From the NCBI GenBank assembly GCA_965216875.1, contig OZ244207.1:2144001-2208000 (forward strand): a stretch of DNA of 64,000 nt. Direction: 5' to 3'. The notes below the pieces were generated by a model, which ran no database searches, was not told where the DNA came from, and saw only the letters and a list, made by a program, of their open reading frames with translations. This document shows positions 1-64,000 of the stretch, in pieces. The position numbers and the translations under genes are program-made. Numbering within the stretch: position 1 is the first letter of the stretch; each line of letters starts with the position of its first letter. The stretch is from Rubripirellula sp. Its GTDB lineage: Bacteria; Planctomycetota; Planctomycetia; Pirellulales; Pirellulaceae.

Positions 1-565
1 AGACCAGCAGGAAGGTTTCCACCGGAGCTTGGTAATACTCGTGACGCGCCCACGTCGAGAATCGAAGGTTCTCACGAGTGACGGCGACTCCTTTGGGAGT
101 TCCCGTCGATCCCGATGTGTAAATCACATACGCCAAGTCGCTTGGGCGAGGATCGCAACTTGGCGGCGAAAGAGCGGCTGCGTTGCATGTGAGGTCGACC
201 ACGACACTGTGGATGCCTTGGATGCGTTCATCACCGATCTTTGACGATTGAACCACCGCCTTGCAGCCGGTCTGTGCAACCATCAGAGCGAGTCGATCCG
301 CGGGGAGCGCTGGGGAAATCGGGACGTAATGTGCCCCACATCGAAGTGCCGCCAGGAATCCGACGATCGCCTCGAGAGGGCGTGCGGTGTCGACTGCGAC
401 GCAATCACCACAAGAGATGCCCGACTCGGTCATGAGTCCCGCGACTCTTTCAACCAACTGGGCCAATCGGGCGTAGGTGAGCTCTTCGTGCGCGGTCTTG
501 AGCGCAACGCGTTCAGGGGTCTCACGACATTGGTCGAGAACCCATTTGCCAATGTCCGCTTTCAT
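1..565 (-). CDS. NRPS / amino-acid adenylation domain protein, N-terminal part (continues beyond left edge)
   Basis: Not in the ORF track; translated by hand from ATG at 565: MKADIGKWVLDQCRETPERVALKTAHEELTYARL...GAHYVPISPALPADRL...LAYVIYTSGSTGTPKGV. Contains the A1 (LTYxxL), A2 (GAxYVPI) and A3 (LAYVIYTSGSTGxPKG) core motifs; frame is open to base 1. Confidence 0.93.
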   Translation of the reverse strand, partial: MKADIGKWVLDQCRETPERVALKTAHEELTYARLAQLVERVAGLMTESGISCGDCVAVDTARPLEAIVGFLAALRCGAHYVPISPALPADRLALMVAQTGCKAVVQSSKIGDERIQGIHSVVVDLTCNAAALSPPSCDPRPSDLAYVIYTSGSTGTPKGVAVTRENLRFSTWARHEYYQAPVETFLLV

Positions 566-934
566 ATGCCTGCGGAGTAACGAATCAATGCGGTTGTGTT
601 AAGAAAATGCCAAACAGGCAGAATAGACAAGGTGGGGCAAATAGCAAACGCGATAGGGTGGAATGTCTCTCTCACTCGGCCAAAAAACGACATCACCTGC
701 CATCGCGACCGTGATCAGAGAGTGCTAGCGGGGTGGAGAATGCCAACCTTCCACTATTTGGCGTCGGGTAGTGACGATCCGGTTCGTCAACAGAATCCAC
801 CGCAGCCTCTGCGGAGGGGGTGACTTGTTGTTCACGCCAATCAAGCAAAACGTTGCACCCGATTGGGGGCACGTTTACACTTCGGCGGGGGTGGAGATCG
901 ATGAATGACGAAGCGTCGATGGGCGGGGAAACTA

Positions 935-3670
935 ATGAAGACAAAGAGCAAGCAGCGTTGCCGACGTAGATTACGAACGAGGTTTGAGCGTCTCGAAACG
1001 CGCTGGCTTCTGTCCGCTGATCTCGGCCATGACGACCACGATCATGATCACGATGATGATGACCATCATGACGACGAGCCGGCGATCGAAACCGAGGGCG
1101 GTGGTTTCGTCGACCACCATGCCCACGAAGAGCTTCCCGACTTTTTGGTACCGGAAACCAGCGGCGGCGGCGACATCGCGACGGTGCATCCACAGAGTGT
1201 CGGTGAGGTTGGAACCAACGGAGTGAGCGCCAACCTTTGGGTGACCGATGCCTATGTCCGCAACGGTCTCGGCAATGAAATCGCGTCACCCTTTACCGGT
1301 CAGATGGTTGCGATTCAATTGCACTACCAAACGCGCGACCTGCCGTTTGGTTCTTCCTACACCGTCCACTACACCGTCAACGGTGTGACGCTCAACAACG
1401 GCACGCAAACACTGGGCGCCGGCCGCGGTCTTTCTTCGTGGTATTGGTGGCGCGGTGGTTGGTACGCATCACCGGGTACGCACACGGTCGAAATCCATAT
1501 CGACCCCTTCAATCAAGTGGTCGAGTCGGATGAAACAGACAACATCATCTCATTTGAGTTTACGACCGAGACTGCGACCAGTTTTCCGCAGCCATTGATT
1601 TGGCCGGTCGAAGGCAACCCGCAAGAGCTCACCGCGTTCACCAACTACGTCGATGTCAATCCGCTAAGCGGCGTGACTGATTTCAATGGTGGTTCCTTTT
1701 CCTACAACGGCCACAACGCATGGGACTTTGGGCCTGGTAACTTTTATGCTCAGGACCAAGGGATCGAGATTTACGCTGCTGCCGATGGAACCGTCACCGC
1801 GACGCATGACGGCGAGTTCGACCGTCAAGTGGAATGGCTCTCGCCGGCACCGCAGGCAAACTACGTGATCCTTGATCATGGTGGCGGTTGGACGACGATT
1901 TACTGGCACCTTCGCCGAGACTCGGTGCGAGTCAATGTGGGCGACGTGGTACAGGCTGGCGACATCCTGGGCTACATGGGCAGTTCCGGAATCTCGTCTG
2001 GCTCGCACATCCACTATGGATTGCGTCACCACGGTTTTACGATTGAACCGATGTACGACATTGAGACCTATCTTGATCCGTCGCTCGCGGACATTGGGTA
2101 TCCAGGCGACGTCAAGACGAAGATGCACAGCGGTGTGACCAACTACACACCCAACTCACATATCCGTGAGCGTCCTTCGGACATCGAAGTCTTTCCACAA
2201 ACGTCCGGTCAAGTTGCCTACGTTTGGGGATACTTCGCAGGTTTGCAGGTCGGCGACTTGCTGCAGTACGTTTGGAAACGACCCGACGGATCTGTCTTCA
2301 CAACGACCGGTCGAACGATGACGACGACTTACAGCCAGTCCTGGTGGTGGTGGTCACGCAATATCGGAACGCAGCCGCAGGCGGGAGAATGGACAATCGA
2401 GTTTTTCGTCGACGGCAACCTGCTCGGGACGGACAGCTTTGAAGTGGTTCCGGGAGGAGCACCGGAACTGAGGATCGAGTCCGAAGGCAACATCGTGATT
2501 GATGAACGATTCACGCCTATCGACCTCGGCGAGATCGAGCAGTTCGGCGGCCAAGCGTTTCAGACCTTCACGGTTCGCAATCACGGTCACGCTCCTGCGA
2601 ACATCGAGTCTTTGGAGGTCCCCCGGGGATTCAGCATTGCTGACGGTTTGGCGTCGACCATCGGTCCAGGCCAGTCCGATTCCTTCACTCTGATGCTTGA
2701 CGCTAGTGAAGCAGGCTACTTTGGCGGCGAAGTGCGCATCCAAACCGACGATGCCGATGAAGATCCCTACAACTTCTCGGTCGAAGGGATCGTTACGCCA
2801 GGTCCTGGCGCACAAAAACTCTACCTAGGAATCTCGGAACGCAAAACGCTTGAAGGCACCGAGATCGTTGGCAATGTCATCCGATCGGACACCGGCGCTG
2901 GTTTGGGGGCACCGCTTGTCGTGACCCTGACCTCAGGTGACACGACCGAGCTGACCGTGCCCGCGACGGTGACAATCCCTGCGGGTCAAACGCGAGCGAT
3001 CTACATGATCACGGCACTCGACGACGAAGAAAGCGACGGTGATCAACTTGTTGAGGTCATGGCGACATCACCATCAACCGCTCCGGCCTACAACGAACTG
3101 ATGGTGGTCGATCCGCCATCAGCACCTGTTGTCGCATCGGTGATCATCAATGGCGGTGACGAGCAACGCTCCACCCTCGAACAGTTGCGCGTTGTGTTCG
3201 ACAAGATCGTCGAAATTGATGATCAAACAGGTCAGCCCTTCGCGATCTCGAATCTCGATACACTTGCCAACGTTGACCACGACACCACGGTGTCCGAGGT
3301 CGATGGTCAAACCGTGGTCGACTTCCTGTTCACCTCACAAACCAACGGTTCGGGCTCGCTCGTTGATGGCGACTACCTGCTGCAGATCGATGGCAACTCG
3401 ATTTCCGCCGACGGCATCGCACTTGATGGCGATGGCGATGACACCCCTGGCGGGACCCATGAGTTTGGACGCGTCGAGGCCGACAACTTTTTTAGAATGT
3501 TCGGCGATGGCAACGGCAATGGACGGGTCGAGTTATTCGACTTCGCTGCCTTCCGGTCAACCTACAGTCTCGTCGATGGTGACGCGGGCTACCTGGGGCA
3601 TTTTGATTCCAACGCAAACGACCGCATCGAACTGTTTGACTTTGCCGCCTTCCGAAACAACTTCGGATAA
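935..3670 (+). CDS. Secreted M23-family metallopeptidase domain protein (planctomycete export motif, CARDB-like and Ig-like domains, C-terminal dockerin-like region)
   Basis: N-terminal RRRLRTRFERLETRWLLS motif; His/Asp tract; M23 motifs HNAWD and HIHY with YWHL; CARDB-like DPFNQVVESDETDN; C-terminal GDGNGNGRVELFDF duplicated. Start 935 or 905. Confidence 0.85.
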   Translation: MKTKSKQRCRRRLRTRFERLETRWLLSADLGHDDHDHDHDDDDHHDDEPAIETEGGGFVDHHAHEELPDFLVPETSGGGDIATVHPQSVGEVGTNGVSANLWVTDAYVRNGLGNEIASPFTGQMVAIQLHYQTRDLPFGSSYTVHYTVNGVTLNNGTQTLGAGRGLSSWYWWRGGWYASPGTHTVEIHIDPFNQVVESDETDNIISFEFTTETATSFPQPLIWPVEGNPQELTAFTNYVDVNPLSGVTDFNGGSFSYNGHNAWDFGPGNFYAQDQGIEIYAAADGTVTATHDGEFDRQVEWLSPAPQANYVILDHGGGWTTIYWHLRRDSVRVNVGDVVQAGDILGYMGSSGISSGSHIHYGLRHHGFTIEPMYDIETYLDPSLADIGYPGDVKTKMHSGVTNYTPNSHIRERPSDIEVFPQTSGQVAYVWGYFAGLQVGDLLQYVWKRPDGSVFTTTGRTMTTTYSQSWWWWSRNIGTQPQAGEWTIEFFVDGNLLGTDSFEVVPGGAPELRIESEGNIVIDERFTPIDLGEIEQFGGQAFQTFTVRNHGHAPANIESLEVPRGFSIADGLASTIGPGQSDSFTLMLDASEAGYFGGEVRIQTDDADEDPYNFSVEGIVTPGPGAQKLYLGISERKTLEGTEIVGNVIRSDTGAGLGAPLVVTLTSGDTTELTVPATVTIPAGQTRAIYMITALDDEESDGDQLVEVMATSPSTAPAYNELMVVDPPSAPVVASVIINGGDEQRSTLEQLRVVFDKIVEIDDQTGQPFAISNLDTLANVDHDTTVSEVDGQTVVDFLFTSQTNGSGSLVDGDYLLQIDGNSISADGIALDGDGDDTPGGTHEFGRVEADNFFRMFGDGNGNGRVELFDFAAFRSTYSLVDGDAGYLGHFDSNANDRIELFDFAAFRNNFG

Positions 3671-3687
3671 GCACTCGCTTCAATCCC

Positions 3688-3711
3688 GTAGCTACCGTCG
3701 CCAGACGGTGG
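3688..3711. repeat. GTAG-type REP repeat (family A)
   Basis: gtagctaccgtcgccagacggtgg just after the stop codon; same family at 22825, 34558, 51778 and 58311. Confidence 0.75.
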
Positions 3712-3747
3712 TGAGTCTTACGCTCGCTTTCACGAACGTTCACACCA

Positions 3748-4083
3748 CTAAGGCGCCCAATCGGGCATCGGGTTGCTTGCGACATAGCTTGTCGAGTCGG
3801 TTGCTTCCTCGGCGTCATCGCTCGAGGCTTCGAGGATTCCCAATCCAAGGAGTGCGACGCCCATCAATGCGTACTGCGTCGTCTTCCATGCAACATTCCG
3901 AACCTTCTCACCAGCAGTCGGTTTGATGTCTTTCGGATTGACGCTGCCGAGTTGGGGCTGGTTAGGAAGGAGCGCGTCGTAGCGTTTTCGGTGCATGCGG
4001 CAACCGGGACAGACCGCCAGCAGAAACACCATCACCACGATTAGATGAGTCGCTCGAGTTTCACAGCGGGGCATCGCATTCAC
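3748..4083 (-). CDS. Small hypothetical membrane/lipoprotein
   Basis: Hydrophobic N-terminus ending in CPGC plus a second hydrophobic segment; fills the gap between genes. Confidence 0.55.
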   Translation of the reverse strand: MNAMPRCETRATHLIVVMVFLLAVCPGCRMHRKRYDALLPNQPQLGSVNPKDIKPTAGEKVRNVAWKTTQYALMGVALLGLGILEASSDDAEEATDSTSYVASNPMPDWAP

Positions 4084-4309
4084 CCAACGAGAGTTTGCCA
4101 GTTCACCGATACCATCCCGTTAGCATGGCTTGTCTGCTCGCGTCAATGCCGCGGAGGCTCGATTGGCAAATTCCTGCGAAGCGGGATGCAAAAGTGCCCT
4201 GACAGCTACCAAATCGCATCAAACCGTGACATCATAGGAGCGATCCCCAGATGTCTTCTCGATCGGTTCTGCTGATGCGTCTGGAACATGACTCGCGGAG
4301 TTTTCGGTT

Positions 4310-6382
4310 GTGGCGGTGAACGATTGGGCTTGGTTGCCAACACCTCGTGGAAAGATTCTGGCAACCGCTCGCGAGGCGCTCGAGGAGCGGTTTGTCTATT
4401 GTGATGAAATCGCCGATTTGATTTCGGCTGCATTCTACGAGCCGTGCAATCTTTTGCTCTGGGGCCCGGGCGGTCATGGCAAATCCGAAATGGTCATCGC
4501 TGCGGTCAAGGCTCTCGGGATAGGCGAAGATGAGATCTTTGTGCAGTCCTTTGGCGAAGGGATGAGTGAAGATCGCTTGTGGGGCGGGCCCGACATGGCC
4601 TCGCTTGACACCTGTTTGAGATACGACACCTCTCGTTCGTTCTTGGCGCCGCAATACAAGGTGGTGATCTTTGAAGAACTCTTCGATGCGCCCGCTCAAT
4701 CGTTGTTGCCTCTGAAGGATGTCCTCACCCGTCGCATGTTCATGAATGGACCAGACCGGGTACCGCTTGCCGCAAAAGTCGTGATCGCCTGCACGAATAA
4801 GGATCCTCGCGAGTTTGGCGAAGGGAGCGATGCAGTTCTCGCTTTGATGGAACGCTTCCTGCTTCAAAAGGAAGTTCGCTGGCCTGCGTACGAACAAAAG
4901 AACTACACCGAGTTGTTTGCCAAGGTGAGGCCAGCCTCAAGCAAAGCGGGACGTCAGCTACACAAGCATCTCGCGACCGTGATCGCCGGACTGAACGAAC
5001 ATAAATCGTTCATCATGTCGCCAAGAATGGCGCTCCAGTCACTCGAAGTGGTCAGCAATTGCGCTCGCATTCGCGGCGACCACCGAATCACACCGGACGC
5101 CTTTCAGTCCATCCGCTTCGTTCAAGGGATGCAATCCTACACGGCGGAATTGTCACGCAAGATTGAGCGTCAACTGCCAGACGACGAAGATTTCTTCATT
5201 CAACTCGAAGAAAGTGACTTTGCGTCGACCGATGAAGGGCCGTTGAAGGTACCTCGCAGTAGCATCCCGAAGAAAACCGCCTCCGTTTTGAAATCTCGCT
5301 TCATCCACTGCAGCGAGATTTCTCAAGTGCTCACCCATGCGTTCTATCAGCCATGCAACGTCTTGCTTTGGGGCCCTGGCGGGCATGGCAAATCGGAAAT
5401 GGTGATGACGGCCCTGCGAAATCTGGGCTATCAAGAGGAAGAAATCTTCCTGCAATCCTTTGGCGAAGGGATGAGCGAAGATCGCCTATGGGGAGGCCCG
5501 AACATCGCAAAGCTCGACGAATGCCTCGAGTACGACACCGATCGTTCTTTCTTGCCGTACGAAGTCGTGGTACTGGAAGAAATCCTCGATGCCTCGTCGC
5601 AGGCGCTGCTGCCGCTTAAGGACGTGCTGACGCGGCGCAGCTTCATGAACGGTGACAAGACGGTCCCCCTGCAATCGAAAGTGATCGTTGCGTGCACCAA
5701 CAAGGACCCACGCCAGTTCGCCAAGGACAGTGATGCGGTCAAAGCCCTTCTGGAGCGGTTTCCGCTGCAATTGGAAGTACGTTGGCCTTCCTATGAACAG
5801 GCCGACTACGAAAAACTGTTCAAAAAGGTGAATCCCGAAGCCAACTCGCATAAACGCAAACTGCACCGCATCTACGCTCACGTCTTGGCTTGCCTCAATG
5901 ACGATCGCGAGGCCGGATTTAAAGTTTCTCCTCGAATCGCACTTGGCGGATTGCGTTTGGCCGGCAACAGCGTTGGTCGCCATGGGCGCAAGAAAATGAT
6001 CGTCGAGGACATTTTGACCATTCGCAACGTCCAAGGAATGGAGTCCTATAAACGCGATATCGAAGCGCTCATTCGCGACGCTCTCCTCGAAGGCGGTGTT
6101 GAGGTCTTACTGAGCGATATCGACGAACGGGCCGAAGCGTTGCGGGGCAAGATGGATTCGATCAACAAGATCTTTGAATCAGCACGCGATCTCGATGAAG
6201 AATCGAGGGGCGAAGTGAACGACGAAGCCATTTCAAAGATGCTCGACCTGATGAGCAGTATGGATGCGCTCAAACACGAACTGACTTACCTGCAAGTTTC
6301 CGATCCAAAATTGATCCAATGGCAACAAGCTTCAGAGGCTCGGGTGCAGGAACTCTCGGCCGAAATCGAAGCGGGCACATAG
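4310..6382 (+). CDS. Tandem (two-domain) MoxR/RavA-like AAA+ ATPase
   Basis: Two copies of LLWGPGGHGKS (Walker A), VVhhEEhhD (Walker B), ACTN (sensor 1), ALxERF (Arg finger) and SPR (sensor 2); helical C-terminal tail. Confidence 0.88.
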   Translation: MAVNDWAWLPTPRGKILATAREALEERFVYCDEIADLISAAFYEPCNLLLWGPGGHGKSEMVIAAVKALGIGEDEIFVQSFGEGMSEDRLWGGPDMASLDTCLRYDTSRSFLAPQYKVVIFEELFDAPAQSLLPLKDVLTRRMFMNGPDRVPLAAKVVIACTNKDPREFGEGSDAVLALMERFLLQKEVRWPAYEQKNYTELFAKVRPASSKAGRQLHKHLATVIAGLNEHKSFIMSPRMALQSLEVVSNCARIRGDHRITPDAFQSIRFVQGMQSYTAELSRKIERQLPDDEDFFIQLEESDFASTDEGPLKVPRSSIPKKTASVLKSRFIHCSEISQVLTHAFYQPCNVLLWGPGGHGKSEMVMTALRNLGYQEEEIFLQSFGEGMSEDRLWGGPNIAKLDECLEYDTDRSFLPYEVVVLEEILDASSQALLPLKDVLTRRSFMNGDKTVPLQSKVIVACTNKDPRQFAKDSDAVKALLERFPLQLEVRWPSYEQADYEKLFKKVNPEANSHKRKLHRIYAHVLACLNDDREAGFKVSPRIALGGLRLAGNSVGRHGRKKMIVEDILTIRNVQGMESYKRDIEALIRDALLEGGVEVLLSDIDERAEALRGKMDSINKIFESARDLDEESRGEVNDEAISKMLDLMSSMDALKHELTYLQVSDPKLIQWQQASEARVQELSAEIEAGT

Positions 6383-6516
6383 CAGGCTCAACAACCAGAT
6401 GCCGCTAGGGCTCTTGTGCGGGCCGCGCATTCCATTGATGATTGATGCCCCACCTTACTTAAAAAGACTTTGCACACTTGCGAAGTCGCCGTTTGCCCTC
6501 GCACGCAAAATGGATC

Positions 6517-7212
6517 ATGAAACCGATTGTTCAGATATCGCTTGACTTGACCACCATCGATGAAGCGATCGAGACTGCCGAGCTGGCGATTCGAGCGGGC
6601 GTTGATTGGTTGGAAGCTGGCACACCGCTGATTTTGGCAGAAGGATTGCATGGTGTTCGGGCGCTTCGTCAGCGTTTTCCGGATGTGCCCATCGTCGCGG
6701 ATCTCAAGACGATGGACGGCGGGTACCTCGAAGCAGAGATGATGGCCAACGCCGGGGCGACGCACGTTGTGGTCATGGCTCGGGCTCACGAAGAAACGAT
6801 CAAGTGCGTCGTTCAAGCGGGCAAAGACCATGGCGTAAAAGTCATGGGCGACAACCTCGCTTATGACACGATGGTCGACGGTGCCAAACGTCTTGAAGAC
6901 CTTGGCTGCGACTTCATCGTGCATCACATCGGCTACGACGAACGTCGTGGCATCGCCGCCGCAGGGAATCGCATGCCGAGCCCCATGGACGATCTTGAGG
7001 CGGTTGTTGCCGCCGTTGAGATTCCGGTGCAAGCCGTCGGCGGTCTGTCGCTTGAACAGGCAATCGCGTGTCCTGCGCACGGGGCACCGTTGGTCGTGCT
7101 CGGCGCGCCGCTCACCATCGACGCCGATGCCTTCAAGACGGCTGATGGTGACTTGGAGAGTTCATTGCGAATGATCTGTGACAAAGTGCACGCGTATGGA
7201 GACTTGGGCTGA
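6517..7212 (+). CDS. 3-hexulose-6-phosphate synthase-like protein (OMP decarboxylase/HUMPS family)
   Basis: MKPIVQISLD, WLEAGTPLI, IVADLKTMDGG, HIGYD and VGG motifs; ATG at 6517. Confidence 0.85.
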   Translation: MKPIVQISLDLTTIDEAIETAELAIRAGVDWLEAGTPLILAEGLHGVRALRQRFPDVPIVADLKTMDGGYLEAEMMANAGATHVVVMARAHEETIKCVVQAGKDHGVKVMGDNLAYDTMVDGAKRLEDLGCDFIVHHIGYDERRGIAAAGNRMPSPMDDLEAVVAAVEIPVQAVGGLSLEQAIACPAHGAPLVVLGAPLTIDADAFKTADGDLESSLRMICDKVHAYGDLG

Positions 7213-8246
7213 TGCCAACATCACCTGCTGTTGTCAACTTCGCACCCGAAGCGGGAAGCGTCGAAGTTCGAGAATTTGAGCGACCACAGATCGGCCAGGA
7301 CGACGTCCTCGTTGAGGTTGCAGCCGTTGGAGTCTGCGGCAGCGACCTTCATCAATGGACCGCTTCGCATAGCTGGCCAGTCAACTACCCCGTCGTGCTC
7401 GGGCATGAGTTTGCCGGGGTGGTGGTCGAGACCGGACGCAACGTGACCGCCTGGAAAGATGGCGATCGGATCGCAAGCGAAACGGCGGCAGTCATCGACC
7501 TCGATAATCCAATGTCGCGGCAGGGCCTCTACAACCTCGATCCAACACGCAAAGGCTTTGGCTACGGAGTGGACGGGGCGATGACCAACTACGCACGCGT
7601 CCCCGCGCGTTGTCTGCACCGAGTGCCCGAAAGTTTGTCGCTCGATCACGCCGCCTTAACCGAGCCCTGTTGTGTCGCCTACAACTCAGTGGTCGGAAAC
7701 TCCCGAATCAATCCGGGTGACCGGGTTTTGGTGATCGGTCCAGGAACGATCGGGATCCTTTGTGCCGCGATCGCTCGGTTGTCGGGCGGCGACGTCGCAA
7801 TCCTCGGTCTGGAATCGGACTCAGCCAGATTCGAAATCGCCAAGCAGTACTCTGTGACACCTCTCACGGACGCTCGCGATTGGGCAAGGCAGCGCGATGG
7901 TCTTGGTGCGGACGTGATCATTGATGCCGCCGGTGTTTCGGCAACATTGAAGTTGGCCCTCGAGCTTGTCCGCCCGGCGGGTTGGATCACCAAGGTCGGC
8001 TGGGGCCCCAAGCCACTTGATTTCTCCATTGACCCTCTCGTTCAAAAGAACGTCACGCTTCAGGGGAGTTTCAGTCACAACTGGCCGATGTGGGAACGTG
8101 TTCTTGCGCTGCTCGCCAGCGGGCAACTCGATGTCGATCCAATCATCGGCGGTCGTTGGTCGCTCGGAGAATGGAAGGATGCTTTCGAGAAGATGCACAC
8201 CGGGCAAATCGTGAAGTCGATCCTGAAACCTTCTCTAAATGCCTAG
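7212..8246 (+). CDS. Zinc-dependent (MDR) sugar/polyol dehydrogenase
   Basis: GVCGSDLH, LGHE, EPxxV and GPGTIG Rossmann motif; start overlaps the upstream stop (TGATG). Confidence 0.9.
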   Translation: MPTSPAVVNFAPEAGSVEVREFERPQIGQDDVLVEVAAVGVCGSDLHQWTASHSWPVNYPVVLGHEFAGVVVETGRNVTAWKDGDRIASETAAVIDLDNPMSRQGLYNLDPTRKGFGYGVDGAMTNYARVPARCLHRVPESLSLDHAALTEPCCVAYNSVVGNSRINPGDRVLVIGPGTIGILCAAIARLSGGDVAILGLESDSARFEIAKQYSVTPLTDARDWARQRDGLGADVIIDAAGVSATLKLALELVRPAGWITKVGWGPKPLDFSIDPLVQKNVTLQGSFSHNWPMWERVLALLASGQLDVDPIIGGRWSLGEWKDAFEKMHTGQIVKSILKPSLNA

Positions 8247-8261
8247 CACCGGAACGGGCTG

Positions 8262-9149
8262 ATGCCGAAGCTTGCAACTTTTCCGAAACTGTTCATGCAT
8301 CAGCTGTGCAAAGATGGAACGATGAGCCTTGCGCAGTGGGTCGAGATGGCGAAGGACTTGCCGATCGACGGCTTGGAGTGGTACGCCGGGTTTTTGGAAA
8401 TGCAGGATCGCACGCAATGGGCGTCGATACGGAGCCTTGTCGAGCAACATGGCTTGGTGATCCCGATGATGTGCTGCTCTCCCGACTTTACTCACCCCGA
8501 TCCTGAGTTTCGCGCCGAGCAGATTGAGAAGGAAAAGGTCTGGATCGAAATGACGTCTGAGTTAGGTGGCAGTTACTGTCGCGTTCTTTCGGGCCAGCGA
8601 CGCCCCGAGTTGTCACGCGAGGAAGGTGTACGATTAGCCGCCGAATGTATTGACGCCTGCGCACCGTTTGCCGCCGAACGCGGCGTGACCCTCATCCTCG
8701 AGAATCATTACAAAGATGATTTCTGGGCCTATCCCGAATTCGCTCAAATGTCCGATGTCTTTTGCGACCTCGTTCACGCTGTGAAGGCGGATAACTTTGG
8801 CGTCAACTACGATCCCAGCAACACAATCCTTGCGGGAGAGGACCCACTCGATCTTCTACGCCGAGTCGCCGATCGCGTTGTGACGATGCATGCCAGCGAC
8901 CGTTTTCTGCTCGAAGGCACCATCGAGGACTTACGCAACGAAGAAGGCGGGGTCGAGGGCTACGCGAAACGTCTCAGTCATGGCGAAGTCGGAAAGGGGC
9001 TAAACGACTTTGACGCGATCTTCTCGATCCTTCGCGATGCAGGCTTCGGCAACAACTGGGTGAGTATCGAGGACGGTGTCGACGGCATGGACCAGATGGC
9101 ACGAAGCGCCGAGTTCCTCGTCAAGAAATTCGCCGAGTATTGGCCATAG
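8262..9149 (+). CDS. Sugar phosphate isomerase/epimerase (xylose-isomerase-like TIM barrel)
   Basis: LENH, NYDPSN, MHASD, GxG and SIED motifs; operonic with the two upstream genes. Confidence 0.88.
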   Translation: MPKLATFPKLFMHQLCKDGTMSLAQWVEMAKDLPIDGLEWYAGFLEMQDRTQWASIRSLVEQHGLVIPMMCCSPDFTHPDPEFRAEQIEKEKVWIEMTSELGGSYCRVLSGQRRPELSREEGVRLAAECIDACAPFAAERGVTLILENHYKDDFWAYPEFAQMSDVFCDLVHAVKADNFGVNYDPSNTILAGEDPLDLLRRVADRVVTMHASDRFLLEGTIEDLRNEEGGVEGYAKRLSHGEVGKGLNDFDAIFSILRDAGFGNNWVSIEDGVDGMDQMARSAEFLVKKFAEYWP

Positions 9150-9164
9150 CTCCCTGTCACATCC

Positions 9165-9546
9165 GAACACTCATCAACAAAATTCGTCTTCCGGGATCAG
9201 TGTTCGATTAGCGAAGATCAGTGTTCCAGAATGACAGCTGCTGGATCCACCGTCCGTTGTAGTGATCAAGGTTCGAAAAGAAGGCTGTTGATGTGTGTGG
9301 AAAGGGAGAACCACTGATCGAACACTAATCAACAGACCTTACCTTCGTGGATCAGTGTTCAATTAGTGAGAATCAGTGTTCCAATATGACCGACGCCGGA
9401 GCTAGGGTCGGTTGAAGTGGTCGAGGATCAAGAAGCAAGGTCTAGAAGCATGTAGAGCGTGTGAACCACTGATCTTCACTCATCGAATACTCATCAACAA
9501 AACCTGTCTTCCTAGATCAGTGTTCGATCAGTGTAGTTGAGTGCTC
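9165..9546. repeat. Degenerate ~155-165 bp tandem repeat (about 2.5 units) with internal inverted repeats
   Basis: Units start at about 9165, 9320 and 9485, each with gaa(c/t)act(c/a)atc...gatcagtgttc arms; intervening segments are also alignable. Confidence 0.85.
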
Positions 9547-9598
9547 AAATACTCGATTCACTCACTGACTGTCGGAAGTTCGAATTCGATTCGATGTG

Positions 9599-9979
9599 CT
9601 ATTCGAACCGATCGCGCCAGTTCGGATCGTATTCTTGGCCTGGTTCTTCTTGCTTTGAAACGACATCCCAGTCCCAGAGGCAGTAAACGAACCCGAGCGA
9701 CATCAATAGTCGGAGCAGGTTGTGCCAAGCAAATTGTTGGCTCATCATGACGAGTATCATGAGGGCGGAACCTAATGCGTAGAACGCAAAAGCGGACCAG
9801 CGAGCCCATTCGTATTTGAGCCAGAGCCCGATGCCAATGGGTAAGAAGAGCGGACAGACGTAGGTGGTGTACCAAGAATCGCCACCGGTGTAGAGAAAGA
9901 TCCCACCTGCGGCGACGCACAGGATCGATAGAAACGTGATGCCACCACCAGGAGGACGCAGGTCAAACAAACGCGACAT
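9599..9979 (-). CDS. Hypothetical 4-TM membrane protein
   Basis: Four hydrophobic segments; ATG at 9979 avoids overlap with the upstream gene. Confidence 0.7.
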   Translation of the reverse strand: MSRLFDLRPPGGGITFLSILCVAAGGIFLYTGGDSWYTTYVCPLFLPIGIGLWLKYEWARWSAFAFYALGSALMILVMMSQQFAWHNLLRLLMSLGFVYCLWDWDVVSKQEEPGQEYDPNWRDRFE

Positions 9980-10031
9980 GGTGCAAAAGGAATCCCTGAC
10001 TATGTTTTGAACCGCCTTGGGATCAGGGCGG

Positions 10032-11249
10032 TCAAGCGACTTCAAAGTCTTTCATCGAAACGGATTGCATCATATCGCGTTGTAGACGCATGTGTGCATC
10101 GGCAGGTGAGAAGGCTTCCGAGATTTCGAGGTTCGATTCGGAAACGGCAACCGTTTCGGCATCAGGTGCACCATCAAGTCGAAGAATCGGCGCCGTGTAG
10201 TGCACGGTATCGCGACGCACCACCTGAGCCGACTCGCCCGATGATAGTTTGACATGCGTCCCAATCGGGAACATTGAGAGTTGACTCAGAAAGGCGCGCA
10301 TGACTGTTGAATCAAATCCTTCACGCTGACCTGACATCAACATAAAGGTGATCGCGTCGTGCGGCAGCACCGGTGGACGCCCGGGCCCCGGATGGATCAA
10401 CGTCAAATAGGCGTCGACAACGCGCACAATTTTTCCCAACGGATGAAGCGCGTGACCAGGCAGCCCTCGCGGAAACCCAGTGCCGTCCGGTTTCTCGTGG
10501 ACCTGGCTTGAGATCAAGCGGACTTCATCCGAGACCGAACAATCCGCAAGCACTTTGTCGATGAGCAAGGGGTGACGCCGGTACTCCCACTTCTCATTTT
10601 CTTCGAGCGTCGATGTGGGGTCTTGCAGCCGCTGCGGTAACAGGAACTGCCCGAGGTCGTGTAGCATCGCAGCTTGGCCGACCAAGTCGATCTCTCGATC
10701 AGTGTGTTCTAACTCGATGGCTGTATTGATGGACAGCACTGCCATTTGCGCACAGCGCCGCGCGAGATCGTTGGTCGACGCGTCAGCGTGAAGATTCACC
10801 ACCATCTGATCGCTATCTTCAACGATCATTTGTGCGATCTCATTAGGAATCGCACACAGCTTCGGCATCGACGCGCCTGTGAGCGACTTCAACGACTTGC
10901 CGACGGCGGTCAACAGGTTTGCGATCTTATCCGACTTGGCCGCAAAACGTTTCGAGCGCTCTTGTGAAAGTGGTTCGCTGCGACGATCGACACGGCGTTC
11001 AAAAAGCGTTTGAGGTTTCTGAGGCGTCTTTGCCTTAAGCTCGACCGTGATTCCGAGTTCATCGACGTCACTTTGACTGACATAGACGTGCGTGAATCCG
11101 CGGCGAACGATCTGTTCGCGAATACTGTCTGAAAACGCCTGGCCGCCGCCGAGCAACAGCAGCCCATCTTCGCTGCGAATGTCCGAGCTACATAGAAACC
11201 CAGAATGGATCGCATCAACGGCGATCTTGACGTGTTTCTCTTGTTGCAT
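10032..11249 (-). CDS. HD-GYP domain protein (c-di-GMP phosphodiesterase-like)
   Basis: AAMLHDLG, HP, HEKPDGTGFPRGL, VVDAY and the C-terminal FPIGTHVKLSSGE subdomain. Confidence 0.88.
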   Translation of the reverse strand: MQQEKHVKIAVDAIHSGFLCSSDIRSEDGLLLLGGGQAFSDSIREQIVRRGFTHVYVSQSDVDELGITVELKAKTPQKPQTLFERRVDRRSEPLSQERSKRFAAKSDKIANLLTAVGKSLKSLTGASMPKLCAIPNEIAQMIVEDSDQMVVNLHADASTNDLARRCAQMAVLSINTAIELEHTDREIDLVGQAAMLHDLGQFLLPQRLQDPTSTLEENEKWEYRRHPLLIDKVLADCSVSDEVRLISSQVHEKPDGTGFPRGLPGHALHPLGKIVRVVDAYLTLIHPGPGRPPVLPHDAITFMLMSGQREGFDSTVMRAFLSQLSMFPIGTHVKLSSGESAQVVRRDTVHYTAPILRLDGAPDAETVAVSESNLEISEAFSPADAHMRLQRDMMQSVSMKDFEVA

Positions 11250-11767
11250 TGCCCCTTGCCCCGTTTGCTGGGTCTTCTGCCCTCAGATGCAACGCAACCT
11301 GCCCGGTCCAGCGATGCATCATTCCGAAGATTGACACCCATCACGCTGTTCCTTGGTGCATTCAGCCCCCCAAGCACCAGGAACTCCCCCTCATGTGGAG
11401 GCAGCCAATCCTTCCATGTGGCAGAGTATGGGTCAAGCGGAACTACGTAGAACCCCCGCTCAGTTGCGGCGAGCCGAAGGAGAACTTTGCGGACGGTACG
11501 GACTATCCGGGAGTCTTGGCGTCAGTAGAACGAGGGGCAGCAGACGGCATAATCGGTACATGACGTCTTTGCTCGGACCGATTTTTCCTGGCGTCGCGCG
11601 TGAATCTCGCATCCGGCGAGCGCAGGAGTCCACCGGCGCGCTTGCCAAAGCGGGACAAAGCCAGCATTCTCTCCTCTCACCACATGACGGCCCGGATTTC
11701 CGGATAATAGAAAGCGTCGATGCGCTAACCGCGGCGCTGTTCCTAGCTGATGATGTGAATCCCCGCG

Positions 11768-12493
11768 ATGTTCCCGCGAGACCGACAACCTGAATTGATG
11801 GATGACCCGGCATTGCCGGAGGATCAGCATCGACACGCGCTTTCGGGATTGGCGCGACTGAATCGCTTTAGTGGAGTGGCCAGTGCAATGTACAGCCGCT
11901 TGGCTCAGTACTTCGACACCCAAAATGGGTGCCTTCGCCTTCTTGACGTTGCCTGTGGTTCAGGTGATCTGCCGATCGCCTGGGCAAAACGGGCCAAGCG
12001 CGAGGGAGTCCCCCTGCAAATCACGACGGTCGATATCAGCGAGCTGGCCGCGGAGGAGCAACGACGTCGCGCGGCCGATGCGGGTGTTGAAATTGAGACG
12101 TTAGTGCTGGACTGTTTGCACCAGCCGCTTCCAACCGGTTTTGACGTCGTCACCTGCTCACTCTTCATGCACCATCTCGAGCCCCGCGACGTGACTCGTT
12201 TGCTGCAGTCGATGCAGGCTGCGACCGAAGGTGCCCTGTTGGTGTGTGACCTCGACCGCGCGATGCATAATCTGGCGATGGTCACGGTCGCAAGCCGGCT
12301 ACTTACCCGGTCGCGTGTCGTCCATGTTGATGCCGCTCGCAGCATCCGGGCAGCGTACACGCGGAGCGAGTTCAAACAAATTGCCGAGGACGCGCTGCTG
12401 CGTCCCGTCAAGGTCCAGCGACTCTTCCCCTGCAGATTCATAGCGTCCGTTGATGACAGGACGGTGCCGCTAGTCAGTCCTGCGTTCGCCTGA
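11768..12493 (+). CDS. SAM-dependent methyltransferase
   Basis: ELMDDP...LARLNR N-terminus, LLDVACGSGD motif I, CSLFMHH, DLxR and DAxxSI. Confidence 0.88.
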   Translation: MFPRDRQPELMDDPALPEDQHRHALSGLARLNRFSGVASAMYSRLAQYFDTQNGCLRLLDVACGSGDLPIAWAKRAKREGVPLQITTVDISELAAEEQRRRAADAGVEIETLVLDCLHQPLPTGFDVVTCSLFMHHLEPRDVTRLLQSMQAATEGALLVCDLDRAMHNLAMVTVASRLLTRSRVVHVDAARSIRAAYTRSEFKQIAEDALLRPVKVQRLFPCRFIASVDDRTVPLVSPAFA

Positions 12494-12678
12494 ACCACGT
12501 GGGACACCGCTATCCACCAATGGGAATCGATCGAGCCCCATGAAGTGCATGCCGGGTGCGTCAAATTGCCCGATCCAGCTAGTCAGTTTGGCTGCCATGC
12601 GGTCTACTTGTTCTTCCAACTCGGTGCGCGAACCAACATCGCGATGACTGAACGCCTTCATGCAACTTAAGACCAACA

Positions 12679-13896
12679 GTGAAAAACCCATTGGCCGAAA
12701 ACACACATAAAGAGAGCTCGCCGGCTGACCTGGAAGTGAAAGACGCGCAGCTGATTTTCAATTCGGTATGGAAACAACTGCTGCGCGAGTATGGCAAAGA
12801 GAAGCTCCGCTTCCCGAAGGAGCTGATCTTGTTGGGCGGTGCACCCGGCGCCGGTAAGGGCACCAACACGGACTTCATCCGCAAGGTGCGTGACATCGCC
12901 GCCCCGCCAATCATTGTGAGCGAGTTGCTGAGCACGCCCGAGGCGCAAAAGATCAAGGCCGAAGGCGGGATGGTAGGCGACCGTGAAGTGGTCAGTATCA
13001 TCTTCCGCAAACTGCTCGAACCTCAGCACCAAGGCGGGGCGATCCTCGACGGGTTTCCACGGACCACCGTCCAGGTCGAATGCTTGAAGATGCTGTTTGA
13101 TCAGATGAATGCCCTCAGGCGTGAGTTCAAGAACTCGCCCGACTTGGTTCATTTCAAACAACCGATCTTCCACATCATGGTGTTGTTTGTCGACGAGGCC
13201 GAGAGTATCGCTCGTCAACTCAAACGTGGCCGTCAAGTGATCGCCCACAATGAAGAGGTCAATCGCTCTGGTATCGGCGAGTTGTGGGAGGAACGACCGA
13301 CCGACTTCAACGAGTCGCTGGCGCGGAACCGGTACCGCGTCTTTAAAGAACGGACCTACGATGCTTTGGTGTCGCTGAAGCAGATCTTCCACTTTCACTT
13401 CATCAACGCTCAGGCTCCGCTGCAGCAGGTCCAAGAGAATATCCTGGACGAACTTGAGTACCAAAGTTCGTTGGAGCTTGATCCAAGAACGTACAACACC
13501 CTGCACACGATTCCTGTTGCCAGCGACATCGTCTCGCACGCACGTCGTGAACTCGTGAGTCGCTTGGACGAGTACGAGATCGAGCACACCGAATTGTTTC
13601 ACCGCGTCGTGGACTACATTGAATGCAAGATCATGCCGGTTGTGGTGCGACACGCGATCTCAGGTCACGCCAACTTCAATTCGGAACACCCGCTCCTGCG
13701 GGAAGACCTCGCCTTGCCGATGTTGATCGATGTCTTTTCCGAGCGCGGCTACCACGCGACGGTCGACATTCGCAAGCACAATGTTCCGGAACGTTTTGAC
13801 TTGCAAACCGGCGAGATCATCTACAGCAAGAAGAAGGTGTATCGGATCACGATTCGCTTCAAGGGATCCGAGATTCGCCGCGGCCGCGATACCTAG
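12679..13896 (+). CDS. adk: Adenylate kinase-like nucleoside monophosphate kinase with long C-terminal extension
   Basis: LGGAPGAGKGT P-loop, GGMVGD and ILDGFPRT signature. Confidence 0.8.
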   Translation: MKNPLAENTHKESSPADLEVKDAQLIFNSVWKQLLREYGKEKLRFPKELILLGGAPGAGKGTNTDFIRKVRDIAAPPIIVSELLSTPEAQKIKAEGGMVGDREVVSIIFRKLLEPQHQGGAILDGFPRTTVQVECLKMLFDQMNALRREFKNSPDLVHFKQPIFHIMVLFVDEAESIARQLKRGRQVIAHNEEVNRSGIGELWEERPTDFNESLARNRYRVFKERTYDALVSLKQIFHFHFINAQAPLQQVQENILDELEYQSSLELDPRTYNTLHTIPVASDIVSHARRELVSRLDEYEIEHTELFHRVVDYIECKIMPVVVRHAISGHANFNSEHPLLREDLALPMLIDVFSERGYHATVDIRKHNVPERFDLQTGEIIYSKKKVYRITIRFKGSEIRRGRDT

Positions 13897-13924
13897 TGCC
13901 ATTGTCGCCTTTCGCTCATGACTC

Positions 13925-14004
13925 ATCAGCCGCACGGCGATAGCCCGAGGTTTCTAAATAGTCGCTGCCACGAGAAAACCACACGCTGTCGCGTTGCGGC
14001 TGAT
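13925..14004. repeat. Inverted-repeat REP-like element (family C)
   Basis: atcagccgcacggcgatagc ... gctgtcgcgttgcggctgat; related to the elements at 29146 and 40082. Confidence 0.7.
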
Positions 14005-14149
14005 CGTCGTGCCCGCACGCTCCCGCAACCGAACCAAACGTGGGGCCTTCAAGTTTCCCCGGTTCACAACTGAACACTTGCCGCTAGAATCACGCCCTTC
14101 CTCTGAAGCGACCAAACAATCAACTCTGCCACAACAAGGTAATCTCAAC

Positions 14150-14566
14150 ATGTCGGAATCTGTGCTGGAAGGAATCGAAGTCGTTGCTCCCCAAGACAAC
14201 CTCGATGAAGACGGTTTTGTCAGCCTTTGGAGCATCGCTGCGTCGTCGTCCGGCGGCGTCGAGGAGCAGACACGAGCATTGGCAGCACAGTTCCTAGGGT
14301 TCCTTTGCAAGCATAAATGCGACTTTGTTGTGGTCAGCACAACCGATGCTCAATACCTGGATGAGTGGTTCGAACGCGACAACAAGCTGCTTTACAACTG
14401 GAAATTCGACAGCGAAACGGTTGACGTTCTCAGCCAACACGCCGAAGTTCCTTACGAAGCATTCAAGATGTTCTTGGGCAACTACAAGTTCAACACGGCA
14501 GGCAAATACAGCCCCAAGCGCGCCGATCGCGTTGAATGGTTCACCGACATGTGGTCAGTCGGCTAG
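14150..14566 (+). CDS. Hypothetical protein (138 aa)
   Basis: ATG at 14150 after aaggt; globular-looking acidic/aromatic sequence with typical codon usage. Confidence 0.75.
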   Translation: MSESVLEGIEVVAPQDNLDEDGFVSLWSIAASSSGGVEEQTRALAAQFLGFLCKHKCDFVVVSTTDAQYLDEWFERDNKLLYNWKFDSETVDVLSQHAEVPYEAFKMFLGNYKFNTAGKYSPKRADRVEWFTDMWSVG

Positions 14567-14571
14567 TGCCA

Positions 14572-15231
14572 TCACACGGGCAAGACAATCGGGTATCCGG
14601 TTTCGCCCACAGCCTTCACGATTTCATTGATCGGCGATGTCGGATTGAGTTTCGACATCGCCTTTTTCGTGAGTGGCTCACCATCGAAAACCGATTCGAC
14701 GACTTCGACAGCAATTTCGGTCTCGTAGTTGTCAGCGAGCCAATCGGAGAACTGCTTCGCCGAGTAGGTGATCGGCTCCAACAAGTCCTGTGATCCGTCA
14801 CCGTAGTCGTTCTCAGGCAGCTCATACACTCCCCTAGACCACGCCTTGTCGGTGACGAGTCGCCAAAGCGCGAAGGTCGTCGCCTCAGTTTCAAAGGCTG
14901 GCTCTTTGAGTGACGAGTTGAATTCCTTGGGGACGCTATCGAGCACGCCAGGATAGACCTGGCGATCTGCGCGAGCGTAGGGCGACATGCTTGATTCATG
15001 TGCGAATCCCTTGATGAAACATCCCCGTGTCGTGAAATGCATGAAGACGACGTCGCCACAACCGTTGTCGTATACGGCCATCTGCTGCTTCTTTCTCCAG
15101 TTCGGGTCGTATCCGAACTCCGACTCGCCATACTCGATCGACAGGACTGCGGTGATGGCAGCCAACCGCTGCATATGAGTCTTGAGCGATTCGATGTCGG
15201 GCATTGTTGAAAGATCGGATGTCGACAGCAA
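14572..15231 (-). CDS. Conserved hypothetical protein
   Basis: NGxGD...FxxxGxxIKGFxHESxMSPY...EPAF...TTFxxWR...DGS pattern; probable TTG start at 15231, 4 nt after the upstream stop. Confidence 0.75.
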   Translation of the reverse strand: MLSTSDLSTMPDIESLKTHMQRLAAITAVLSIEYGESEFGYDPNWRKKQQMAVYDNGCGDVVFMHFTTRGCFIKGFAHESSMSPYARADRQVYPGVLDSVPKEFNSSLKEPAFETEATTFALWRLVTDKAWSRGVYELPENDYGDGSQDLLEPITYSAKQFSDWLADNYETEIAVEVVESVFDGEPLTKKAMSKLNPTSPINEIVKAVGETGYPIVLPV

Positions 15232-15235
15232 CGCA

Positions 15236-16420
15236 TCACTCCTTGGGTTTCGTGTCGCCTTGAGCAACCTCGGGGACTTGGTCACCAACCAACGTGATGA
15301 TCTTTCCCGCCAACGTATTGACGCTGCCCTTGCCGTCGGGGTGCAGCCGATTGCTCAGGAAGACAAAGATCAGGTCCTTGCCAGGATCGATCCACATCAC
15401 CGTACCCGTGAACCCTCCGTGTCCGAACGCATGATCTGAAAGCGATTCGCCGCGGTTTCGAGAATAGGGTGATCGGTGATCCCAACCGAGAGCACGGGTG
15501 CCTCGTGGAACCTTGTGAGGCTTGGTCATCGTGGCAAAGGTCTCGGAAGTGAACATCGCCTTAGGGGTGGAATGCACACTGGCCAACATCGCTTGCCCGT
15601 ACCGCACCAGGTCGCTTGGGGTCGAAAACAAACCAGCATGCCCCGCGACACCATCAAGTCGGTAGGCGCGCGGGTCGTGGACTTCGCCGACCATCCATTT
15701 GCCGTCTCGCTGCTCCGTTGGTGCGGCGCGATCGCGAAGTTTGGGTCCTGGTTTGTAACCCGTTTCGCGCATTCCAGCGGGAACAAAGATCTGTTCCTTT
15801 GCGAACACGTCGAGAGGTTTTCCAGAGACTCTCTCGACCAACTTGCCGAGCACGATGAAGCCGACATCGGTGTAGGCAAACTTCTCGCCGATCGGGGCGA
15901 TCAGTTTTAGGTCGCAGATGCGCTGCCACGCCAACTCGGGACCCTCGTTGTAGTCGCGCAAATGGTTGTCGGGGATCAGGCCGCCAACATGCAACAGTAG
16001 GTCACGAACGGTGATCTGATCCTTGCCATTGGATTCAAACTCGGGAAGGTAATGACTGACGCGCTCGTCAAGATCGACCGCACCCGACTCGACCAATTTC
16101 ATCACCGACGTCGCCGTTGAGATCGGCTTGGTCAACGAGGCGAGGTCAAAGAGAGTGTCGAGCGTCATCGCCGCTTCGGTTGGCTCCAAACGCTTGTCAC
16201 CGTAGGCCTGCGCGAAGATCACTTGCTTGGAATCTGCGATCACCACCACCGCCCCTGGAAGATCCCCCTCCCGGATGCTGTTTTCGACCAAGTTGGCCAC
16301 ATTGCCCGCATAGGTCAGCTCACCGCCGGTGGGTACAAGATCGTCACCCATGGCGGCGATGCAAGCAAACACAGCGACGGCGAAACAACCAAACGGTCGA
16401 GCAAGTTCGGCAATGGTCAT
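15236..16420 (-). CDS. Serine hydrolase, beta-lactamase (class C/PBP-like) family, secreted
   Basis: FDLASLTK (SxxK), LLLHxxG, YTD, GHAGLFS and HGGFTG motifs; signal peptide. Confidence 0.9.
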   Translation of the reverse strand: MTIAELARPFGCFAVAVFACIAAMGDDLVPTGGELTYAGNVANLVENSIREGDLPGAVVVIADSKQVIFAQAYGDKRLEPTEAAMTLDTLFDLASLTKPISTATSVMKLVESGAVDLDERVSHYLPEFESNGKDQITVRDLLLHVGGLIPDNHLRDYNEGPELAWQRICDLKLIAPIGEKFAYTDVGFIVLGKLVERVSGKPLDVFAKEQIFVPAGMRETGYKPGPKLRDRAAPTEQRDGKWMVGEVHDPRAYRLDGVAGHAGLFSTPSDLVRYGQAMLASVHSTPKAMFTSETFATMTKPHKVPRGTRALGWDHRSPYSRNRGESLSDHAFGHGGFTGTVMWIDPGKDLIFVFLSNRLHPDGKGSVNTLAGKIITLVGDQVPEVAQGDTKPKE

Positions 16421-16693
16421 GAATCAGAAATCCGAAAGGAGCATTTGCTAGCGTGAGAGACTCTATTCTGCTTGCAAACGACAGGGAGGCGGGAAAACTC
16501 ATGGCGGCGAAGCGATGAGTGCAAGTTTGGTAGGCTGATTGCCTATGATATCAACATCAAGGGCAGGCGAGTTTCATCTTGCTGTTTTCACGGCTCGCCG
16601 ATACCCTTCAACGATGACATTGGCAGGTCGCGGAGGATCCGTTTCCAATTGCCAATCGCCTCAATAGGGACGGACCACCAGGGAGGGTGTGGC

Positions 16694-18340
16694 GTGTTAA
16701 GACGACGGTCGATCCGCACGAAGATCATTGTTGCGTTATCCGTTCTCTCAACGATTGTCCTGCTGCTTGCTGGAAGCAGCTTCTGGGGACTCTACGGCAA
16801 TCAGGCCACCGCGAACAAAATCTTCGCGCTGTCAACCGAACTGCAAAACGCGAGTTTTCTGGCCAGCAGCGCTGGAGGCCTGATTCAAAGCAATCAAGAT
16901 TTGATCACCGAACTCAGAGATGAGGGGATGATCGACACCTCAGATGCTTTTTTCGAGAAGCAGAGCTTCAAGTTTCATTTGGAACGCCTCAATGACGTGC
17001 TCACCCAATATGAGCAAATGCTGAAGCGTGACGAGAACGCTGACTCCGACGCTTTGCCATCGCGACCTGCGATAACGAAAATGCGACGGCTTTGCGACAA
17101 CATCACATGGTTGCATGAGTTTCGTCCACAAGTTTCCGGTGAACGCCTCAAGATCGATCAGGAACTCCAAATACTCGAAGCGACTGCGAGTGAGAATGTC
17201 AATGCGGTCCAGAGCGAGCTAAGTAGCCTTCGGGGAAAAGTAAAGGCAAGCTATCGAAAATTCGCCACCGTGGCGTGGGGTTGTGCTTTATTGGCGCTCG
17301 CATTGGTTGGCGTGCTGCTCTGGTCGCTCAACTCGCTTGTTGTCAAACCGTTTCGAACGCTTCTCGATGGCTCTCGGCTGGTAGCTGGCGGCGAATTTGA
17401 TCACCGCATTGATCTGGGTACCGGCGACGAGTTAAGTGAACTGGCGGTCGCGATGAACGAAATGACCGACCGTTTTCAGAACGCACTCAACAAGCTTAAT
17501 GCGGTTTGCAATGACCTCGATCAACAAGTTCGTGACAGAACTCGGGAAGTGATTCGAAACGAACAACTGGCCAGCGTTGGTTTCTTGGCCGCAGGCGTTG
17601 CACACGAGATCAACAACCCACTCGCATCGATCGCTTGGAGTGCCGAGTCGCTTGAGTCGCGCATCGGCGAAATCGCACACCTCCCTTCGGGGCAACGTTT
17701 GATCGACGACGAACTTTCCGAGGCGCTTGCAAAGAACTTGCGGCGTATCGAGGAAGAAGCGTTTCGCTGCAAAGGCATCACTGAACAACTGCTTGACTTC
17801 AGTCGTCTGAGTGAAGTTCGTCGCACACCAACCGACCTGGGTGCCCTCGTCCAAGACGTCGTGACGTTGGTCGGTAATGTTGGCAAGTACCGCTGCAAAA
17901 CCGTTGAAGTGGTTTGCCCGAGCGATGTGGTGGCGCATGTGAATAGCCAGGAGATTCGCCAAGTGGTTCTTAACCTGGTGACGAACGCACTCGAAAGTGT
18001 TGGCACCGATGGTCAAGTCGACGTCCACGTTTCGAGTGACGATTCGTTTGCGGTCGTGCGGATCTCGGACAATGGTTGCGGGATGAGCGACGAAGTGTTG
18101 ACACACTTGTTCGAACCCTTCTTCACCCGTCGAAAAGATGGCACGGGAACGGGACTCGGTTTGAGCATCACCTATCGAATCGTTTCGCAACATGGCGGAT
18201 CACTGATTGCCTCGAGTGACGGTGAAGGCTGTGGCGCCACGATGGAAATTCGTTTGCCGCTGCAACCCATTTCGGGTGACCCAACCAAACCAGCATCCGG
18301 TGGGCATGTCCGTATTCATGGACAACCTCTGATTGCGTGA
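16694..18340 (+). CDS. Sensor histidine kinase with HAMP domain
   Basis: Two TM segments, HAMP, AHEINNPL H-box, N/G1/F/G2 boxes; GTG at 16694 with GGAGG 7 nt upstream. Confidence 0.92.
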   Translation: MLRRRSIRTKIIVALSVLSTIVLLLAGSSFWGLYGNQATANKIFALSTELQNASFLASSAGGLIQSNQDLITELRDEGMIDTSDAFFEKQSFKFHLERLNDVLTQYEQMLKRDENADSDALPSRPAITKMRRLCDNITWLHEFRPQVSGERLKIDQELQILEATASENVNAVQSELSSLRGKVKASYRKFATVAWGCALLALALVGVLLWSLNSLVVKPFRTLLDGSRLVAGGEFDHRIDLGTGDELSELAVAMNEMTDRFQNALNKLNAVCNDLDQQVRDRTREVIRNEQLASVGFLAAGVAHEINNPLASIAWSAESLESRIGEIAHLPSGQRLIDDELSEALAKNLRRIEEEAFRCKGITEQLLDFSRLSEVRRTPTDLGALVQDVVTLVGNVGKYRCKTVEVVCPSDVVAHVNSQEIRQVVLNLVTNALESVGTDGQVDVHVSSDDSFAVVRISDNGCGMSDEVLTHLFEPFFTRRKDGTGTGLGLSITYRIVSQHGGSLIASSDGEGCGATMEIRLPLQPISGDPTKPASGGHVRIHGQPLIA

Positions 18341-18395
18341 ATCGGTTCGAGAGGATTCGAATCGAACGACTACGACTGAATGGAATCTCATTTCT

Positions 18396-19781
18396 ATGAT
18401 TGACAAGACGCAGCCAAGTAAAGCTGGTGCGATGCACATCCTGTTCGCCGATGACGAGCGAAACCTCCAGGAAGTGCTAAAGACAGAAATCCCGCGTATG
18501 GGGCACACCGTGACCGTGTGCCCAGACGGGATGACGGCAGTCGCCGCAATGGAGAAAGAACCATTCGATTGCTTGTTGGTCGATCTCGACATGCCCGGCA
18601 TGAGCGGCATCGAGGTGATCGAGAAAGCTGCGCAAATACGCCCAGACATGGAAGCGGTCATCATGACAGGCAAGCCAAGTCAGGAGACGGCGATTGCGGC
18701 GCTGCGGTATCAGGTGTTTGACTATTTGACGAAACCGTGTCGCCTGGCTGATTTGGCAGGGCTTCTAGGGCGCGTCAACGAACGACGGCAAACCAAACGA
18801 AAACTCGCAGCACTCAACCATCGCCTCCGACGCGCTGAGGGCGATACCAAGTTGGTTGGGAACGGTGCCGAGATGGACGCGGTCCGAAAGCTCGTTTCCA
18901 AAGTCGCCCCCACCGAAAGCACCGTCCTGATTCGCGGCGAAACCGGTTGCGGCAAAGAACTGGTCGCCCGCGCCGTGCACGAAGAGAGCTTGCGCAGCGA
19001 ACAACCGCTCGTCGCGATCAACTGCGGAGCCCTTCCCGAGAATCTGATTGAAAGCGAGTTATTCGGTCACTGCCGCGGTGCGTTCACGGGTGCCGAAGCA
19101 GCGCGGACGGGGCTGTTTGAAGTTGCCGATGGCGGCACGATCTTTTTGGATGAGATTGGAGAACTGCCCCTTTCGATGCAGGCGAAACTGCTGCGTGTGC
19201 TCGAGACGGGCGACATTCGTCGGCTCGGTGACAATCAAACGGTCAACGTTGATGTGCGAGTCGTCTGCGCGACCCACCGCGACCTTGAAGCGATGGTCGA
19301 AGAAGGTACCTTTCGCGAAGACTTGATGTTCCGGATCAACACGTTTGAGATTCACGTTCCACCACTGCGCAATCGCATCGAAGACCTCCAGCCACTCGCC
19401 GAATACCTGTTGCGACGCCATCGAGTCGACGGAACCGAAGGCAACCTCTTCACCTCAGACGCAATGGAACAGTTGAAGGCTCACCGATGGCCCGGAAACG
19501 TGCGTGAGCTAGCTAACGTCGTTGAGCACGCGGCGATTCTATGCGAGTCGTTGCCGGTCGACCCGTCAGACCTGCCACAGCATTTTGGCCGAAGGCAACT
19601 TCGAAAAGAGCTTCGCGAAAGTGAGCCAATGAGTTTGCGGGAAATCGAGTCGGCCGCGATCGCACGCGCCATCGAACGTCATGAAGGCAACAAAAAAGCC
19701 GCGGCAGCCGAGCTGGGTGTTAGCCTCAAGACACTTTACAACAAAGTAAACGCCGCCGAAGAACGCAAAGCAGCTGGCTAA
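18396..19781 (+). CDS. Sigma-54-dependent response regulator (NtrC family)
   Basis: Receiver domain (ADD, DLDMP), [21 protein letters not shown] and Fis-type HTH. Confidence 0.93.
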
Positions 19782-19814
19782 GAGCGCGACGCCCGTACAC
19801 ACATACAGCCCTAA

Positions 19815-19860
19815 ACGCAAAAACAGTGGCCAGGTATTTACCGGGCCACTGTCTTGTGCG
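19815..19860. terminator. Hairpin between convergent genes, probable bidirectional terminator
   Basis: acagtggcc-aggtatttaccg-ggccactgt stem preceded by an A-run. Confidence 0.65.
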
Positions 19861-19890
19861 AAGGATTGCAGCTGGGTGGGGACTTGTGGT

Positions 19891-20490
19891 CTACATGCCC
19901 GTGCGAACGACACCAACGGCAACACCGATGACCTGAGCTTCTTTCACAAAGATCGGGTCCATTGCGGAATTGGCTGGCTGCAAACGAATGTAATCTCGTT
20001 CGGGGTACCAGTACTTGAGGGTTGCTTCACCATCAGGTGTTTGAGCAACCACCATATCACCGGGATCAGCGGTTTCTTGTTTTTCGATGACGACATAGTC
20101 ACCATCTTTGATGTGTGCATCGATCATCGAGTCGCCCGAGACTTGAAGGATGAATCGATCGTCTTTGAAAAACATCTCGCTGAAATCGACTCGGTCATTC
20201 TGTTGGAATGCGAGTGTGGTTTGGCCGGCTGCGACCAAACCGGCCATGGGTAATGAATGGCCGCTGCGATCTGCCGCTTGCGTTAACTCAATCGCTCGCG
20301 ACTTATTCGGACTTCTCCGAATCAGCCCCTTACGTTCGAGCGCCCGCAAATGACACATCACTCCATTCGGACTCTTGATTCCGAAATGTTCACCAATCTC
20401 ACGCACCGTCGGGCCGTAGCCACGTTTGACGATGAGCGAGCGGATCATTTCGTAAACATTTTGTTGCCGATCTGTGAGTTGACTTGGCAT
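19891..20490 (-). CDS. lexA: LexA SOS repressor
   Basis: LTDRQ, GYGPTVREI, HLRALERKG wHTH, VAAG cleavage site, VSGDSM and ATLK catalytic dyad. Confidence 0.96.
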   Translation of the reverse strand: MPSQLTDRQQNVYEMIRSLIVKRGYGPTVREIGEHFGIKSPNGVMCHLRALERKGLIRRSPNKSRAIELTQAADRSGHSLPMAGLVAAGQTTLAFQQNDRVDFSEMFFKDDRFILQVSGDSMIDAHIKDGDYVVIEKQETADPGDMVVAQTPDGEATLKYWYPERDYIRLQPANSAMDPIFVKEAQVIGVAVGVVRTGM

Positions 20491-20548
20491 CTGCTAGGAC
20501 CCTTTTACAAGGATGTGGCGGGGGGGGTACGTCTAGGCAGTGGGGTCG

Positions 20549-20576
20549 ATTGTACCACACGCTAAACACGCGTCCA
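20549..20576 (-). promoter_or_regulatory. Putative lexA promoter with overlapping candidate SOS box
   Basis: Minus strand TGGACG-16 nt-TACAAT with TGn extension; imperfect palindrome TAAAC-N4-GTCCA at 20563-20576. Confidence 0.45.
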
Positions 20577-20637
20577 CACAATTCCCCCGAATCCTGGGGC
20601 CCGGGCCAAGAATCCTAGGCCGGGGCCAAAGCACACC

Positions 20638-21447
20638 CTACGCCAAGTCCAAAGCGAAAAGCACGATCACGGCCAAACCGGCCGGGATGCACCACCATGC
20701 GAACCAGTGCAAACGGTCAAGTCGGCTCCATTTTTTGAGCCACACGAGGGCGAAAATCCCGACAAAGAACGAGACAAACGCACCAATTGCGAGTTCCGTC
20801 GACGAGTAGGCCATCGGGGTTCCCGCCGCTCTTGATTCGAGCAGGTCCTTGGCCTCGAGCACCGTGGCTCCGAGGATCGCGGGGATCGCCAACAGAAACG
20901 AAAAGGTGACGGAATCTTCGTTTTTTAGACCGAGCAGCCGTCCGCCAAGAATCGTCGAACCACTTCGGCTGACGCCCGGCAAGATCGCGAAAGCCTGGAA
21001 GCAGCCAATCGCAAAGGCCGACGAGAGCGACAGACTCTGGTAGCTTCCCTCCCGTTTGGTCAGTCGTCCCAACACGATCAACATCCCGCCGGTGACGATC
21101 AGCATCGCGCCGGCAAGAATCGGCTCGCGCAAGATCCACTCGAACTGAGTCTTGATCGTCAGTCCTAAAATGACCGCAGGGATCGTTCCGACCACGATCG
21201 CCGGAATCACACGGCGGTCGCTCTTGAGCAGATCGAGAATCTGGCGCCAGTAGATCAACAGGATCGAGCCGAGCGTGCCCGCATGAAGAATGATCTCCAG
21301 CGTCGGCGATTCACTCAGCTCGCCCATCAAGGCCCCAAGGATCACCAGGTGCCCGGACGAACTGACCGGCAGGAACTCAGCAATCCCCTGGACGATAGCG
21401 AGAATCACAACGTCAAGCACTGTGGGGACCGTTTCAAGCGAGACCAT
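20638..21447 (-). CDS. uppP: Undecaprenyl-diphosphate phosphatase (BacA)
   Basis: VQGIAEFLPVSSSGHL and AILPGVSRSGST motifs; FSFLLAIPAI; multi-TM. Confidence 0.95.
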   Translation of the reverse strand: MVSLETVPTVLDVVILAIVQGIAEFLPVSSSGHLVILGALMGELSESPTLEIILHAGTLGSILLIYWRQILDLLKSDRRVIPAIVVGTIPAVILGLTIKTQFEWILREPILAGAMLIVTGGMLIVLGRLTKREGSYQSLSLSSAFAIGCFQAFAILPGVSRSGSTILGGRLLGLKNEDSVTFSFLLAIPAILGATVLEAKDLLESRAAGTPMAYSSTELAIGAFVSFFVGIFALVWLKKWSRLDRLHWFAWWCIPAGLAVIVLFALDLA

Positions 21448-21611
21448 TTACTGGGAAAGCAACATTGCCGGAGCGTCATTGTTGCGAGTGTTCTGGCAAT
21501 CGTCAGGACGCCACACCAAATTTCGTTGGCGTCTGGCACATGCGCATTGGCAATGTATCCTTGGCGTGGATTGGCCATCTTTCCCCCAACACTAGCTTCA
21601 CTTGAAATCGG

Positions 21612-22646
21612 ATGAGACCCTCGATGGAGTCATCAGAGACCAGTGCGGAAAACGCAGCGTCGAATGAAGGCGTCGATTCGAATATGTCGGTTGCGCCGGT
21701 CCGCACAGCCAATCTCGCGGGCGACCTGACCAACGTGATCCGTGGCTTCTGTATGGGAGCAGCGGATACGGTGCCGGGAGTCAGTGGTGGCACCATCGCA
21801 TTGATTTTGGGCCACTACCAACGGCTCGTCACCGCGATCAGCAAGGTCGACAAACGACTCTTCCAACTCGCATCATCGCGTCAGTTTTCTGAGGCCGCGA
21901 ACCATATCGACCTCCGTTTTCTGATCGCGCTGGGGATCGGCGTGGTAACGGGAATCGTGACCCTTGCCGGGTTGATGCACGAGCTGCTCGATCACCACAC
22001 GTTCAAAACATTTGCCGTCTTCTTCGGCTTGATCCTGGCTAGCGTTTGGATTGTCAAAGGCTACATCAAGCAGTGGACCATCGGTCGCGGTGTCGCTTGC
22101 GTGATCGGCATCATCGCCGCCGCCGCCATCTCCTTCTTGCCGACCGCATCCGAATCACTCTCGCTGCCCTATCTGTTCTTTGCCGCTTCCATCGCCATTT
22201 GCGCGATGATCTTGCCGGGGATCTCGGGCGCCTTTGTGTTGCTTCTTTTCGGGATCTACCATCCGATCACCGGTCTGATCAAGAACGCCGTCAAAGGGGA
22301 GATCACGGCCGAAGGACTCATTCAAATCGTCACCTTTGCCTCCGGCTGCTTGTTTGGCCTGCTCGCTTTCTCGCGGCTGCTGCGTTGGCTGCTCGAGCAC
22401 TACAAAGACACCACGATGGCGTTGCTGATGGGTTTGATGATCGGCAGTATCGCGAAACTCTGGCCACTGCAATCAGCGACATCGGATACGGCGGGACTCG
22501 AATTCAAGTTACGCGAATTCCAATACGTCTCGCCCGCCCATTTCGATGGCAGCGTCTTGCTGCTGGTCGCACTGACCGTCGCCTCCGCAGCGATCGTGTT
22601 GATCGCCGAATGGATCGCCTCGCGAGGGGCAAGTGAGGAAGGCTAG
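21612..22646 (+). CDS. DUF368 family membrane protein (putative undecaprenyl-phosphate translocase)
   Basis: GFCMGAADTVPGVSGGTIAL and AICAMILPGISGAFVLL duplicated re-entrant motifs. Confidence 0.9.
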   Translation: MRPSMESSETSAENAASNEGVDSNMSVAPVRTANLAGDLTNVIRGFCMGAADTVPGVSGGTIALILGHYQRLVTAISKVDKRLFQLASSRQFSEAANHIDLRFLIALGIGVVTGIVTLAGLMHELLDHHTFKTFAVFFGLILASVWIVKGYIKQWTIGRGVACVIGIIAAAAISFLPTASESLSLPYLFFAASIAICAMILPGISGAFVLLLFGIYHPITGLIKNAVKGEITAEGLIQIVTFASGCLFGLLAFSRLLRWLLEHYKDTTMALLMGLMIGSIAKLWPLQSATSDTAGLEFKLREFQYVSPAHFDGSVLLLVALTVASAAIVLIAEWIASRGASEEG

Positions 22647-22675
22647 ATAGCCAATCGGAATTCATACAGTTCAAC

Positions 22676-22848
22676 ACCCTCCCTCCGGGAGGGTCGCGAG
22701 GAACGAGCGGGGAGGGGCATCAGCATCGAAACGAAATCTCCCCTCTTCGTAGGTCATGCTCCGCGTGACGGGCGTGTCCATGACAAGCCAACGGAGTGTA
22801 AGGCCCGACGCTAGCCCGTTCGGCTCACGAGTTGGCGAGCGTAGTTAC
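22676..22848. repeat. Mosaic cluster of REP-like elements between convergent genes
   Basis: accctccctccgggagggtcg...gcggggaggg (family D, also at 40252), a family C half-site and a family A half-site. Confidence 0.65.
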
Positions 22849-22855
22849 GAAAGGA

Positions 22856-24190
22856 TCAACGCCCTGAAAAGGCTCGTTTCAATTCGTCGAGACTGGACAA
22901 GCCTCGGGCCACGGTCAGGACCGCTTCGGCCTGAATGCCTCGATGCCCCTCGCTCTTGGCAATTCGTGCCAGTGATCCCAAGTCTTGCGTTTGCGCCAGT
23001 GCGGCGCGCAGCTGATCGCCGGGGGTCAACAATTCAAAGACCGCGATGCGCCCAAAGTAGCCGCGGCCGCCACAGATGTGGCAAGGAATGATCGGCGCGG
23101 GACGTCCGTTTTCATCCACCTGCTGTTCGATCGGTGGCGGAATAAACGGTTGGTACAGCATCGCGACGCGTCCGGCAGGAATGCCGAGTTGGCGCAACAA
23201 CTGCGGTGGTGGCTCGTAACCCAGTTTGCAGTTATCGCAAAGTCGGCGAACCATTCGTTGACTCAAGACCGCGCCGACCTTCTGGATGATTTGCGCCGCG
23301 CAACTTGGGTACTGGGCAATCAATTGAACCAGTGCTTCCATCGCACTATTGGCAACCGAACGCATGTAGATCTGTTTCTGCGTCTTCTCGACGTTTTCGA
23401 CTGCGAGGTTCATCGTTTCCGCATCAGGAAACTCAGGGAACACCATCACGTCAGGCTCCTTGAGCAATGCCTTGCTCAAGACTTCGACTTGCGTCATGCC
23501 GGTATCGCCGCCAAAGAAGACGGGGTTGATGTTGATGATTTCCGTTTCGGGGTTGGCCTGATTTTCGAACGACTGAAAATCGCGAACCAAACGGTCGGCT
23601 GCATTGACGGCGACCGTCCACGTGGTGCTAAGGCCCTCGCCCTTGGGTGCGGTGATCAGAACGATGTTGCCGGCGCTATCAAGCTGCTGCTTGAACGTCT
23701 CGTACATCTTGTCGCGCATTCCAAGGTCTGCCATTTTCTCAAACGGCAGCTTCTTGTTTTCGATTTTTCCGAGGACCCGTTCGCCAGTCGGAACACCCTG
23801 AGATTGAATGGTCAATTCAAACTTATCTTTGGCGATCTTTAGATCCATCTTCCCAGTCTGAGCACTCCGGCGATCAGCTGGGTTCATCAAGCAAAGCTGC
23901 TTGAGAGCGTAAAGCATCGCGTCGCCCGTTTCGCGATCGATCGGCGGAAGCTGTTCCCAGTTACCGTCGATCTGGTACCGAATGGCGCAGGCATTTTGTG
24001 AATAGTCGAGCAAGATGTGCGTGGCGCGCGATTGAATCGCGTGGGCCAATTGACCTCCGGCAACCTGGTAACCAAGCCCCTGTCGTGCGGCGATCAACAG
24101 CGACTGAGCTTCGTTGCGCTGCTCGATATGTGGGACAAACTCACAGGGGGCGATGGTTTGCCAAAGCTGTACTTCTTCTTGTTGAGCCAT
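22856..24190 (-). CDS. GspE/PilB-like secretion ATPase homologue with degenerate Walker motifs
   Basis: IRYQIDG, DRRSAQTG, GERV, SQRMVRRLCDNC, CHICGGRGYFGRIAVFEL; Walker A reads APKGEGLST. Confidence 0.85.
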   Translation of the reverse strand: MAQQEEVQLWQTIAPCEFVPHIEQRNEAQSLLIAARQGLGYQVAGGQLAHAIQSRATHILLDYSQNACAIRYQIDGNWEQLPPIDRETGDAMLYALKQLCLMNPADRRSAQTGKMDLKIAKDKFELTIQSQGVPTGERVLGKIENKKLPFEKMADLGMRDKMYETFKQQLDSAGNIVLITAPKGEGLSTTWTVAVNAADRLVRDFQSFENQANPETEIININPVFFGGDTGMTQVEVLSKALLKEPDVMVFPEFPDAETMNLAVENVEKTQKQIYMRSVANSAMEALVQLIAQYPSCAAQIIQKVGAVLSQRMVRRLCDNCKLGYEPPPQLLRQLGIPAGRVAMLYQPFIPPPIEQQVDENGRPAPIIPCHICGGRGYFGRIAVFELLTPGDQLRAALAQTQDLGSLARIAKSEGHRGIQAEAVLTVARGLSSLDELKRAFSGR

Positions 24191-24299
24191 TTGGGCGGGA
24201 AGGCCTTGTCGGTGATATGTCTAGATTGTGGAAGGGAAGTGATGACAGCAGGATTGCCGTGACTGGACTGAAGCGCCGTAACGGGGCCAGCCGCGGTGA

Positions 24300-25526
24300 C
24301 TAAAGAATACCGGGAGCTTTGACGTCGATTCCTTTGAGAGCCATTTTTAGGGCGTCTTTATTGGGAGCGACCGCAAATGCGGTCGGACGGTCGATCAATT
24401 CATCGTCGATCAGTCCCTTCAACGACATCGTAAAGTCTTGCATTCCCTCGTCTTCACCGATGCGAATCGCGTCAGGAAGCTTGTGGTCATCGCCCTCGAG
24501 TACCAGCTTTTGGATCATCGTGGTGAACATCATCACCTCGCAGGTGGGGACCCGCGAAACGCCCGGTTTGATACTCTTGAGCAACTTCTGGGCGATAATT
24601 CCCTTCATATTGAACGCGATCGCCGCACGAATTGCTCCATGCATTTCTTCGGGGAAGAGGTCGAGAATACGTCCGATCGTCGTCGAGGCACTCGACGCGT
24701 GGATCGTTCCGAAGACCAAGTGGCCCGTTTCCGCCGCGTGAATCGCCGTCATAAACGTCTCTTCATCACGAAGCTCACCGACCAGGATGATGTCGGGGTC
24801 TTCACGCACCGCATGCTTCATCCCGATCTCGAAATCCTTGACGTCCTGGCCGATTTCACGCTGGTTGATCAGGCACTTGTCTTGGGTATAGATGAACTCG
24901 ATCGGGTCTTCGAGCGTCAGGATGTGCTTGCGATAGATGCTGTTGATGTAGTTCAGCATCGATCCAATCGTCGTACTTTTACCTGACCCGGTCACGCCGG
25001 CAAGCAGCACCATGCCCTGGTCGAAGTGGCAAAGACTCTCGATCGAGTCGGGCAGGAAAAGACCGCGAAAGTCGGGAATCCAGTTGTTCACACGACGTGC
25101 AACCAGGCCGATGCTGCCGAGTGCTTTGAGCATGTTGACGCGAAATCGCCACTCAGTCCCGTCGACATCACAGGTGTGCGAAAAGTCGGCGCCCCCTTCT
25201 TCTTCGAAAATGTTCAGATTCCGTTCGTCCATCATGGGAATCAACAACTCGACCATTTCTTCGTTCTCAATCGGCGGTCGATTGAGTGCCTTGAGGTCAC
25301 CGCCCACACGCACCATCGGCGGTTGGCCAACTTTAAGGTGCAAGTCGGAGCCTTCGAGTTTGACCAGCGCGCGAAAGAGCTTGTCGACCTCGAGTTCTTC
25401 CTTCTTGTGCAGCAGCTCTGCTTTGAGTCGCGCTTTGACCGCTTCGGGACTCTTGTCCATGTTGGATGGGACGGATGCCACGGTGTGTGGGTGGCCGTGA
25501 GCGATCTCGGCGGGCTTATGCGACAT
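24300..25526 (-). CDS. pilT: PilT/PilU type IV pilus retraction ATPase
   Basis: SDLHL, RFRVN, GVTGSGKSTT, TLEDPIE, REDPDIILVGELRD, AETGHLVFGTIH and GMQ motifs. Confidence 0.93.
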   Translation of the reverse strand: MSHKPAEIAHGHPHTVASVPSNMDKSPEAVKARLKAELLHKKEELEVDKLFRALVKLEGSDLHLKVGQPPMVRVGGDLKALNRPPIENEEMVELLIPMMDERNLNIFEEEGGADFSHTCDVDGTEWRFRVNMLKALGSIGLVARRVNNWIPDFRGLFLPDSIESLCHFDQGMVLLAGVTGSGKSTTIGSMLNYINSIYRKHILTLEDPIEFIYTQDKCLINQREIGQDVKDFEIGMKHAVREDPDIILVGELRDEETFMTAIHAAETGHLVFGTIHASSASTTIGRILDLFPEEMHGAIRAAIAFNMKGIIAQKLLKSIKPGVSRVPTCEVMMFTTMIQKLVLEGDDHKLPDAIRIGEDEGMQDFTMSLKGLIDDELIDRPTAFAVAPNKDALKMALKGIDVKAPGIL

Positions 25527-25881
25527 ATCGATTGCGAACTTGATTAAAGGCTGAAGAGTGAGTGTGCTCGTCCAAAACGGTCGTCAAATCTGACCACGAA
25601 ACGCGGTCTTTTCTTTACTACCCATTCGGATGCCCGGAGGCTGGATTGGTCGATTCGGCAGGTGGGAACGGCAATTCAGCCGAATTTCCGGAGCGGAGCC
25701 GGATCCCAGTCACCGAATCTCCCTGTAGGCGGGCGGTGGTTTCGAACACACATAAGACTCGATTTTAGGCGAACCGTCAGAAGACTCAATGTGCCGAATC
25801 GCTGGGGGACCGTTTTGTGGGAAGCGGAGGCGGATTTGACGATTAAAGCGGTCCTGCGGCAGCCCGAAACTGTCGGCGAAA

Positions 25882-27327
25882 CTACCAAGCGAGTGCCGAA
25901 TCGGTCAACTTGCCCTCGAGCCCGAGCAACGAAAGGAGCAAAAACCCGGTGCCATCGGCCGCGTCGCAGCGATCTTCCCCGGTGTGCCCCCGAAACATTC
26001 CCATCCGCTTCACGAAAAGTTCCTCCATCGCTCGTTCGGCGGCCATCCGAGCCAAGTCCTTCAAATCGTCTTGTTCGAACACGTCACCCGCGCGGTCAAG
26101 AAAATGAATGGCCCGTCCAAAGTCCTCGGCAAAGACAACCGCCTCGAAGTCTCCCGCGATCTGCTCGGCGATCATCTTGATCCACCGGTCGACCGCTGTC
26201 CGGTAAACCGGAGATTCGGTTTCGAGCCAAAGTGACAAACAGGTCTCGGCCATTGGCAACGGAAAGTGACCGCTGGGCCGCACGCCAGCATCGAACGGAT
26301 CGGCATGCATTGGAGGAACACCGCTGACGCTTTCCTCACGGGAATGCGGTTTTCCTGTTTCTGGCAACAATGCACCAAAGTAGGCGTCGGCGTCGGGATC
26401 GTACGCGCGCTCAAGCCAAGCACGCATCGCTTCATCAGCCATGTTCAAGAACTCAACTTGCTCCGTTCGCTCATACGCCCGCACGAGACTCCCCGACCAC
26501 AGCCCAATCGAGGTTGTCGCCAAATGTCTGCCGCCCAAAGACTCAGCAAGCAACCGTGTCTTTGCATCTCGCGTCCCAAACCGCTGCCGTGCTAGTTCGA
26601 GTGCGGATTTGACGAGCGCCGGTTCTACCGGATCACTCTGAACCGCCAGCCAGGTGAGTGAATCGATCACCACCGCATCGTGCGCGATCGAAACGTGATC
26701 AGTCGTTGCGCGGTCGAGCCGCCTGTTCGCCATGCCCATGATCGCACGACGCGTCTTTTCGTTGTCAACTTTCCAGAACGTTTCCCAAGCAGGCGTGTGC
26801 GGCTGAAGTCCCATCGCGTCGCGCTTCCAAACGAGCTCGTCTTCGGTGACGTCATAGCATCCACGATGCCCCCAACCGAACTCACCCGTCTTCTCGTCGA
26901 CACACCACTCGAGAAAGTCTCGAATGTACGCATCGGCGGCGTCTTCATAGCAGGCACACCCCGAACGCTGGGCAAGCTTGTAGGCTGCGACGATCGTCGC
27001 CTGGTCCCAGTAGAGGTTCGCGTTCCCTCCAGTTGGAGAATCATTGCGCCACCGCGCGTGTTTTGGAGACAACGGCTTTGGCAGTCCATTCGTGCGGACA
27101 TCAATTGCAGCCAACCACATTGGCGTCTCCTCGTCGCCCAATTGATCGGTCGAATGCTCGGTTAGGTAATCCATGTGTGACTCGATCGCTTGAAAAAACT
27201 TCGAAGCCTTCTGAGTCGTTGGTACCAGGATTGGTTCATCCCCCTCGGCCCGACCGCAGGCCACCGCCGCAACGCAGGCGACCACGGCAATGAAAACTGA
27301 GAGCGACAGGAGGGACCTGGAATACAT
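25882..27327 (-). CDS. Secreted alpha/alpha-barrel protein, pectate lyase family 2-like
   Basis: Signal peptide; NLYWDQ...YEDAADAY...GxFGWGH pattern reminiscent of PL2; function uncertain. Confidence 0.6.
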   Translation of the reverse strand: MYSRSLLSLSVFIAVVACVAAVACGRAEGDEPILVPTTQKASKFFQAIESHMDYLTEHSTDQLGDEETPMWLAAIDVRTNGLPKPLSPKHARWRNDSPTGGNANLYWDQATIVAAYKLAQRSGCACYEDAADAYIRDFLEWCVDEKTGEFGWGHRGCYDVTEDELVWKRDAMGLQPHTPAWETFWKVDNEKTRRAIMGMANRRLDRATTDHVSIAHDAVVIDSLTWLAVQSDPVEPALVKSALELARQRFGTRDAKTRLLAESLGGRHLATTSIGLWSGSLVRAYERTEQVEFLNMADEAMRAWLERAYDPDADAYFGALLPETGKPHSREESVSGVPPMHADPFDAGVRPSGHFPLPMAETCLSLWLETESPVYRTAVDRWIKMIAEQIAGDFEAVVFAEDFGRAIHFLDRAGDVFEQDDLKDLARMAAERAMEELFVKRMGMFRGHTGEDRCDAADGTGFLLLSLLGLEGKLTDSALAW

Positions 27328-27537
27328 GGCAAATTCGTTAGATTCGGAAAGGCGCTGACTTCATTTTCAACGCCATAGCGATCAATGTACCAGCTCCGAC
27401 GCGGACCATTTTTTGACGACCTGCTTGACGCCGCAGGCGACGGATCTGGATTTGTTAGCTGCTACAACCGTGCGAGCTATACTTTGATGCCGAAGCCCCT
27501 GGGGAAAGCGGATAGCGGAAACACCGACGACGACATC

Positions 27538-28734
27538 ATGGCCAAAACATCGAAAAAGTCACGCTCGACCAAAGCGAATAAGTCCAGCAAGACTTCCAAG
27601 TCCTCCCGTTCGCAAAAACGAAATTCCAAGTCGACGCGGAGAGTTGCCGAAGGTGACGTGACTGGCGAAAAGACAGGGCACGAGGTCGAAAAGGTCAAAG
27701 TCAAGGAGGCCGTTTCGGCGGCGCAGCACTCAAAGATCGAAGCAGTGCGCGACATCGTCGACAAAACACCTCCGCACGACATCCACACGCTCGCCAAGAC
27801 GCTCGAAGCCATCATCGACGGCGCTTCCCCCGACGATGCGACGATCCTTCGCAACGCGCTTCTCAAGAAAGCGTCCCCGCCGGGCGTCCCGCGCTCGCCG
27901 ATTGCGGACGAGCAACTCTCGGCGGAATGGCGTGATGGCGGCTACCCCTACCGCAACTTGATGTCGCGCAAGAACTACGAAAAGCAAAAGTACCGCCTCC
28001 AGGTAGAACTTCTCAAACTGCAAGCCTGGGTCAAGAAGAACGAACAGAAGCTGGTGATCGTTTTCGAAGGTCGTGACGCCGCAGGGAAGGGGGGCACGAT
28101 CAAACGGTTCATGGAACACCTGAATCCTCGTGGTGCTCGCGTTGTCGCCCTTGAAAAACCAACCGAGACGGAAAAGGGCCAGTGGTACTTCCAACGCTAC
28201 GTCCAGCATTTGCCCACCTCGGGCGAGATCGTTTTGTTTGACCGCAGTTGGTACAACCGCGCCGGTGTGGAACGCGTGATGGACTTTTGCACGCCCGACG
28301 AATACGCCGAGTTCATGCGTCAGGCTCCCGAGTTTGAACGCAATCTCGTCCGCAGCGGAACGCACCTGGTCAAGTTCTGGTTCTCAGTCAGCCGCAAAGA
28401 ACAGCGACGTCGATTCAAAGAACGCGAGATCCACCCGCTCAAACAATGGAAGCTGTCGCCAATCGACAAAGCGTCACTCGATAAGTGGAGTGACTACACG
28501 CGTGCAAAAGAAGCGATGTTCTTCTATACCGACACCGCCGATTCGCCATGGACGGTCGTGAAGTCCGATTGCAAGAAACGCGCCCGGCTCAATGCCATGC
28601 GATACGTCCTGCACGCGATGCCCTACAGCGGCAAAGATATCGAATCGATCGGCCCGGTCGACCCGCTGCTCGTGGGGCGAGCCCATGTCGTCTACGAACG
28701 CACTGAAAACGGACGTGTCGGCGAATTGCTCTGA
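27538..28734 (+). CDS. ppk2: Polyphosphate kinase 2
   Basis: FEGRDAAGKGG, WYFQRY, FDRSWYNRAGVE and WKLSP motifs; Lys/Ser-rich N-terminal extension. Confidence 0.95.
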   Translation: MAKTSKKSRSTKANKSSKTSKSSRSQKRNSKSTRRVAEGDVTGEKTGHEVEKVKVKEAVSAAQHSKIEAVRDIVDKTPPHDIHTLAKTLEAIIDGASPDDATILRNALLKKASPPGVPRSPIADEQLSAEWRDGGYPYRNLMSRKNYEKQKYRLQVELLKLQAWVKKNEQKLVIVFEGRDAAGKGGTIKRFMEHLNPRGARVVALEKPTETEKGQWYFQRYVQHLPTSGEIVLFDRSWYNRAGVERVMDFCTPDEYAEFMRQAPEFERNLVRSGTHLVKFWFSVSRKEQRRRFKEREIHPLKQWKLSPIDKASLDKWSDYTRAKEAMFFYTDTADSPWTVVKSDCKKRARLNAMRYVLHAMPYSGKDIESIGPVDPLLVGRAHVVYERTENGRVGELL

Positions 28735-28743
28735 GTCGACGAC

Positions 28744-28977
28744 CTAGTCCTCGCTCGTTTCTTTGGCTGCCGCCGCTTTGGCGATCAAGTTGTTCGATCC
28801 AATCAGCAGTCCGACCATCAACATCGGCATAATGATTGGCCAGGGGAACTTGACCGGGCCCGATGCGAACGCGGCAAATCCAAGATGAAACAGGGGCGCG
28901 AGAATCATCGCTGCCAACCACAGGATGGTGTTTTGCTTGATGAGTGCCTTTGCGATCGATTCGTGGTCATTGGTCAT
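28744..28977 (-). CDS. Small 2-TM membrane protein
   Basis: MTNDHESIAKALIKQNTILW...; two hydrophobic segments. Confidence 0.6.
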   Translation of the reverse strand: MTNDHESIAKALIKQNTILWLAAMILAPLFHLGFAAFASGPVKFPWPIIMPMLMVGLLIGSNNLIAKAAAAKETSED

Positions 28978-29145
28978 TTCAAACACTCTCAAGTTTGCCG
29001 AGCCAAAAAGGCACGTGCTTGCCGCACGCGTCAATAGCGTCTGAGTATAGCCAACCGCATGCGGCGACAGAACGTTTGATGTCTCGTACCCTGCGTTCAG
29101 GCCGCTATTCCATCCAAGCAACTTCTTATGAAACTCATGAAGTGG

Positions 29146-29240
29146 CCGTGAGCCGCTGGCCGTAAGGCCTCGGACCTTGCCTCACGCGCATTGGTTAGGC
29201 CACTTGAACGCCCCGGCCGTGCACACGGTCTCAGCTCAGT
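29146..29240. repeat. REP-like element (family C)
   Basis: ccgtgagccgctggccgtaaggcctcgg matches the start of the element at 40082 almost exactly. Confidence 0.75.
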
Positions 29241-30135
29241 TGTCACGAACGCGTGTGCCGATCACTCGGTTCACGTATCCGATGATCTCTTTTTCATACT
29301 TTTGTTGATCAAACGCAAGTAGATCGACGTGTGCAGCACCACCGAACAACACGAGCTTTTTGGGCCGGCGCGCAGCATCAAACATTCGACGCGTCTCGTC
29401 GGCAGTTGTATGTTCATCTCGCTCGCCCGAAGCGATCAAGATGGGGCATTGGAGTTCTTCGAGTCCGACGATGGGCCGAAGTTGTTCCTGCGTTACATTT
29501 AGCCGGGGTTTCAATTGCACAAGCAAACAAGGCGTGAGCACGTGATGAAGCGCGCCTAAACGCATCCGAATCCGATTGTGGACCGCCTCAGTGACTGTTG
29601 GATAGACTGATTCCAACACGATCACATCAACGTCAGGATTCGCAAACACGGTCGCTGCGCCGCCGAGAGAACGCCCGATGATGACAATCTTCTGAGTCGC
29701 ATCGATTCCACGAATGAAATCCACAGCGGCACGTACGTCATGCTTTTCGAGGTGCCCCAAAGTGATGTTCTCGCCAATCGACTCGCCATGGGCTTGAAGA
29801 TCAATTAGCAGCGTCGAGTAGCCGCGTTGTCTCAGCAGTTTAGCGCGGGAAAGCATCGAACGCCGGTCACCACGAATTGGGTGCAGCAAGATCGCCGTGG
29901 CGTTCGAGTTCGGAACTTGCAGGTGCCAGCCGGCCAGCGTCGAACCTGAATCAGAACGGATTTGCACAGACGCAGCAGGAAAGTCAGCAGGTGGACTACC
30001 TACGGATCTGTTAGCCGATGCGATTAACGCGCCGCCGACCAACCAAGTGCCCAGCCCCATCACGACGACAGAAACAGTCGCGATGATGATGCACCACTTT
30101 CGACGGCGCACCGTCAAGAATTCCCTGTTGGTCAT
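29236..30135 (-). CDS. Alpha/beta hydrolase with N-terminal membrane anchor
   Basis: DLQAHGES, GRSLG nucleophile, GERD and GAAH triad motifs. Confidence 0.9.
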   Translation of the reverse strand: MTNREFLTVRRRKWCIIIATVSVVVMGLGTWLVGGALIASANRSVGSPPADFPAASVQIRSDSGSTLAGWHLQVPNSNATAILLHPIRGDRRSMLSRAKLLRQRGYSTLLIDLQAHGESIGENITLGHLEKHDVRAAVDFIRGIDATQKIVIIGRSLGGAATVFANPDVDVIVLESVYPTVTEAVHNRIRMRLGALHHVLTPCLLVQLKPRLNVTQEQLRPIVGLEELQCPILIASGERDEHTTADETRRMFDAARRPKKLVLFGGAAHVDLLAFDQQKYEKEIIGYVNRVIGTRVRDN

Positions 30136-30171
30136 TGATCAGTCCGAAATCGAAACTGTCGAGTTGCGGCA

Positions 30172-30384
30172 TCATCGGCTCTCATCGTCGGCTGTCGATT
30201 GCGGAGAAGAGCTGGTATCGCTTGGCAAAGAAACCGAGTCGGCCATTTGGGCGTAGTCGCCTCGAAGCCAACGAGCAAGGATGATGAAAGGGCCGAAAAC
30301 CCACACGAGCAAGAAGAGCAGGAAGGAAACCAGGTTGGCAATGGCCTCAAAGAGGATTAGCGGCAGCAAAATGAGGTCGAGCAT
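30172..30384 (-). CDS. Small membrane protein
   Basis: ATG start, long hydrophobic N-terminal stretch, polar tail. Confidence 0.45.
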   Translation of the reverse strand: MLDLILLPLILFEAIANLVSFLLFLLVWVFGPFIILARWLRGDYAQMADSVSLPSDTSSSPQSTADDESR

Positions 30385-30510
30385 TGGCTACTCACGCAAT
30401 TCGCGGTGTCTGACCTTCCCGATCGGGCAGTCTACTCCTCTGTTGTAGCCGAATTCTCTGGCTGGCGTCCAAGGATTTTCAACCGTTTGTCGTACTGCTG
30501 ACTGGGTAGA

Positions 30511-30537
30511 CGCTACTTTCGCGGAGCGAAAGGCGAC
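30511..30537. repeat. Short palindromic REP-like element (family E)
   Basis: cgctactttcgcggagcgaaaggcgac hairpin; fragments also near 31497-31567. Confidence 0.5.
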
Positions 30538-30545
30538 ATTGGTGG

Positions 30546-31355
30546 CTATCTGCCTTTTTCACTTCCTTCGATCCACTCGGTCGCTTCTGCAAGCACATCG
30601 TCAAACACATTCTCGATCTCGACAATCTCGGCGTAACTCATTCCTTTCTGTTCAATCAAGAATTCGACGGCGATCCGGTAGCGCAGGTATTGTGGCGGCA
30701 GCATGATCCCATCGTGCAAGTCAACCCATTGAGTGTTGTCTTCGTCCTGATGAGCAACCCGACCCCAGACATGAGAGAGCTGATAATGGGGACGCCGCCG
30801 GTCATCTGAGTGGGCAATGTACTCCGCGTAGCCCTCGCGCTTCCATAAAGCAGTTGACGATGCGGAGACCGTTCCGAAACGCTGGTTCTCGATACAATGC
30901 GTCATCTCATGAGCGAGCGTTCGAACCAGATTCATGCTCAGTACCGGTCCGACGAGCGTTTTCGATTCCCAGTCGATCGCTGCGTCAAGGAAGATCCGGT
31001 TGCCTGACGCCTTCGCCATCACCGGCTTGGCCATCCGATTCTGAATCGCCGCGTAGGTCGTCCCCCTCACTAAGAACACACTCAGCCGAATATCATCGCT
31101 CATCAGTTCCGACGTCTCGACAATTGCGTTTGCTTGCTTCAGGACCTCGCCCCAATCCTGAGTGATCGGCTGGTCGGAATAGACGGTGACCGCGCCAAAG
31201 TTCTCCGAATACGCGAAGCAGATCTGTGGCGAAACGATGACCGTCGCCAATAAGATGGACGGAATCAGTGCGGCGACGAGACCGGCAAACACGACGCGTC
31301 GAAAGAGCCGCTTCGGCTTCATTGCGGGTGAATGCTGGGAATCTGCCATCGCCAA
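30546..31355 (-). CDS. Putative zinc metallopeptidase (HExxH, gluzincin-like), membrane-anchored
   Basis: TLAHEMTH followed by WKREGYAEY. Confidence 0.75.
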   Translation of the reverse strand: MAMADSQHSPAMKPKRLFRRVVFAGLVAALIPSILLATVIVSPQICFAYSENFGAVTVYSDQPITQDWGEVLKQANAIVETSELMSDDIRLSVFLVRGTTYAAIQNRMAKPVMAKASGNRIFLDAAIDWESKTLVGPVLSMNLVRTLAHEMTHCIENQRFGTVSASSTALWKREGYAEYIAHSDDRRRPHYQLSHVWGRVAHQDEDNTQWVDLHDGIMLPPQYLRYRIAVEFLIEQKGMSYAEIVEIENVFDDVLAEATEWIEGSEKGR

Positions 31356-31579
31356 AACGTCTCGCTCGAACGGTGATGTTGCTCATCTTAGCCTGCGTAG
31401 GCCGGATCAAGAAGCGACAGCGCCCCAGATCCGGAACGACGCGAGAGTGATGCAACCAAGCAGTCCGCGCACGTAACTTTACCCACACGCAACTCTTGCG
31501 GAGCGAAACTCGCCTCCAAGAATCGCAACCTGACCGCGTGGGGAGAATCAATCGCGGCTTTCGCGGAATTGTAATGAGA

Positions 31580-31605
31580 TTCCGGCTGAAGCCGGTACTA
31601 CGAAC
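31580..31605. repeat. GTAG-type REP (family B)
   Basis: ttccggctgaagccggtactacgaac; matches the units at 38409-38505. Confidence 0.7.
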
Positions 31606-31628
31606 GGCAACGAATCTTGCCAGCCACG

Positions 31629-33851
31629 CTACTCTTGCGACTGGCTGATTTTGATCGCTTGACGCACAAGGTCAACAAACTCCGCTCGGTACCCTTGAGA
31701 ATCCTCACCAATCGAACGTGAGGCCATTTCGAGTGTTGACTCCAGAGACGCGGCACCCTTGTATTGCGATTGCCGCAACACCATCGCGAATGACGCGACA
31801 CTCGAGGCGAACTGAAAATCAGTACTTGCGTCCGCGAAGGGACTCACATCGCTTTCGCAGACGAATTCCAGACGCTTGCTCTTGTCGGCGTCCGGTGCCT
31901 TGTAGCGAATGGCAAGCGTTGCCAACTCGCCCGACTTTGCTGCTTCGGTCAGCGTCGTGTCGGGCTCGGAAGCGCCCTCAACCTGCTCCTTCGCCGGCAG
32001 CGTCGTCGCTTGGTACTTCAACGTTGGCGCGACCGGCGATGCTTTTGCTTGAGCCTCGGGCAACTCGCCGGTCACGAGTTCGTAGAGGGCAGTCACAGTG
32101 TGACCAGCACCAATTTCACCGGCGTCTTTGGCGTCGTTGTCAAAATCTTCCGTAGCCAACATCCGGTTCTCGTAGCCAATCAAACGGTACGCTTTGACCT
32201 CCGCGGGATTGAACTCAATCTGCAGCTTCACGTCCTTGGCGATCGTCACGAGACTGGACGACATTTGTTCGACCAACACCTTGCGAGCCTCTCGCATGCT
32301 ATCGATGTAGGCGTAGACGCCGTTGCCGTTGTCAGCCAACTTCTCCATCTTGGAGTCTTTCAAGTTGCCCGTCCCAAAACCGAGCACGGTAAGAAAGACA
32401 CCCGACTTCGCCTTGGATTCAATCAATTCAACCAACGCTTCGTCATCGGTGATCCCCACATTCAAATCGCCGTCGGTCGCAAGGATCACACGATTGACGC
32501 CTCCTTTGATAAAGGTTTCGGTCGCCAATTCGTACGCTCGTTCGATCCCAGCACTCCCATGCGTCGAACCGCCGGAGTTCAGATCCTCGATCACCGTACC
32601 AATCTTCCGTTTTTGATCGCCACTGGTCGGCAGCAACCGAACACCCGCGTCGCCAGCATAGGTGACGATCGAGATCCGATCATTCTCTTGCAAGTGCTCA
32701 AGCATCATCATCAGGGAACGTTGCAGCAGCGGCAACTTGTCGGCGTCCGACATCGAGCCTGAGACATCAAGCAGGAAAACGAGGTTGCTTGCGGGTCGCT
32801 CGGCGCGGTGGATTTCTTTTCCCTTTAGACCGATCCGCAACAGTTGGTTGGCATCGTTCCAGGGGCACTGCGCCAATTCCAGATGAACCGCAAAGGGCAC
32901 GTCGCCTCGTGGTGTGGGATCGTCATAGCAAAAGTAGTTGATCCATTCTTCGGCGCGAATCGATTCGACGGGCGGAAGCATCCCCTGACGAAGGAACCGA
33001 CGCATGTTCGAATAGGAAGCTGTATCGACGTCGATCGAAAAGGTCGAGATCGCGTTCTCGCCGGTGGTCTCGGTGAATCCGTTTTCGGTGATCGAATCGT
33101 AGGATTCATCCCAAGTGGTAACGTAGTCATCCATCCAGGCGAAATTCTTGGTCACCTGCGCACCGTTGCTGTGATAGTACCGCCAGCCGCCATTGGTTCC
33201 ATAATCACGCGCGTTCGGCGCAGTGACGTGCCATGTCGTCGCAGGAATACCACGTCCGCTTTGCCGGAAAAGATAACTCTGCTGCTGCGCGACACTCTGT
33301 GCCGGCGCATTCTGTATAGCAACTGGCGCAGACTGCTGGGGGACTTGCGGCGTCATGAAGTCGTAGTCAACGACCGCGCCCCAGTTTTCGTTTACGTCAA
33401 CATCAACGACTCCGTCGCCGTCGCCGTCGTCCTCGAAGAAGACCTGAGTCTCAAGGCCGTTGCTAACAATCGGAGGCACCATCTTTTGGCCAACCGGCGA
33501 TTGGGCAACCGGCGTTGGATCTGTCTGATTGGCGTACCAACCAGCAATCAGTAGCAAGGTCGCAGCGACCGCAACGGCCGACGCGTAGACCAGTCGTTTC
33601 CGGCTCGTCGCGGGCGAGACAAACTCACTCCCCGACAACTCCTCCTCGATTTGGTCGCGAAGGGACGGATTCGAATCAGGAAGATCAGCCCCGATCTCTT
33701 GAATCGCATCCTCTTTTATCGCATTGGCGACCAACAGCAGCTCGCGCTCTTCGCTTGACGCCGATTCAAGGTCGTTGGTTCCGCTTAGCAGTTCGTAGAA
33801 ACGATCGGCATCGGCTTGCGTCTTTTCGGCTTGGTCTTCTGGTTGGTTCAT
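31629..33851 (-). CDS. YfbK-like VWA domain protein with N-terminal TM (probable anti-sigma factor)
   Basis: STFSIDVDTASY, MIDAS DVSGS, ATDGD, YRLIGYENR and DAGEIGAGH; start overlaps the ECF gene stop. Confidence 0.9.
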   Translation of the reverse strand: MNQPEDQAEKTQADADRFYELLSGTNDLESASSEERELLLVANAIKEDAIQEIGADLPDSNPSLRDQIEEELSGSEFVSPATSRKRLVYASAVAVAATLLLIAGWYANQTDPTPVAQSPVGQKMVPPIVSNGLETQVFFEDDGDGDGVVDVDVNENWGAVVDYDFMTPQVPQQSAPVAIQNAPAQSVAQQQSYLFRQSGRGIPATTWHVTAPNARDYGTNGGWRYYHSNGAQVTKNFAWMDDYVTTWDESYDSITENGFTETTGENAISTFSIDVDTASYSNMRRFLRQGMLPPVESIRAEEWINYFCYDDPTPRGDVPFAVHLELAQCPWNDANQLLRIGLKGKEIHRAERPASNLVFLLDVSGSMSDADKLPLLQRSLMMMLEHLQENDRISIVTYAGDAGVRLLPTSGDQKRKIGTVIEDLNSGGSTHGSAGIERAYELATETFIKGGVNRVILATDGDLNVGITDDEALVELIESKAKSGVFLTVLGFGTGNLKDSKMEKLADNGNGVYAYIDSMREARKVLVEQMSSSLVTIAKDVKLQIEFNPAEVKAYRLIGYENRMLATEDFDNDAKDAGEIGAGHTVTALYELVTGELPEAQAKASPVAPTLKYQATTLPAKEQVEGASEPDTTLTEAAKSGELATLAIRYKAPDADKSKRLEFVCESDVSPFADASTDFQFASSVASFAMVLRQSQYKGAASLESTLEMASRSIGEDSQGYRAEFVDLVRQAIKISQSQE

Positions 33852-34408
33852 CGTCGGTTTCCCGAAGGAGTGGTCAAACGCTCGTCCATCAGTCGCTGCA
33901 CGCTTGGGTGCTGGCGGATCTGTTTCAAGCCACGGTGCAGTGCGACGCGCACGGCGCCCTCACTGCGACCGGTGACTTCGGCAATCTCTTGATTGCTAAA
34001 ACTTTGTGACCAGAGTTCGGCCACTTCGCGTTCACCACGTGGCAGCTGGTCGATCAGTTTCCCGACCAAGCTGACGAGTTCACCTTGTTCCAACTTGCGT
34101 CCTGGATCACAAGAATGCCCATTCACATGATCGAGTCGCGTCTCCGTCTCCGACTCACGCAGTGGTTTGTGTCGTCTCCGTTCATCGATTGCTCGATTTC
34201 GGCAAACTTGAAACAACCAGGGCGCGAGCCGCTGAGAGACCGTTTGAAGATCTTGCTGACACAGCTTCATGAAGCTGTGCTGGACCACATCCCGCGCCAA
34301 TTCCATGTCACCATCGAGCAGGCGCAGGGCGTACCGCGTCAGCCGGCACTCGTATTGGTCGAGAGCCGCGAGGACGAATTCACGCTGGCGAGCCGAAGGG
34401 TCAGACAT
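33848..34408 (-). CDS. ECF RNA polymerase sigma factor
   Basis: ARDVVQHSF, WLFQVCRNRAID (region 2); SNQEIAE, GAVRVALHRG (region 4). Confidence 0.93.
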   Translation of the reverse strand: MSDPSARQREFVLAALDQYECRLTRYALRLLDGDMELARDVVQHSFMKLCQQDLQTVSQRLAPWLFQVCRNRAIDERRRHKPLRESETETRLDHVNGHSCDPGRKLEQGELVSLVGKLIDQLPRGEREVAELWSQSFSNQEIAEVTGRSEGAVRVALHRGLKQIRQHPSVQRLMDERLTTPSGNRR

Positions 34409-34557
34409 GTAAATGCCGTGCGGGACAGTTTCTTGGTTTCCGTTGCTCGGTCAGAAGTAAATACGGACGAGTTGCTGGGGTGTTACGGAAAAGAGTCAGA
34501 AAAAGCCGAAAGCGGTATTGGGCGCCGTTGCGCTCGTCAGAGCGTACGTCATCATCC

Positions 34558-34634
34558 GTAGCTACGCTCGCCAGAGCGTGGGGCGATGGAGAGCGATCTG
34601 CCGCCACGAACCACCTTTCGGCGAAGGTAGCGAC
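34558..34634. repeat. REP doublet (family A, inverted pair)
   Basis: gtagctacgctcgccagagcgtgg ... ccacctttcggcgaaggtagcgac. Confidence 0.8.
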
Positions 34635-34646
34635 GAGGAAAAAAGC

Positions 34647-34820
34647 CTAGGAAACGCGGCCGCCATCGCAGCAGGTCTCGCAGATCGTATGGCATCGACT
34701 GCAAACAAGCTTGGTTCGCATCTCCTTGAGACTCCCGCCACACACGGGACAGGCTCCCAAGCCGGTCGAGCATTGCGAACCCTGAGGCTCGGTGGTCTCT
34801 TTCTTCGTGTCGTCTTTCAT
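34647..34820 (-). CDS. 57-aa Cys-rich zinc-ribbon microprotein (below ORF-track cutoff)
   Basis: MKDDTKKETTEPQGSQCSTGLGACPVCGGSLKEMRTKLVCSRCHTICETCCDGGRVS; GGAGG RBS 8 nt upstream of the ATG. Confidence 0.8.
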   Translation of the reverse strand: MKDDTKKETTEPQGSQCSTGLGACPVCGGSLKEMRTKLVCSRCHTICETCCDGGRVS

Positions 34821-34916
34821 TAGGAATCCCTCCTGCGCATCAAACAGCCAACAAATCCTTCACATCGTACGCCACCGCGACGGCCGGTTGTACCAGGATT
34901 CACACCCGGTTTCGGC

Positions 34917-37900
34917 TCAGTTGCTGGCAACGTTCGAACGCACGTGCACATCAAGCTGTGGGAAAGCGATCTCGATGTCGGCTTCGGCAAACCGTTGATA
35001 GATCGCGGTATGGACTTGGTGAATCGTTTCCGTTCGCTCGTCCATGTTTTCGAGATACGCACGAACAACAAAATTCAACGTACTGTCGCCAAACTGTTCA
35101 AAGGTGATCAGTGGCCGCGGGTCATCCAAGACGTTCGGGTCGTCGGCAAGCAGATCACGCAAGATTTCGCGAGCCTTTTCGGTATCGCTCCCGTAGGCAA
35201 CGCCAACATTGACCGTGATTCGATTCATGTCGTCCGAAAGCGTCCAGTTGGTGATGCGACCGGTGATCAGTTCTTTGTTCGGAATCACCACTTCTTGCCG
35301 ATCCCAATTGCGAACGGTTGTCGCCCGCGTCCGGATTCGAATCACAACCCCGGTTGTGTCCCCGAGACTGACAATGTCTCCGACACGGATTGGACGTTCA
35401 AACAGCAACAGCACGCCGCAGATAAAGTTCGCCACAATTTCTTGCAGGCCAAAACCAAGTCCCACGCCCATCGCGGCCACCAAGAATTGAACCTGATCCC
35501 AGCCAATGCGAACCGCAGCACAGGATGACACGACACCGGCGATCCCAATCAAGTACTGCGAAATCGTCGTGACGGCATAACGAATTGACGATTCGACGCC
35601 GAGTCGACCGAGCAACAGAACGTCTACCAAACCTGGCAAGTTTCGCCACGCGATCACGGTCAACGTGATCAGCAGAATCGATGTCGCAAGTGCGCCGATC
35701 GTGATCGGTTGCTTGATCCCGTCCTCTTGAAAGAAGGGATTGATCGGCTGCTTCGCGAGCGGTTCCAGTGCCGGATACAACTCGGCGCCAATGATCGCCA
35801 TCCCGTACGCCGCTGCGATGCAAACCAGGAACGTGATCAAGCGCCGCGTTTGGCGATCCATCGCGACCAAGTCGGTCTCGCCTTCTTTGGCCAAGATCGC
35901 ATCGAAGTCACTCGCTGCTGATTCTTCACTTGTCCCTGCCGACCGACGTGATTCAATCAACTGAGCCCAGCGGATCTTGCGCCGCTGAATACGAACCGCC
36001 CGAAAAAGCACCGCTTGCACCACAATCAAACTGACGATCAACCAAAACGAATAGAGCAAGTCGAGCGTCAATTCGTACGCTGTGTACTGGTACCCAATCG
36101 CCGCGAAGACGGCCAACGCGAAAGGCGCGAGGACGGAGACCCATTGCAGCTTCCGCCGGTGCCGGTGCCAGAAAGTCGGTTGGTCACCGTCCGATTCGAC
36201 GATGCCACGATAAAGTCGCACCAAAGTCCAAGAGACAAGTAGAAGCAGCCCGATCAAACTGATCCGGCCGAGCGAATCACGATATTCAAGCGTTCCATGA
36301 TGCAAAAAGACGCTCGCGAAGAAGAGCAGCGGTGCGCCCGCAATCACTAAACCCAACAGACACGACTTGAGGGGCGCGCTCTGCAGGCGAGACCAGCCGA
36401 AATGACAGACCGCGAGCCCTTTGTATCGCCAAACTTGGCGTAGAAAATCAAGCGTCAACCACCACCAAAAGACGACATAGCCCGCTTCCGAAAAGCCTTG
36501 CAGTTGTTCCACCTCAGAATCGGCGATGGCCCAAGCAACAAAAAGGATCGGCAGCGGCCAAGCGAGCGACAGGACCGCGCTCAAAAAGATCGCCCGCATC
36601 GTGGGGGATAACTGGCGACAGGAAACACGCGCCGCTTCGTCGCCCATCTGCTCGAGCTTTCGTTTCAGTCTCGATCGCAGGACGAAAATCAACACCACCA
36701 GCGTTAGTACCGAAATCGAAAACAGCGGTCGATTTCGGACATTGCGGCGCAACTGGTAAGTCGCCGAGCTTAACGTCTCGCGATTGAACAACCATGCAAC
36801 CGCATTGCGTGAATCGGCAAGATCACTTGGCCCGAGCGGCCGGGCACTTTTGAGCCAAAACAGACGCCCATCGATGTGCGCACGATAGTCACTAACAATC
36901 TCGATCAAGCGTTCTTTGTCGTCTCGAACACCAACACGCAGCCCGTAGTTCCGCTTCATGTCTTTCAGCAGGCTGTCCAGGATCCGCGTTTCCAGGGTCA
37001 ACAGGCTCGCAAGCTCGGTTTCCAGTGGCTCGGGAAGCGGATCGGGGAACTCACCCAATTGCTGCAGCGTTGTGCTGGCGGCCAACTTCGGATCCGAAAG
37101 CAGTGCGCGTCGATCTTCGAGTTCGTACAAACGCTCGCGATAGACATCCAGTTCGCCGTTGAGGCTACGCACGTTCGTGGCAAGGGTTGCTGCCGAAGGA
37201 AGCTCCGTCCGTTTACGCACGAGCGTCAGGCCGAATGACTCGGAGGCATCTTCGGAGCGTTTCTTGGTGCGCTCGAAATCCTCTTGCCATCGCACGAGCT
37301 CTCGGCTCGCTTCCTCGCGTGCCCGCGCGGCGCGCAGCATCGCTTCGGCGATTTTCTTTCGCAGAGCGGTCAATCCAACGATGGTTTTTGCGAGTGGCTT
37401 GAACTCATCGGGGGCTGCTTTCATCGCAGCGTTGGCGTCGTTCTGTTGCTGTGTTGCGTCGCTACGGCGAGCGTCGGTGACCTCTTCGAAAAGCGTCAGG
37501 TAATCGGACTCAGTCTGCGCGATTTGAGCCTTCAATTGGTCAATGCGAAGTCGGGGCAGTTCGCCTTGAGCGTCATAGGCGGCTTGCTCGTTCTGCAAGC
37601 TTTGGATCAGCGCAACGAGCTGTTGCTTCTGCGCTTGGAGCGACGTTCGCTGTGCGACCGTGACGGCGTCATCGTCAGCAGTTGCCGCTGCGCGAAACAG
37701 CTCGTTCACCGAATCGAGATCGTTCTGTGCCTTTGCGATTTCACCAGGGATGCGATCGATCCGCTGGACCCGTCGTTGCGGTTCGGCTTGCGCCTGCTCA
37801 AGATCCTGTTTGAGTCCGTTGAGTTGGTTCTCGAGGTCAGACAACTCCTTGGTCAATTCGCCAAGCTTGAGGAATTCGGCCCGCGAGATCTCATAGACCT

Positions 37901-38321
37901 TGGGCTTCTCTTTGCCTTGAACGATCGTTTCGGTGTCTTGCTCGGCGTTGGCAATCCAACTCTTGTACTTGGCCGACTCCTTAGCGCTCGTGCTGGCTTG
38001 TTCGAGCGCTGATTTGGCCTTGGTGTAAGCCTCCTTGACCTGTGCCTTGGTGGCGTCGTCAAGTTCGGTCGCGTCGACCTCTTTCAGGCGAGCGAGCACA
38101 TCCTCGAGGGAAACCGTCGGTTTGTCCTCGACTTGACTCGACCGCTCCGATTCTTGCGGCTGCGCTGTAGCGACCGCGCAGCAGGCAGAGAGACAAAGCC
38201 AGATTCCCAGGGCAGCGACGCGGGGCGAAAAAGACCAACGACAACGCGTTTGCGCAGAGGTGGCGCGCGATGATGACGGTCCAGTGTCCAATACAACGAC
38301 TCCGATTCGTGATTTGCCCAA
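34917..38321 (-). CDS. mscK: Large mechanosensitive channel, MscS family (MscK/KefA-like)
   Basis: Long periplasmic coiled coil, multi-TM region, GVGLGFGLQEIVANFICG, FERPIRVGD, IPNK, NWT and IAFPQ. Confidence 0.92.
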   Translation of the reverse strand: MGKSRIGVVVLDTGPSSSRATSAQTRCRWSFSPRVAALGIWLCLSACCAVATAQPQESERSSQVEDKPTVSLEDVLARLKEVDATELDDATKAQVKEAYTKAKSALEQASTSAKESAKYKSWIANAEQDTETIVQGKEKPKVYEISRAEFLKLGELTKELSDLENQLNGLKQDLEQAQAEPQRRVQRIDRIPGEIAKAQNDLDSVNELFRAAATADDDAVTVAQRTSLQAQKQQLVALIQSLQNEQAAYDAQGELPRLRIDQLKAQIAQTESDYLTLFEEVTDARRSDATQQQNDANAAMKAAPDEFKPLAKTIVGLTALRKKIAEAMLRAARAREEASRELVRWQEDFERTKKRSEDASESFGLTLVRKRTELPSAATLATNVRSLNGELDVYRERLYELEDRRALLSDPKLAASTTLQQLGEFPDPLPEPLETELASLLTLETRILDSLLKDMKRNYGLRVGVRDDKERLIEIVSDYRAHIDGRLFWLKSARPLGPSDLADSRNAVAWLFNRETLSSATYQLRRNVRNRPLFSISVLTLVVLIFVLRSRLKRKLEQMGDEAARVSCRQLSPTMRAIFLSAVLSLAWPLPILFVAWAIADSEVEQLQGFSEAGYVVFWWWLTLDFLRQVWRYKGLAVCHFGWSRLQSAPLKSCLLGLVIAGAPLLFFASVFLHHGTLEYRDSLGRISLIGLLLLVSWTLVRLYRGIVESDGDQPTFWHRHRRKLQWVSVLAPFALAVFAAIGYQYTAYELTLDLLYSFWLIVSLIVVQAVLFRAVRIQRRKIRWAQLIESRRSAGTSEESAASDFDAILAKEGETDLVAMDRQTRRLITFLVCIAAAYGMAIIGAELYPALEPLAKQPINPFFQEDGIKQPITIGALATSILLITLTVIAWRNLPGLVDVLLLGRLGVESSIRYAVTTISQYLIGIAGVVSSCAAVRIGWDQVQFLVAAMGVGLGFGLQEIVANFICGVLLLFERPIRVGDIVSLGDTTGVVIRIRTRATTVRNWDRQEVVIPNKELITGRITNWTLSDDMNRITVNVGVAYGSDTEKAREILRDLLADDPNVLDDPRPLITFEQFGDSTLNFVVRAYLENMDERTETIHQVHTAIYQRFAEADIEIAFPQLDVHVRSNVASN

Positions 38322-38408
38322 AAGGCTTACGCAATGACAGCTAGGTGGCGCAGTGCGGCCAGTCTAGCGATTCATCGCAAATCTGCGAATGGAGGTGCGA
38401 TTCTGAGG

Positions 38409-38505
38409 GTTCGTAGTACCGAGCTTTAGCCGGAATCTTCAGTCTCTTCCGCCTAAAGGCGGTACTACGAACAAGTCTCTTCCGCCTAAAGGGGGTACCA
38501 CGAAC
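38409..38505. repeat. REP cluster (family B), three units
   Basis: gttcgtagtaccgagctttagccggaa followed by two agtctcttccgcctaaagg(c/g)ggtac(t/c)acgaac copies. Confidence 0.8.
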
Positions 38506-38555
38506 CGGTACTTCGTCCCAAAGGGCGGAGACACGGTCTTCGCTGCCAGCGTCAA

Positions 38556-39890
38556 CTACGTGAGTTTCGTCTTACCCGGAACCGCGTGGCCCGAGTCGGG
38601 ACGGGCCGCCTTAACGTCGAATTCAGCAGGCCAAAGGTCCAGCTTCGACTCGTTGGTGGCAAAGTCCCAGGTGACCCGCTTTCCGGTGTAGGCGGCCATC
38701 CGGCCAAGCACCGCCGTCATCGAACTCTCTGCGGTCGCTTTGAGCTCGACGATCGGTTCGCCATTTCGAATCGAGGCGACTAAGTCCACATGTTCCTGTT
38801 CATAGGCCGCGCCGATATTGCCTTTCATCGACCAGGTTTCTGCACCCGATTTGCCGACGATCGAAGCGCCGCGGTTGGACCCATAAATCGTGCACGTTCC
38901 CTCGCTCCCGTAAACGACGTTGGAAACATCGCCTTGAGTTCCCGGGATCTGACGACACATGAACGAAACCGATCGATTGCCGGGATAGAGGTAGTCAACC
39001 GAAACGTTGTCCCACATTTCACTATCGTCTGGACGAGTGAAACGGCCACCGGAACCAAACGCTGACTCAGGTGGTCCGCCCATGATCCAGTTGATCGTGT
39101 CGATGTTGTGAACGGCTTGTTCGGCGATCTGGTCCCCCGAAAGCCAAACGAAGTGCATCCAGTTATGGATCTGGTACTCCGTGTCACTCATACCATCGCG
39201 ACGTGTCCGGTACCAAATTCCGGTCGAACAATAGCGAGCGGTCGCGCCGATGATGTCGCCAATCGCGCCATCATGGATCAAGCGAATCGCTTCCATGTAG
39301 TTGGTCTGACGCCGGTATTGAGTGCCGGTCACGATCGCGGTTTTGTTTGCGATCGCCTTGTCGTGAGCTTCCAAGCAGATTCGATAGCCTGCCGGATCAA
39401 CACAGGTCGGCTTCTCGGCAAACACATGCTTGCCCGCTTCGACGGCATCCAATACATAGCGTGGTCGAAATCCAGGCGGTGTCGCAAAGAGGACGAGGTC
39501 CACATCCGAATCATCGAGGATGCGTTTGTAGGCATCGATGCCACTGTGCATTTTGTTGTCGGGTACGTCAACTTTGTCTTCGTAGCCTTTCTTGAGTCGC
39601 TGTCGTAGCGAACCTAGTTTGCCTTCGTCGATGTCGGCCAACGCAACCAACTTCACATACTCGTTTGCGGTGAGTGTGTTGTTGAGCGCTCCGCCCCCAC
39701 GGCCACCGCAGCCCACCAAGGCGATTCGAACGAGATCGCGAGAGTCGTCTTGAGGTTCTGCGCCTCGTACAGCGCCTGTCAGCGCCGACGTCGTCGCCAA
39801 TCCAGCGGTTGCAGCAGAACTTGTCTGAATGAAGCGGCGTCGCGTTTGCGAAGGCGCGTGGGTGTCCGCATCGTGAGATCTGGGTTTCAT
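38556..39890 (-). CDS. Tat-exported Gfo/Idh/MocA oxidoreductase
   Basis: TRRRFIQ Tat motif, VGCGGRG, ATPPGFR, EKP, GTQYR and EQAVHNID. Confidence 0.92.
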   Translation of the reverse strand: MKPRSHDADTHAPSQTRRRFIQTSSAATAGLATTSALTGAVRGAEPQDDSRDLVRIALVGCGGRGGGALNNTLTANEYVKLVALADIDEGKLGSLRQRLKKGYEDKVDVPDNKMHSGIDAYKRILDDSDVDLVLFATPPGFRPRYVLDAVEAGKHVFAEKPTCVDPAGYRICLEAHDKAIANKTAIVTGTQYRRQTNYMEAIRLIHDGAIGDIIGATARYCSTGIWYRTRRDGMSDTEYQIHNWMHFVWLSGDQIAEQAVHNIDTINWIMGGPPESAFGSGGRFTRPDDSEMWDNVSVDYLYPGNRSVSFMCRQIPGTQGDVSNVVYGSEGTCTIYGSNRGASIVGKSGAETWSMKGNIGAAYEQEHVDLVASIRNGEPIVELKATAESSMTAVLGRMAAYTGKRVTWDFATNESKLDLWPAEFDVKAARPDSGHAVPGKTKLT

Positions 39891-40081
39891 AAGTGAACCT
39901 GAGTGGTCGCATGGGTGCGCAGCCAAGTCGACGAGAGCTGCTACACGGGGAGGGGGAAACAGGCAGGCGTTCGTGCTGACCACGAACGGGCTAAACATAT
40001 TAGCTGCTTCGACCGCGCCGTGGGCAACAAGTCGCAATCTTGGTGCCACCAGAGCAACTTCTCGCGCAGTTTGGACACTGC

Positions 40082-40295
40082 CCGTGAGCCGCTGGCCGTC
40101 AGGCCTCGGGCCCTTGCTGACGCGCGGCGAGTGTGATGGCGATTAAGGCCCGGCCGCTTACGCGATCGCGGCTCAGTTGGCTGAACTTGAGCAAGGATTC
40201 CTGATGCAGGAAGCGCATTTGCAATCCATCGCAATCGCGTGCTTTGCAATCACCCTCCCGCTTGCGGGAGGGTCGGACGCAAAGTCCGGGAAGGG
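40082..40295. repeat. REP-like elements (families C and D)
   Basis: ccgtgagccgctggccgtcaggcc...ggccgcttacgcgatcgcggctca and accctcccgcttgcgggagggtcgg. Confidence 0.7.
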
Positions 40296-40549
40296 AATGA
40301 TTTCCGTAAAGCGAGCTAGAGCACAGATGACGGCCGCCTTCAGTGGAAGCTTGGGAAGAACCGGCAAGATGGCGAGCCGGACCATGTTTCACTACCGCTT
40401 TGCCTAACAAAATCCTTTGTGAATCGTTGAGAGGGAGACGGAAATTTCGGCGCCAAAAAGGCTCTAAAAATCTGCCCCGTTTCCTAGACATCGCGTCTGT
40501 GCACTGTGTTACGATGACCTCGTACACCAACCCCCCATGGAGGTATCCA

Positions 40550-41893
40550 ATGCGATCGATCCTGTGTGTTGTGGCTTTTGTCTCTTCTGCAACCTTCTTT
40601 GCAGCGTCCACCGTCGACGCATCGTCACCCAAGAGCATTGACGAGCTTTCGACGCATCATCAATCGGCTGTCATCGAAATCGATGATGACAGCGACATGA
40701 AGATCAACGCCTTTTGCCTCGATGCAAAAGGGCACATTGTTGCCGCGGTTGGCAATGGTCCTGGCGGAGTACGAGTGGTTGACGATTCCGGCAAAGTATT
40801 GGCGACTTGGGATTTGGATATCAAACCCGAATCGATCAATGTGACCGACTCGGGCGACATTCTGGTCGGTGGCGAGGGAAAACTTTATCGCTTCAGCGAC
40901 AAAGGCGCACTTTTGCAAGAAGCGACGTCACCCCATGCGGAACGTTTGAAGAACAGCAAGGAAGCGCTTCGCAAAATGGCGATTCAAAACCTTGAACGTC
41001 GCCGTCATCCCTACCGGTCTCAGATTCAATCCTACGAATCGATCATCGCGCAACTCGAGGAACGAGCCAAAACCACCGAGTTGAACGCAAACGAAAAACA
41101 AACGCTCGAAATCTTGCCGAATACGCTCGAGCGAATCAAAGAGATGCAGAAAGCGCGTAAGGCAGCCGCTGGCGGCGACGAAGAAGAGGACGAAGAAAAA
41201 GGGCCGAGCGAACAAGAGATTGAATCGCAAATCGCGAGCCTGATGAAATCCAAAATGCGCATCTCGTCGATCAGCAGTAGTGGCGATAAGGTCTTCGTCA
41301 CAACGCGTGGCGTCGAAGGCTATGGCTATGACGTCTGGAAAACGGACACGAAATTCACAAGTTCGGAAGTGATCATCACGGGTCTCCGTGGATGCTGTGG
41401 ACAAATGGACGTTCAATGCTGCGAACAAGGCATTTTCGTCGCCGAGAATTCAGCGGATCGCGTGGTTCACTACGACTTTGACGGAAAGGAAATCATTCAT
41501 TGGGGAAAATCGGACCGCACGGGGATCGATGGCTTCGCGAGTTGTTGCAACCCAATGAACGTTTGCTTTGACCAGAAAGGCTATGTCTACACCGCCGAAG
41601 CAAGTGTCGGTCGAATCAAGCAATTTGATTCCGAGGGCAAGTTGATCGCCTACATCGGCGACGTCGATCTTGTCCCTGGATGCAAGAACGTGTCGATCGC
41701 GGTTTCGCCCGTTTCGGACAGCATCTACATGCTCGACCTGACACGAAACCACATCAAAATGATGAAACCCAAACCGCCCGAAGCCGAAGGCGATGATGAA
41801 GCTCCCGCTGAAGCCGCACCTGATGCGGCAGCGGAACAAGCTTCCATTACAAAGGCACTCCTGAGTCTGTTTACAAACGAACTCTCCAAGTAG
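40550..41893 (+). CDS. Secreted NHL-repeat beta-propeller protein with vicinal Cys motifs and helical insertion
   Basis: GGAGG RBS, signal peptide, NHL-like repeats; GCCG, QCCE, SCCNP and PGCK motifs. Confidence 0.85.
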   Translation: MRSILCVVAFVSSATFFAASTVDASSPKSIDELSTHHQSAVIEIDDDSDMKINAFCLDAKGHIVAAVGNGPGGVRVVDDSGKVLATWDLDIKPESINVTDSGDILVGGEGKLYRFSDKGALLQEATSPHAERLKNSKEALRKMAIQNLERRRHPYRSQIQSYESIIAQLEERAKTTELNANEKQTLEILPNTLERIKEMQKARKAAAGGDEEEDEEKGPSEQEIESQIASLMKSKMRISSISSSGDKVFVTTRGVEGYGYDVWKTDTKFTSSEVIITGLRGCCGQMDVQCCEQGIFVAENSADRVVHYDFDGKEIIHWGKSDRTGIDGFASCCNPMNVCFDQKGYVYTAEASVGRIKQFDSEGKLIAYIGDVDLVPGCKNVSIAVSPVSDSIYMLDLTRNHIKMMKPKPPEAEGDDEAPAEAAPDAAAEQASITKALLSLFTNELSK

Positions 41894-42081
41894 TGCCTGC
41901 CCAGAGCTCTTGTGAGCAACCATCTGTGGTATCGCCTTTAGGCGGATGAGCAGATTCCGTCCAAAGGCTGGTGCTGCAAACGATCGCCCGCCCTCCCTGC
42001 AACGGAGGGCGTTGAAATGAGAATGCCACGACATGCGTTGTCGTTGTTGTGCCAAGCATGACCCAGCGGAGAAAAAGAACC

Positions 42082-42948
42082 ATGTTAAAGATGCGATTCC
42101 TCGCCGGATTGTTTGTTCTTGTTGGATGCGGCGTCTTGAGTGCGGCCGAACCGCGGCCGACGCTGTCGCTGGTTGTCATGGATCCACTTGCGGCACCGCT
42201 GTCCTGCCCCTGTGTCGAGGGCTACGCGCAGCGGGACTACAAAGTTCTTGCAGAACACCTCAGCGAGAAGCTCGGACGAAAGGTCACGGTTCACTTTGGT
42301 GAGACGTTGGCAGCGGCCAAGAAAAAGGCTGGCGGAAAGGCTGACATCCTGATCGGCAAAAACTCAGTCGTCATCTTCGACGCCAAAGAAGAAGGGCTCT
42401 CGATTGAGGCCGTCGGACGGTTGACCGACAAGACAGGGTCGGTCGATCAATACGGAATGATTGTTGTCAACAAAGACGACCCGGCCGAAAAGGTCACGGA
42501 TCTGAATGGTTACACCGTCATTTTTGGTCCCGCCGAAGCGGACGAAAAGCATGCCGCCGCCTTGCAGCTGTTGGATGAGGCGGGGATCGTAATTCCCAAG
42601 GACCGCCGCAAAATGGATGATGCCTGCAGCGACGGCGCATGCAAGGTGATTGACCTTGGCCCAAAATCCAAAACGGCTGCGGTCATCAGCAGCTATGCCC
42701 AACCGTTGCTCGAAGGTTGCGGAACGATCAAGAAAGGCGACCTTCGTGTTGTTGGCAAAACGGCTCCGGTCCCGTTCATTACCGCATTTGTTTCCGCTGA
42801 CCTATCCGGCGAAGATCGTGAAGCGATCGAAACCGCATTGGCGGGCGTTGCCTTGGAGCCGACCGTGATCAGCGCGCTTGAGTCGCTGGTCGGGTTCCTG
42901 CCTGTTGATGCTTCCTCCAGCCAATCGCTGGTCTCAAAAAAAAAGTAG
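42082..42948 (+). CDS. PhnD/SsuA-like periplasmic substrate-binding protein, Cys-rich
   Basis: Signal peptide; YKVLAEHLSEKLGRKV, ADILIG, VNKDDPAEKVTDLNG and LRVVGKT; SCPC, CSDGAC and EGCG; ends KKK-stop on an A9 run. Confidence 0.85.
   Translation: MLKMRFLAGLFVLVGCGVLSAAEPRPTLSLVVMDPLAAPLSCPCVEGYAQRDYKVLAEHLSEKLGRKVTVHFGETLAAAKKKAGGKADILIGKNSVVIFDAKEEGLSIEAVGRLTDKTGSVDQYGMIVVNKDDPAEKVTDLNGYTVIFGPAEADEKHAAALQLLDEAGIVIPKDRRKMDDACSDGACKVIDLGPKSKTAAVISSYAQPLLEGCGTIKKGDLRVVGKTAPVPFITAFVSADLSGEDREAIETALAGVALEPTVISALESLVGFLPVDASSSQSLVSKKK
42936..42945 (+). other. Candidate -1 frameshift / transcriptional slippage site (A9G; A-AAA-AAG)
   Basis: TCA AAA AAA AAG TAG in frame 0; the -1 frame reads AAA GTA GCC ACT... 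into the PQQ-like domain. Confidence 0.7.
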
Positions 42949-44105
42949 CCACTGAACCTTCGGGATGGCCTGGATGGCGGGGTCGTCATCGTGATGGCCG
43001 CACCGCTTGGCTACCTGATTCTCTGCCAAAATCTCCCAACATCGTTTGGGAGATTCCGCTGACCGACAATGGTCTTGGCGGCATTGCTGCCATCGACGAG
43101 GTTGTGATCTTTGGCGACCGCGACTTGCCCGACTTTCACGATGTGTTTCGCTGTGTCGAAGCCGACTCGGGTGAAACCCGCTGGGAAGTTCCGCGTCTGG
43201 CCATTGCGGGGCTCGACTACGGCAATTCCCCGCGCGCTACGCCGCTGATTGTTGGCGACAACGTGATTTGCCAAGGCGCACATGGCCATCTGCTGTGCAT
43301 CGAAATCGCCACGGGCCGCGTCGTTTGGGAAAAAAACTTTCGTGATGACTTTCCAATCAACGAAGAGCTTCCCTGGGGTTATTGTGGCTCGCCGCTCTTG
43401 GTCGACGGCAAAATCATCGTCGCTCCCGGGTCAAGCGATGCATCGCTTCTCGCTCTCGATCCCCATTCGGGAGAGATCGTTTGGCAGAGCCCCGGAATCT
43501 TGCCCTCCTACGGCTCGCTGAATGCAGCGACGCTTGGTGGCGTGCTGCAAATCGTCGGTCACGACGCAAAGACAATCGGTGGCTGGGATGTAAAGACTGG
43601 CGAACGCCTGTGGACGATCCTTCCGGCATCCGATGGCGACTTTAACGTACCGACGCCTATCATCCTCGACGGCAAAATGTTCGTTGTCACCGAGAACAAT
43701 GGAGCACGGCTGTTTGAATTTGGCGCGGGTGGCCAAATCAAACCGGATCCCATCGCCGTGAATCCCAAGCTCCGCTCCGACATGACCACGCCCGTTGTCG
43801 TTGGCAACCACCTCTACTGCGTCAAGGGATTCCTCTATTGCCTGGACATTGACGATGATCTTTCCGAGCAATGGCGTTTGCGCGACAAGAGCCTGGGAGA
43901 CTACGCGTCGCTGATCAGTTCATCGGATCACGTTTTGGTCATGGGCAAGGGTGAGTTGCTTCTGTTCGATGCCGATGGCACCAAGAAAGTGAAATCGCGG
44001 CTACGCGTTTTTGACCAGCGCAGCGACCACTATGCTCATCCGGCAATTGTGGGCGATCGACTTTACCTACGCGGCGAGAACCGCTTGGTTTGTTTGCAGC
44101 TTTGA
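42945..44105 (+). CDS. PQQ-binding-like beta-propeller (BamB-like) domain, apparently reached by -1 frameshift
   Basis: Coding frame begins VATEPSGWPGWRGRHRDG...IVWE, the canonical N-terminus of this family. The first ATG/GTG/TTG is only at 43104. Propeller repeats GETRWE, GRVVWE, GEIVWQ and GERLWT. Confidence 0.88.
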   Translation, partial: VATEPSGWPGWRGRHRDGRTAWLPDSLPKSPNIVWEIPLTDNGLGGIAAIDEVVIFGDRDLPDFHDVFRCVEADSGETRWEVPRLAIAGLDYGNSPRATPLIVGDNVICQGAHGHLLCIEIATGRVVWEKNFRDDFPINEELPWGYCGSPLLVDGKIIVAPGSSDASLLALDPHSGEIVWQSPGILPSYGSLNAATLGGVLQIVGHDAKTIGGWDVKTGERLWTILPASDGDFNVPTPIILDGKMFVVTENNGARLFEFGAGGQIKPDPIAVNPKLRSDMTTPVVVGNHLYCVKGFLYCLDIDDDLSEQWRLRDKSLGDYASLISSSDHVLVMGKGELLLFDADGTKKVKSRLRVFDQRSDHYAHPAIVGDRLYLRGENRLVCLQL

Positions 44106-44178
44106 TGCGCAACAAAAGAGCCAACGAGTTGAAAACCCGCTGGCTCGACGTTGGATTCAAATTCGAAGTGATTCGAAA

Positions 44179-44496
44179 CTATTCGCCTTCTGGCTTGTCA
44201 CCACCGGCGGCTTCCGCTTCATCGCCACCAGTAGCCTCTGCTTCGTCAGCGCCAGCCGATGCGTCTGCATCGTCGTCGCCTTCAGCGTGATCGTCGGCGC
44301 CATCTTCATCATGGTCGTGACCATCTTCGTCATGATCGCCGTCTTCGTCGTGATCGTGGCCATCGCCGTCAGCCGTTTCAGCTGTGTCGGCACTATCAGT
44401 CGTTGTGGTGGTGGATGATTTGTCACAACCCACTGCGAAAAGCACGATGCTAAAAAGTGCTGCGAACAGAGAGGTGTGACTGAGGAAACGTTTCAT
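44179..44496 (-). CDS. Acidic His/Asp-rich small lipoprotein
   Basis: MKRFLSH...LFAVGC lipobox followed by DGHDHDEDGDHDEDGHDHDEDG repeats. Confidence 0.8.
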   Translation of the reverse strand: MKRFLSHTSLFAALFSIVLFAVGCDKSSTTTTTDSADTAETADGDGHDHDEDGDHDEDGHDHDEDGADDHAEGDDDADASAGADEAEATGGDEAEAAGGDKPEGE

Positions 44497-44698
44497 CGAT
44501 TCCGCCCATAAGATCGAGTTAGATTGAATGCCGGCCAAGCCCACGCCTTAACCGGTCCTTAACATTAAGTTGAATCCATTTTGCCCTCTTGTGCTATGTG
44601 CCAAACGTGGCGAGCGTCAGTTTTTTGAATAAGTTCGCGTTCGTTCACAATGGCGAGTTTAGGAAGCATCGCGACAATCAGGTTGTTGGTACGAGTAG

Positions 44699-45415
44699 AT
44701 GAGCCAAAATCCATACCAAGCACCGACGGAGACCGTCGAGGAATCCGAGGAGGTCGATTGGTCGCAGGCGACCGAGCTTCCGAAACTCCTCTTTGGCTTG
44801 CAGATGATTCAATGGGCTTGGAATAGCACTGCCGTGGTGCTGGGCATCCTGATCCTTGGCCCAATGCTGGGCAGCTTTCACTTCACCCAATGGCTGGCCG
44901 GCGGCGTGACGGCCCTTTGCGGATTGCTGGTTGCCTGCTCACCGTTTGCCTTGACAATGGCTGGCAATCGATTCGGAAACCAAAAACATGCGGTCATGGC
45001 TTGTATCGCGGGGATCGCTTCATTGGGATTGGCCATCGCGATCTGGGTATTCTTTGATGTTCAACGAAGCGAAATTGGCTTCTTGCAGAATGGTGTCTTT
45101 CTAGCGTTCACCTTCCTGATCGGTGCCGCCTGCTCCATCGTCCAATACCAGCGAGAGTTTTGCTCGTTCGTCGGTTTCGTGGACATTGGTCGCCGTTGCA
45201 AGCGTCTGATTTGGTTCATTATTGCCTTTTGGATCACTGGCAGCGTTTCGCTCTACGGAGTTCAGTGGATGCCAAGATGGCTTGCGCCATGGCTCGTCGT
45301 TGGCTGTGCTTTTTCAGGAGTCTTCTTCTTGGTCGAATTTGGCGGGCTGCCCGGAGTCATCGTCAAAGCTGCGAAACGGCGTCAACGCATGGGGAATCGT
45401 CTCTACGAGATTTGA
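44699..45415 (+). CDS. Hypothetical multi-TM membrane protein (NPYxxP N-terminus), paralogue 1
   Basis: About six TM segments; alignable with 47173-47865. Confidence 0.8.
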   Translation: MSQNPYQAPTETVEESEEVDWSQATELPKLLFGLQMIQWAWNSTAVVLGILILGPMLGSFHFTQWLAGGVTALCGLLVACSPFALTMAGNRFGNQKHAVMACIAGIASLGLAIAIWVFFDVQRSEIGFLQNGVFLAFTFLIGAACSIVQYQREFCSFVGFVDIGRRCKRLIWFIIAFWITGSVSLYGVQWMPRWLAPWLVVGCAFSGVFFLVEFGGLPGVIVKAAKRRQRMGNRLYEI

Positions 45416-45538
45416 ACCGTCGGTGTCATGTCGCTGCCTCGTCGCATCCTGGCGCCTACGGGGCTCGTCTATAATCTCTTGTCAAATGGGCACACTTGAC
45501 GGCTTCAACCGAAATGCATCCCACCTAAGAATCCCGCC

Positions 45539-47167
45539 ATGCGAACATCGACGCTTCTGGCAAGCCTTCTGCTTGCTTGTCTCTACATTGCGATCCAACC
45601 GACGTCCTCACTCGGTAACGATCGTTGGCAAATGTCAGGTTACCTGTTGGTTCCCAACGAGCGCGTGCCTGAAGACTTCGGGGGCGGCTTCTCGATGTAC
45701 GTCGCTGCCTGGCCGCTACTGGACAAGTATCCGAGCAACCGATTTCAAACCGGTTTGTTTGGAACATGGATGCACCCACACTACGACAACAAACCCGAAG
45801 AAAAACTTTACACCGACATCGAAGGTGGCCTGGGGTGGTGGCGTGACACGCGATTCGCGACCGAGACCCCCAAGTTCATCATGGGTGGCGTCGCACTCAA
45901 CTTCAGTATGTGGGCTAATGGTCCAGGCGCCGGCAAGGGTCGTGATTGGGATCGCCCCAATGGCAAGTACGCCGTGGTGCAGCTGAGCCCGAATGTGCTA
46001 TGGCCGCCGGATGGATTGAACCTCAAGCAAGGCACCTCTGGACAACTCTTTGGCTACGGCTACTTGCCTCTGCCGTTGACAGAACCAAAGGCCAGCACGG
46101 CTGGCAAGGACGTTCCGACCGGAAACCAATGCTGGACATTGTTTATCAATTCCGGAAACTACAAAGGACCACTCACGTTCTTTGCGCCCTACTTCTGGAC
46201 CAAGGCAAGTGTTGAGCGTCCAGAACTGTCGGGCATGTTCCTTGACTCGCGACCGTCGAAAGCCAACCGCGCCCTTCAGATGGAAACTCAGTATGTCCCG
46301 GCCGCTCAGTACGAAGACGAGAGCGGCAACCGATTCGCACGCGTTGCGCCAACGCTTTTTCCAATCGACGAAAATGGTGACACCGTCGTCGTCCACCAAA
46401 TTCGGTCCTACCGAAAGGACGCGCTGTGGAACGACGTGGAAGCTTGGTTCCAAGGTGGAACTGCCGCAACAGGGACCATCGATCCAAACCAGTCGATCGT
46501 TCATAAGTTTCCAGGTCGCGGGGGCGCAACATGGCAAATCTACGAGCAAGGGTCCGAGCGGAGCGACCGCTCGCCACTCGCTTGGGACTCTTTTGCCAAA
46601 CCAACCGCTCTCGCTGACGATACGTTCGGGTACCAATGGGACAAAGATCTGGTCAATCGGCGGCAATACAAGGACAAGCCCTACGTGTCGTTGCCCGAAT
46701 TCTACAAGCTGACCAAAAACGATCGCGGACGTAGTCGTTGGCAACCCGTGACAAAAGAGAACGCGCCCAACCCTGAGCGGTTGCCGCTCGATCGTCCTGG
46801 CCGCGCCGAGCAGCGTCCCTATGTCACTCCCGAGCAAGCCAACTCAAGCTGGAAAACGCCTGGACCTGCTGCGGGTCCATTCAAGGCCTACCCGGGCGAT
46901 GGCAGCGAGGTGACCTATTACTGGTACCGATTTGCCGACCAACCTGCTTTGCTGAACGCGGACCTGACAAAGCAAGAACGCGAGGCACTTCAAGCGCGAG
47001 CCGAATTGATCCATCGCAATTGGGGGCAGGACCGCGACTACTTGCCGCCCTCGCGAATCGGAGAGCTCGCCGAGCTCGATCCAAACTTGATTGTCACGCC
47101 GCCGAAAGGACTCGAATTTGGCTACGTCCCAATCGTCACGCGCCAGGGAACAGCCAAAATCAAATAG
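45539..47167 (+). CDS. Secreted hypothetical protein (542 aa, Trp/Gly/Pro-rich)
   Basis: Signal peptide, long ORF with typical codon usage; no family recognised. Confidence 0.85.
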   Translation: MRTSTLLASLLLACLYIAIQPTSSLGNDRWQMSGYLLVPNERVPEDFGGGFSMYVAAWPLLDKYPSNRFQTGLFGTWMHPHYDNKPEEKLYTDIEGGLGWWRDTRFATETPKFIMGGVALNFSMWANGPGAGKGRDWDRPNGKYAVVQLSPNVLWPPDGLNLKQGTSGQLFGYGYLPLPLTEPKASTAGKDVPTGNQCWTLFINSGNYKGPLTFFAPYFWTKASVERPELSGMFLDSRPSKANRALQMETQYVPAAQYEDESGNRFARVAPTLFPIDENGDTVVVHQIRSYRKDALWNDVEAWFQGGTAATGTIDPNQSIVHKFPGRGGATWQIYEQGSERSDRSPLAWDSFAKPTALADDTFGYQWDKDLVNRRQYKDKPYVSLPEFYKLTKNDRGRSRWQPVTKENAPNPERLPLDRPGRAEQRPYVTPEQANSSWKTPGPAAGPFKAYPGDGSEVTYYWYRFADQPALLNADLTKQEREALQARAELIHRNWGQDRDYLPPSRIGELAELDPNLIVTPPKGLEFGYVPIVTRQGTAKIK

Positions 47168-47172
47168 GGGTC

Positions 47173-47865
47173 ATGAGAATGAATCCTTACCAAAGTCCTG
47201 CTGAACCAGGCATCGACGACAATGCCGATGACGACAGGATCCCGGCAGAGGAACTGGGAAAGATTCTCCTTGGCTTCCGATTCTTGAACCTTGCTTGGCT
47301 CACCTTAGCCGTGGCGGTCCTTGCACTGTTGGCCATTAGTGTGTTCTTTGATTCGATCGTGATGGTGAGTCGCGCAGCTGGCCTGATCTTGCTCGTCGCT
47401 CTCGTGCTTGTGGGCGCGTCGCCAATCGCACTTCTGAGCGCGGGCAATCGGCACGGAAACCGCCGCTACGCTGCGGGCGCCTGTGTTGGGTTGGTAGCTT
47501 CGTTACTGTTCGCTCTTGTCGCTTGGCTGACGGACACGGGGGCGATTGTGTTCCTGGGTTTCAGTTGCCTTTGCGCCGGCGCTGCCTGCCTGGCCGAATA
47601 CCAACGTCGTTTTTGCGTCGCGTTTGGATTGCGCGAGCTTACGCGGCGATGCAACCGTCTTCGATTCCTGATCTTCTTATTTTGGGCCGGTTCAGGACTA
47701 TTGGTGATCGGACGCATATGGACGGCCGAAGAAACGACAATTCGACTGATAGTGGTCTCGGGCTTTTGTGCCTGTTTTGGCCTGATGGACCTCGGAGGCA
47801 TTCCCGAACAGATCATCCAAGCCGTCCGTCGTCGAGAGCGTCTTGCCGACCGGATCGATGCATAG
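47173..47865 (+). CDS. Hypothetical multi-TM membrane protein (NPYxxP N-terminus), paralogue 2
   Basis: MRMNPYQSP...; alignable with 44699-45415. Confidence 0.8.
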   Translation: MRMNPYQSPAEPGIDDNADDDRIPAEELGKILLGFRFLNLAWLTLAVAVLALLAISVFFDSIVMVSRAAGLILLVALVLVGASPIALLSAGNRHGNRRYAAGACVGLVASLLFALVAWLTDTGAIVFLGFSCLCAGAACLAEYQRRFCVAFGLRELTRRCNRLRFLIFLFWAGSGLLVIGRIWTAEETTIRLIVVSGFCACFGLMDLGGIPEQIIQAVRRRERLADRIDA

Positions 47866-48212
47866 ACGCTAGGCTGTTCGCCTTGCTGGTCTAGCCGCGG
47901 CGTCGCTGCGAGCGGCCAAACAGCGGATCCAGCAGCTGGCGGCATTAGCAACGCCCAGTTTTGGCCAGCCTCCGATCAACGGAATCCAGCCAGCTCGCAA
48001 ACGGCTAGGCTTGCCGAAACTCGGTGGTTCCGGTAGGCTGCCGCACCTTGTGGCACCCTGGTAGGCGGGGTGTCCGTACCATTTCCCTACTTCCACTGCA
48101 CTGGGACGAAGGGCGAGAAGCACGTGTTTTCCGTGTTCGATGCCCTGGAATCGGTCCATTTTTGGCCGTTCTCTCGGAGCCCGCTGGTGGAGAAAGACGA
48201 GGATTTTGTCCT

Positions 48213-49013
48213 ATGGCAAACCCGATTGTTCAACAGATGATCGAAGCTGGTGTTCACTTTGGACACCGCACCAGTCTCTGGAACCCGAAGATGGCTCCTT
48301 ACATCTTCGGTCGTAAGAACCAGATCCACATCATGGACATCCGCGAGACGCTTCGCGGGATGTTGAGTGCCAAAAAATACCTCAGCCAAGTTGCTGCCGG
48401 CGGTAGCTTGATCCTTTTCGTCGGAACCAAGCGTCAGGCTGGCGAAGCGGTCGAAAACCACGCACTTCGCTGCGGCATGCCCTTTGTCAGCGAACGATGG
48501 CTCGGAGGAACACTGACCAACTTCCGCACCATTCGCAGCCGACTGGGTCGATTGGAAGAACTCGAAGAGCTTCGCGGCAGCGACAAGATCAACGACTACA
48601 GCAAGAAGATGCAGTCGTCGCTGAATCGCGAATACCGCAAAATGTACCGCAACCTGAACGGTTTGCGAACGATGAACCGATTGCCAGAGTGCCTGTTCAT
48701 TGTTGACCCAGGCAAAGAACGCAACGCTGTTCGTGAAGCGAAGCGATTGGGCATCACCACCGTCGCTCTGATCGATACCGACAGCGACCCAAGCCAAATC
48801 GACCTGCCGATTCCAGGCAACGACGATGGTATCCGCAGTGTCGAATTGATCATGCGTCATCTCGCCGATGCTGTGATCCAGGGCAAGGGCCAAGCAGCGA
48901 TGCAACAAGGCAAAGACGCTTCCGAAGCTGTCGCACAACCTGCGGCCGCCGCAGCAGCTGCCGACCAGCCCGCTGCTGCTGAGGCGACTGCCGAAGCATC
49001 GGCTGAAGGCTAG
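48213..49013 (+). CDS. rpsB: 30S ribosomal protein S2
   Basis: [28 protein letters not shown] and IPGNDD. Confidence 0.98.
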
Positions 49014-49270
49014 GTCCCGACGGGGATCGGAAGTGGCGGTGATCACACCGCCACGTGCCTCGCGGCGCCATTGCCGCTCCGATCGCGCGAACACCACAAA
49101 TTCGCAACGCGTCTTACAAATCATCGGCTCGGTGCAACCGTACCGAGCCCGCGGCCAAATCAGTTGGTTTGGCTGGCAAGAACCCGCAAGTGCCAACCAC
49201 CTCCCCCTTTGTCGCTTGCACCCCCAATACAACGAACCATTCCAAATTCAGGAGTAGTCAAAGAAAGACA

Positions 49271-50248
49271 ATGTCTATCTCAGCAAAAGATGTTGCCGAA
49301 CTCAGGAAAGCCACCGGCGCGGGGATGATGGACTGCAAGGAGGCACTGAAAGAGTCTGGCGGAGACTTGGACGGTGCTCTGGAGTTCCTCCGCAAAAAGG
49401 GCCAAAAGGTTGCCGCCAAGCGTGCTGACCGCGAAGCCAACGAAGGCGTCGTCGTCGCACTGCTCGATGAAGCTGGCAACAAAGGTATCTTGGTTGCACT
49501 GAGCTGCGAAACCGACTTCGTCGCCAAGAACGACGACTTCATCGCGCTCACCAACAACATTGCCAAGCTGGCGATGGAAAACGGTATCGACTCCAAAGAC
49601 GCTCTGAATGCAATGCCATTCGAGGGTTCGACCGTTGCTGAAAAGCTGGTCGAGCAAACGGGTGTCATCGGTGAGAAAATCGAGGTCTCGGACTTCCAAG
49701 TCATCGAAGGCGACAACCTAACCACCTACATCCACGCTGGCAGCAAGATCGGCACGATCGTCTCGTACAAGGATGGCGGTGCCGACAACGCGGGCGACTT
49801 CTTCCGCGGTGTTGCAATGCACATCGCCGCAATGAGCCCATCGATCCTGCACCCATCGGAATTCGATGAAGAGCTTGTGATCAAGGAAACCGAGTCGCTT
49901 CAGAGCCAGATCCAAATCGAGAACGAAGACCGTGCTCGTTTGGGCAAGGCACTCAAGACCGTTCCTCAGTACTCGAGCGCCCGACAATTGACTCCTGAAG
50001 TCATGGCGGCTGCCGAGGAAAAGATCAAGGAAGAGCTCAAAGCCGAGGGCAAGCCCGAGAAGATCTGGGACAAAATCATCCCCGGAAAGCTCGAGCGTTT
50101 TGTCGCTGACAACACGCTGCTTGACCAAGAGCGTTGCTTGCTGAGCCAGTTCTTTGCTCTTGACGACACCAAAACCGTCGAAGCTGCCGTCGCCGGTTTG
50201 GCCGACGGAGCTGAAATCCTTGGATTCAAACGCGTCGCGGTCGGTTAG
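49271..50248 (+). CDS. tsf: Elongation factor Ts
   Basis: [36 protein letters not shown] and [10 protein letters not shown]. Confidence 0.98.
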
Positions 50249-50281
50249 TCGCGAGCGATTCGACGAATCGTCACAATCACG

Positions 50282-50321
50282 AAACCTTGCCGGTCCCCCA
50301 ATGGGATCGGCGAGGTTTTTT
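50282..50321 (+). terminator. Intrinsic terminator after tsf
   Basis: aaaccttgccggtccc-ccaat-gggatcggcgaggtttttt stem plus U-tract. Confidence 0.75.
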
Positions 50322-50379
50322 CGTATCATATGCAGTCGCCCAGCTTACTACACGCGCGACAGCCAGCCACTGGAAGGTC

Positions 50380-51129
50380 ATGACTGACGAAAACCCCCCG
50401 CCATCGAAATTGCGGTACCGCCGCGTCATCTTAAAACTTAGCGGCGAAAGCCTGGCCGATTCGGGAGGCCGCGGGATTAGCGGTGAAGAGGCCGGCGACA
50501 TCGCTCGCCAAATTCAGCAGGCCCACGCGACCGGCTGTCAGATCGCTGTCGTCATTGGAGGCGGCAACATCCTTCGTGGCGCCCAGTTCTCGGGACGCAA
50601 CGCCTTGGTCCAGGACGCGACCGCCCATTACATGGGCATGATGGCGACGCTAATCAACTCGCTCGCGCTTCAGGATGCGCTTGAGTCGCAGGGGTTGCAG
50701 ACCCGTGTGATGTCGGCCATTCCCGTGGACAAGATTGCCGAGACTTTCATTCGTCGACGAGCGCTGCGGCATCTCGAAAAACGACGGATCGTGATTCTGG
50801 CATCGGGAATTGGCAACCCATTTGTTACAACCGACACTGCGGCCGCCCAACGCGCGCTTGAGCTCGATGCCGATGTCGTGTTGAAAGCGACGCGAGTCGA
50901 TGGGGTGTTCAATGATGACCCCGAAAAGAACCCGCACGCCGTGCTGTACGATTCGCTAACCTACAGCGACGTACAACAAAAGAATCTCAAGGTGATGGAT
51001 GCGACCGCAATCGCTCTATGCCATGAGCACAACAAGCCCATCCTCGTCTTCAATTTCAAGAAAGATGGCAACATTGTTCGCGCGATCTCGGGCGACACCG
51101 TTGGCACCTGGATTGGCAATCAAGAATAA
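50380..51129 (+). CDS. pyrH: UMP kinase
   Basis: [27 protein letters not shown] and DGVF. Confidence 0.97.
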
Positions 51130-51168
51130 CACAACCACCATCGTTCACCCTTCCCAAGGACGCTCAAT

Positions 51169-51729
51169 ATGACCGCCGAAGAAACTCTTCTTGACGCAGA
51201 AGACCGCATGGAAAAGGCCGTTTCAGTGCTGGCAAATAACTTGTCAGGGATTCGCACCGGTCGCGCAACCCCCGGACTTGTCGACTCGATCAAAGTCGAA
51301 GTCTACGGTTCATTGACACCGCTGAAACAACTCGCGTCGATCGGTACTCCCGAACCACAACAAATCGTCATCCGCCCCTATGACGCTGGCACGATCAAAG
51401 AAATCGAAAAAGCAATCGTCGCTGGCGACCTCGGATTGAACCCACAGAACGACGGACGATTGATCCGTTTGAACGTGCCACCACTTTCGACCGAAGTGCG
51501 AAAGAAGATGGTCTCGCGCATCAAAGAGCTTGCCGAAGAGGCTCGAATCTCGATTCGCAACATTCGCCGGGACGCAAACAAGGCTGCCGATGCAGCTGAA
51601 AAAGCGAAAGAAGTAAGTGAGGACGATCGCGACAAGCTCAAAGACGAAGTCCAAGAACTGACCAAGAAGTTCGAGACTCAAGTCGGCGAGATGGCCAAAA
51701 CTCGCGAAGCCGAAGTCACCGAAGAATAG
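51169..51729 (+). CDS. frr: Ribosome recycling factor
   Basis: IRTGRA, LGLNPQNDG and SIRNIRRD. Confidence 0.97.
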   Translation: MTAEETLLDAEDRMEKAVSVLANNLSGIRTGRATPGLVDSIKVEVYGSLTPLKQLASIGTPEPQQIVIRPYDAGTIKEIEKAIVAGDLGLNPQNDGRLIRLNVPPLSTEVRKKMVSRIKELAEEARISIRNIRRDANKAADAAEKAKEVSEDDRDKLKDEVQELTKKFETQVGEMAKTREAEVTEE

Positions 51730-51777
51730 CCGCTTCTTTGGCGTCGGCTCTGGCGACCGAGTCTTTCAAAAAACGTT

Positions 51778-51836
51778 GTAGCTACATTCGCAGCCCAATC
51801 AGATGCGTGGATCCACCTTCTGGCGAAGGTAGCTAC
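51778..51836. repeat. REP doublet (family A)
   Basis: gtagctacattcgc ... ccaccttctggcgaaggtagctac between convergent genes. Confidence 0.78.
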
Positions 51837-51839
51837 GAC

Positions 51840-53240
51840 CTAGGCGACTATTTCTTTCACCACGTTCCCGTGGACGGCCGTCAGCCGGAAATCAAATCCT
51901 TTGAAGCGGTATGTCAACCGCTTGTGGTTGATGCCGAGCAGGTGCAGCACTGTGGCGTGAAAGTCGTGCACGTGAAACGGGTCGCGTGCGGCCGTGAAGC
52001 CGAAATCGTCGGTTTCGCCGTAGCTTGCCCCTTTCTTGATTCCGCCACCAGCAAACCAAACAACGCCACTTTTTGTATGGTGGTCGCGGCCACTTCCACC
52101 CTGTGACATGGGTGTACGCCCAAACTCGCCGCCCCAAATGACGAGCGTGTCGTCAAGCAAGCCGCGTTGCCGAAGATCTTTTAACAATGCGGCGCAACCC
52201 TGGTCCGTTTCCTTGGCACGGGACGTCACGCCGCTGACAACGCTGCCGTGGTGGTCCCACTTGGTGTGGTAGAGCTGGACGAACCGCACACCACGCTCGA
52301 CCATCCTCCGGGCCATCAGACAGTTCGCCGCAAAGCTTCCGTTCGGTTTGTCCCCGACCCCGTAAATCTTTTTTGTGTCTGCGGTCTCGCTGGAAAAATC
52401 AGCTAGGTCAGGCACGCTCGTTTGCATCTTGAAGGCGAGTTCATACTGATTGATTCGCGTCGCAATCTCGGGATCAATCGCGTCGCGTTGATGAATCGCA
52501 TTCAATCGATTGATTGCCTCAATCGTTCCCTGCTGACCATGAGGCGAAACGCCCGGCGGCGACTGCAAGTAGTTCAAGGGGGATTGGCTGCTATAGAACT
52601 CAACGCCTTGGTGCTTTCCTGGCAAAAAGCCATTGTGCCAGGCCGTGGTCGGGATCGGCTGGCCGAGTTGCCCTGATCGCATCACAACAAACGCGGGCAG
52701 GTCTTTGGCTTCGCTTCCGAGACCATACGACAGCCACGACCCCATACTTGGTCGTCCCGCAATGCTGAAGCCCGTATTCATGAATGTATGAGCCGGGTCG
52801 TGATTGACTTGATCGGTTTGCAGGGTGCGCACGACGCACATTTCGTCCGCAACGGACTGCAAGTGTGGGAACAGATTGGAAACCGATTGCCCCGATTCGC
52901 CACACTTCTTGAAGCCCACGTCGGTCCCAAAGCACTTCAGCGCCTCGAACTGCAGAAACGCGAGCTTCACTCCATTGGTCAACGATTTGGGGATCGGCTT
53001 GCCATGCAACTTACGCAGCATCGGCTTGTCGTCGAACGTTTCGAACTGACTTGGCCCACCCGACATGTACAAGTAGATCACTCGCTTCGCTTTGGGGGCG
53101 AAGTTCGGAAAGCTATCCGCGGCCTGGTCGCCCATCGCATCGCGCGCCAGCAGCGAGCCGAGCGCCGCGCTGCCGATGCCAGCGGCTGACTGTCCAAAAA
53201 AGTGGCGACGAGTCGTTTGTGTGATGTGGTCGTTGTTCAT
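51840..53240 (-). CDS. DUF1501 family Tat-exported protein (sulfatase-like fold)
   Basis: TRRHFF, AKRVIYLYMSGGPSQ, RPSMGSW, WDHH, GEFGRTP and GRDHH. Confidence 0.93.
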   Translation of the reverse strand: MNNDHITQTTRRHFFGQSAAGIGSAALGSLLARDAMGDQAADSFPNFAPKAKRVIYLYMSGGPSQFETFDDKPMLRKLHGKPIPKSLTNGVKLAFLQFEALKCFGTDVGFKKCGESGQSVSNLFPHLQSVADEMCVVRTLQTDQVNHDPAHTFMNTGFSIAGRPSMGSWLSYGLGSEAKDLPAFVVMRSGQLGQPIPTTAWHNGFLPGKHQGVEFYSSQSPLNYLQSPPGVSPHGQQGTIEAINRLNAIHQRDAIDPEIATRINQYELAFKMQTSVPDLADFSSETADTKKIYGVGDKPNGSFAANCLMARRMVERGVRFVQLYHTKWDHHGSVVSGVTSRAKETDQGCAALLKDLRQRGLLDDTLVIWGGEFGRTPMSQGGSGRDHHTKSGVVWFAGGGIKKGASYGETDDFGFTAARDPFHVHDFHATVLHLLGINHKRLTYRFKGFDFRLTAVHGNVVKEIVA

Positions 53241-56200
53241 TGCCGTGTCAGAAACTCGTGTAAGTTCAATACGCTTCGCGCGACAGCCGTCCAGGCCGCG
53301 ATCTCCGCCGCTGCATCGGATTCGACTGTGGTTGATTGGCCAATCGAAACCAATTCGATCGCCATCTCCGGATGCTCGGCATAGTATCGCAACTGATCGT
53401 CCAAAAGCGATTCAAGCACCTCAACTTCAGCAGGTTGCGGCTTTCGCTGCAGTGTTCGCGAATAGAGTTCGTCCAGCCGCTCAGCCTTCGAGGTGGCCGC
53501 GTCGCAAACCCGCTGTGCAAGCACGCGCCCCGCTTCGACGAACATCGGATCGTTCAACAATGCGAGGGCTTGGCCAGGTGTATTGGTGACGTTCCGCTTG
53601 GCGGTGCATTCTTGTCGTGTTGGTGCATCAAATGCCAACATCGTCGGATGAATGTTCTGTCGCTTCCAAAAGGTGTAGAGGGTACGCGTGTATTGCGAAA
53701 CCTCGGGACTGGTTGCCCAGACCATGTGCCGACTGCCATACATGACTTTGTCCGACCGTGTCCAATAAGCGGACGGCTGGTACGGAAAGAAACTGTCGAC
53801 CGGAATCTCGTTTGTCGCCTGAAGCAACCCAGCCGAACGCAATGCCGTGTCACGAATCTGTTCGGCAGTCATCCGAAACCGACCTTGCCGGGCGTGCCAC
53901 CGGTTTCCTGGGTCACGTTCGGCGAGTTCTTCACTTGGCGTCGAACTCATTTGGTAAGCCTTTGCCGAAGTCAGGATGCGAATCACGTGGTTGCGATCCC
54001 AACCACTCTCGCGAAACTCACACGCCAACCAGTCGAGCAGCTGAAGGTGTGATGGCCAATCACCTTGCGTGCCGGCGTCTTCGAGCGATTCGCTGATTCC
54101 ACGTCCGTAATACTGGTGCCATAAACGATTCACCATCACGCGCGCGACCAAACCCTTAGCATCTTCAAAAAGCCAATTGGCAAGATCGAGCCGATTACCC
54201 ACAGGCTTCGACGAATCGTCAGCAGCCGTCAGGAACTCCGGATAGGCCGCAAAAAGCAATGGGCCAGACTCATCTTGGTAGTCACCGCGATTCAACAAAC
54301 GCGTTTGCTTCGGTTTGTCGGACACGCGAGAGACCAACACCGGCAGCGCCCGCGCTCGATGTTCAAACAGCTCCGACTCGAGTGCACGTAAACGCTCAAC
54401 CTTCCCAGGCTGACTCCACTCAGCCAAAGCGCGACCAACAAGCTCTTGCTCGAGCGAATCGCGCGAACCAGCGCTTTTGCGAATCGCCGAGGCAACGTAT
54501 CCATCTCGTCTTTGGAAAAACTGGCGATTGACCGGAGTTTCCCACCATGCACGCGTCGCAATCTCCGCCAGGCGAAGCGACATCGCCCGACTCACTGTCG
54601 CTTCCAACCCGCTATCGGCCCATTCGACGCGACCACCAACATGCATCCAAGCCATGCCGACCTTTTCGAACGCTTGGCTCTTGTCGGGAGCGATCAGTTC
54701 ATGATGAGGAATCCGTAACCGCACCCAACCGTTTTCCTCCGGCAGGTCCCCCAGACGCTTCACGCGTTTTGCGTTCGACCAAGGATATGATTGACCAAGA
54801 ATCGATTCGCTGTCCTCTCCCCAGTAGTAGGTTTCGTAGTTCCCCGTCTTCCAACCGAGGCGGCCGTATTTCCCGTTCGAAATCTGCACGGCGATCATTT
54901 CGGGGCGTTGTTCCTTGTCGAGCCAAATGTCGACAAACCACGCATCTTTGGTTTCCTCTTTGCTCTTGGAGACTGACAAGTAGCCCGTCATGACTTCCGC
55001 AGCATGGTGCCGAGCCAACTTGCCGTCGCTCGCCGTCGTCACACGCACGTCGCGGCCCTCACGCTGACTCCTGTCGAAATCTCCCTCGAGAATCCGCATC
55101 GCAGGCAAGCGGCCAGCAAGCCAAACAAACTCTTCACGATTGGCCTTGTCACCCAATGCTTTCTTGACGTCTGCAATGAGCGTCTCGCGTTTCGCATCAT
55201 CCAGCGATTGAATCCCCGCATCGATCTCTTTTTGAAGCGACGTGATCTCGGCTGCGATACGTCGATCGAGCTGTCGGACAGTTTCGTCGTTGTGGACGTA
55301 GTGCAATGGCTCGCGTCGATCACCGGGCGTGTAGACGCCTGTTTCAACAAGGTCATCAAAAAACGCTGCCAAACTGTAGTAGTCTCGAGCCGAGAAGGGA
55401 TCAAACTTGTGATCGTGGCACTCGGCGCACCCCGTTGTCATTCCCAGCCAAACCGTCCCAAAGGCCCGGACGTGCTCACCTTTGAGCTTGTAGAGTTGCT
55501 CAGCCTCAATGCCACCCGCCTCGCAATTCGTATTCACGATCCGGTTGTATCCCGACGCAACATATTGATCGTCCGTAGGGTTCGGCTGTAAATCACCAGC
55601 GAGCTGATCACGCGTGAATTGATCGAACGGCATGTTGTTGCGGAAGGCGCGAATCACCCAAGCACGGTACGCGCCCGATGCAATCGGCTCGTCACTGACG
55701 AACCCGCTCGTATCAGCCCAACGGACCAGGTCAAGCCATCGTACAGCTTGGTGCTCGGCAAACGACAACTCCTTCATCCAACGGTCTCGGAACGCAAAGA
55801 ACGCTTCATCCGAAGAATCGTGCTGAAAACGATCGACCTCGTCTTGCGACGGCGGGAAGCCCCGCAAATCGAGACTCAATCGGCGCAATCGTTGACGCGG
55901 TGTGGCTAGCCCAACAGGCTCGGCGTCGTTTGCGATCCAACCGTCACGCAAGAACGCGTCGATCGGCGAATCCGAATCGAGAAAAGAGATGTCCGGCGGG
56001 GTTGGACGTGTCAAAGGACTCCAAGCCCAATGTTCTTGATACTTTGCACCTTGCTCGATCCACCGCCGCACAAGCTCCTTCTCTTTCTTCGACAATTGCT
56101 TTTCAGATGATGGCGGCGGCATCACCAGATCGGGATCGTCGCTCAACATACGTTCGAGGACTTCCGATTCATCAGGCTTGCCGGGCACGATAGCGTATTC

Positions 56201-56398
56201 CGTGGCCGCCTCGAACGTGTCGAGTCGCAAGTCCGCTTCACGGTGTCCTTCATCGAATCCGTGACAGTAGAAGCAGTTGTTGCTAAGTATCGGACGGATG
56301 TCGCGATTGAACTCGATCTCGTCCGCCTGTATGGGCCGCGTTGCGCTGGCAGCAAGAGCGCTCGCCAGCAGAAGGAAACACAATGTCCTTAGAGTCAT
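53237..56398 (-). CDS. PSD1 and planctomycete cytochrome c domain protein (DUF1549/DUF1553)
   Basis: FNRDIRPILSNNCFYCHG, WLDLVRWAD, CAECHDHKFDP, NRLW and QALALLND. Confidence 0.93.
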   Translation of the reverse strand: MTLRTLCFLLLASALAASATRPIQADEIEFNRDIRPILSNNCFYCHGFDEGHREADLRLDTFEAATEYAIVPGKPDESEVLERMLSDDPDLVMPPPSSEKQLSKKEKELVRRWIEQGAKYQEHWAWSPLTRPTPPDISFLDSDSPIDAFLRDGWIANDAEPVGLATPRQRLRRLSLDLRGFPPSQDEVDRFQHDSSDEAFFAFRDRWMKELSFAEHQAVRWLDLVRWADTSGFVSDEPIASGAYRAWVIRAFRNNMPFDQFTRDQLAGDLQPNPTDDQYVASGYNRIVNTNCEAGGIEAEQLYKLKGEHVRAFGTVWLGMTTGCAECHDHKFDPFSARDYYSLAAFFDDLVETGVYTPGDRREPLHYVHNDETVRQLDRRIAAEITSLQKEIDAGIQSLDDAKRETLIADVKKALGDKANREEFVWLAGRLPAMRILEGDFDRSQREGRDVRVTTASDGKLARHHAAEVMTGYLSVSKSKEETKDAWFVDIWLDKEQRPEMIAVQISNGKYGRLGWKTGNYETYYWGEDSESILGQSYPWSNAKRVKRLGDLPEENGWVRLRIPHHELIAPDKSQAFEKVGMAWMHVGGRVEWADSGLEATVSRAMSLRLAEIATRAWWETPVNRQFFQRRDGYVASAIRKSAGSRDSLEQELVGRALAEWSQPGKVERLRALESELFEHRARALPVLVSRVSDKPKQTRLLNRGDYQDESGPLLFAAYPEFLTAADDSSKPVGNRLDLANWLFEDAKGLVARVMVNRLWHQYYGRGISESLEDAGTQGDWPSHLQLLDWLACEFRESGWDRNHVIRILTSAKAYQMSSTPSEELAERDPGNRWHARQGRFRMTAEQIRDTALRSAGLLQATNEIPVDSFFPYQPSAYWTRSDKVMYGSRHMVWATSPEVSQYTRTLYTFWKRQNIHPTMLAFDAPTRQECTAKRNVTNTPGQALALLNDPMFVEAGRVLAQRVCDAATSKAERLDELYSRTLQRKPQPAEVEVLESLLDDQLRYYAEHPEMAIELVSIGQSTTVESDAAAEIAAWTAVARSVLNLHEFLTRQ

Positions 56399-56672
56399 TT
56401 CTTTTTCGTTGCATGAAACACGTTGCAAGCGTCGGAATCCCTACGTCGATGTTCGCCTTGAAAGCGTCCGTCCACCTGCAATCTCGTTGGTGCTAAGAGA
56501 ATGATTGTCCGGTGTCGTTATGTCTTGGACGCCCTCCATTTCCCTTTGTACATTTTGACCATTTCGACCGCCTTTCTAACGCAAAAACACGCAATTCACG
56601 AGAAAACCCAGGCCGCACGTTTTTGCGACCTGGGTCCTCATCACACCACCGGAGAACACACGCAAGGTGGGT

Positions 56673-58175
56673 CTACTTGTCGGATTTCTTGACCGCCACG
56701 AACCGCGACATCTCTTTGTCGCGAACCCGCAGCAGGACGGTCTCGCCCTCCGCAGCGTCCACCTGATCGCGGTAGTCGCTTTCTGAGGTGACGGCTTGCC
56801 GATTCACTTCCGTGATCACCATGCCTGGCCGCAATCCGGCCTGTGCTGCCGATGAGCCAGGATCGACCGAAGCAATCACGACGCCATCTCCACTGCCCAC
56901 ACCCAACTTCTCTGCTTCTTGAGCGTTCAGACTTCGAACGCTCAAGCCGAGTCGACTTTTGGCAGCGATGTTGGTGGTGGAGGCGAGCGTGACTTCCGAA
57001 TCAAGTTTTCCAAGGGTGACACTCAAGTCAATTTCCTTTCCATCACGCAAAACCGTGATCGGCACACTCACCTCGGGCTCCGTCGCCGCTACGCGGTTAC
57101 GGAAAGCGCCAACCCTTTCGACCGACTTGCCATTGAACTCGACGATCACGTCGCCCGCTTCAAGACCAGCTTGCCGAGCCGGAGAATTGGCTGTGACATC
57201 GCCAACCAGCACACCTTGCTTTCCAGCGAGTCCGAACGAATCCGCAAGCTCGGGGGTCAACTGCTGAATAGCAATGCCCAAAAACCCGCGCGTGACCGAT
57301 CCGTTGTTGACGATCTGTTGGTAAATGTTCCCTGCCATGTCGATCGGAATCGCGAACCCAATCCCGTTGTAGGTTCCGCTCCGACTCGCGATCGCCGTAT
57401 TGATCCCGATCACCTCACCACGAAGATTCAAAAGCGGGCCACCCGAGTTCCCGGGGTTGATGGCTGCATCGGTTTGGATGAAGTTCTCGTAATCGACAAT
57501 CCCAACCCGGCTGCGTCCCTTCGCGCTGACGATGCCGGAAGTGACGGATCCAGACAGGCCGAATGGACTTCCGACTGCCAAAACCCATTGGCCCACTTTC
57601 AGATCATCCGAGCTACCCATTTCCAACGTTGGCAGATCGTCCGCCTCAATCCGAATGACAGCGACATCGCTTCGCGGATCTGTTCCGACAACAGTAGCAT
57701 CGAATTTTCGTCCATCCGAAAGCGTGACCCGCACCTTTTCGGCGTCGCTGACAACATGGTTGTTGGTCAAAATGTATCCGTCGTCGGAAACGATAAACCC
57801 TGAACCCTGACCGACCGTACGCGGCATGCTGCCCCCTTGGTTGCGTGGTCTTTGCAGTTCGGGCAACTTGTCACCAAAGAAACGCTTCAACATTTCCTCA
57901 TCAAGACCGCCAGGAAGTTGGCCGTTGCCAGCAACAGGCATCACGGTCTTTTCCACCTGAATAAAGACCACCGCGGGGCTGACTCGCTCGGTCACCTCAA
58001 CGAACGCTTGACTGGTCGCTTCCAACCGAGCCATCGCCGCACTCGGTGCCGCAGTATTGTTTTGGCCAGTGCCTGCAATCGCAGCTGCACCAAGCCCGCC
58101 AGCTGAAAGTAACGCGACGGTCAGAAGCCCGAGCCGTCGGCGCATTGGTTTTCGAGTGTTGGTTTGAATCCTCAT
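56673..58175 (-). CDS. HtrA/DegQ-family (Do) serine endoprotease with two PDZ domains
   Basis: GSGFIV, TNNHV, SDVAV and TDAAINPGNSGG; two PDZ domains. Confidence 0.95.
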   Translation of the reverse strand: MRIQTNTRKPMRRRLGLLTVALLSAGGLGAAAIAGTGQNNTAAPSAAMARLEATSQAFVEVTERVSPAVVFIQVEKTVMPVAGNGQLPGGLDEEMLKRFFGDKLPELQRPRNQGGSMPRTVGQGSGFIVSDDGYILTNNHVVSDAEKVRVTLSDGRKFDATVVGTDPRSDVAVIRIEADDLPTLEMGSSDDLKVGQWVLAVGSPFGLSGSVTSGIVSAKGRSRVGIVDYENFIQTDAAINPGNSGGPLLNLRGEVIGINTAIASRSGTYNGIGFAIPIDMAGNIYQQIVNNGSVTRGFLGIAIQQLTPELADSFGLAGKQGVLVGDVTANSPARQAGLEAGDVIVEFNGKSVERVGAFRNRVAATEPEVSVPITVLRDGKEIDLSVTLGKLDSEVTLASTTNIAAKSRLGLSVRSLNAQEAEKLGVGSGDGVVIASVDPGSSAAQAGLRPGMVITEVNRQAVTSESDYRDQVDAAEGETVLLRVRDKEMSRFVAVKKSDK

Positions 58176-58244
58176 CTAGCTCTCCTTTACCGGGTCGTGC
58201 GAAAAGCGAATGCCACGGTCGTGTACTCGCCGAAGAGCTCCATT

Positions 58245-58261
58245 TGCAACAACTATGCCAA
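58245..58261 (-). promoter_or_regulatory. Sigma-54 (-24/-12) promoter upstream of the HtrA gene
   Basis: Minus strand TTGGCAT-AGTTG-TTGCA; correct GG-N10-GC spacing; about 70 nt before the ATG. Confidence 0.8.
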
Positions 58262-58310
58262 ACGAAAAGTAGGGTGTGTGCTTGCACGCACAAAATCGCC
58301 TCATGTCTTC

Positions 58311-58371
58311 GTAGCTACGCTCGCCAGAGCGTGGAAGACACACCCAACCACCTTCTGGCGAAGGTAGCTAC
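58311..58371. repeat. REP doublet (family A)
   Basis: gtagctacgctcgccagagcgtgg ... ccaccttctggcgaaggtagctac. Confidence 0.82.
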
Positions 58372-58426
58372 GAAACGCGTCGTTTGAGTTGAATACCAGA
58401 CGGAAAGCGCCATATCGATCACGGTT

Positions 58427-58460
58427 GGGGCACGTTGCAGCGCGCGGGGCAGAATGCCCC
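58427..58460. promoter_or_regulatory. Candidate tandem enhancer (UAS) sites for the adjacent bEBP
   Basis: ggggcacgttgcagc and palindromic ggggcagaatgcccc, 19 bp apart, about 170-200 bp upstream of the sigma-54 promoter. Confidence 0.55.
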
Positions 58461-58498
58461 ATCCTTTAACAGAACTAAACCGGCGCAATTCGGCGGAT

Positions 58499-59860
58499 TC
58501 AATCCACGCCGTATTGCTTCAGTTTTCGATACAGCGTTTTTCGATCGAGTCCGAGCCGTCGGGCCGCGTTCGTTTTGTTGCCGTCAACGGCATCGAGGAC
58601 GTGCAGGATGTACCGGCGCTCGACCTCCTCGAGCGGCAACAATTCATTTGGGTCCTCGCCCGCAATCACAACCCGCTTGCCCGAATACTGACTGATCTTC
58701 TCTGGCAAATCATCGATCGCAAGCTTGTCATAGCGAGCGAGCGCCACGGCGCGTTCGATCACATTGCGAAGCTCTCGAACATTTCCTGGCCAACGATAGC
58801 CAAGTAACTTGTCAGCAAAGCCTTCCGAGAGTCCGCTGATCTGCTTGTTGTCCCGAACGGCGAAAAACTCCGCGAAATGTTGTGCAAGCAGCAGGATGTC
58901 CGTGCCACGAGATCGCAGCGGCGGAAGATCAATCTGAATCACGTTGATCCGAAAGAAAAGATCCTCACGGAACCGCTCCTCCTCGACGGCAGCTTGCAGA
59001 TCCCGATTGGTCGCGGTCAGCAACCGAACGTCAAAATCAATTTCGCGATCGCCACCCACAGGACGCAGCTTGCGTTCCTCGAGGGCTCGCAAAAGCTTCA
59101 CTTGCATCGACATCGGCATGTCGCCGATTTCATCCAGAAACAACGTTCCTCCGTCAGCTTGCTGGAACAACCCCTTGCGTCCTGACCGCGCGTCCGTGAA
59201 GGCTCCTTTGGCGTGCCCAAACAGCTCGCTCTCCATCAATTGCTCGGGAATCGCGGCGCAATTCACGGCGACAAAGGGGGCCTGGTGACGTTTGCTGCTG
59301 CGATGGATCGCTTTGGCAACAACTTCCTTGCCCGTGCCGCTTTCGCCGTAGACCAGGACCGAGGTTTCCGTGGCAGCGATTCGCTCAAGTTGGTCATAGA
59401 GTTTCTGCATCGCAGGACTCGCGCCGATCAACTCATCAAAACGCTCGCTCTTCTTGACGACGTCGCTCAACACGCGAACTTGCTTCTGCAGTGCATGATG
59501 TGCAACGGCCCGTTTTAGCGTCAGATTGATTGCCTCCATTTCGACCGGCTTGGTCACGAAATCGTAGGCTCCGGCGCGAATCGCTTGGACTGCCGTCTCC
59601 ATGCTCCCGAATGCGGTCATCACCACAACAGGAATGTCGGAACGATTGGCGACAATCTGTTTGCACAACTCGATGCCGTCCATCACCGGCATCTTCAGAT
59701 CCGTCAAGACGGCATCAAGTTCGAGTTCTTTGGCAGCATCGAGCGCCTCGACCGGATTGGTGAAGGCCACCACATCGTACCCGCGGGTCGCGAGTGCCGA
59801 CTGCAACAACTCGCTCATCGCAGCGTCGTCGTCAACGACCAAGATACGCCCTTCGCTCAT
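58499..59860 (-). CDS. Sigma-54-dependent response regulator (ZraR/AtoC-like)
   Basis: Receiver domain (VDDD, DLKMP), [29 protein letters not shown] and HTH. Confidence 0.94.
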   Translation of the reverse strand: MSEGRILVVDDDAAMSELLQSALATRGYDVVAFTNPVEALDAAKELELDAVLTDLKMPVMDGIELCKQIVANRSDIPVVVMTAFGSMETAVQAIRAGAYDFVTKPVEMEAINLTLKRAVAHHALQKQVRVLSDVVKKSERFDELIGASPAMQKLYDQLERIAATETSVLVYGESGTGKEVVAKAIHRSSKRHQAPFVAVNCAAIPEQLMESELFGHAKGAFTDARSGRKGLFQQADGGTLFLDEIGDMPMSMQVKLLRALEERKLRPVGGDREIDFDVRLLTATNRDLQAAVEEERFREDLFFRINVIQIDLPPLRSRGTDILLLAQHFAEFFAVRDNKQISGLSEGFADKLLGYRWPGNVRELRNVIERAVALARYDKLAIDDLPEKISQYSGKRVVIAGEDPNELLPLEEVERRYILHVLDAVDGNKTNAARRLGLDRKTLYRKLKQYGVD

Positions 59861-61332
59861 CCCGCGCCTCCTTCGATCGGCAAATACGCTGTGAACACAC
59901 TGCCTCGCCCTACTTGCGAATCAACATCGATCCATCCGCCATGTTCCTGTGCGATACCAAACGCGATCGACAAACCAAGCCCCGTTCCACTACCGACTTC
60001 TTTGGTCGTAAAAAAGGGCTCGAACACTTGTGCCAGGTCAGACTCAGCAATTCCCGCGCCGTGGTCGATGACAGCGATGGAAGCAAACGCGCCCGGGTGC
60101 TGCGTCTGTTGATCGAACTCAGCCCGCGCGACTTCCATCGATACCTTTGAACCGTTGTCACTCGCATGAATGGCATTGATCACCAAGTTGGTCAACAGCT
60201 GCTGAATCTGGCCGAAATCGACATCGCAAAAGAGTGCGTCGCCCAAATCAACCTCGATCATTACGCCCTGCTTCTCACCCAGGGGGCGAAGCAGTTCTGC
60301 GGTTTGAAGAGCGATCTGGCGAAGGTCGATGTTGGTTCGATTGGGTCGATCGCGGCGCGCGAAATCGAGCAATTGTCGTATCGTCGATGCAATGCGATCC
60401 GATTCCGCTTTGATGATCTTGGCATTCTCCTTCGTCTGCTCTGACGAGAGTTCGCCGGTCGCAATCATGTCCGCACGGCCGCCAACAACGTTAAGGGGCG
60501 TCCCGATTTCATGAGCGATCCCGGATGCCAAACGCCCGACGGTCCTCAGCCGATCGGCGTGGCGCAGTTCCTCGATTGCCTGGATGCGCGCGGTGGTTTC
60601 GGTTTCGACCTTTTCGTTCGCCTCGGACAATTGATCACACATCGAGTTGATGGCTGTGGCGAGTTCACCGAATTCATCTCGCCGACTCATCTCGATCGGT
60701 CCCGACAAATCGCCCGTACCCACACGACGCGTTTTCTCAATCAGGACTTCAAGCGGCCTGCCAACCATTTCGCGACCCAGCAGCACGACCATGCCAACGC
60801 CAAGCATGGCAGTCAAGCTCGCCAACAATACAGTGCGGCTGGTGAATCGTTTCATCCTGTCGCCCGAGTGCCGATCCTGCTCGGTCACTTCCAATGCGCC
60901 GGGCGAAGCTTCACCAGTAGAGACCTTGGTGTAGGTCACCATCGACTCGCCACCTTCGTCGCGACGTTTGATCGATGTCGTTTCACCGGCAATGACTCGC
61001 CGCAGCTGCGAATTGTCGGCGATCGGGCGTCGCTGGGGCGCATCGGGCTCTTCGAGTAGGACCCAGCGGACCGTCATCGACTTGGTCTCGCCGCTTGCAA
61101 CACTTTCTCGCTCGTTGAACGCCTGCAGGAATTGCTCAACCTGCTTGTGGCCGCCCTGTTTCCACTGCTCGGCAACGAGCGGACCGAGCGTTTCGGATAG
61201 CTGTCTGGCATCGCGCTGCATGTCTTGGTCCATCGCGCCAATGTCGCGATGCAGGTCCAAGTAGCCGTCGACAATCAACAACAGCACGATGCCGACAAGC
61301 AGCAGCGAAGTGAATTTGGCAGCAAGTTTCAT
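59857..61332 (-). CDS. Sensor histidine kinase with HAMP domain
   Basis: Two TM segments, HAMP, AHEIGTPL, NLVINA, DHGAG and GTGLGL. Confidence 0.93.
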   Translation of the reverse strand: MKLAAKFTSLLLVGIVLLLIVDGYLDLHRDIGAMDQDMQRDARQLSETLGPLVAEQWKQGGHKQVEQFLQAFNERESVASGETKSMTVRWVLLEEPDAPQRRPIADNSQLRRVIAGETTSIKRRDEGGESMVTYTKVSTGEASPGALEVTEQDRHSGDRMKRFTSRTVLLASLTAMLGVGMVVLLGREMVGRPLEVLIEKTRRVGTGDLSGPIEMSRRDEFGELATAINSMCDQLSEANEKVETETTARIQAIEELRHADRLRTVGRLASGIAHEIGTPLNVVGGRADMIATGELSSEQTKENAKIIKAESDRIASTIRQLLDFARRDRPNRTNIDLRQIALQTAELLRPLGEKQGVMIEVDLGDALFCDVDFGQIQQLLTNLVINAIHASDNGSKVSMEVARAEFDQQTQHPGAFASIAVIDHGAGIAESDLAQVFEPFFTTKEVGSGTGLGLSIAFGIAQEHGGWIDVDSQVGRGSVFTAYLPIEGGAG

Positions 61333-61384
61333 GGTGAAATTCTGGCGTCCGAATCAAAACTGCAATCTTATCGCAGCGTTGTAC

Positions 61385-61401
61385 GGCAAACCTCATGCCA
61401 A
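61385..61401 (-). promoter_or_regulatory. Sigma-54 (-24/-12) promoter upstream of the HK-RR operon
   Basis: Minus strand TTGGCAT-GAGGT-TTGCC with correct spacing, about 52 nt before the ATG at 61332. Confidence 0.65.
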
Positions 61402-61452
61402 CGCGAGCCGAGCCGACTTTCCACCAATTCCACTCGGTTCCAATCAAGCGTT

Positions 61453-63873
61453 TTATGGCTTTCCGACCAGGAAACTCCACATTCGCTTGGACTCAACGCG
61501 CCAGCTGATCCAATCACTTCCAGTTTGCGACTGTGCCGTCGTTACCCGATGCCCGCCGTCCTTGAGCATTTTTGCCGCCGCCTGCGATTGCCCGGCCATG
61601 TCCCAGTTCTCTGACGGATTGCGAAAATCGTAGTCACTCCACTGGACCAAGACGTCGCAACGGTCCTTGGGGATATTCGCGAGCTGGTTGATCACTGGAT
61701 GCAACATCTCAAACGCAAAGGGCGAGAAACAGCCGATCTTCCCGACTTGATCACTCGACGGAAGCGTCGCCATCAACGACAGCGTCGCTCCAAACCCACC
61801 ACTCATACTTGCGCGGTCCACCCGATTCTTCGAAATCCGATAGTCCTTTTCGATCTTCGGCAACAACTCTCCGGCAAACATCTCGGCGTAACCGGCCGGA
61901 GGGATCATCGGATAGAACCTGTAGCCAACAAAAACGACGACCGCAGGACGAATCTGCTTGGCCTGGATCAAATGATCGACGACAGACACCTGATGCCCCG
62001 ATTCGATCGCAACATCGCCGTCATGCACATACACAACCGGATACTCGTCGTCCGATTCGTCATAACCAGGCGGAAGGTAGACGGACACGCCCACGTTGCG
62101 GTTCATTTTCTCGCTCTTCAGGTCCCACTTCTCGAGACGCCCGGCAAGCTTTTGTCTCTGTGAATCAACAAACTGTTCGTCGCTCGCAACAACATTCCCT
62201 TTATCGAACCACGACATCATCAAAACGTCCGCTGGCCCCAAGAAATTCGGCTCCATCTCTCCGGTAAGGATCGAGCTCTTCACCTGATTCGGGTTCGTCG
62301 GGTCAATTTGCGGCTTGTAGTCTGCGTAGAAGGTGTAGGACAACCGTGTGCTCTTGGGCACTTCGATTCCGAAGTAGAAGAGGTTGGTCCCCTCAACACG
62401 ATTCATCGCCCGTTCCTGACGCACCCCAAACCACTCGCACCCTAATGCTACGTCTTGGTGATCACCTTGGAAAACGAAGTGCACATAGTCGCCCTCAATC
62501 AAAGGGGTCTGTTGGTTGGCGAGGAAAGCGTCAATCAGCTCCTGTTTGTCCTCTGCGGCTTCGACCTTCTTGATGAAAGCGGCGAACTTGGGTCCAAGTA
62601 CAGAGTCATTGGCAGCGACTTTCGATTCGCCACCACCGGGCGCAACGTCGACACGCGCGATCGCACCGAGACTGCGCAAGTAGACCGAGCGCCCTGCAAT
62701 CGTCGGGAGCGCCCAGAGCAATCCATCCGAATCATCACCTTTGGTTTCAAACACTTCGGTTGCCGCAACTTCAGCAAAACCATCCTCATTGACGTCGCCG
62801 ATATGCAACGAACCGTCCATCGTTGCGGAAACCAAACGCCCAGCCATGGTTGCAAGAAAGCCGTTTCCTGGTTTCCGAGTTCGCCACAACCGATCTCCGG
62901 TCTCTGGATCAACGGCAACGAGAAAACGGGACGAATACGAACAGAGCAGGCCGCCGGAAACGACAGGCACGCAATAGGTGTTGCGAATATCACGGGTCGA
63001 CCATTTTTCCGTGTAACCGTCACCTGCAACGGAATAGATTGTCGAACCATCTTCGCGATCGTTCAAAAAGACCTCGTTCTTGGAAACGGGTACCGGGATC
63101 GCGACCCAACCACCGATTCCCTCAGCACCCCCATGCGATTGTTGCCAAAGGATCTTCCCTGCCTTGTGATCAATCGCGATGGTTTGCGTGTTGCCGGTAG
63201 CAAGCAGGCCCGGCCTTCCATCGAACTCGTACGGAATGACGGTTTGAAACGCCGCCGTGTCGCTTCCAAGTTTCCATTTCAGATCGCCGCTACTGGCATC
63301 GTAGGCAACAATCGCAGCTTCAGGTGCACCCGCCGCAACCACCACCATCCCGTCATGAACGATCGGCGATGCCCCGAACCCGTAGAAGTTCGGCTGCGAA
63401 CCCAATTCTTTCTGTAAGTTGTGATGCCACACATCGGCACCGTCACCGAGAGAAAACGCGTTCAAGTCACCAAAGGGCGAAAGATGGAAAACGAGATCTC
63501 CGCTAACGGCGGGGGTCGCTATTGGTCCATCAAATGAACCATTGGCACCCTTCATCATCTTGCCTGTCTTTGCACGCCAGACTTCGTCGCCTGTCTTTGC
63601 ATCGAGCGCTACGACGTATTCAGTTTCGGAGGGCACATCGGCCATTGCCGAGATGACCTTGTCGCCCGCTGTGACCACACCCGAATAGCCGCTCCCAAAA
63701 TCACGTTTCCAGACGACCTTCAGCTCGAGCGGCCCCGAGCCAAGTGCGGAATCGGTGACCGACGCAGAACCATCAAACCTTGGCCCGCGAATCGACTGCC
63801 ATTCCTCTCCAGAGCACTGCGCCGATACGAATGACGCAACCGAAAGAACCGTCAACAGAATCTTCTTGTTCAT
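61453..63873 (-). CDS. Secreted PQQ-like beta-propeller fused to an enterochelin-esterase-like alpha/beta domain
   Basis: Signal peptide, WQSIRGPRFDG, propeller repeats; C-terminal VYLPPGYD, YPVVYVHDG and ELLPKIE. Confidence 0.88.
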   Translation of the reverse strand: MNKKILLTVLSVASFVSAQCSGEEWQSIRGPRFDGSASVTDSALGSGPLELKVVWKRDFGSGYSGVVTAGDKVISAMADVPSETEYVVALDAKTGDEVWRAKTGKMMKGANGSFDGPIATPAVSGDLVFHLSPFGDLNAFSLGDGADVWHHNLQKELGSQPNFYGFGASPIVHDGMVVVAAGAPEAAIVAYDASSGDLKWKLGSDTAAFQTVIPYEFDGRPGLLATGNTQTIAIDHKAGKILWQQSHGGAEGIGGWVAIPVPVSKNEVFLNDREDGSTIYSVAGDGYTEKWSTRDIRNTYCVPVVSGGLLCSYSSRFLVAVDPETGDRLWRTRKPGNGFLATMAGRLVSATMDGSLHIGDVNEDGFAEVAATEVFETKGDDSDGLLWALPTIAGRSVYLRSLGAIARVDVAPGGGESKVAANDSVLGPKFAAFIKKVEAAEDKQELIDAFLANQQTPLIEGDYVHFVFQGDHQDVALGCEWFGVRQERAMNRVEGTNLFYFGIEVPKSTRLSYTFYADYKPQIDPTNPNQVKSSILTGEMEPNFLGPADVLMMSWFDKGNVVASDEQFVDSQRQKLAGRLEKWDLKSEKMNRNVGVSVYLPPGYDESDDEYPVVYVHDGDVAIESGHQVSVVDHLIQAKQIRPAVVVFVGYRFYPMIPPAGYAEMFAGELLPKIEKDYRISKNRVDRASMSGGFGATLSLMATLPSSDQVGKIGCFSPFAFEMLHPVINQLANIPKDRCDVLVQWSDYDFRNPSENWDMAGQSQAAAKMLKDGGHRVTTAQSQTGSDWISWRVESKRMWSFLVGKP

Positions 63874-64000
63874 GGATGCAACCGCTTTGAAGAGTGAGTC
63901 AAGCAGAAAGAGAAGCGCCAGCTCGAAACCACAGTCCGAGCCGGAAGCGTATTCTTGCCTCAAGTGGGCAAACGCACAACGACACTCGCTACCGCGAACG

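Follow-up and report, generated by a model that had tools for sequence, protein, structure and literature searches.

A Conserved Run of Adenines Appears to Give One Planctomycete Gene Two Products, a Small Secreted Binding Protein and a Longer Fusion

How can a propeller domain be made when its reading frame has neither an evident start codon nor a signal peptide? The question is raised by a locus in a 64,000-nucleotide stretch of a Rubripirellula sp. genome (the window), where a gene for a substrate-binding protein (SBP) ends in nine A directly before its stop codon and a beta-propeller follows in the -1 frame. A preliminary description proposed a programmed -1 ribosomal frameshift on A-AAA-AAG helped by 3' RNA stems, with slippage on the A9 run as a bracketed alternative. 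Judging from the comparison with homologous loci, the conserved A-run appears to let one gene yield two products, a small binding protein that is secreted and a longer fusion, and programmed transcriptional slippage at A9 is the probable route.

Layout of the Locus

The features are as follows (window coordinates).

40550..41893, + strand: upstream gene for an NHL/SGL-type propeller that starts with a hydrophobic leader and contains five invariant cysteines; the module's conserved partner
42082..42948, + strand: zero-frame ORF, a 288-aa SBP of PhnD/AioX fold with four invariant cysteines; the short product
42082..42147, + strand: probable Sec signal peptide (judged by inspection), common to both products
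42936..42944, + strand: putative A9 slippage site; A8-A10 in 117 of 118 split loci
42946..42948, + strand: zero-frame TAG that ends the short product; 108 of 109 split loci have a stop no more than 30 nt from the run
42953..42955, + strand: third-frame TGA, which would end the products of transcripts with one A fewer or two A more
42945..44105, + strand: -1 frame encoding a BamB/PQQ-like beta-propeller without start or leader; C-terminal half of the predicted 674-aa fusion
42960..43017, + strand: predicted hairpin (z -2.47), present in this copy only

The sequence bears out the preliminary description in its details. The ORF that starts at ATG 42082 has 288 codons and ends in SKKK, the run being followed by G (42945) and then TAG. 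In the -1 frame, a stop at 42906 is followed by an open stretch that crosses the run and extends to 44105 (386 codons from 42945), with no ATG, GTG, or TTG upstream of GTG 43104. The propeller gene at 63873 (- strand), used there for comparison, does carry the quoted propeller motif and has its own hydrophobic leader. The junction peptide of the predicted fusion, ...KKKVATEPSGWPGWR, would be identical under slippage and ribosomal shifting. Third-frame products would end in ...KKSSH.

The Split Layout in Homologous Loci

We compared 169 distinct homologous loci. Exactly the split arrangement described above (SBP, A-run, stop, and -1-frame propeller) is seen in 118 of them; another 48 are fused in frame, and three (L044, L082, L116) require a +1 shift, so that net -1 is needed at 118 of the 121 split loci. 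The 118 loci with the same layout have SBP identities of 45-68%, and their runs are A9 (90 loci), A10 (11), A8 (16), and A6 (one, L261). The run is therefore kept at the junction as A8-A10 in 117 of 118, and no locus exceeds A10. Retention of both run and ORF layout in non-identical homologues, the criterion for slippage given in PMC1088944, is seen at 118 of the 169 loci. The zero-frame stop lies a median of 1 nt past the run across 109 split loci. The loci are related to one another, and many come from metagenome-assembled genomes or metagenome contigs. On an unrooted FastTree phylogeny of 125 of 151 loci (26 with short, broken, or cut frames were excluded), the layout changes five times (at least three), versus about 30 times with shuffled labels.

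Most of the 48 fused loci have no run at all, so that some lineages evidently do without the short form. Four in-frame fusions (L031, L057, L250, L253) contain A10 with a stop directly behind it in the frame reached by losing one A. Homopolymer misassembly or recent mutation could account for these reverse layouts and for the +1 layouts. Genus g175 shows mixed layout states.

One Gene Rather Than Two

The propeller frame (Pfam PQQ_2, E 3.3e-19) is evidently maintained. Its dN/dS is 0.09-0.24 in the 10 measurable pairs, purifying selection equal to that on the SBP, and of the 91 propeller frames that are complete, 88 reach 340 aa or more. A hydrophobic N-terminal segment is found in 99 of 105 split SBPs versus none of 92 propeller frames 5' of the first conserved Trp, in line with the preliminary claim that this frame has no signal peptide of its own. 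The best Foldseek matches of the propeller are to BamB (12-18% identity), which indicates a BamB-like fold; it falls below the NCBIfam BamB cut-off (38.4 vs 285 bits) and lacks a lipoprotein leader of its own. A natural in-frame homologue (P0003), which stood in for the window's fusion, is modeled by AF2 as two domains joined by a disordered linker at KKK.

Might the propeller nevertheless be a second gene, translated from a non-ATG start of its own or by re-initiation? A GTG or TTG does lie between the run and the first conserved Trp in 17 of 109 split loci. However, no locus of the 109 has an ATG there, 92 have no common start, and, as noted above, none of 92 has a hydrophobic leader. At 13 loci the run's first bases are part of a -1-frame stop, which confines the change of frame to the run itself, and two genes would leave the run unexplained. 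There are also 545 longer homologues, with both Pfam domains present in all 120 matches listed. We therefore regard two genes as highly improbable. An assembly error or a strain-specific pseudogene comes readily to mind, since homopolymers are error-prone and a few homologues differ in length. Two DNA runs give Logan contigs, at depth 897 and 109, that align to the window without indel and read A9, with no A10; they may derive from this genome's own source and so do not count as independent confirmation. It is the layout, conserved in 118 loci, that refutes this explanation almost beyond doubt. Finally, slipped-strand mispairing at the DNA level could toggle the fusion on (A10) and off (A9) in subpopulations, expression itself involving no recoding. 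Length variants in relatives (the four in-frame A10 fusions, the three +1 loci, and genus g175) would fit such phase variation, but the "off" layout dominates 118 to 4 while the propeller remains under selection as strong as that on the SBP, and the contigs show no length variant, although contigs drop rare ones; we give this explanation very little credence. Conserved layout, absence of ATG and signal peptide, and purifying selection together make assembly error, strain mutation, and independent start unlikely, and the earlier proposal of one gene, one signal peptide, and two products (a 288-aa SBP and a 674-aa SBP-propeller fusion) has strong comparative support.

Polymerase or Ribosome?

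We propose that RNA polymerase realigns on A9 and produces a mixed mRNA population. Unslipped transcripts would give the 288-aa free periplasmic SBP, and those with one additional A would give the 674-aa fusion, which the shared signal peptide would export. Loss of one A, or gain of two, would lead into the adjacent third-frame stop and yield a further, nearly identical SBP. The fusion is presumably the minority product: values of about 20-50% are given for tssM, chlD, and Thermus dnaX (PMC4256274, PMC5009743, PMC3711429). Two runs presumed to be RNA gave nothing that aligned to the window, a result that carries no information on expression.

Several observations favour slippage. An A_AAA_AAG heptamer needs only six A, yet A8-A10 is kept, so that it is run length, rather than the heptamer, that is conserved. 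In 75 of 109 loci the first A of the run occupies a third codon position, at which these genes seldom have A (1729 of 15650 four-fold sites). The reversed A10 and +1 layouts described above, and the A9-A10 runs of dnaX treated below, also speak for it. A third-frame stop follows within 30 nt in 86 of 109 loci versus 53.5 +/- 3.5 expected under synonymous randomisation, and in 55 of 71 versus 35.5 +/- 2.9 after near-copies are thinned; in controls such a stop is found at 206 of 855 coding positions and in 5 of 37 homologues that are fused and lack a run. Thermus dnaX, too, is described as having stops in both non-zero frames (PMC5009743). Such runs are otherwise avoided: 3322 ORFs of at least 300 aa contain no A9 (21.4 expected), no T9 (10.8 expected), and two T8 (48.6 expected), the 8.26-Mb genome has just 19 runs of nine or more A on both strands, and no run longer than A7 occurs in 176,273 nt of homologous SBP and propeller coding sequence outside the linker. 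By gene counts, which are not expression levels, the genome has three tRNA-Lys(CTT) and four tRNA-Lys(TTT) genes; a review names the presence of tRNA-Lys(CTT) as a possible reason for polymerase slippage in Thermus (PMC5009743). T precedes the run in 11 of 15 A8 loci, which may reflect a weak hybrid or simple descent and is not counted as evidence.

The main rival is that the ribosome makes a programmed -1 shift, as in E. coli dnaX and IS3 elements, on A_AAA_AAG or on tandem A_AAA_AAA/AAN, with assistance from the adjacent stop or from a hairpin on the 3' side. The two proteins would be the same. An in-frame A_AAA_AAG is present here and at 72 of the 109 split loci, including 14 of the 15 with A8; L261 holds only its six A; and the preponderance of loci requiring net -1 agrees with this reading. 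The heptamer is avoided in the ORFs of this genome (0.51 of expected vs 1.21 without the preceding A), which suggests that it is shift-prone here; the values for A_AAA_AAC are 0.70 and 0.67. There is a modest excess of 3' structure (mean z -1.01 vs -0.35 in controls), and 3' folding is at z -0.72 versus -0.23 in fused genes (p 0.006). Against this, 37 of the 109 loci lack the in-frame heptamer, 22 having only A_AAA_AAA and 15 ending in AAC or AAT; AAC variants gave 1-3% frameshifting in the one context reported in PMC6787027. Because tRNA-Lys(CTT) genes are present, AAG would not be left to the weak reading by a single tRNA-Lys(UUU). Shine-Dalgarno-like motifs occur in 11 of 109 loci, which equals the background of 0.11, and a ribosomal shift explains neither the conservation of the first three A nor the closure of the third frame.

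As for RNA structure, the three pairings named earlier are all in the sequence, but the one closed by UUCG has just 2 bp, and the GTAGCCA pairing, which does exist, begins inside the site and stop codon. Neither position nor strength of these stems is conserved among homologues, and we rejected them as stimulators. The minimum free energy hairpin at this site (-33.4 kcal/mol, matched by 5 of 200 shuffles) begins at 42960, 15 nt past the heptamer, and the corresponding region of fused run-free homologues folds no less strongly. Hairpins 5-10 nt 3' of the site average -10.2 kcal/mol versus -13.9 in fused run-free genes and -8.3 in internal controls. Upstream structure is the same as in controls (z -0.38 vs -0.35), and Rfam gives no match at gathering score between 39500 and 45000.

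A ribosome might instead slide over consecutive AAA codons into several frames, which would account for both the long run and the stops in the two off frames. However, the minimum in the E. coli PURE system is 11 A (PMC4363877), a length that none of our loci attains, and we consider such sliding very improbable. Every run of eight or more A contains some A_AAA_AAN, so that sequence alone can never dismiss the ribosome. Where an in-frame A_AAA_AAG is present, ribosomal shifting on it may contribute a share of that product. We nevertheless infer that the enzyme that slips is RNA polymerase rather than the ribosome: loci without the heptamer, unconserved stems, and a closed third frame make the ribosomal shift, the lead of the preliminary description, the weaker reading and unlikely as the main route, and the slippage mentioned there in brackets is more probably correct.

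What Might the Two Proteins Do?

The SBP matches Pfam Phosphonate-bd (PF12974; E 1.8e-21, 77 bits vs a cut-off of 27), and its AF2 model (pLDDT 94.7) has a type II binding-protein fold by Foldseek (E about 1e-16, TM about 0.7), with XAC2383, PtxB, PhnD, ArrX, and AioX as matches at 13-18% identity. The folds of both halves thus resemble these proteins and BamB, but identity is at most 19% and the NCBIfam cut-offs are missed by far (for PhnD, 27.9 vs 261 bits). In the phosphonate-binding proteins PhnD and PtxB, a Ser/Thr motif binds the oxyanion. The STSS of PtxB aligns with acidic residues in the SBP. Unlike known PhnD-type proteins, the SBP has four invariant cysteines and no conserved ABC partner nearby, no permease or ATPase being found among the top neighbour clusters. 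The ligand may be a thiol-liganded metal or metalloid rather than a phosphonate.

A homologue of the upstream propeller, NHL-like by both HMM and Atlas, is clustered nearby in 124 of 151 loci, a count limited by flank length. Its invariant cysteines are C257, C258, C307, C308, and C353 (84 rows). It is tempting to hypothesize, quite tentatively, that the site determines how much SBP is free and how much is tethered to its own propeller, within a three-part periplasmic module that includes the cysteine-rich NHL protein, and that the SBP binds a metal or metalloid.

Other A-Runs in the Genome and the Order

A10 sites are also found in other genes of this genome: dnaX, a paralogue of the present gene, and a ThuA/heme-protein gene. 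In this order dnaX has A9-A10 in 25 of 30 loci; nine of the 25 runs are followed by C or T, and 21 have both off frames closed within 30 nt. In the ThuA/PVC heme-protein family, two genera seem to have acquired the site independently, one of them in the opposite polarity. An A9 elsewhere (G000:C1:899437) was rejected as a recoding site: the ATG of the next ORF sits at the end of the run.

One could go further and regard polymerase slippage on A9-A10 as a general device of Planctomycetes, repeatedly re-invented to make periplasmic proteins with and without C-terminal domains, in families comprising the SBP-propeller, its paralogue, the ThuA/PVC heme-protein, and dnaX. Lineages would tune or lock the ratio by single-base changes, in a bacterial counterpart of alternative splicing. 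We hold this possible but somewhat doubtful; if true, many "split" or "truncated" planctomycete genes are single genes that have been mis-annotated.

Significance

The literature we searched contains no report of this site, nor of Thermus-type dnaX expression in this order, to which the case points; supplements and subscription papers outside the search may list the site. The recoding surveys consulted covered 108 and 1106 genomes, the larger with only two planctomycetes. Well-supported recoding in non-mobile bacterial genes is rare, and this case is kept across several planctomycete families with natural variants that are split, reversed, locked by a one-base insertion, or decayed. With every state available, two questions become directly testable in culturable strains: why do cells retain slippage instead of a plain fusion, and how do slippage and ribosomal shifting share an A-rich site? 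On this reading, gene callers miss the N-terminus and export signal of the propeller, and databases divide what is a single working gene.

Comparison with Known Systems

In E. coli copA/CopZ, frameshifting is ribosomal and cytoplasmic, and the fusion is the default. As here, an N-terminal ligand-binding domain exists both free and fused; the heptamer differs. E. coli dnaX shares with our locus and 72 of 109 homologues the in-frame A_AAA_AAG (PMC6787027), whereas here there is no conserved Shine-Dalgarno motif or stem-loop, tRNA-Lys(CTT) is present, and nine A rather than six are conserved. The Mg/Co-chelatase gene chlD is likewise non-mobile with a poly-A site and a -1 direction (PMC3711429, PMC9227772), its frameshift efficiency being reported to grow with run length and to reach 40% at A9 (PMC3711429); it differs in encoding a cytoplasmic enzyme subunit in other phyla.

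The closest parallels appear to be slippage systems. Thermus thermophilus dnaX has A9-10, nearby stops in both off frames, and two Lys tRNAs (PMC5009743, PMC3711429). Its default is the long product, which slippage truncates; here the default is usually short and slippage would append a domain. Transcriptional frameshifting is described for tssM1 of Citrobacter rodentium (A11) and tssM3 of Yersinia pseudotuberculosis (A9), the only two genes in which the authors report finding it (PMC4256274). These too are chromosomal envelope genes with an A-run before a stop, short and full-length forms, and both polarities across species, and in C. rodentium the ratio matters. In contrast, the site described here belongs to a different, soluble signal-peptide family, is the majority state at more than 100 loci, and usually has its stop within one codon of the run. 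Compared in this way, the SBP-propeller site looks like a new and unusually widespread member of the Thermus dnaX/tssM class.

The A-run junction and its conservation

The preliminary description had proposed that a substrate-binding protein (SBP) gene is joined to a PQQ-like beta-propeller through a -1 frameshift or slippage at a run of nine A, and its observations on the sequence are all present in the window. The features of this part of the analysis are:

42082-42948: SBP ORF, 288 amino acids (Pfam: Phosphonate-bd), ending in A9, G and TAG
42936-42944: the A9 run
42945-44105: propeller in the -1 frame (Pfam: PQQ_2)
44179-44544, minus strand: small His/Asp-rich lipoprotein-like ORF, convergent with the propeller gene
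61453-63873, minus strand: larger stand-alone protein that starts with the same propeller family and has its own leader

The -1 frame has a stop at 42906 and is then open through the run as far as 44105. Its first common start codon occurs only at 43104, and the conserved N-terminal Trp motif of the family is encoded from 42966. Just 19 runs of at least nine A occur in the 8.26-Mb genome. As for an assembly error at A9, Logan contigs from two DNA runs, possibly this genome's source, agree with zero indels, although such contigs mask rare length variants. The His/Asp-rich ORF has weak, sub-cut-off matches to ZrgA and to a Ni/Co efflux model and was not seen among the conserved neighbors of SBP-propeller loci.

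We fetched 206 SBP loci (in batches of 21, 80, 80 and 25) and removed 2 without an SBP match, 14 without a propeller match and 21 exact duplicates, leaving 169, near-identical loci being retained. Loci without a propeller match are mostly contig ends, and the run is still visible in four (L127, L129, L143, L157). In L177, at a contig end, the SBP ends at a stop without a run; in the distant L267, the propeller is absent within 1.4 kb. The expectation that orthologues keep the junction is borne out: in 118 of the 169 loci the gene is split and its propeller lies in the -1 frame, 117 of these having A8 to A10 (A9 in 90, A10 in 11, A8 in 16, A6 in 1). The remainder consists of 48 in-frame loci and 3 that require a +1 shift. 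Runs longer than A7 are absent from 176,273 nt of flanking coding sequence of the homologues. An unrooted FastTree of 125 loci, which does not give direction, needs 5 changes of the run (at least 3), versus about 30 for shuffles. On this comparative evidence, the junction is almost certainly a real, conserved site of programmed recoding.

Split copies occur in Pirellulaceae, Planctomycetaceae and Gemmataceae, according to database record titles. Five records titled ‘Candidatus Kuenenia’ (L038, L067, L081, L090, L101) are placed among MAGs of other planctomycetes by the tree; their titles are possibly wrong, and they were therefore left out of this range. The family is present in 24 of 401 genomes sampled evenly across the phylum, so its distribution is patchy. 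One pair of loci suggests a change from split to fused: L249 has the run of L246 broken by one inserted T, and its fusion is locked through that single base. L252 is fused, its run shortened or decayed and the adjacent stop absent.

Probable expression of the propeller

Site statistics (heptamer, third frame, starts, folding) are based on 109 split loci, those contained in the first 151 loci. The sequences indicate that the propeller is made, and via the SBP frame, not independently. Complete propeller frames reach at least 340 amino acids in 88 of 91 cases, and the propeller dN/dS is 0.09-0.24 (measurable in 10 of 15 hand-picked pairs), similar to that of the SBP (0.06-0.24, 12 pairs). An independent propeller start, which would undercut the proposal, is disfavored: from the run to the first Trp, none of the 109 loci has an ATG (GTG or TTG in 17), and a hydrophobic leader precedes 0 of 92 propeller frames versus 99 of 105 SBPs. 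The frame change is confined to the run in 13 loci, where a stop in the -1 frame overlaps the run's beginning. Longer homologues number 545, and both domains occur in all 120 of those listed. The model of a natural fusion has two domains (pLDDT 91.3, pTM 0.67), with internal disorder only at the linker (residues 286-295).

Candidate mechanisms: polymerase slippage and ribosomal frameshifting

Both RNA polymerase slippage on the A-run and a ribosomal -1 frameshift on A_AAA_AAG had been suggested for this site. The former is the better placed and probably correct; the latter seems unlikely. Run length is conserved, the heptamer less so: in-frame A_AAA_AAG occurs in 72/109 and is absent from 37, which have A_AAA_AAA only (22), AAC (11) or AAT (4). 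The third frame, entered by transcripts with one A fewer or two more, meets a stop within 30 nt in 86 of the 109 loci, compared with 24% of coding positions, 5 of 37 run-free fusions and 53.5 +/- 3.5 loci expected with amino acids fixed. After thinning the count is 55 of 71 against 35.5 +/- 2.9, kinship still inflating the contrast. Because a pure -1 shift never enters the third frame, its closure counts for the polymerase. Four in-frame A10 fusions, one of them (L253) in a single-contig genome, are followed immediately by a stop in the frame to which loss of one A leads.

Also in favor of slippage, ORFs of at least 300 amino acids, a limit that the SBP ORF itself does not reach, lack A9 (0 vs 21.4 expected) and T9 (0 vs 10.8), and the sequence directly 3' of the run forms weaker predicted hairpins than run-free fusions do at the corresponding position. 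The ribosomal shift draws some support from A_AAA_AAG being the commonest form of the site and retained in 14 of 15 A8 loci, from the avoidance of this heptamer in this genome (about 2.4-fold beyond control), from 3' folding z-scores slightly below controls and from the split copy L261, whose run is only A6, following GGG. Against it, Shine-Dalgarno enrichment upstream of the run is nil in the 109 loci, and three tRNA-Lys(CTT) genes are present in the genome. Ribosome sliding, a separate possibility, required 11 A in E. coli extracts (PMC4363877). Slippage and a ribosomal shift may both act at the one site, with the same protein as product.

Several tRNA genes form dense clusters on contig C1 (about 593,500-656,300; ARAGORN entries 12-52), and these include two of the tRNA-Lys(CTT) genes. 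ARAGORN also called a CTA-anticodon and a TCA-anticodon tRNA in the genome.

Other A-run sites

Three further such sites occur in the genome:

C1:5238264 (L183:1743-5943): paralogous NHL-SBP-propeller module, A10, -1 layout, only A_AAA_AAA in frame
C1:4930645, minus strand: dnaX (L270), in-frame A10 then C, both off frames closed within 12 nt
C1:542504 (L182:4005-4014): ThuA-domain ORF, A10-G-TAA, then a 1219-codon GDSL/DUF7133/HEAT/cytochrome c (PVC-type heme) frame

In the best 30 of 60 dnaX matches in the order (L214-L243), A9-A10 lies in the linker of 25, and both off frames are closed within 30 nt in 21 of those. The dnaX run of this order points to a Thermus-type gamma/tau site; no report of such a site in planctomycetes was found in the literature searched. 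The best 30 ThuA loci comprise 10 plain fusions, 17 without such a gene behind and 3 split at A10 (this genome and L201, -1; L199, +1). L199 and its congener L201 differ in a single G adjacent to the run, a difference that may be an error. The lineage appears to reuse the A-run device.

Elsewhere, the opening codons of a gene at C1:419116, presumably polynucleotide phosphorylase, contain A9, and regulatory slippage is possible there. A lipoprotein-like ORF at C1:899437 (minus strand; L269:997-2208) terminates immediately past A9, whose last A starts the ATG of a 68-amino acid ORF; a similar 79-amino acid ORF follows in tandem.

Protein function

The SBP has a PhnD/PtxB/AioX/ArrX-type fold. By NCBIfam cut-off, neither half is a PhnD or BamB member (the SBP falls below that of PhnD). 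The SBP has four invariant Cys, acidic residues at the positions of the Ser/Thr oxyanion motif of PtxB, and no conserved ABC neighbor. In 124 of 151 loci it is accompanied by its constant partner, an NHL-type propeller encoded upstream, in which five Cys are invariant. A complex of the two is weakly suggested by structure prediction: the score is 0.49 (best control, 0.00), runs agree in at least 82% of contacts, and partner pLDDT is at least 88. Solved pairs attained the mark in 116 of 157 cases and mismatched pairs in 2 of 215, but with scores no higher than 0.60 just 18 solved pairs did so, along with both of the mismatched ones. It is tempting, if speculative, to picture a periplasmic module for thiol-metal or metalloid handling or sensing, in which excess free SBP would shuttle ligand to the propeller-tethered copy; the Cys could equally form disulfides. 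Since 48 loci are fused, free SBP would tune the module and not be universally essential.

Relation to known systems

The copA/CopZ frameshift is one comparison system. No report of the SBP-propeller A-run site was found in the literature searched, though supplements or subscription papers could hold one: ‘planctomyc’ and ‘pirellula’ are absent from the searched text of PMC5009743, two of the three supplementary files of PMC3711429 gave zero matches, and a term search of bioRxiv 2025.10.02.679949 gave no relevant match. The literature covered also includes PMC1088944, PMC10132846, PMC9227772 and bioRxiv 2022.11.10.516041. Two features of the E. coli dnaX-type ribosomal shift (PMC6787027) are lacking here, an upstream Shine-Dalgarno-like stimulator and reliance on a single tRNA-Lys(UUU); for two more, the in-frame A_AAA_AAG and a nearby 3' stem-loop, the loci give a mixed picture. 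Four of five listed features of the slippage class are present; the fifth, mRNA heterogeneity, would be predicted. What sets the site apart is its breadth, together with a lineage apparently reusing the device. In its working it would resemble tssM1/tssM3 (PMC4256274) and Thermus dnaX slippage (PMC5009743).
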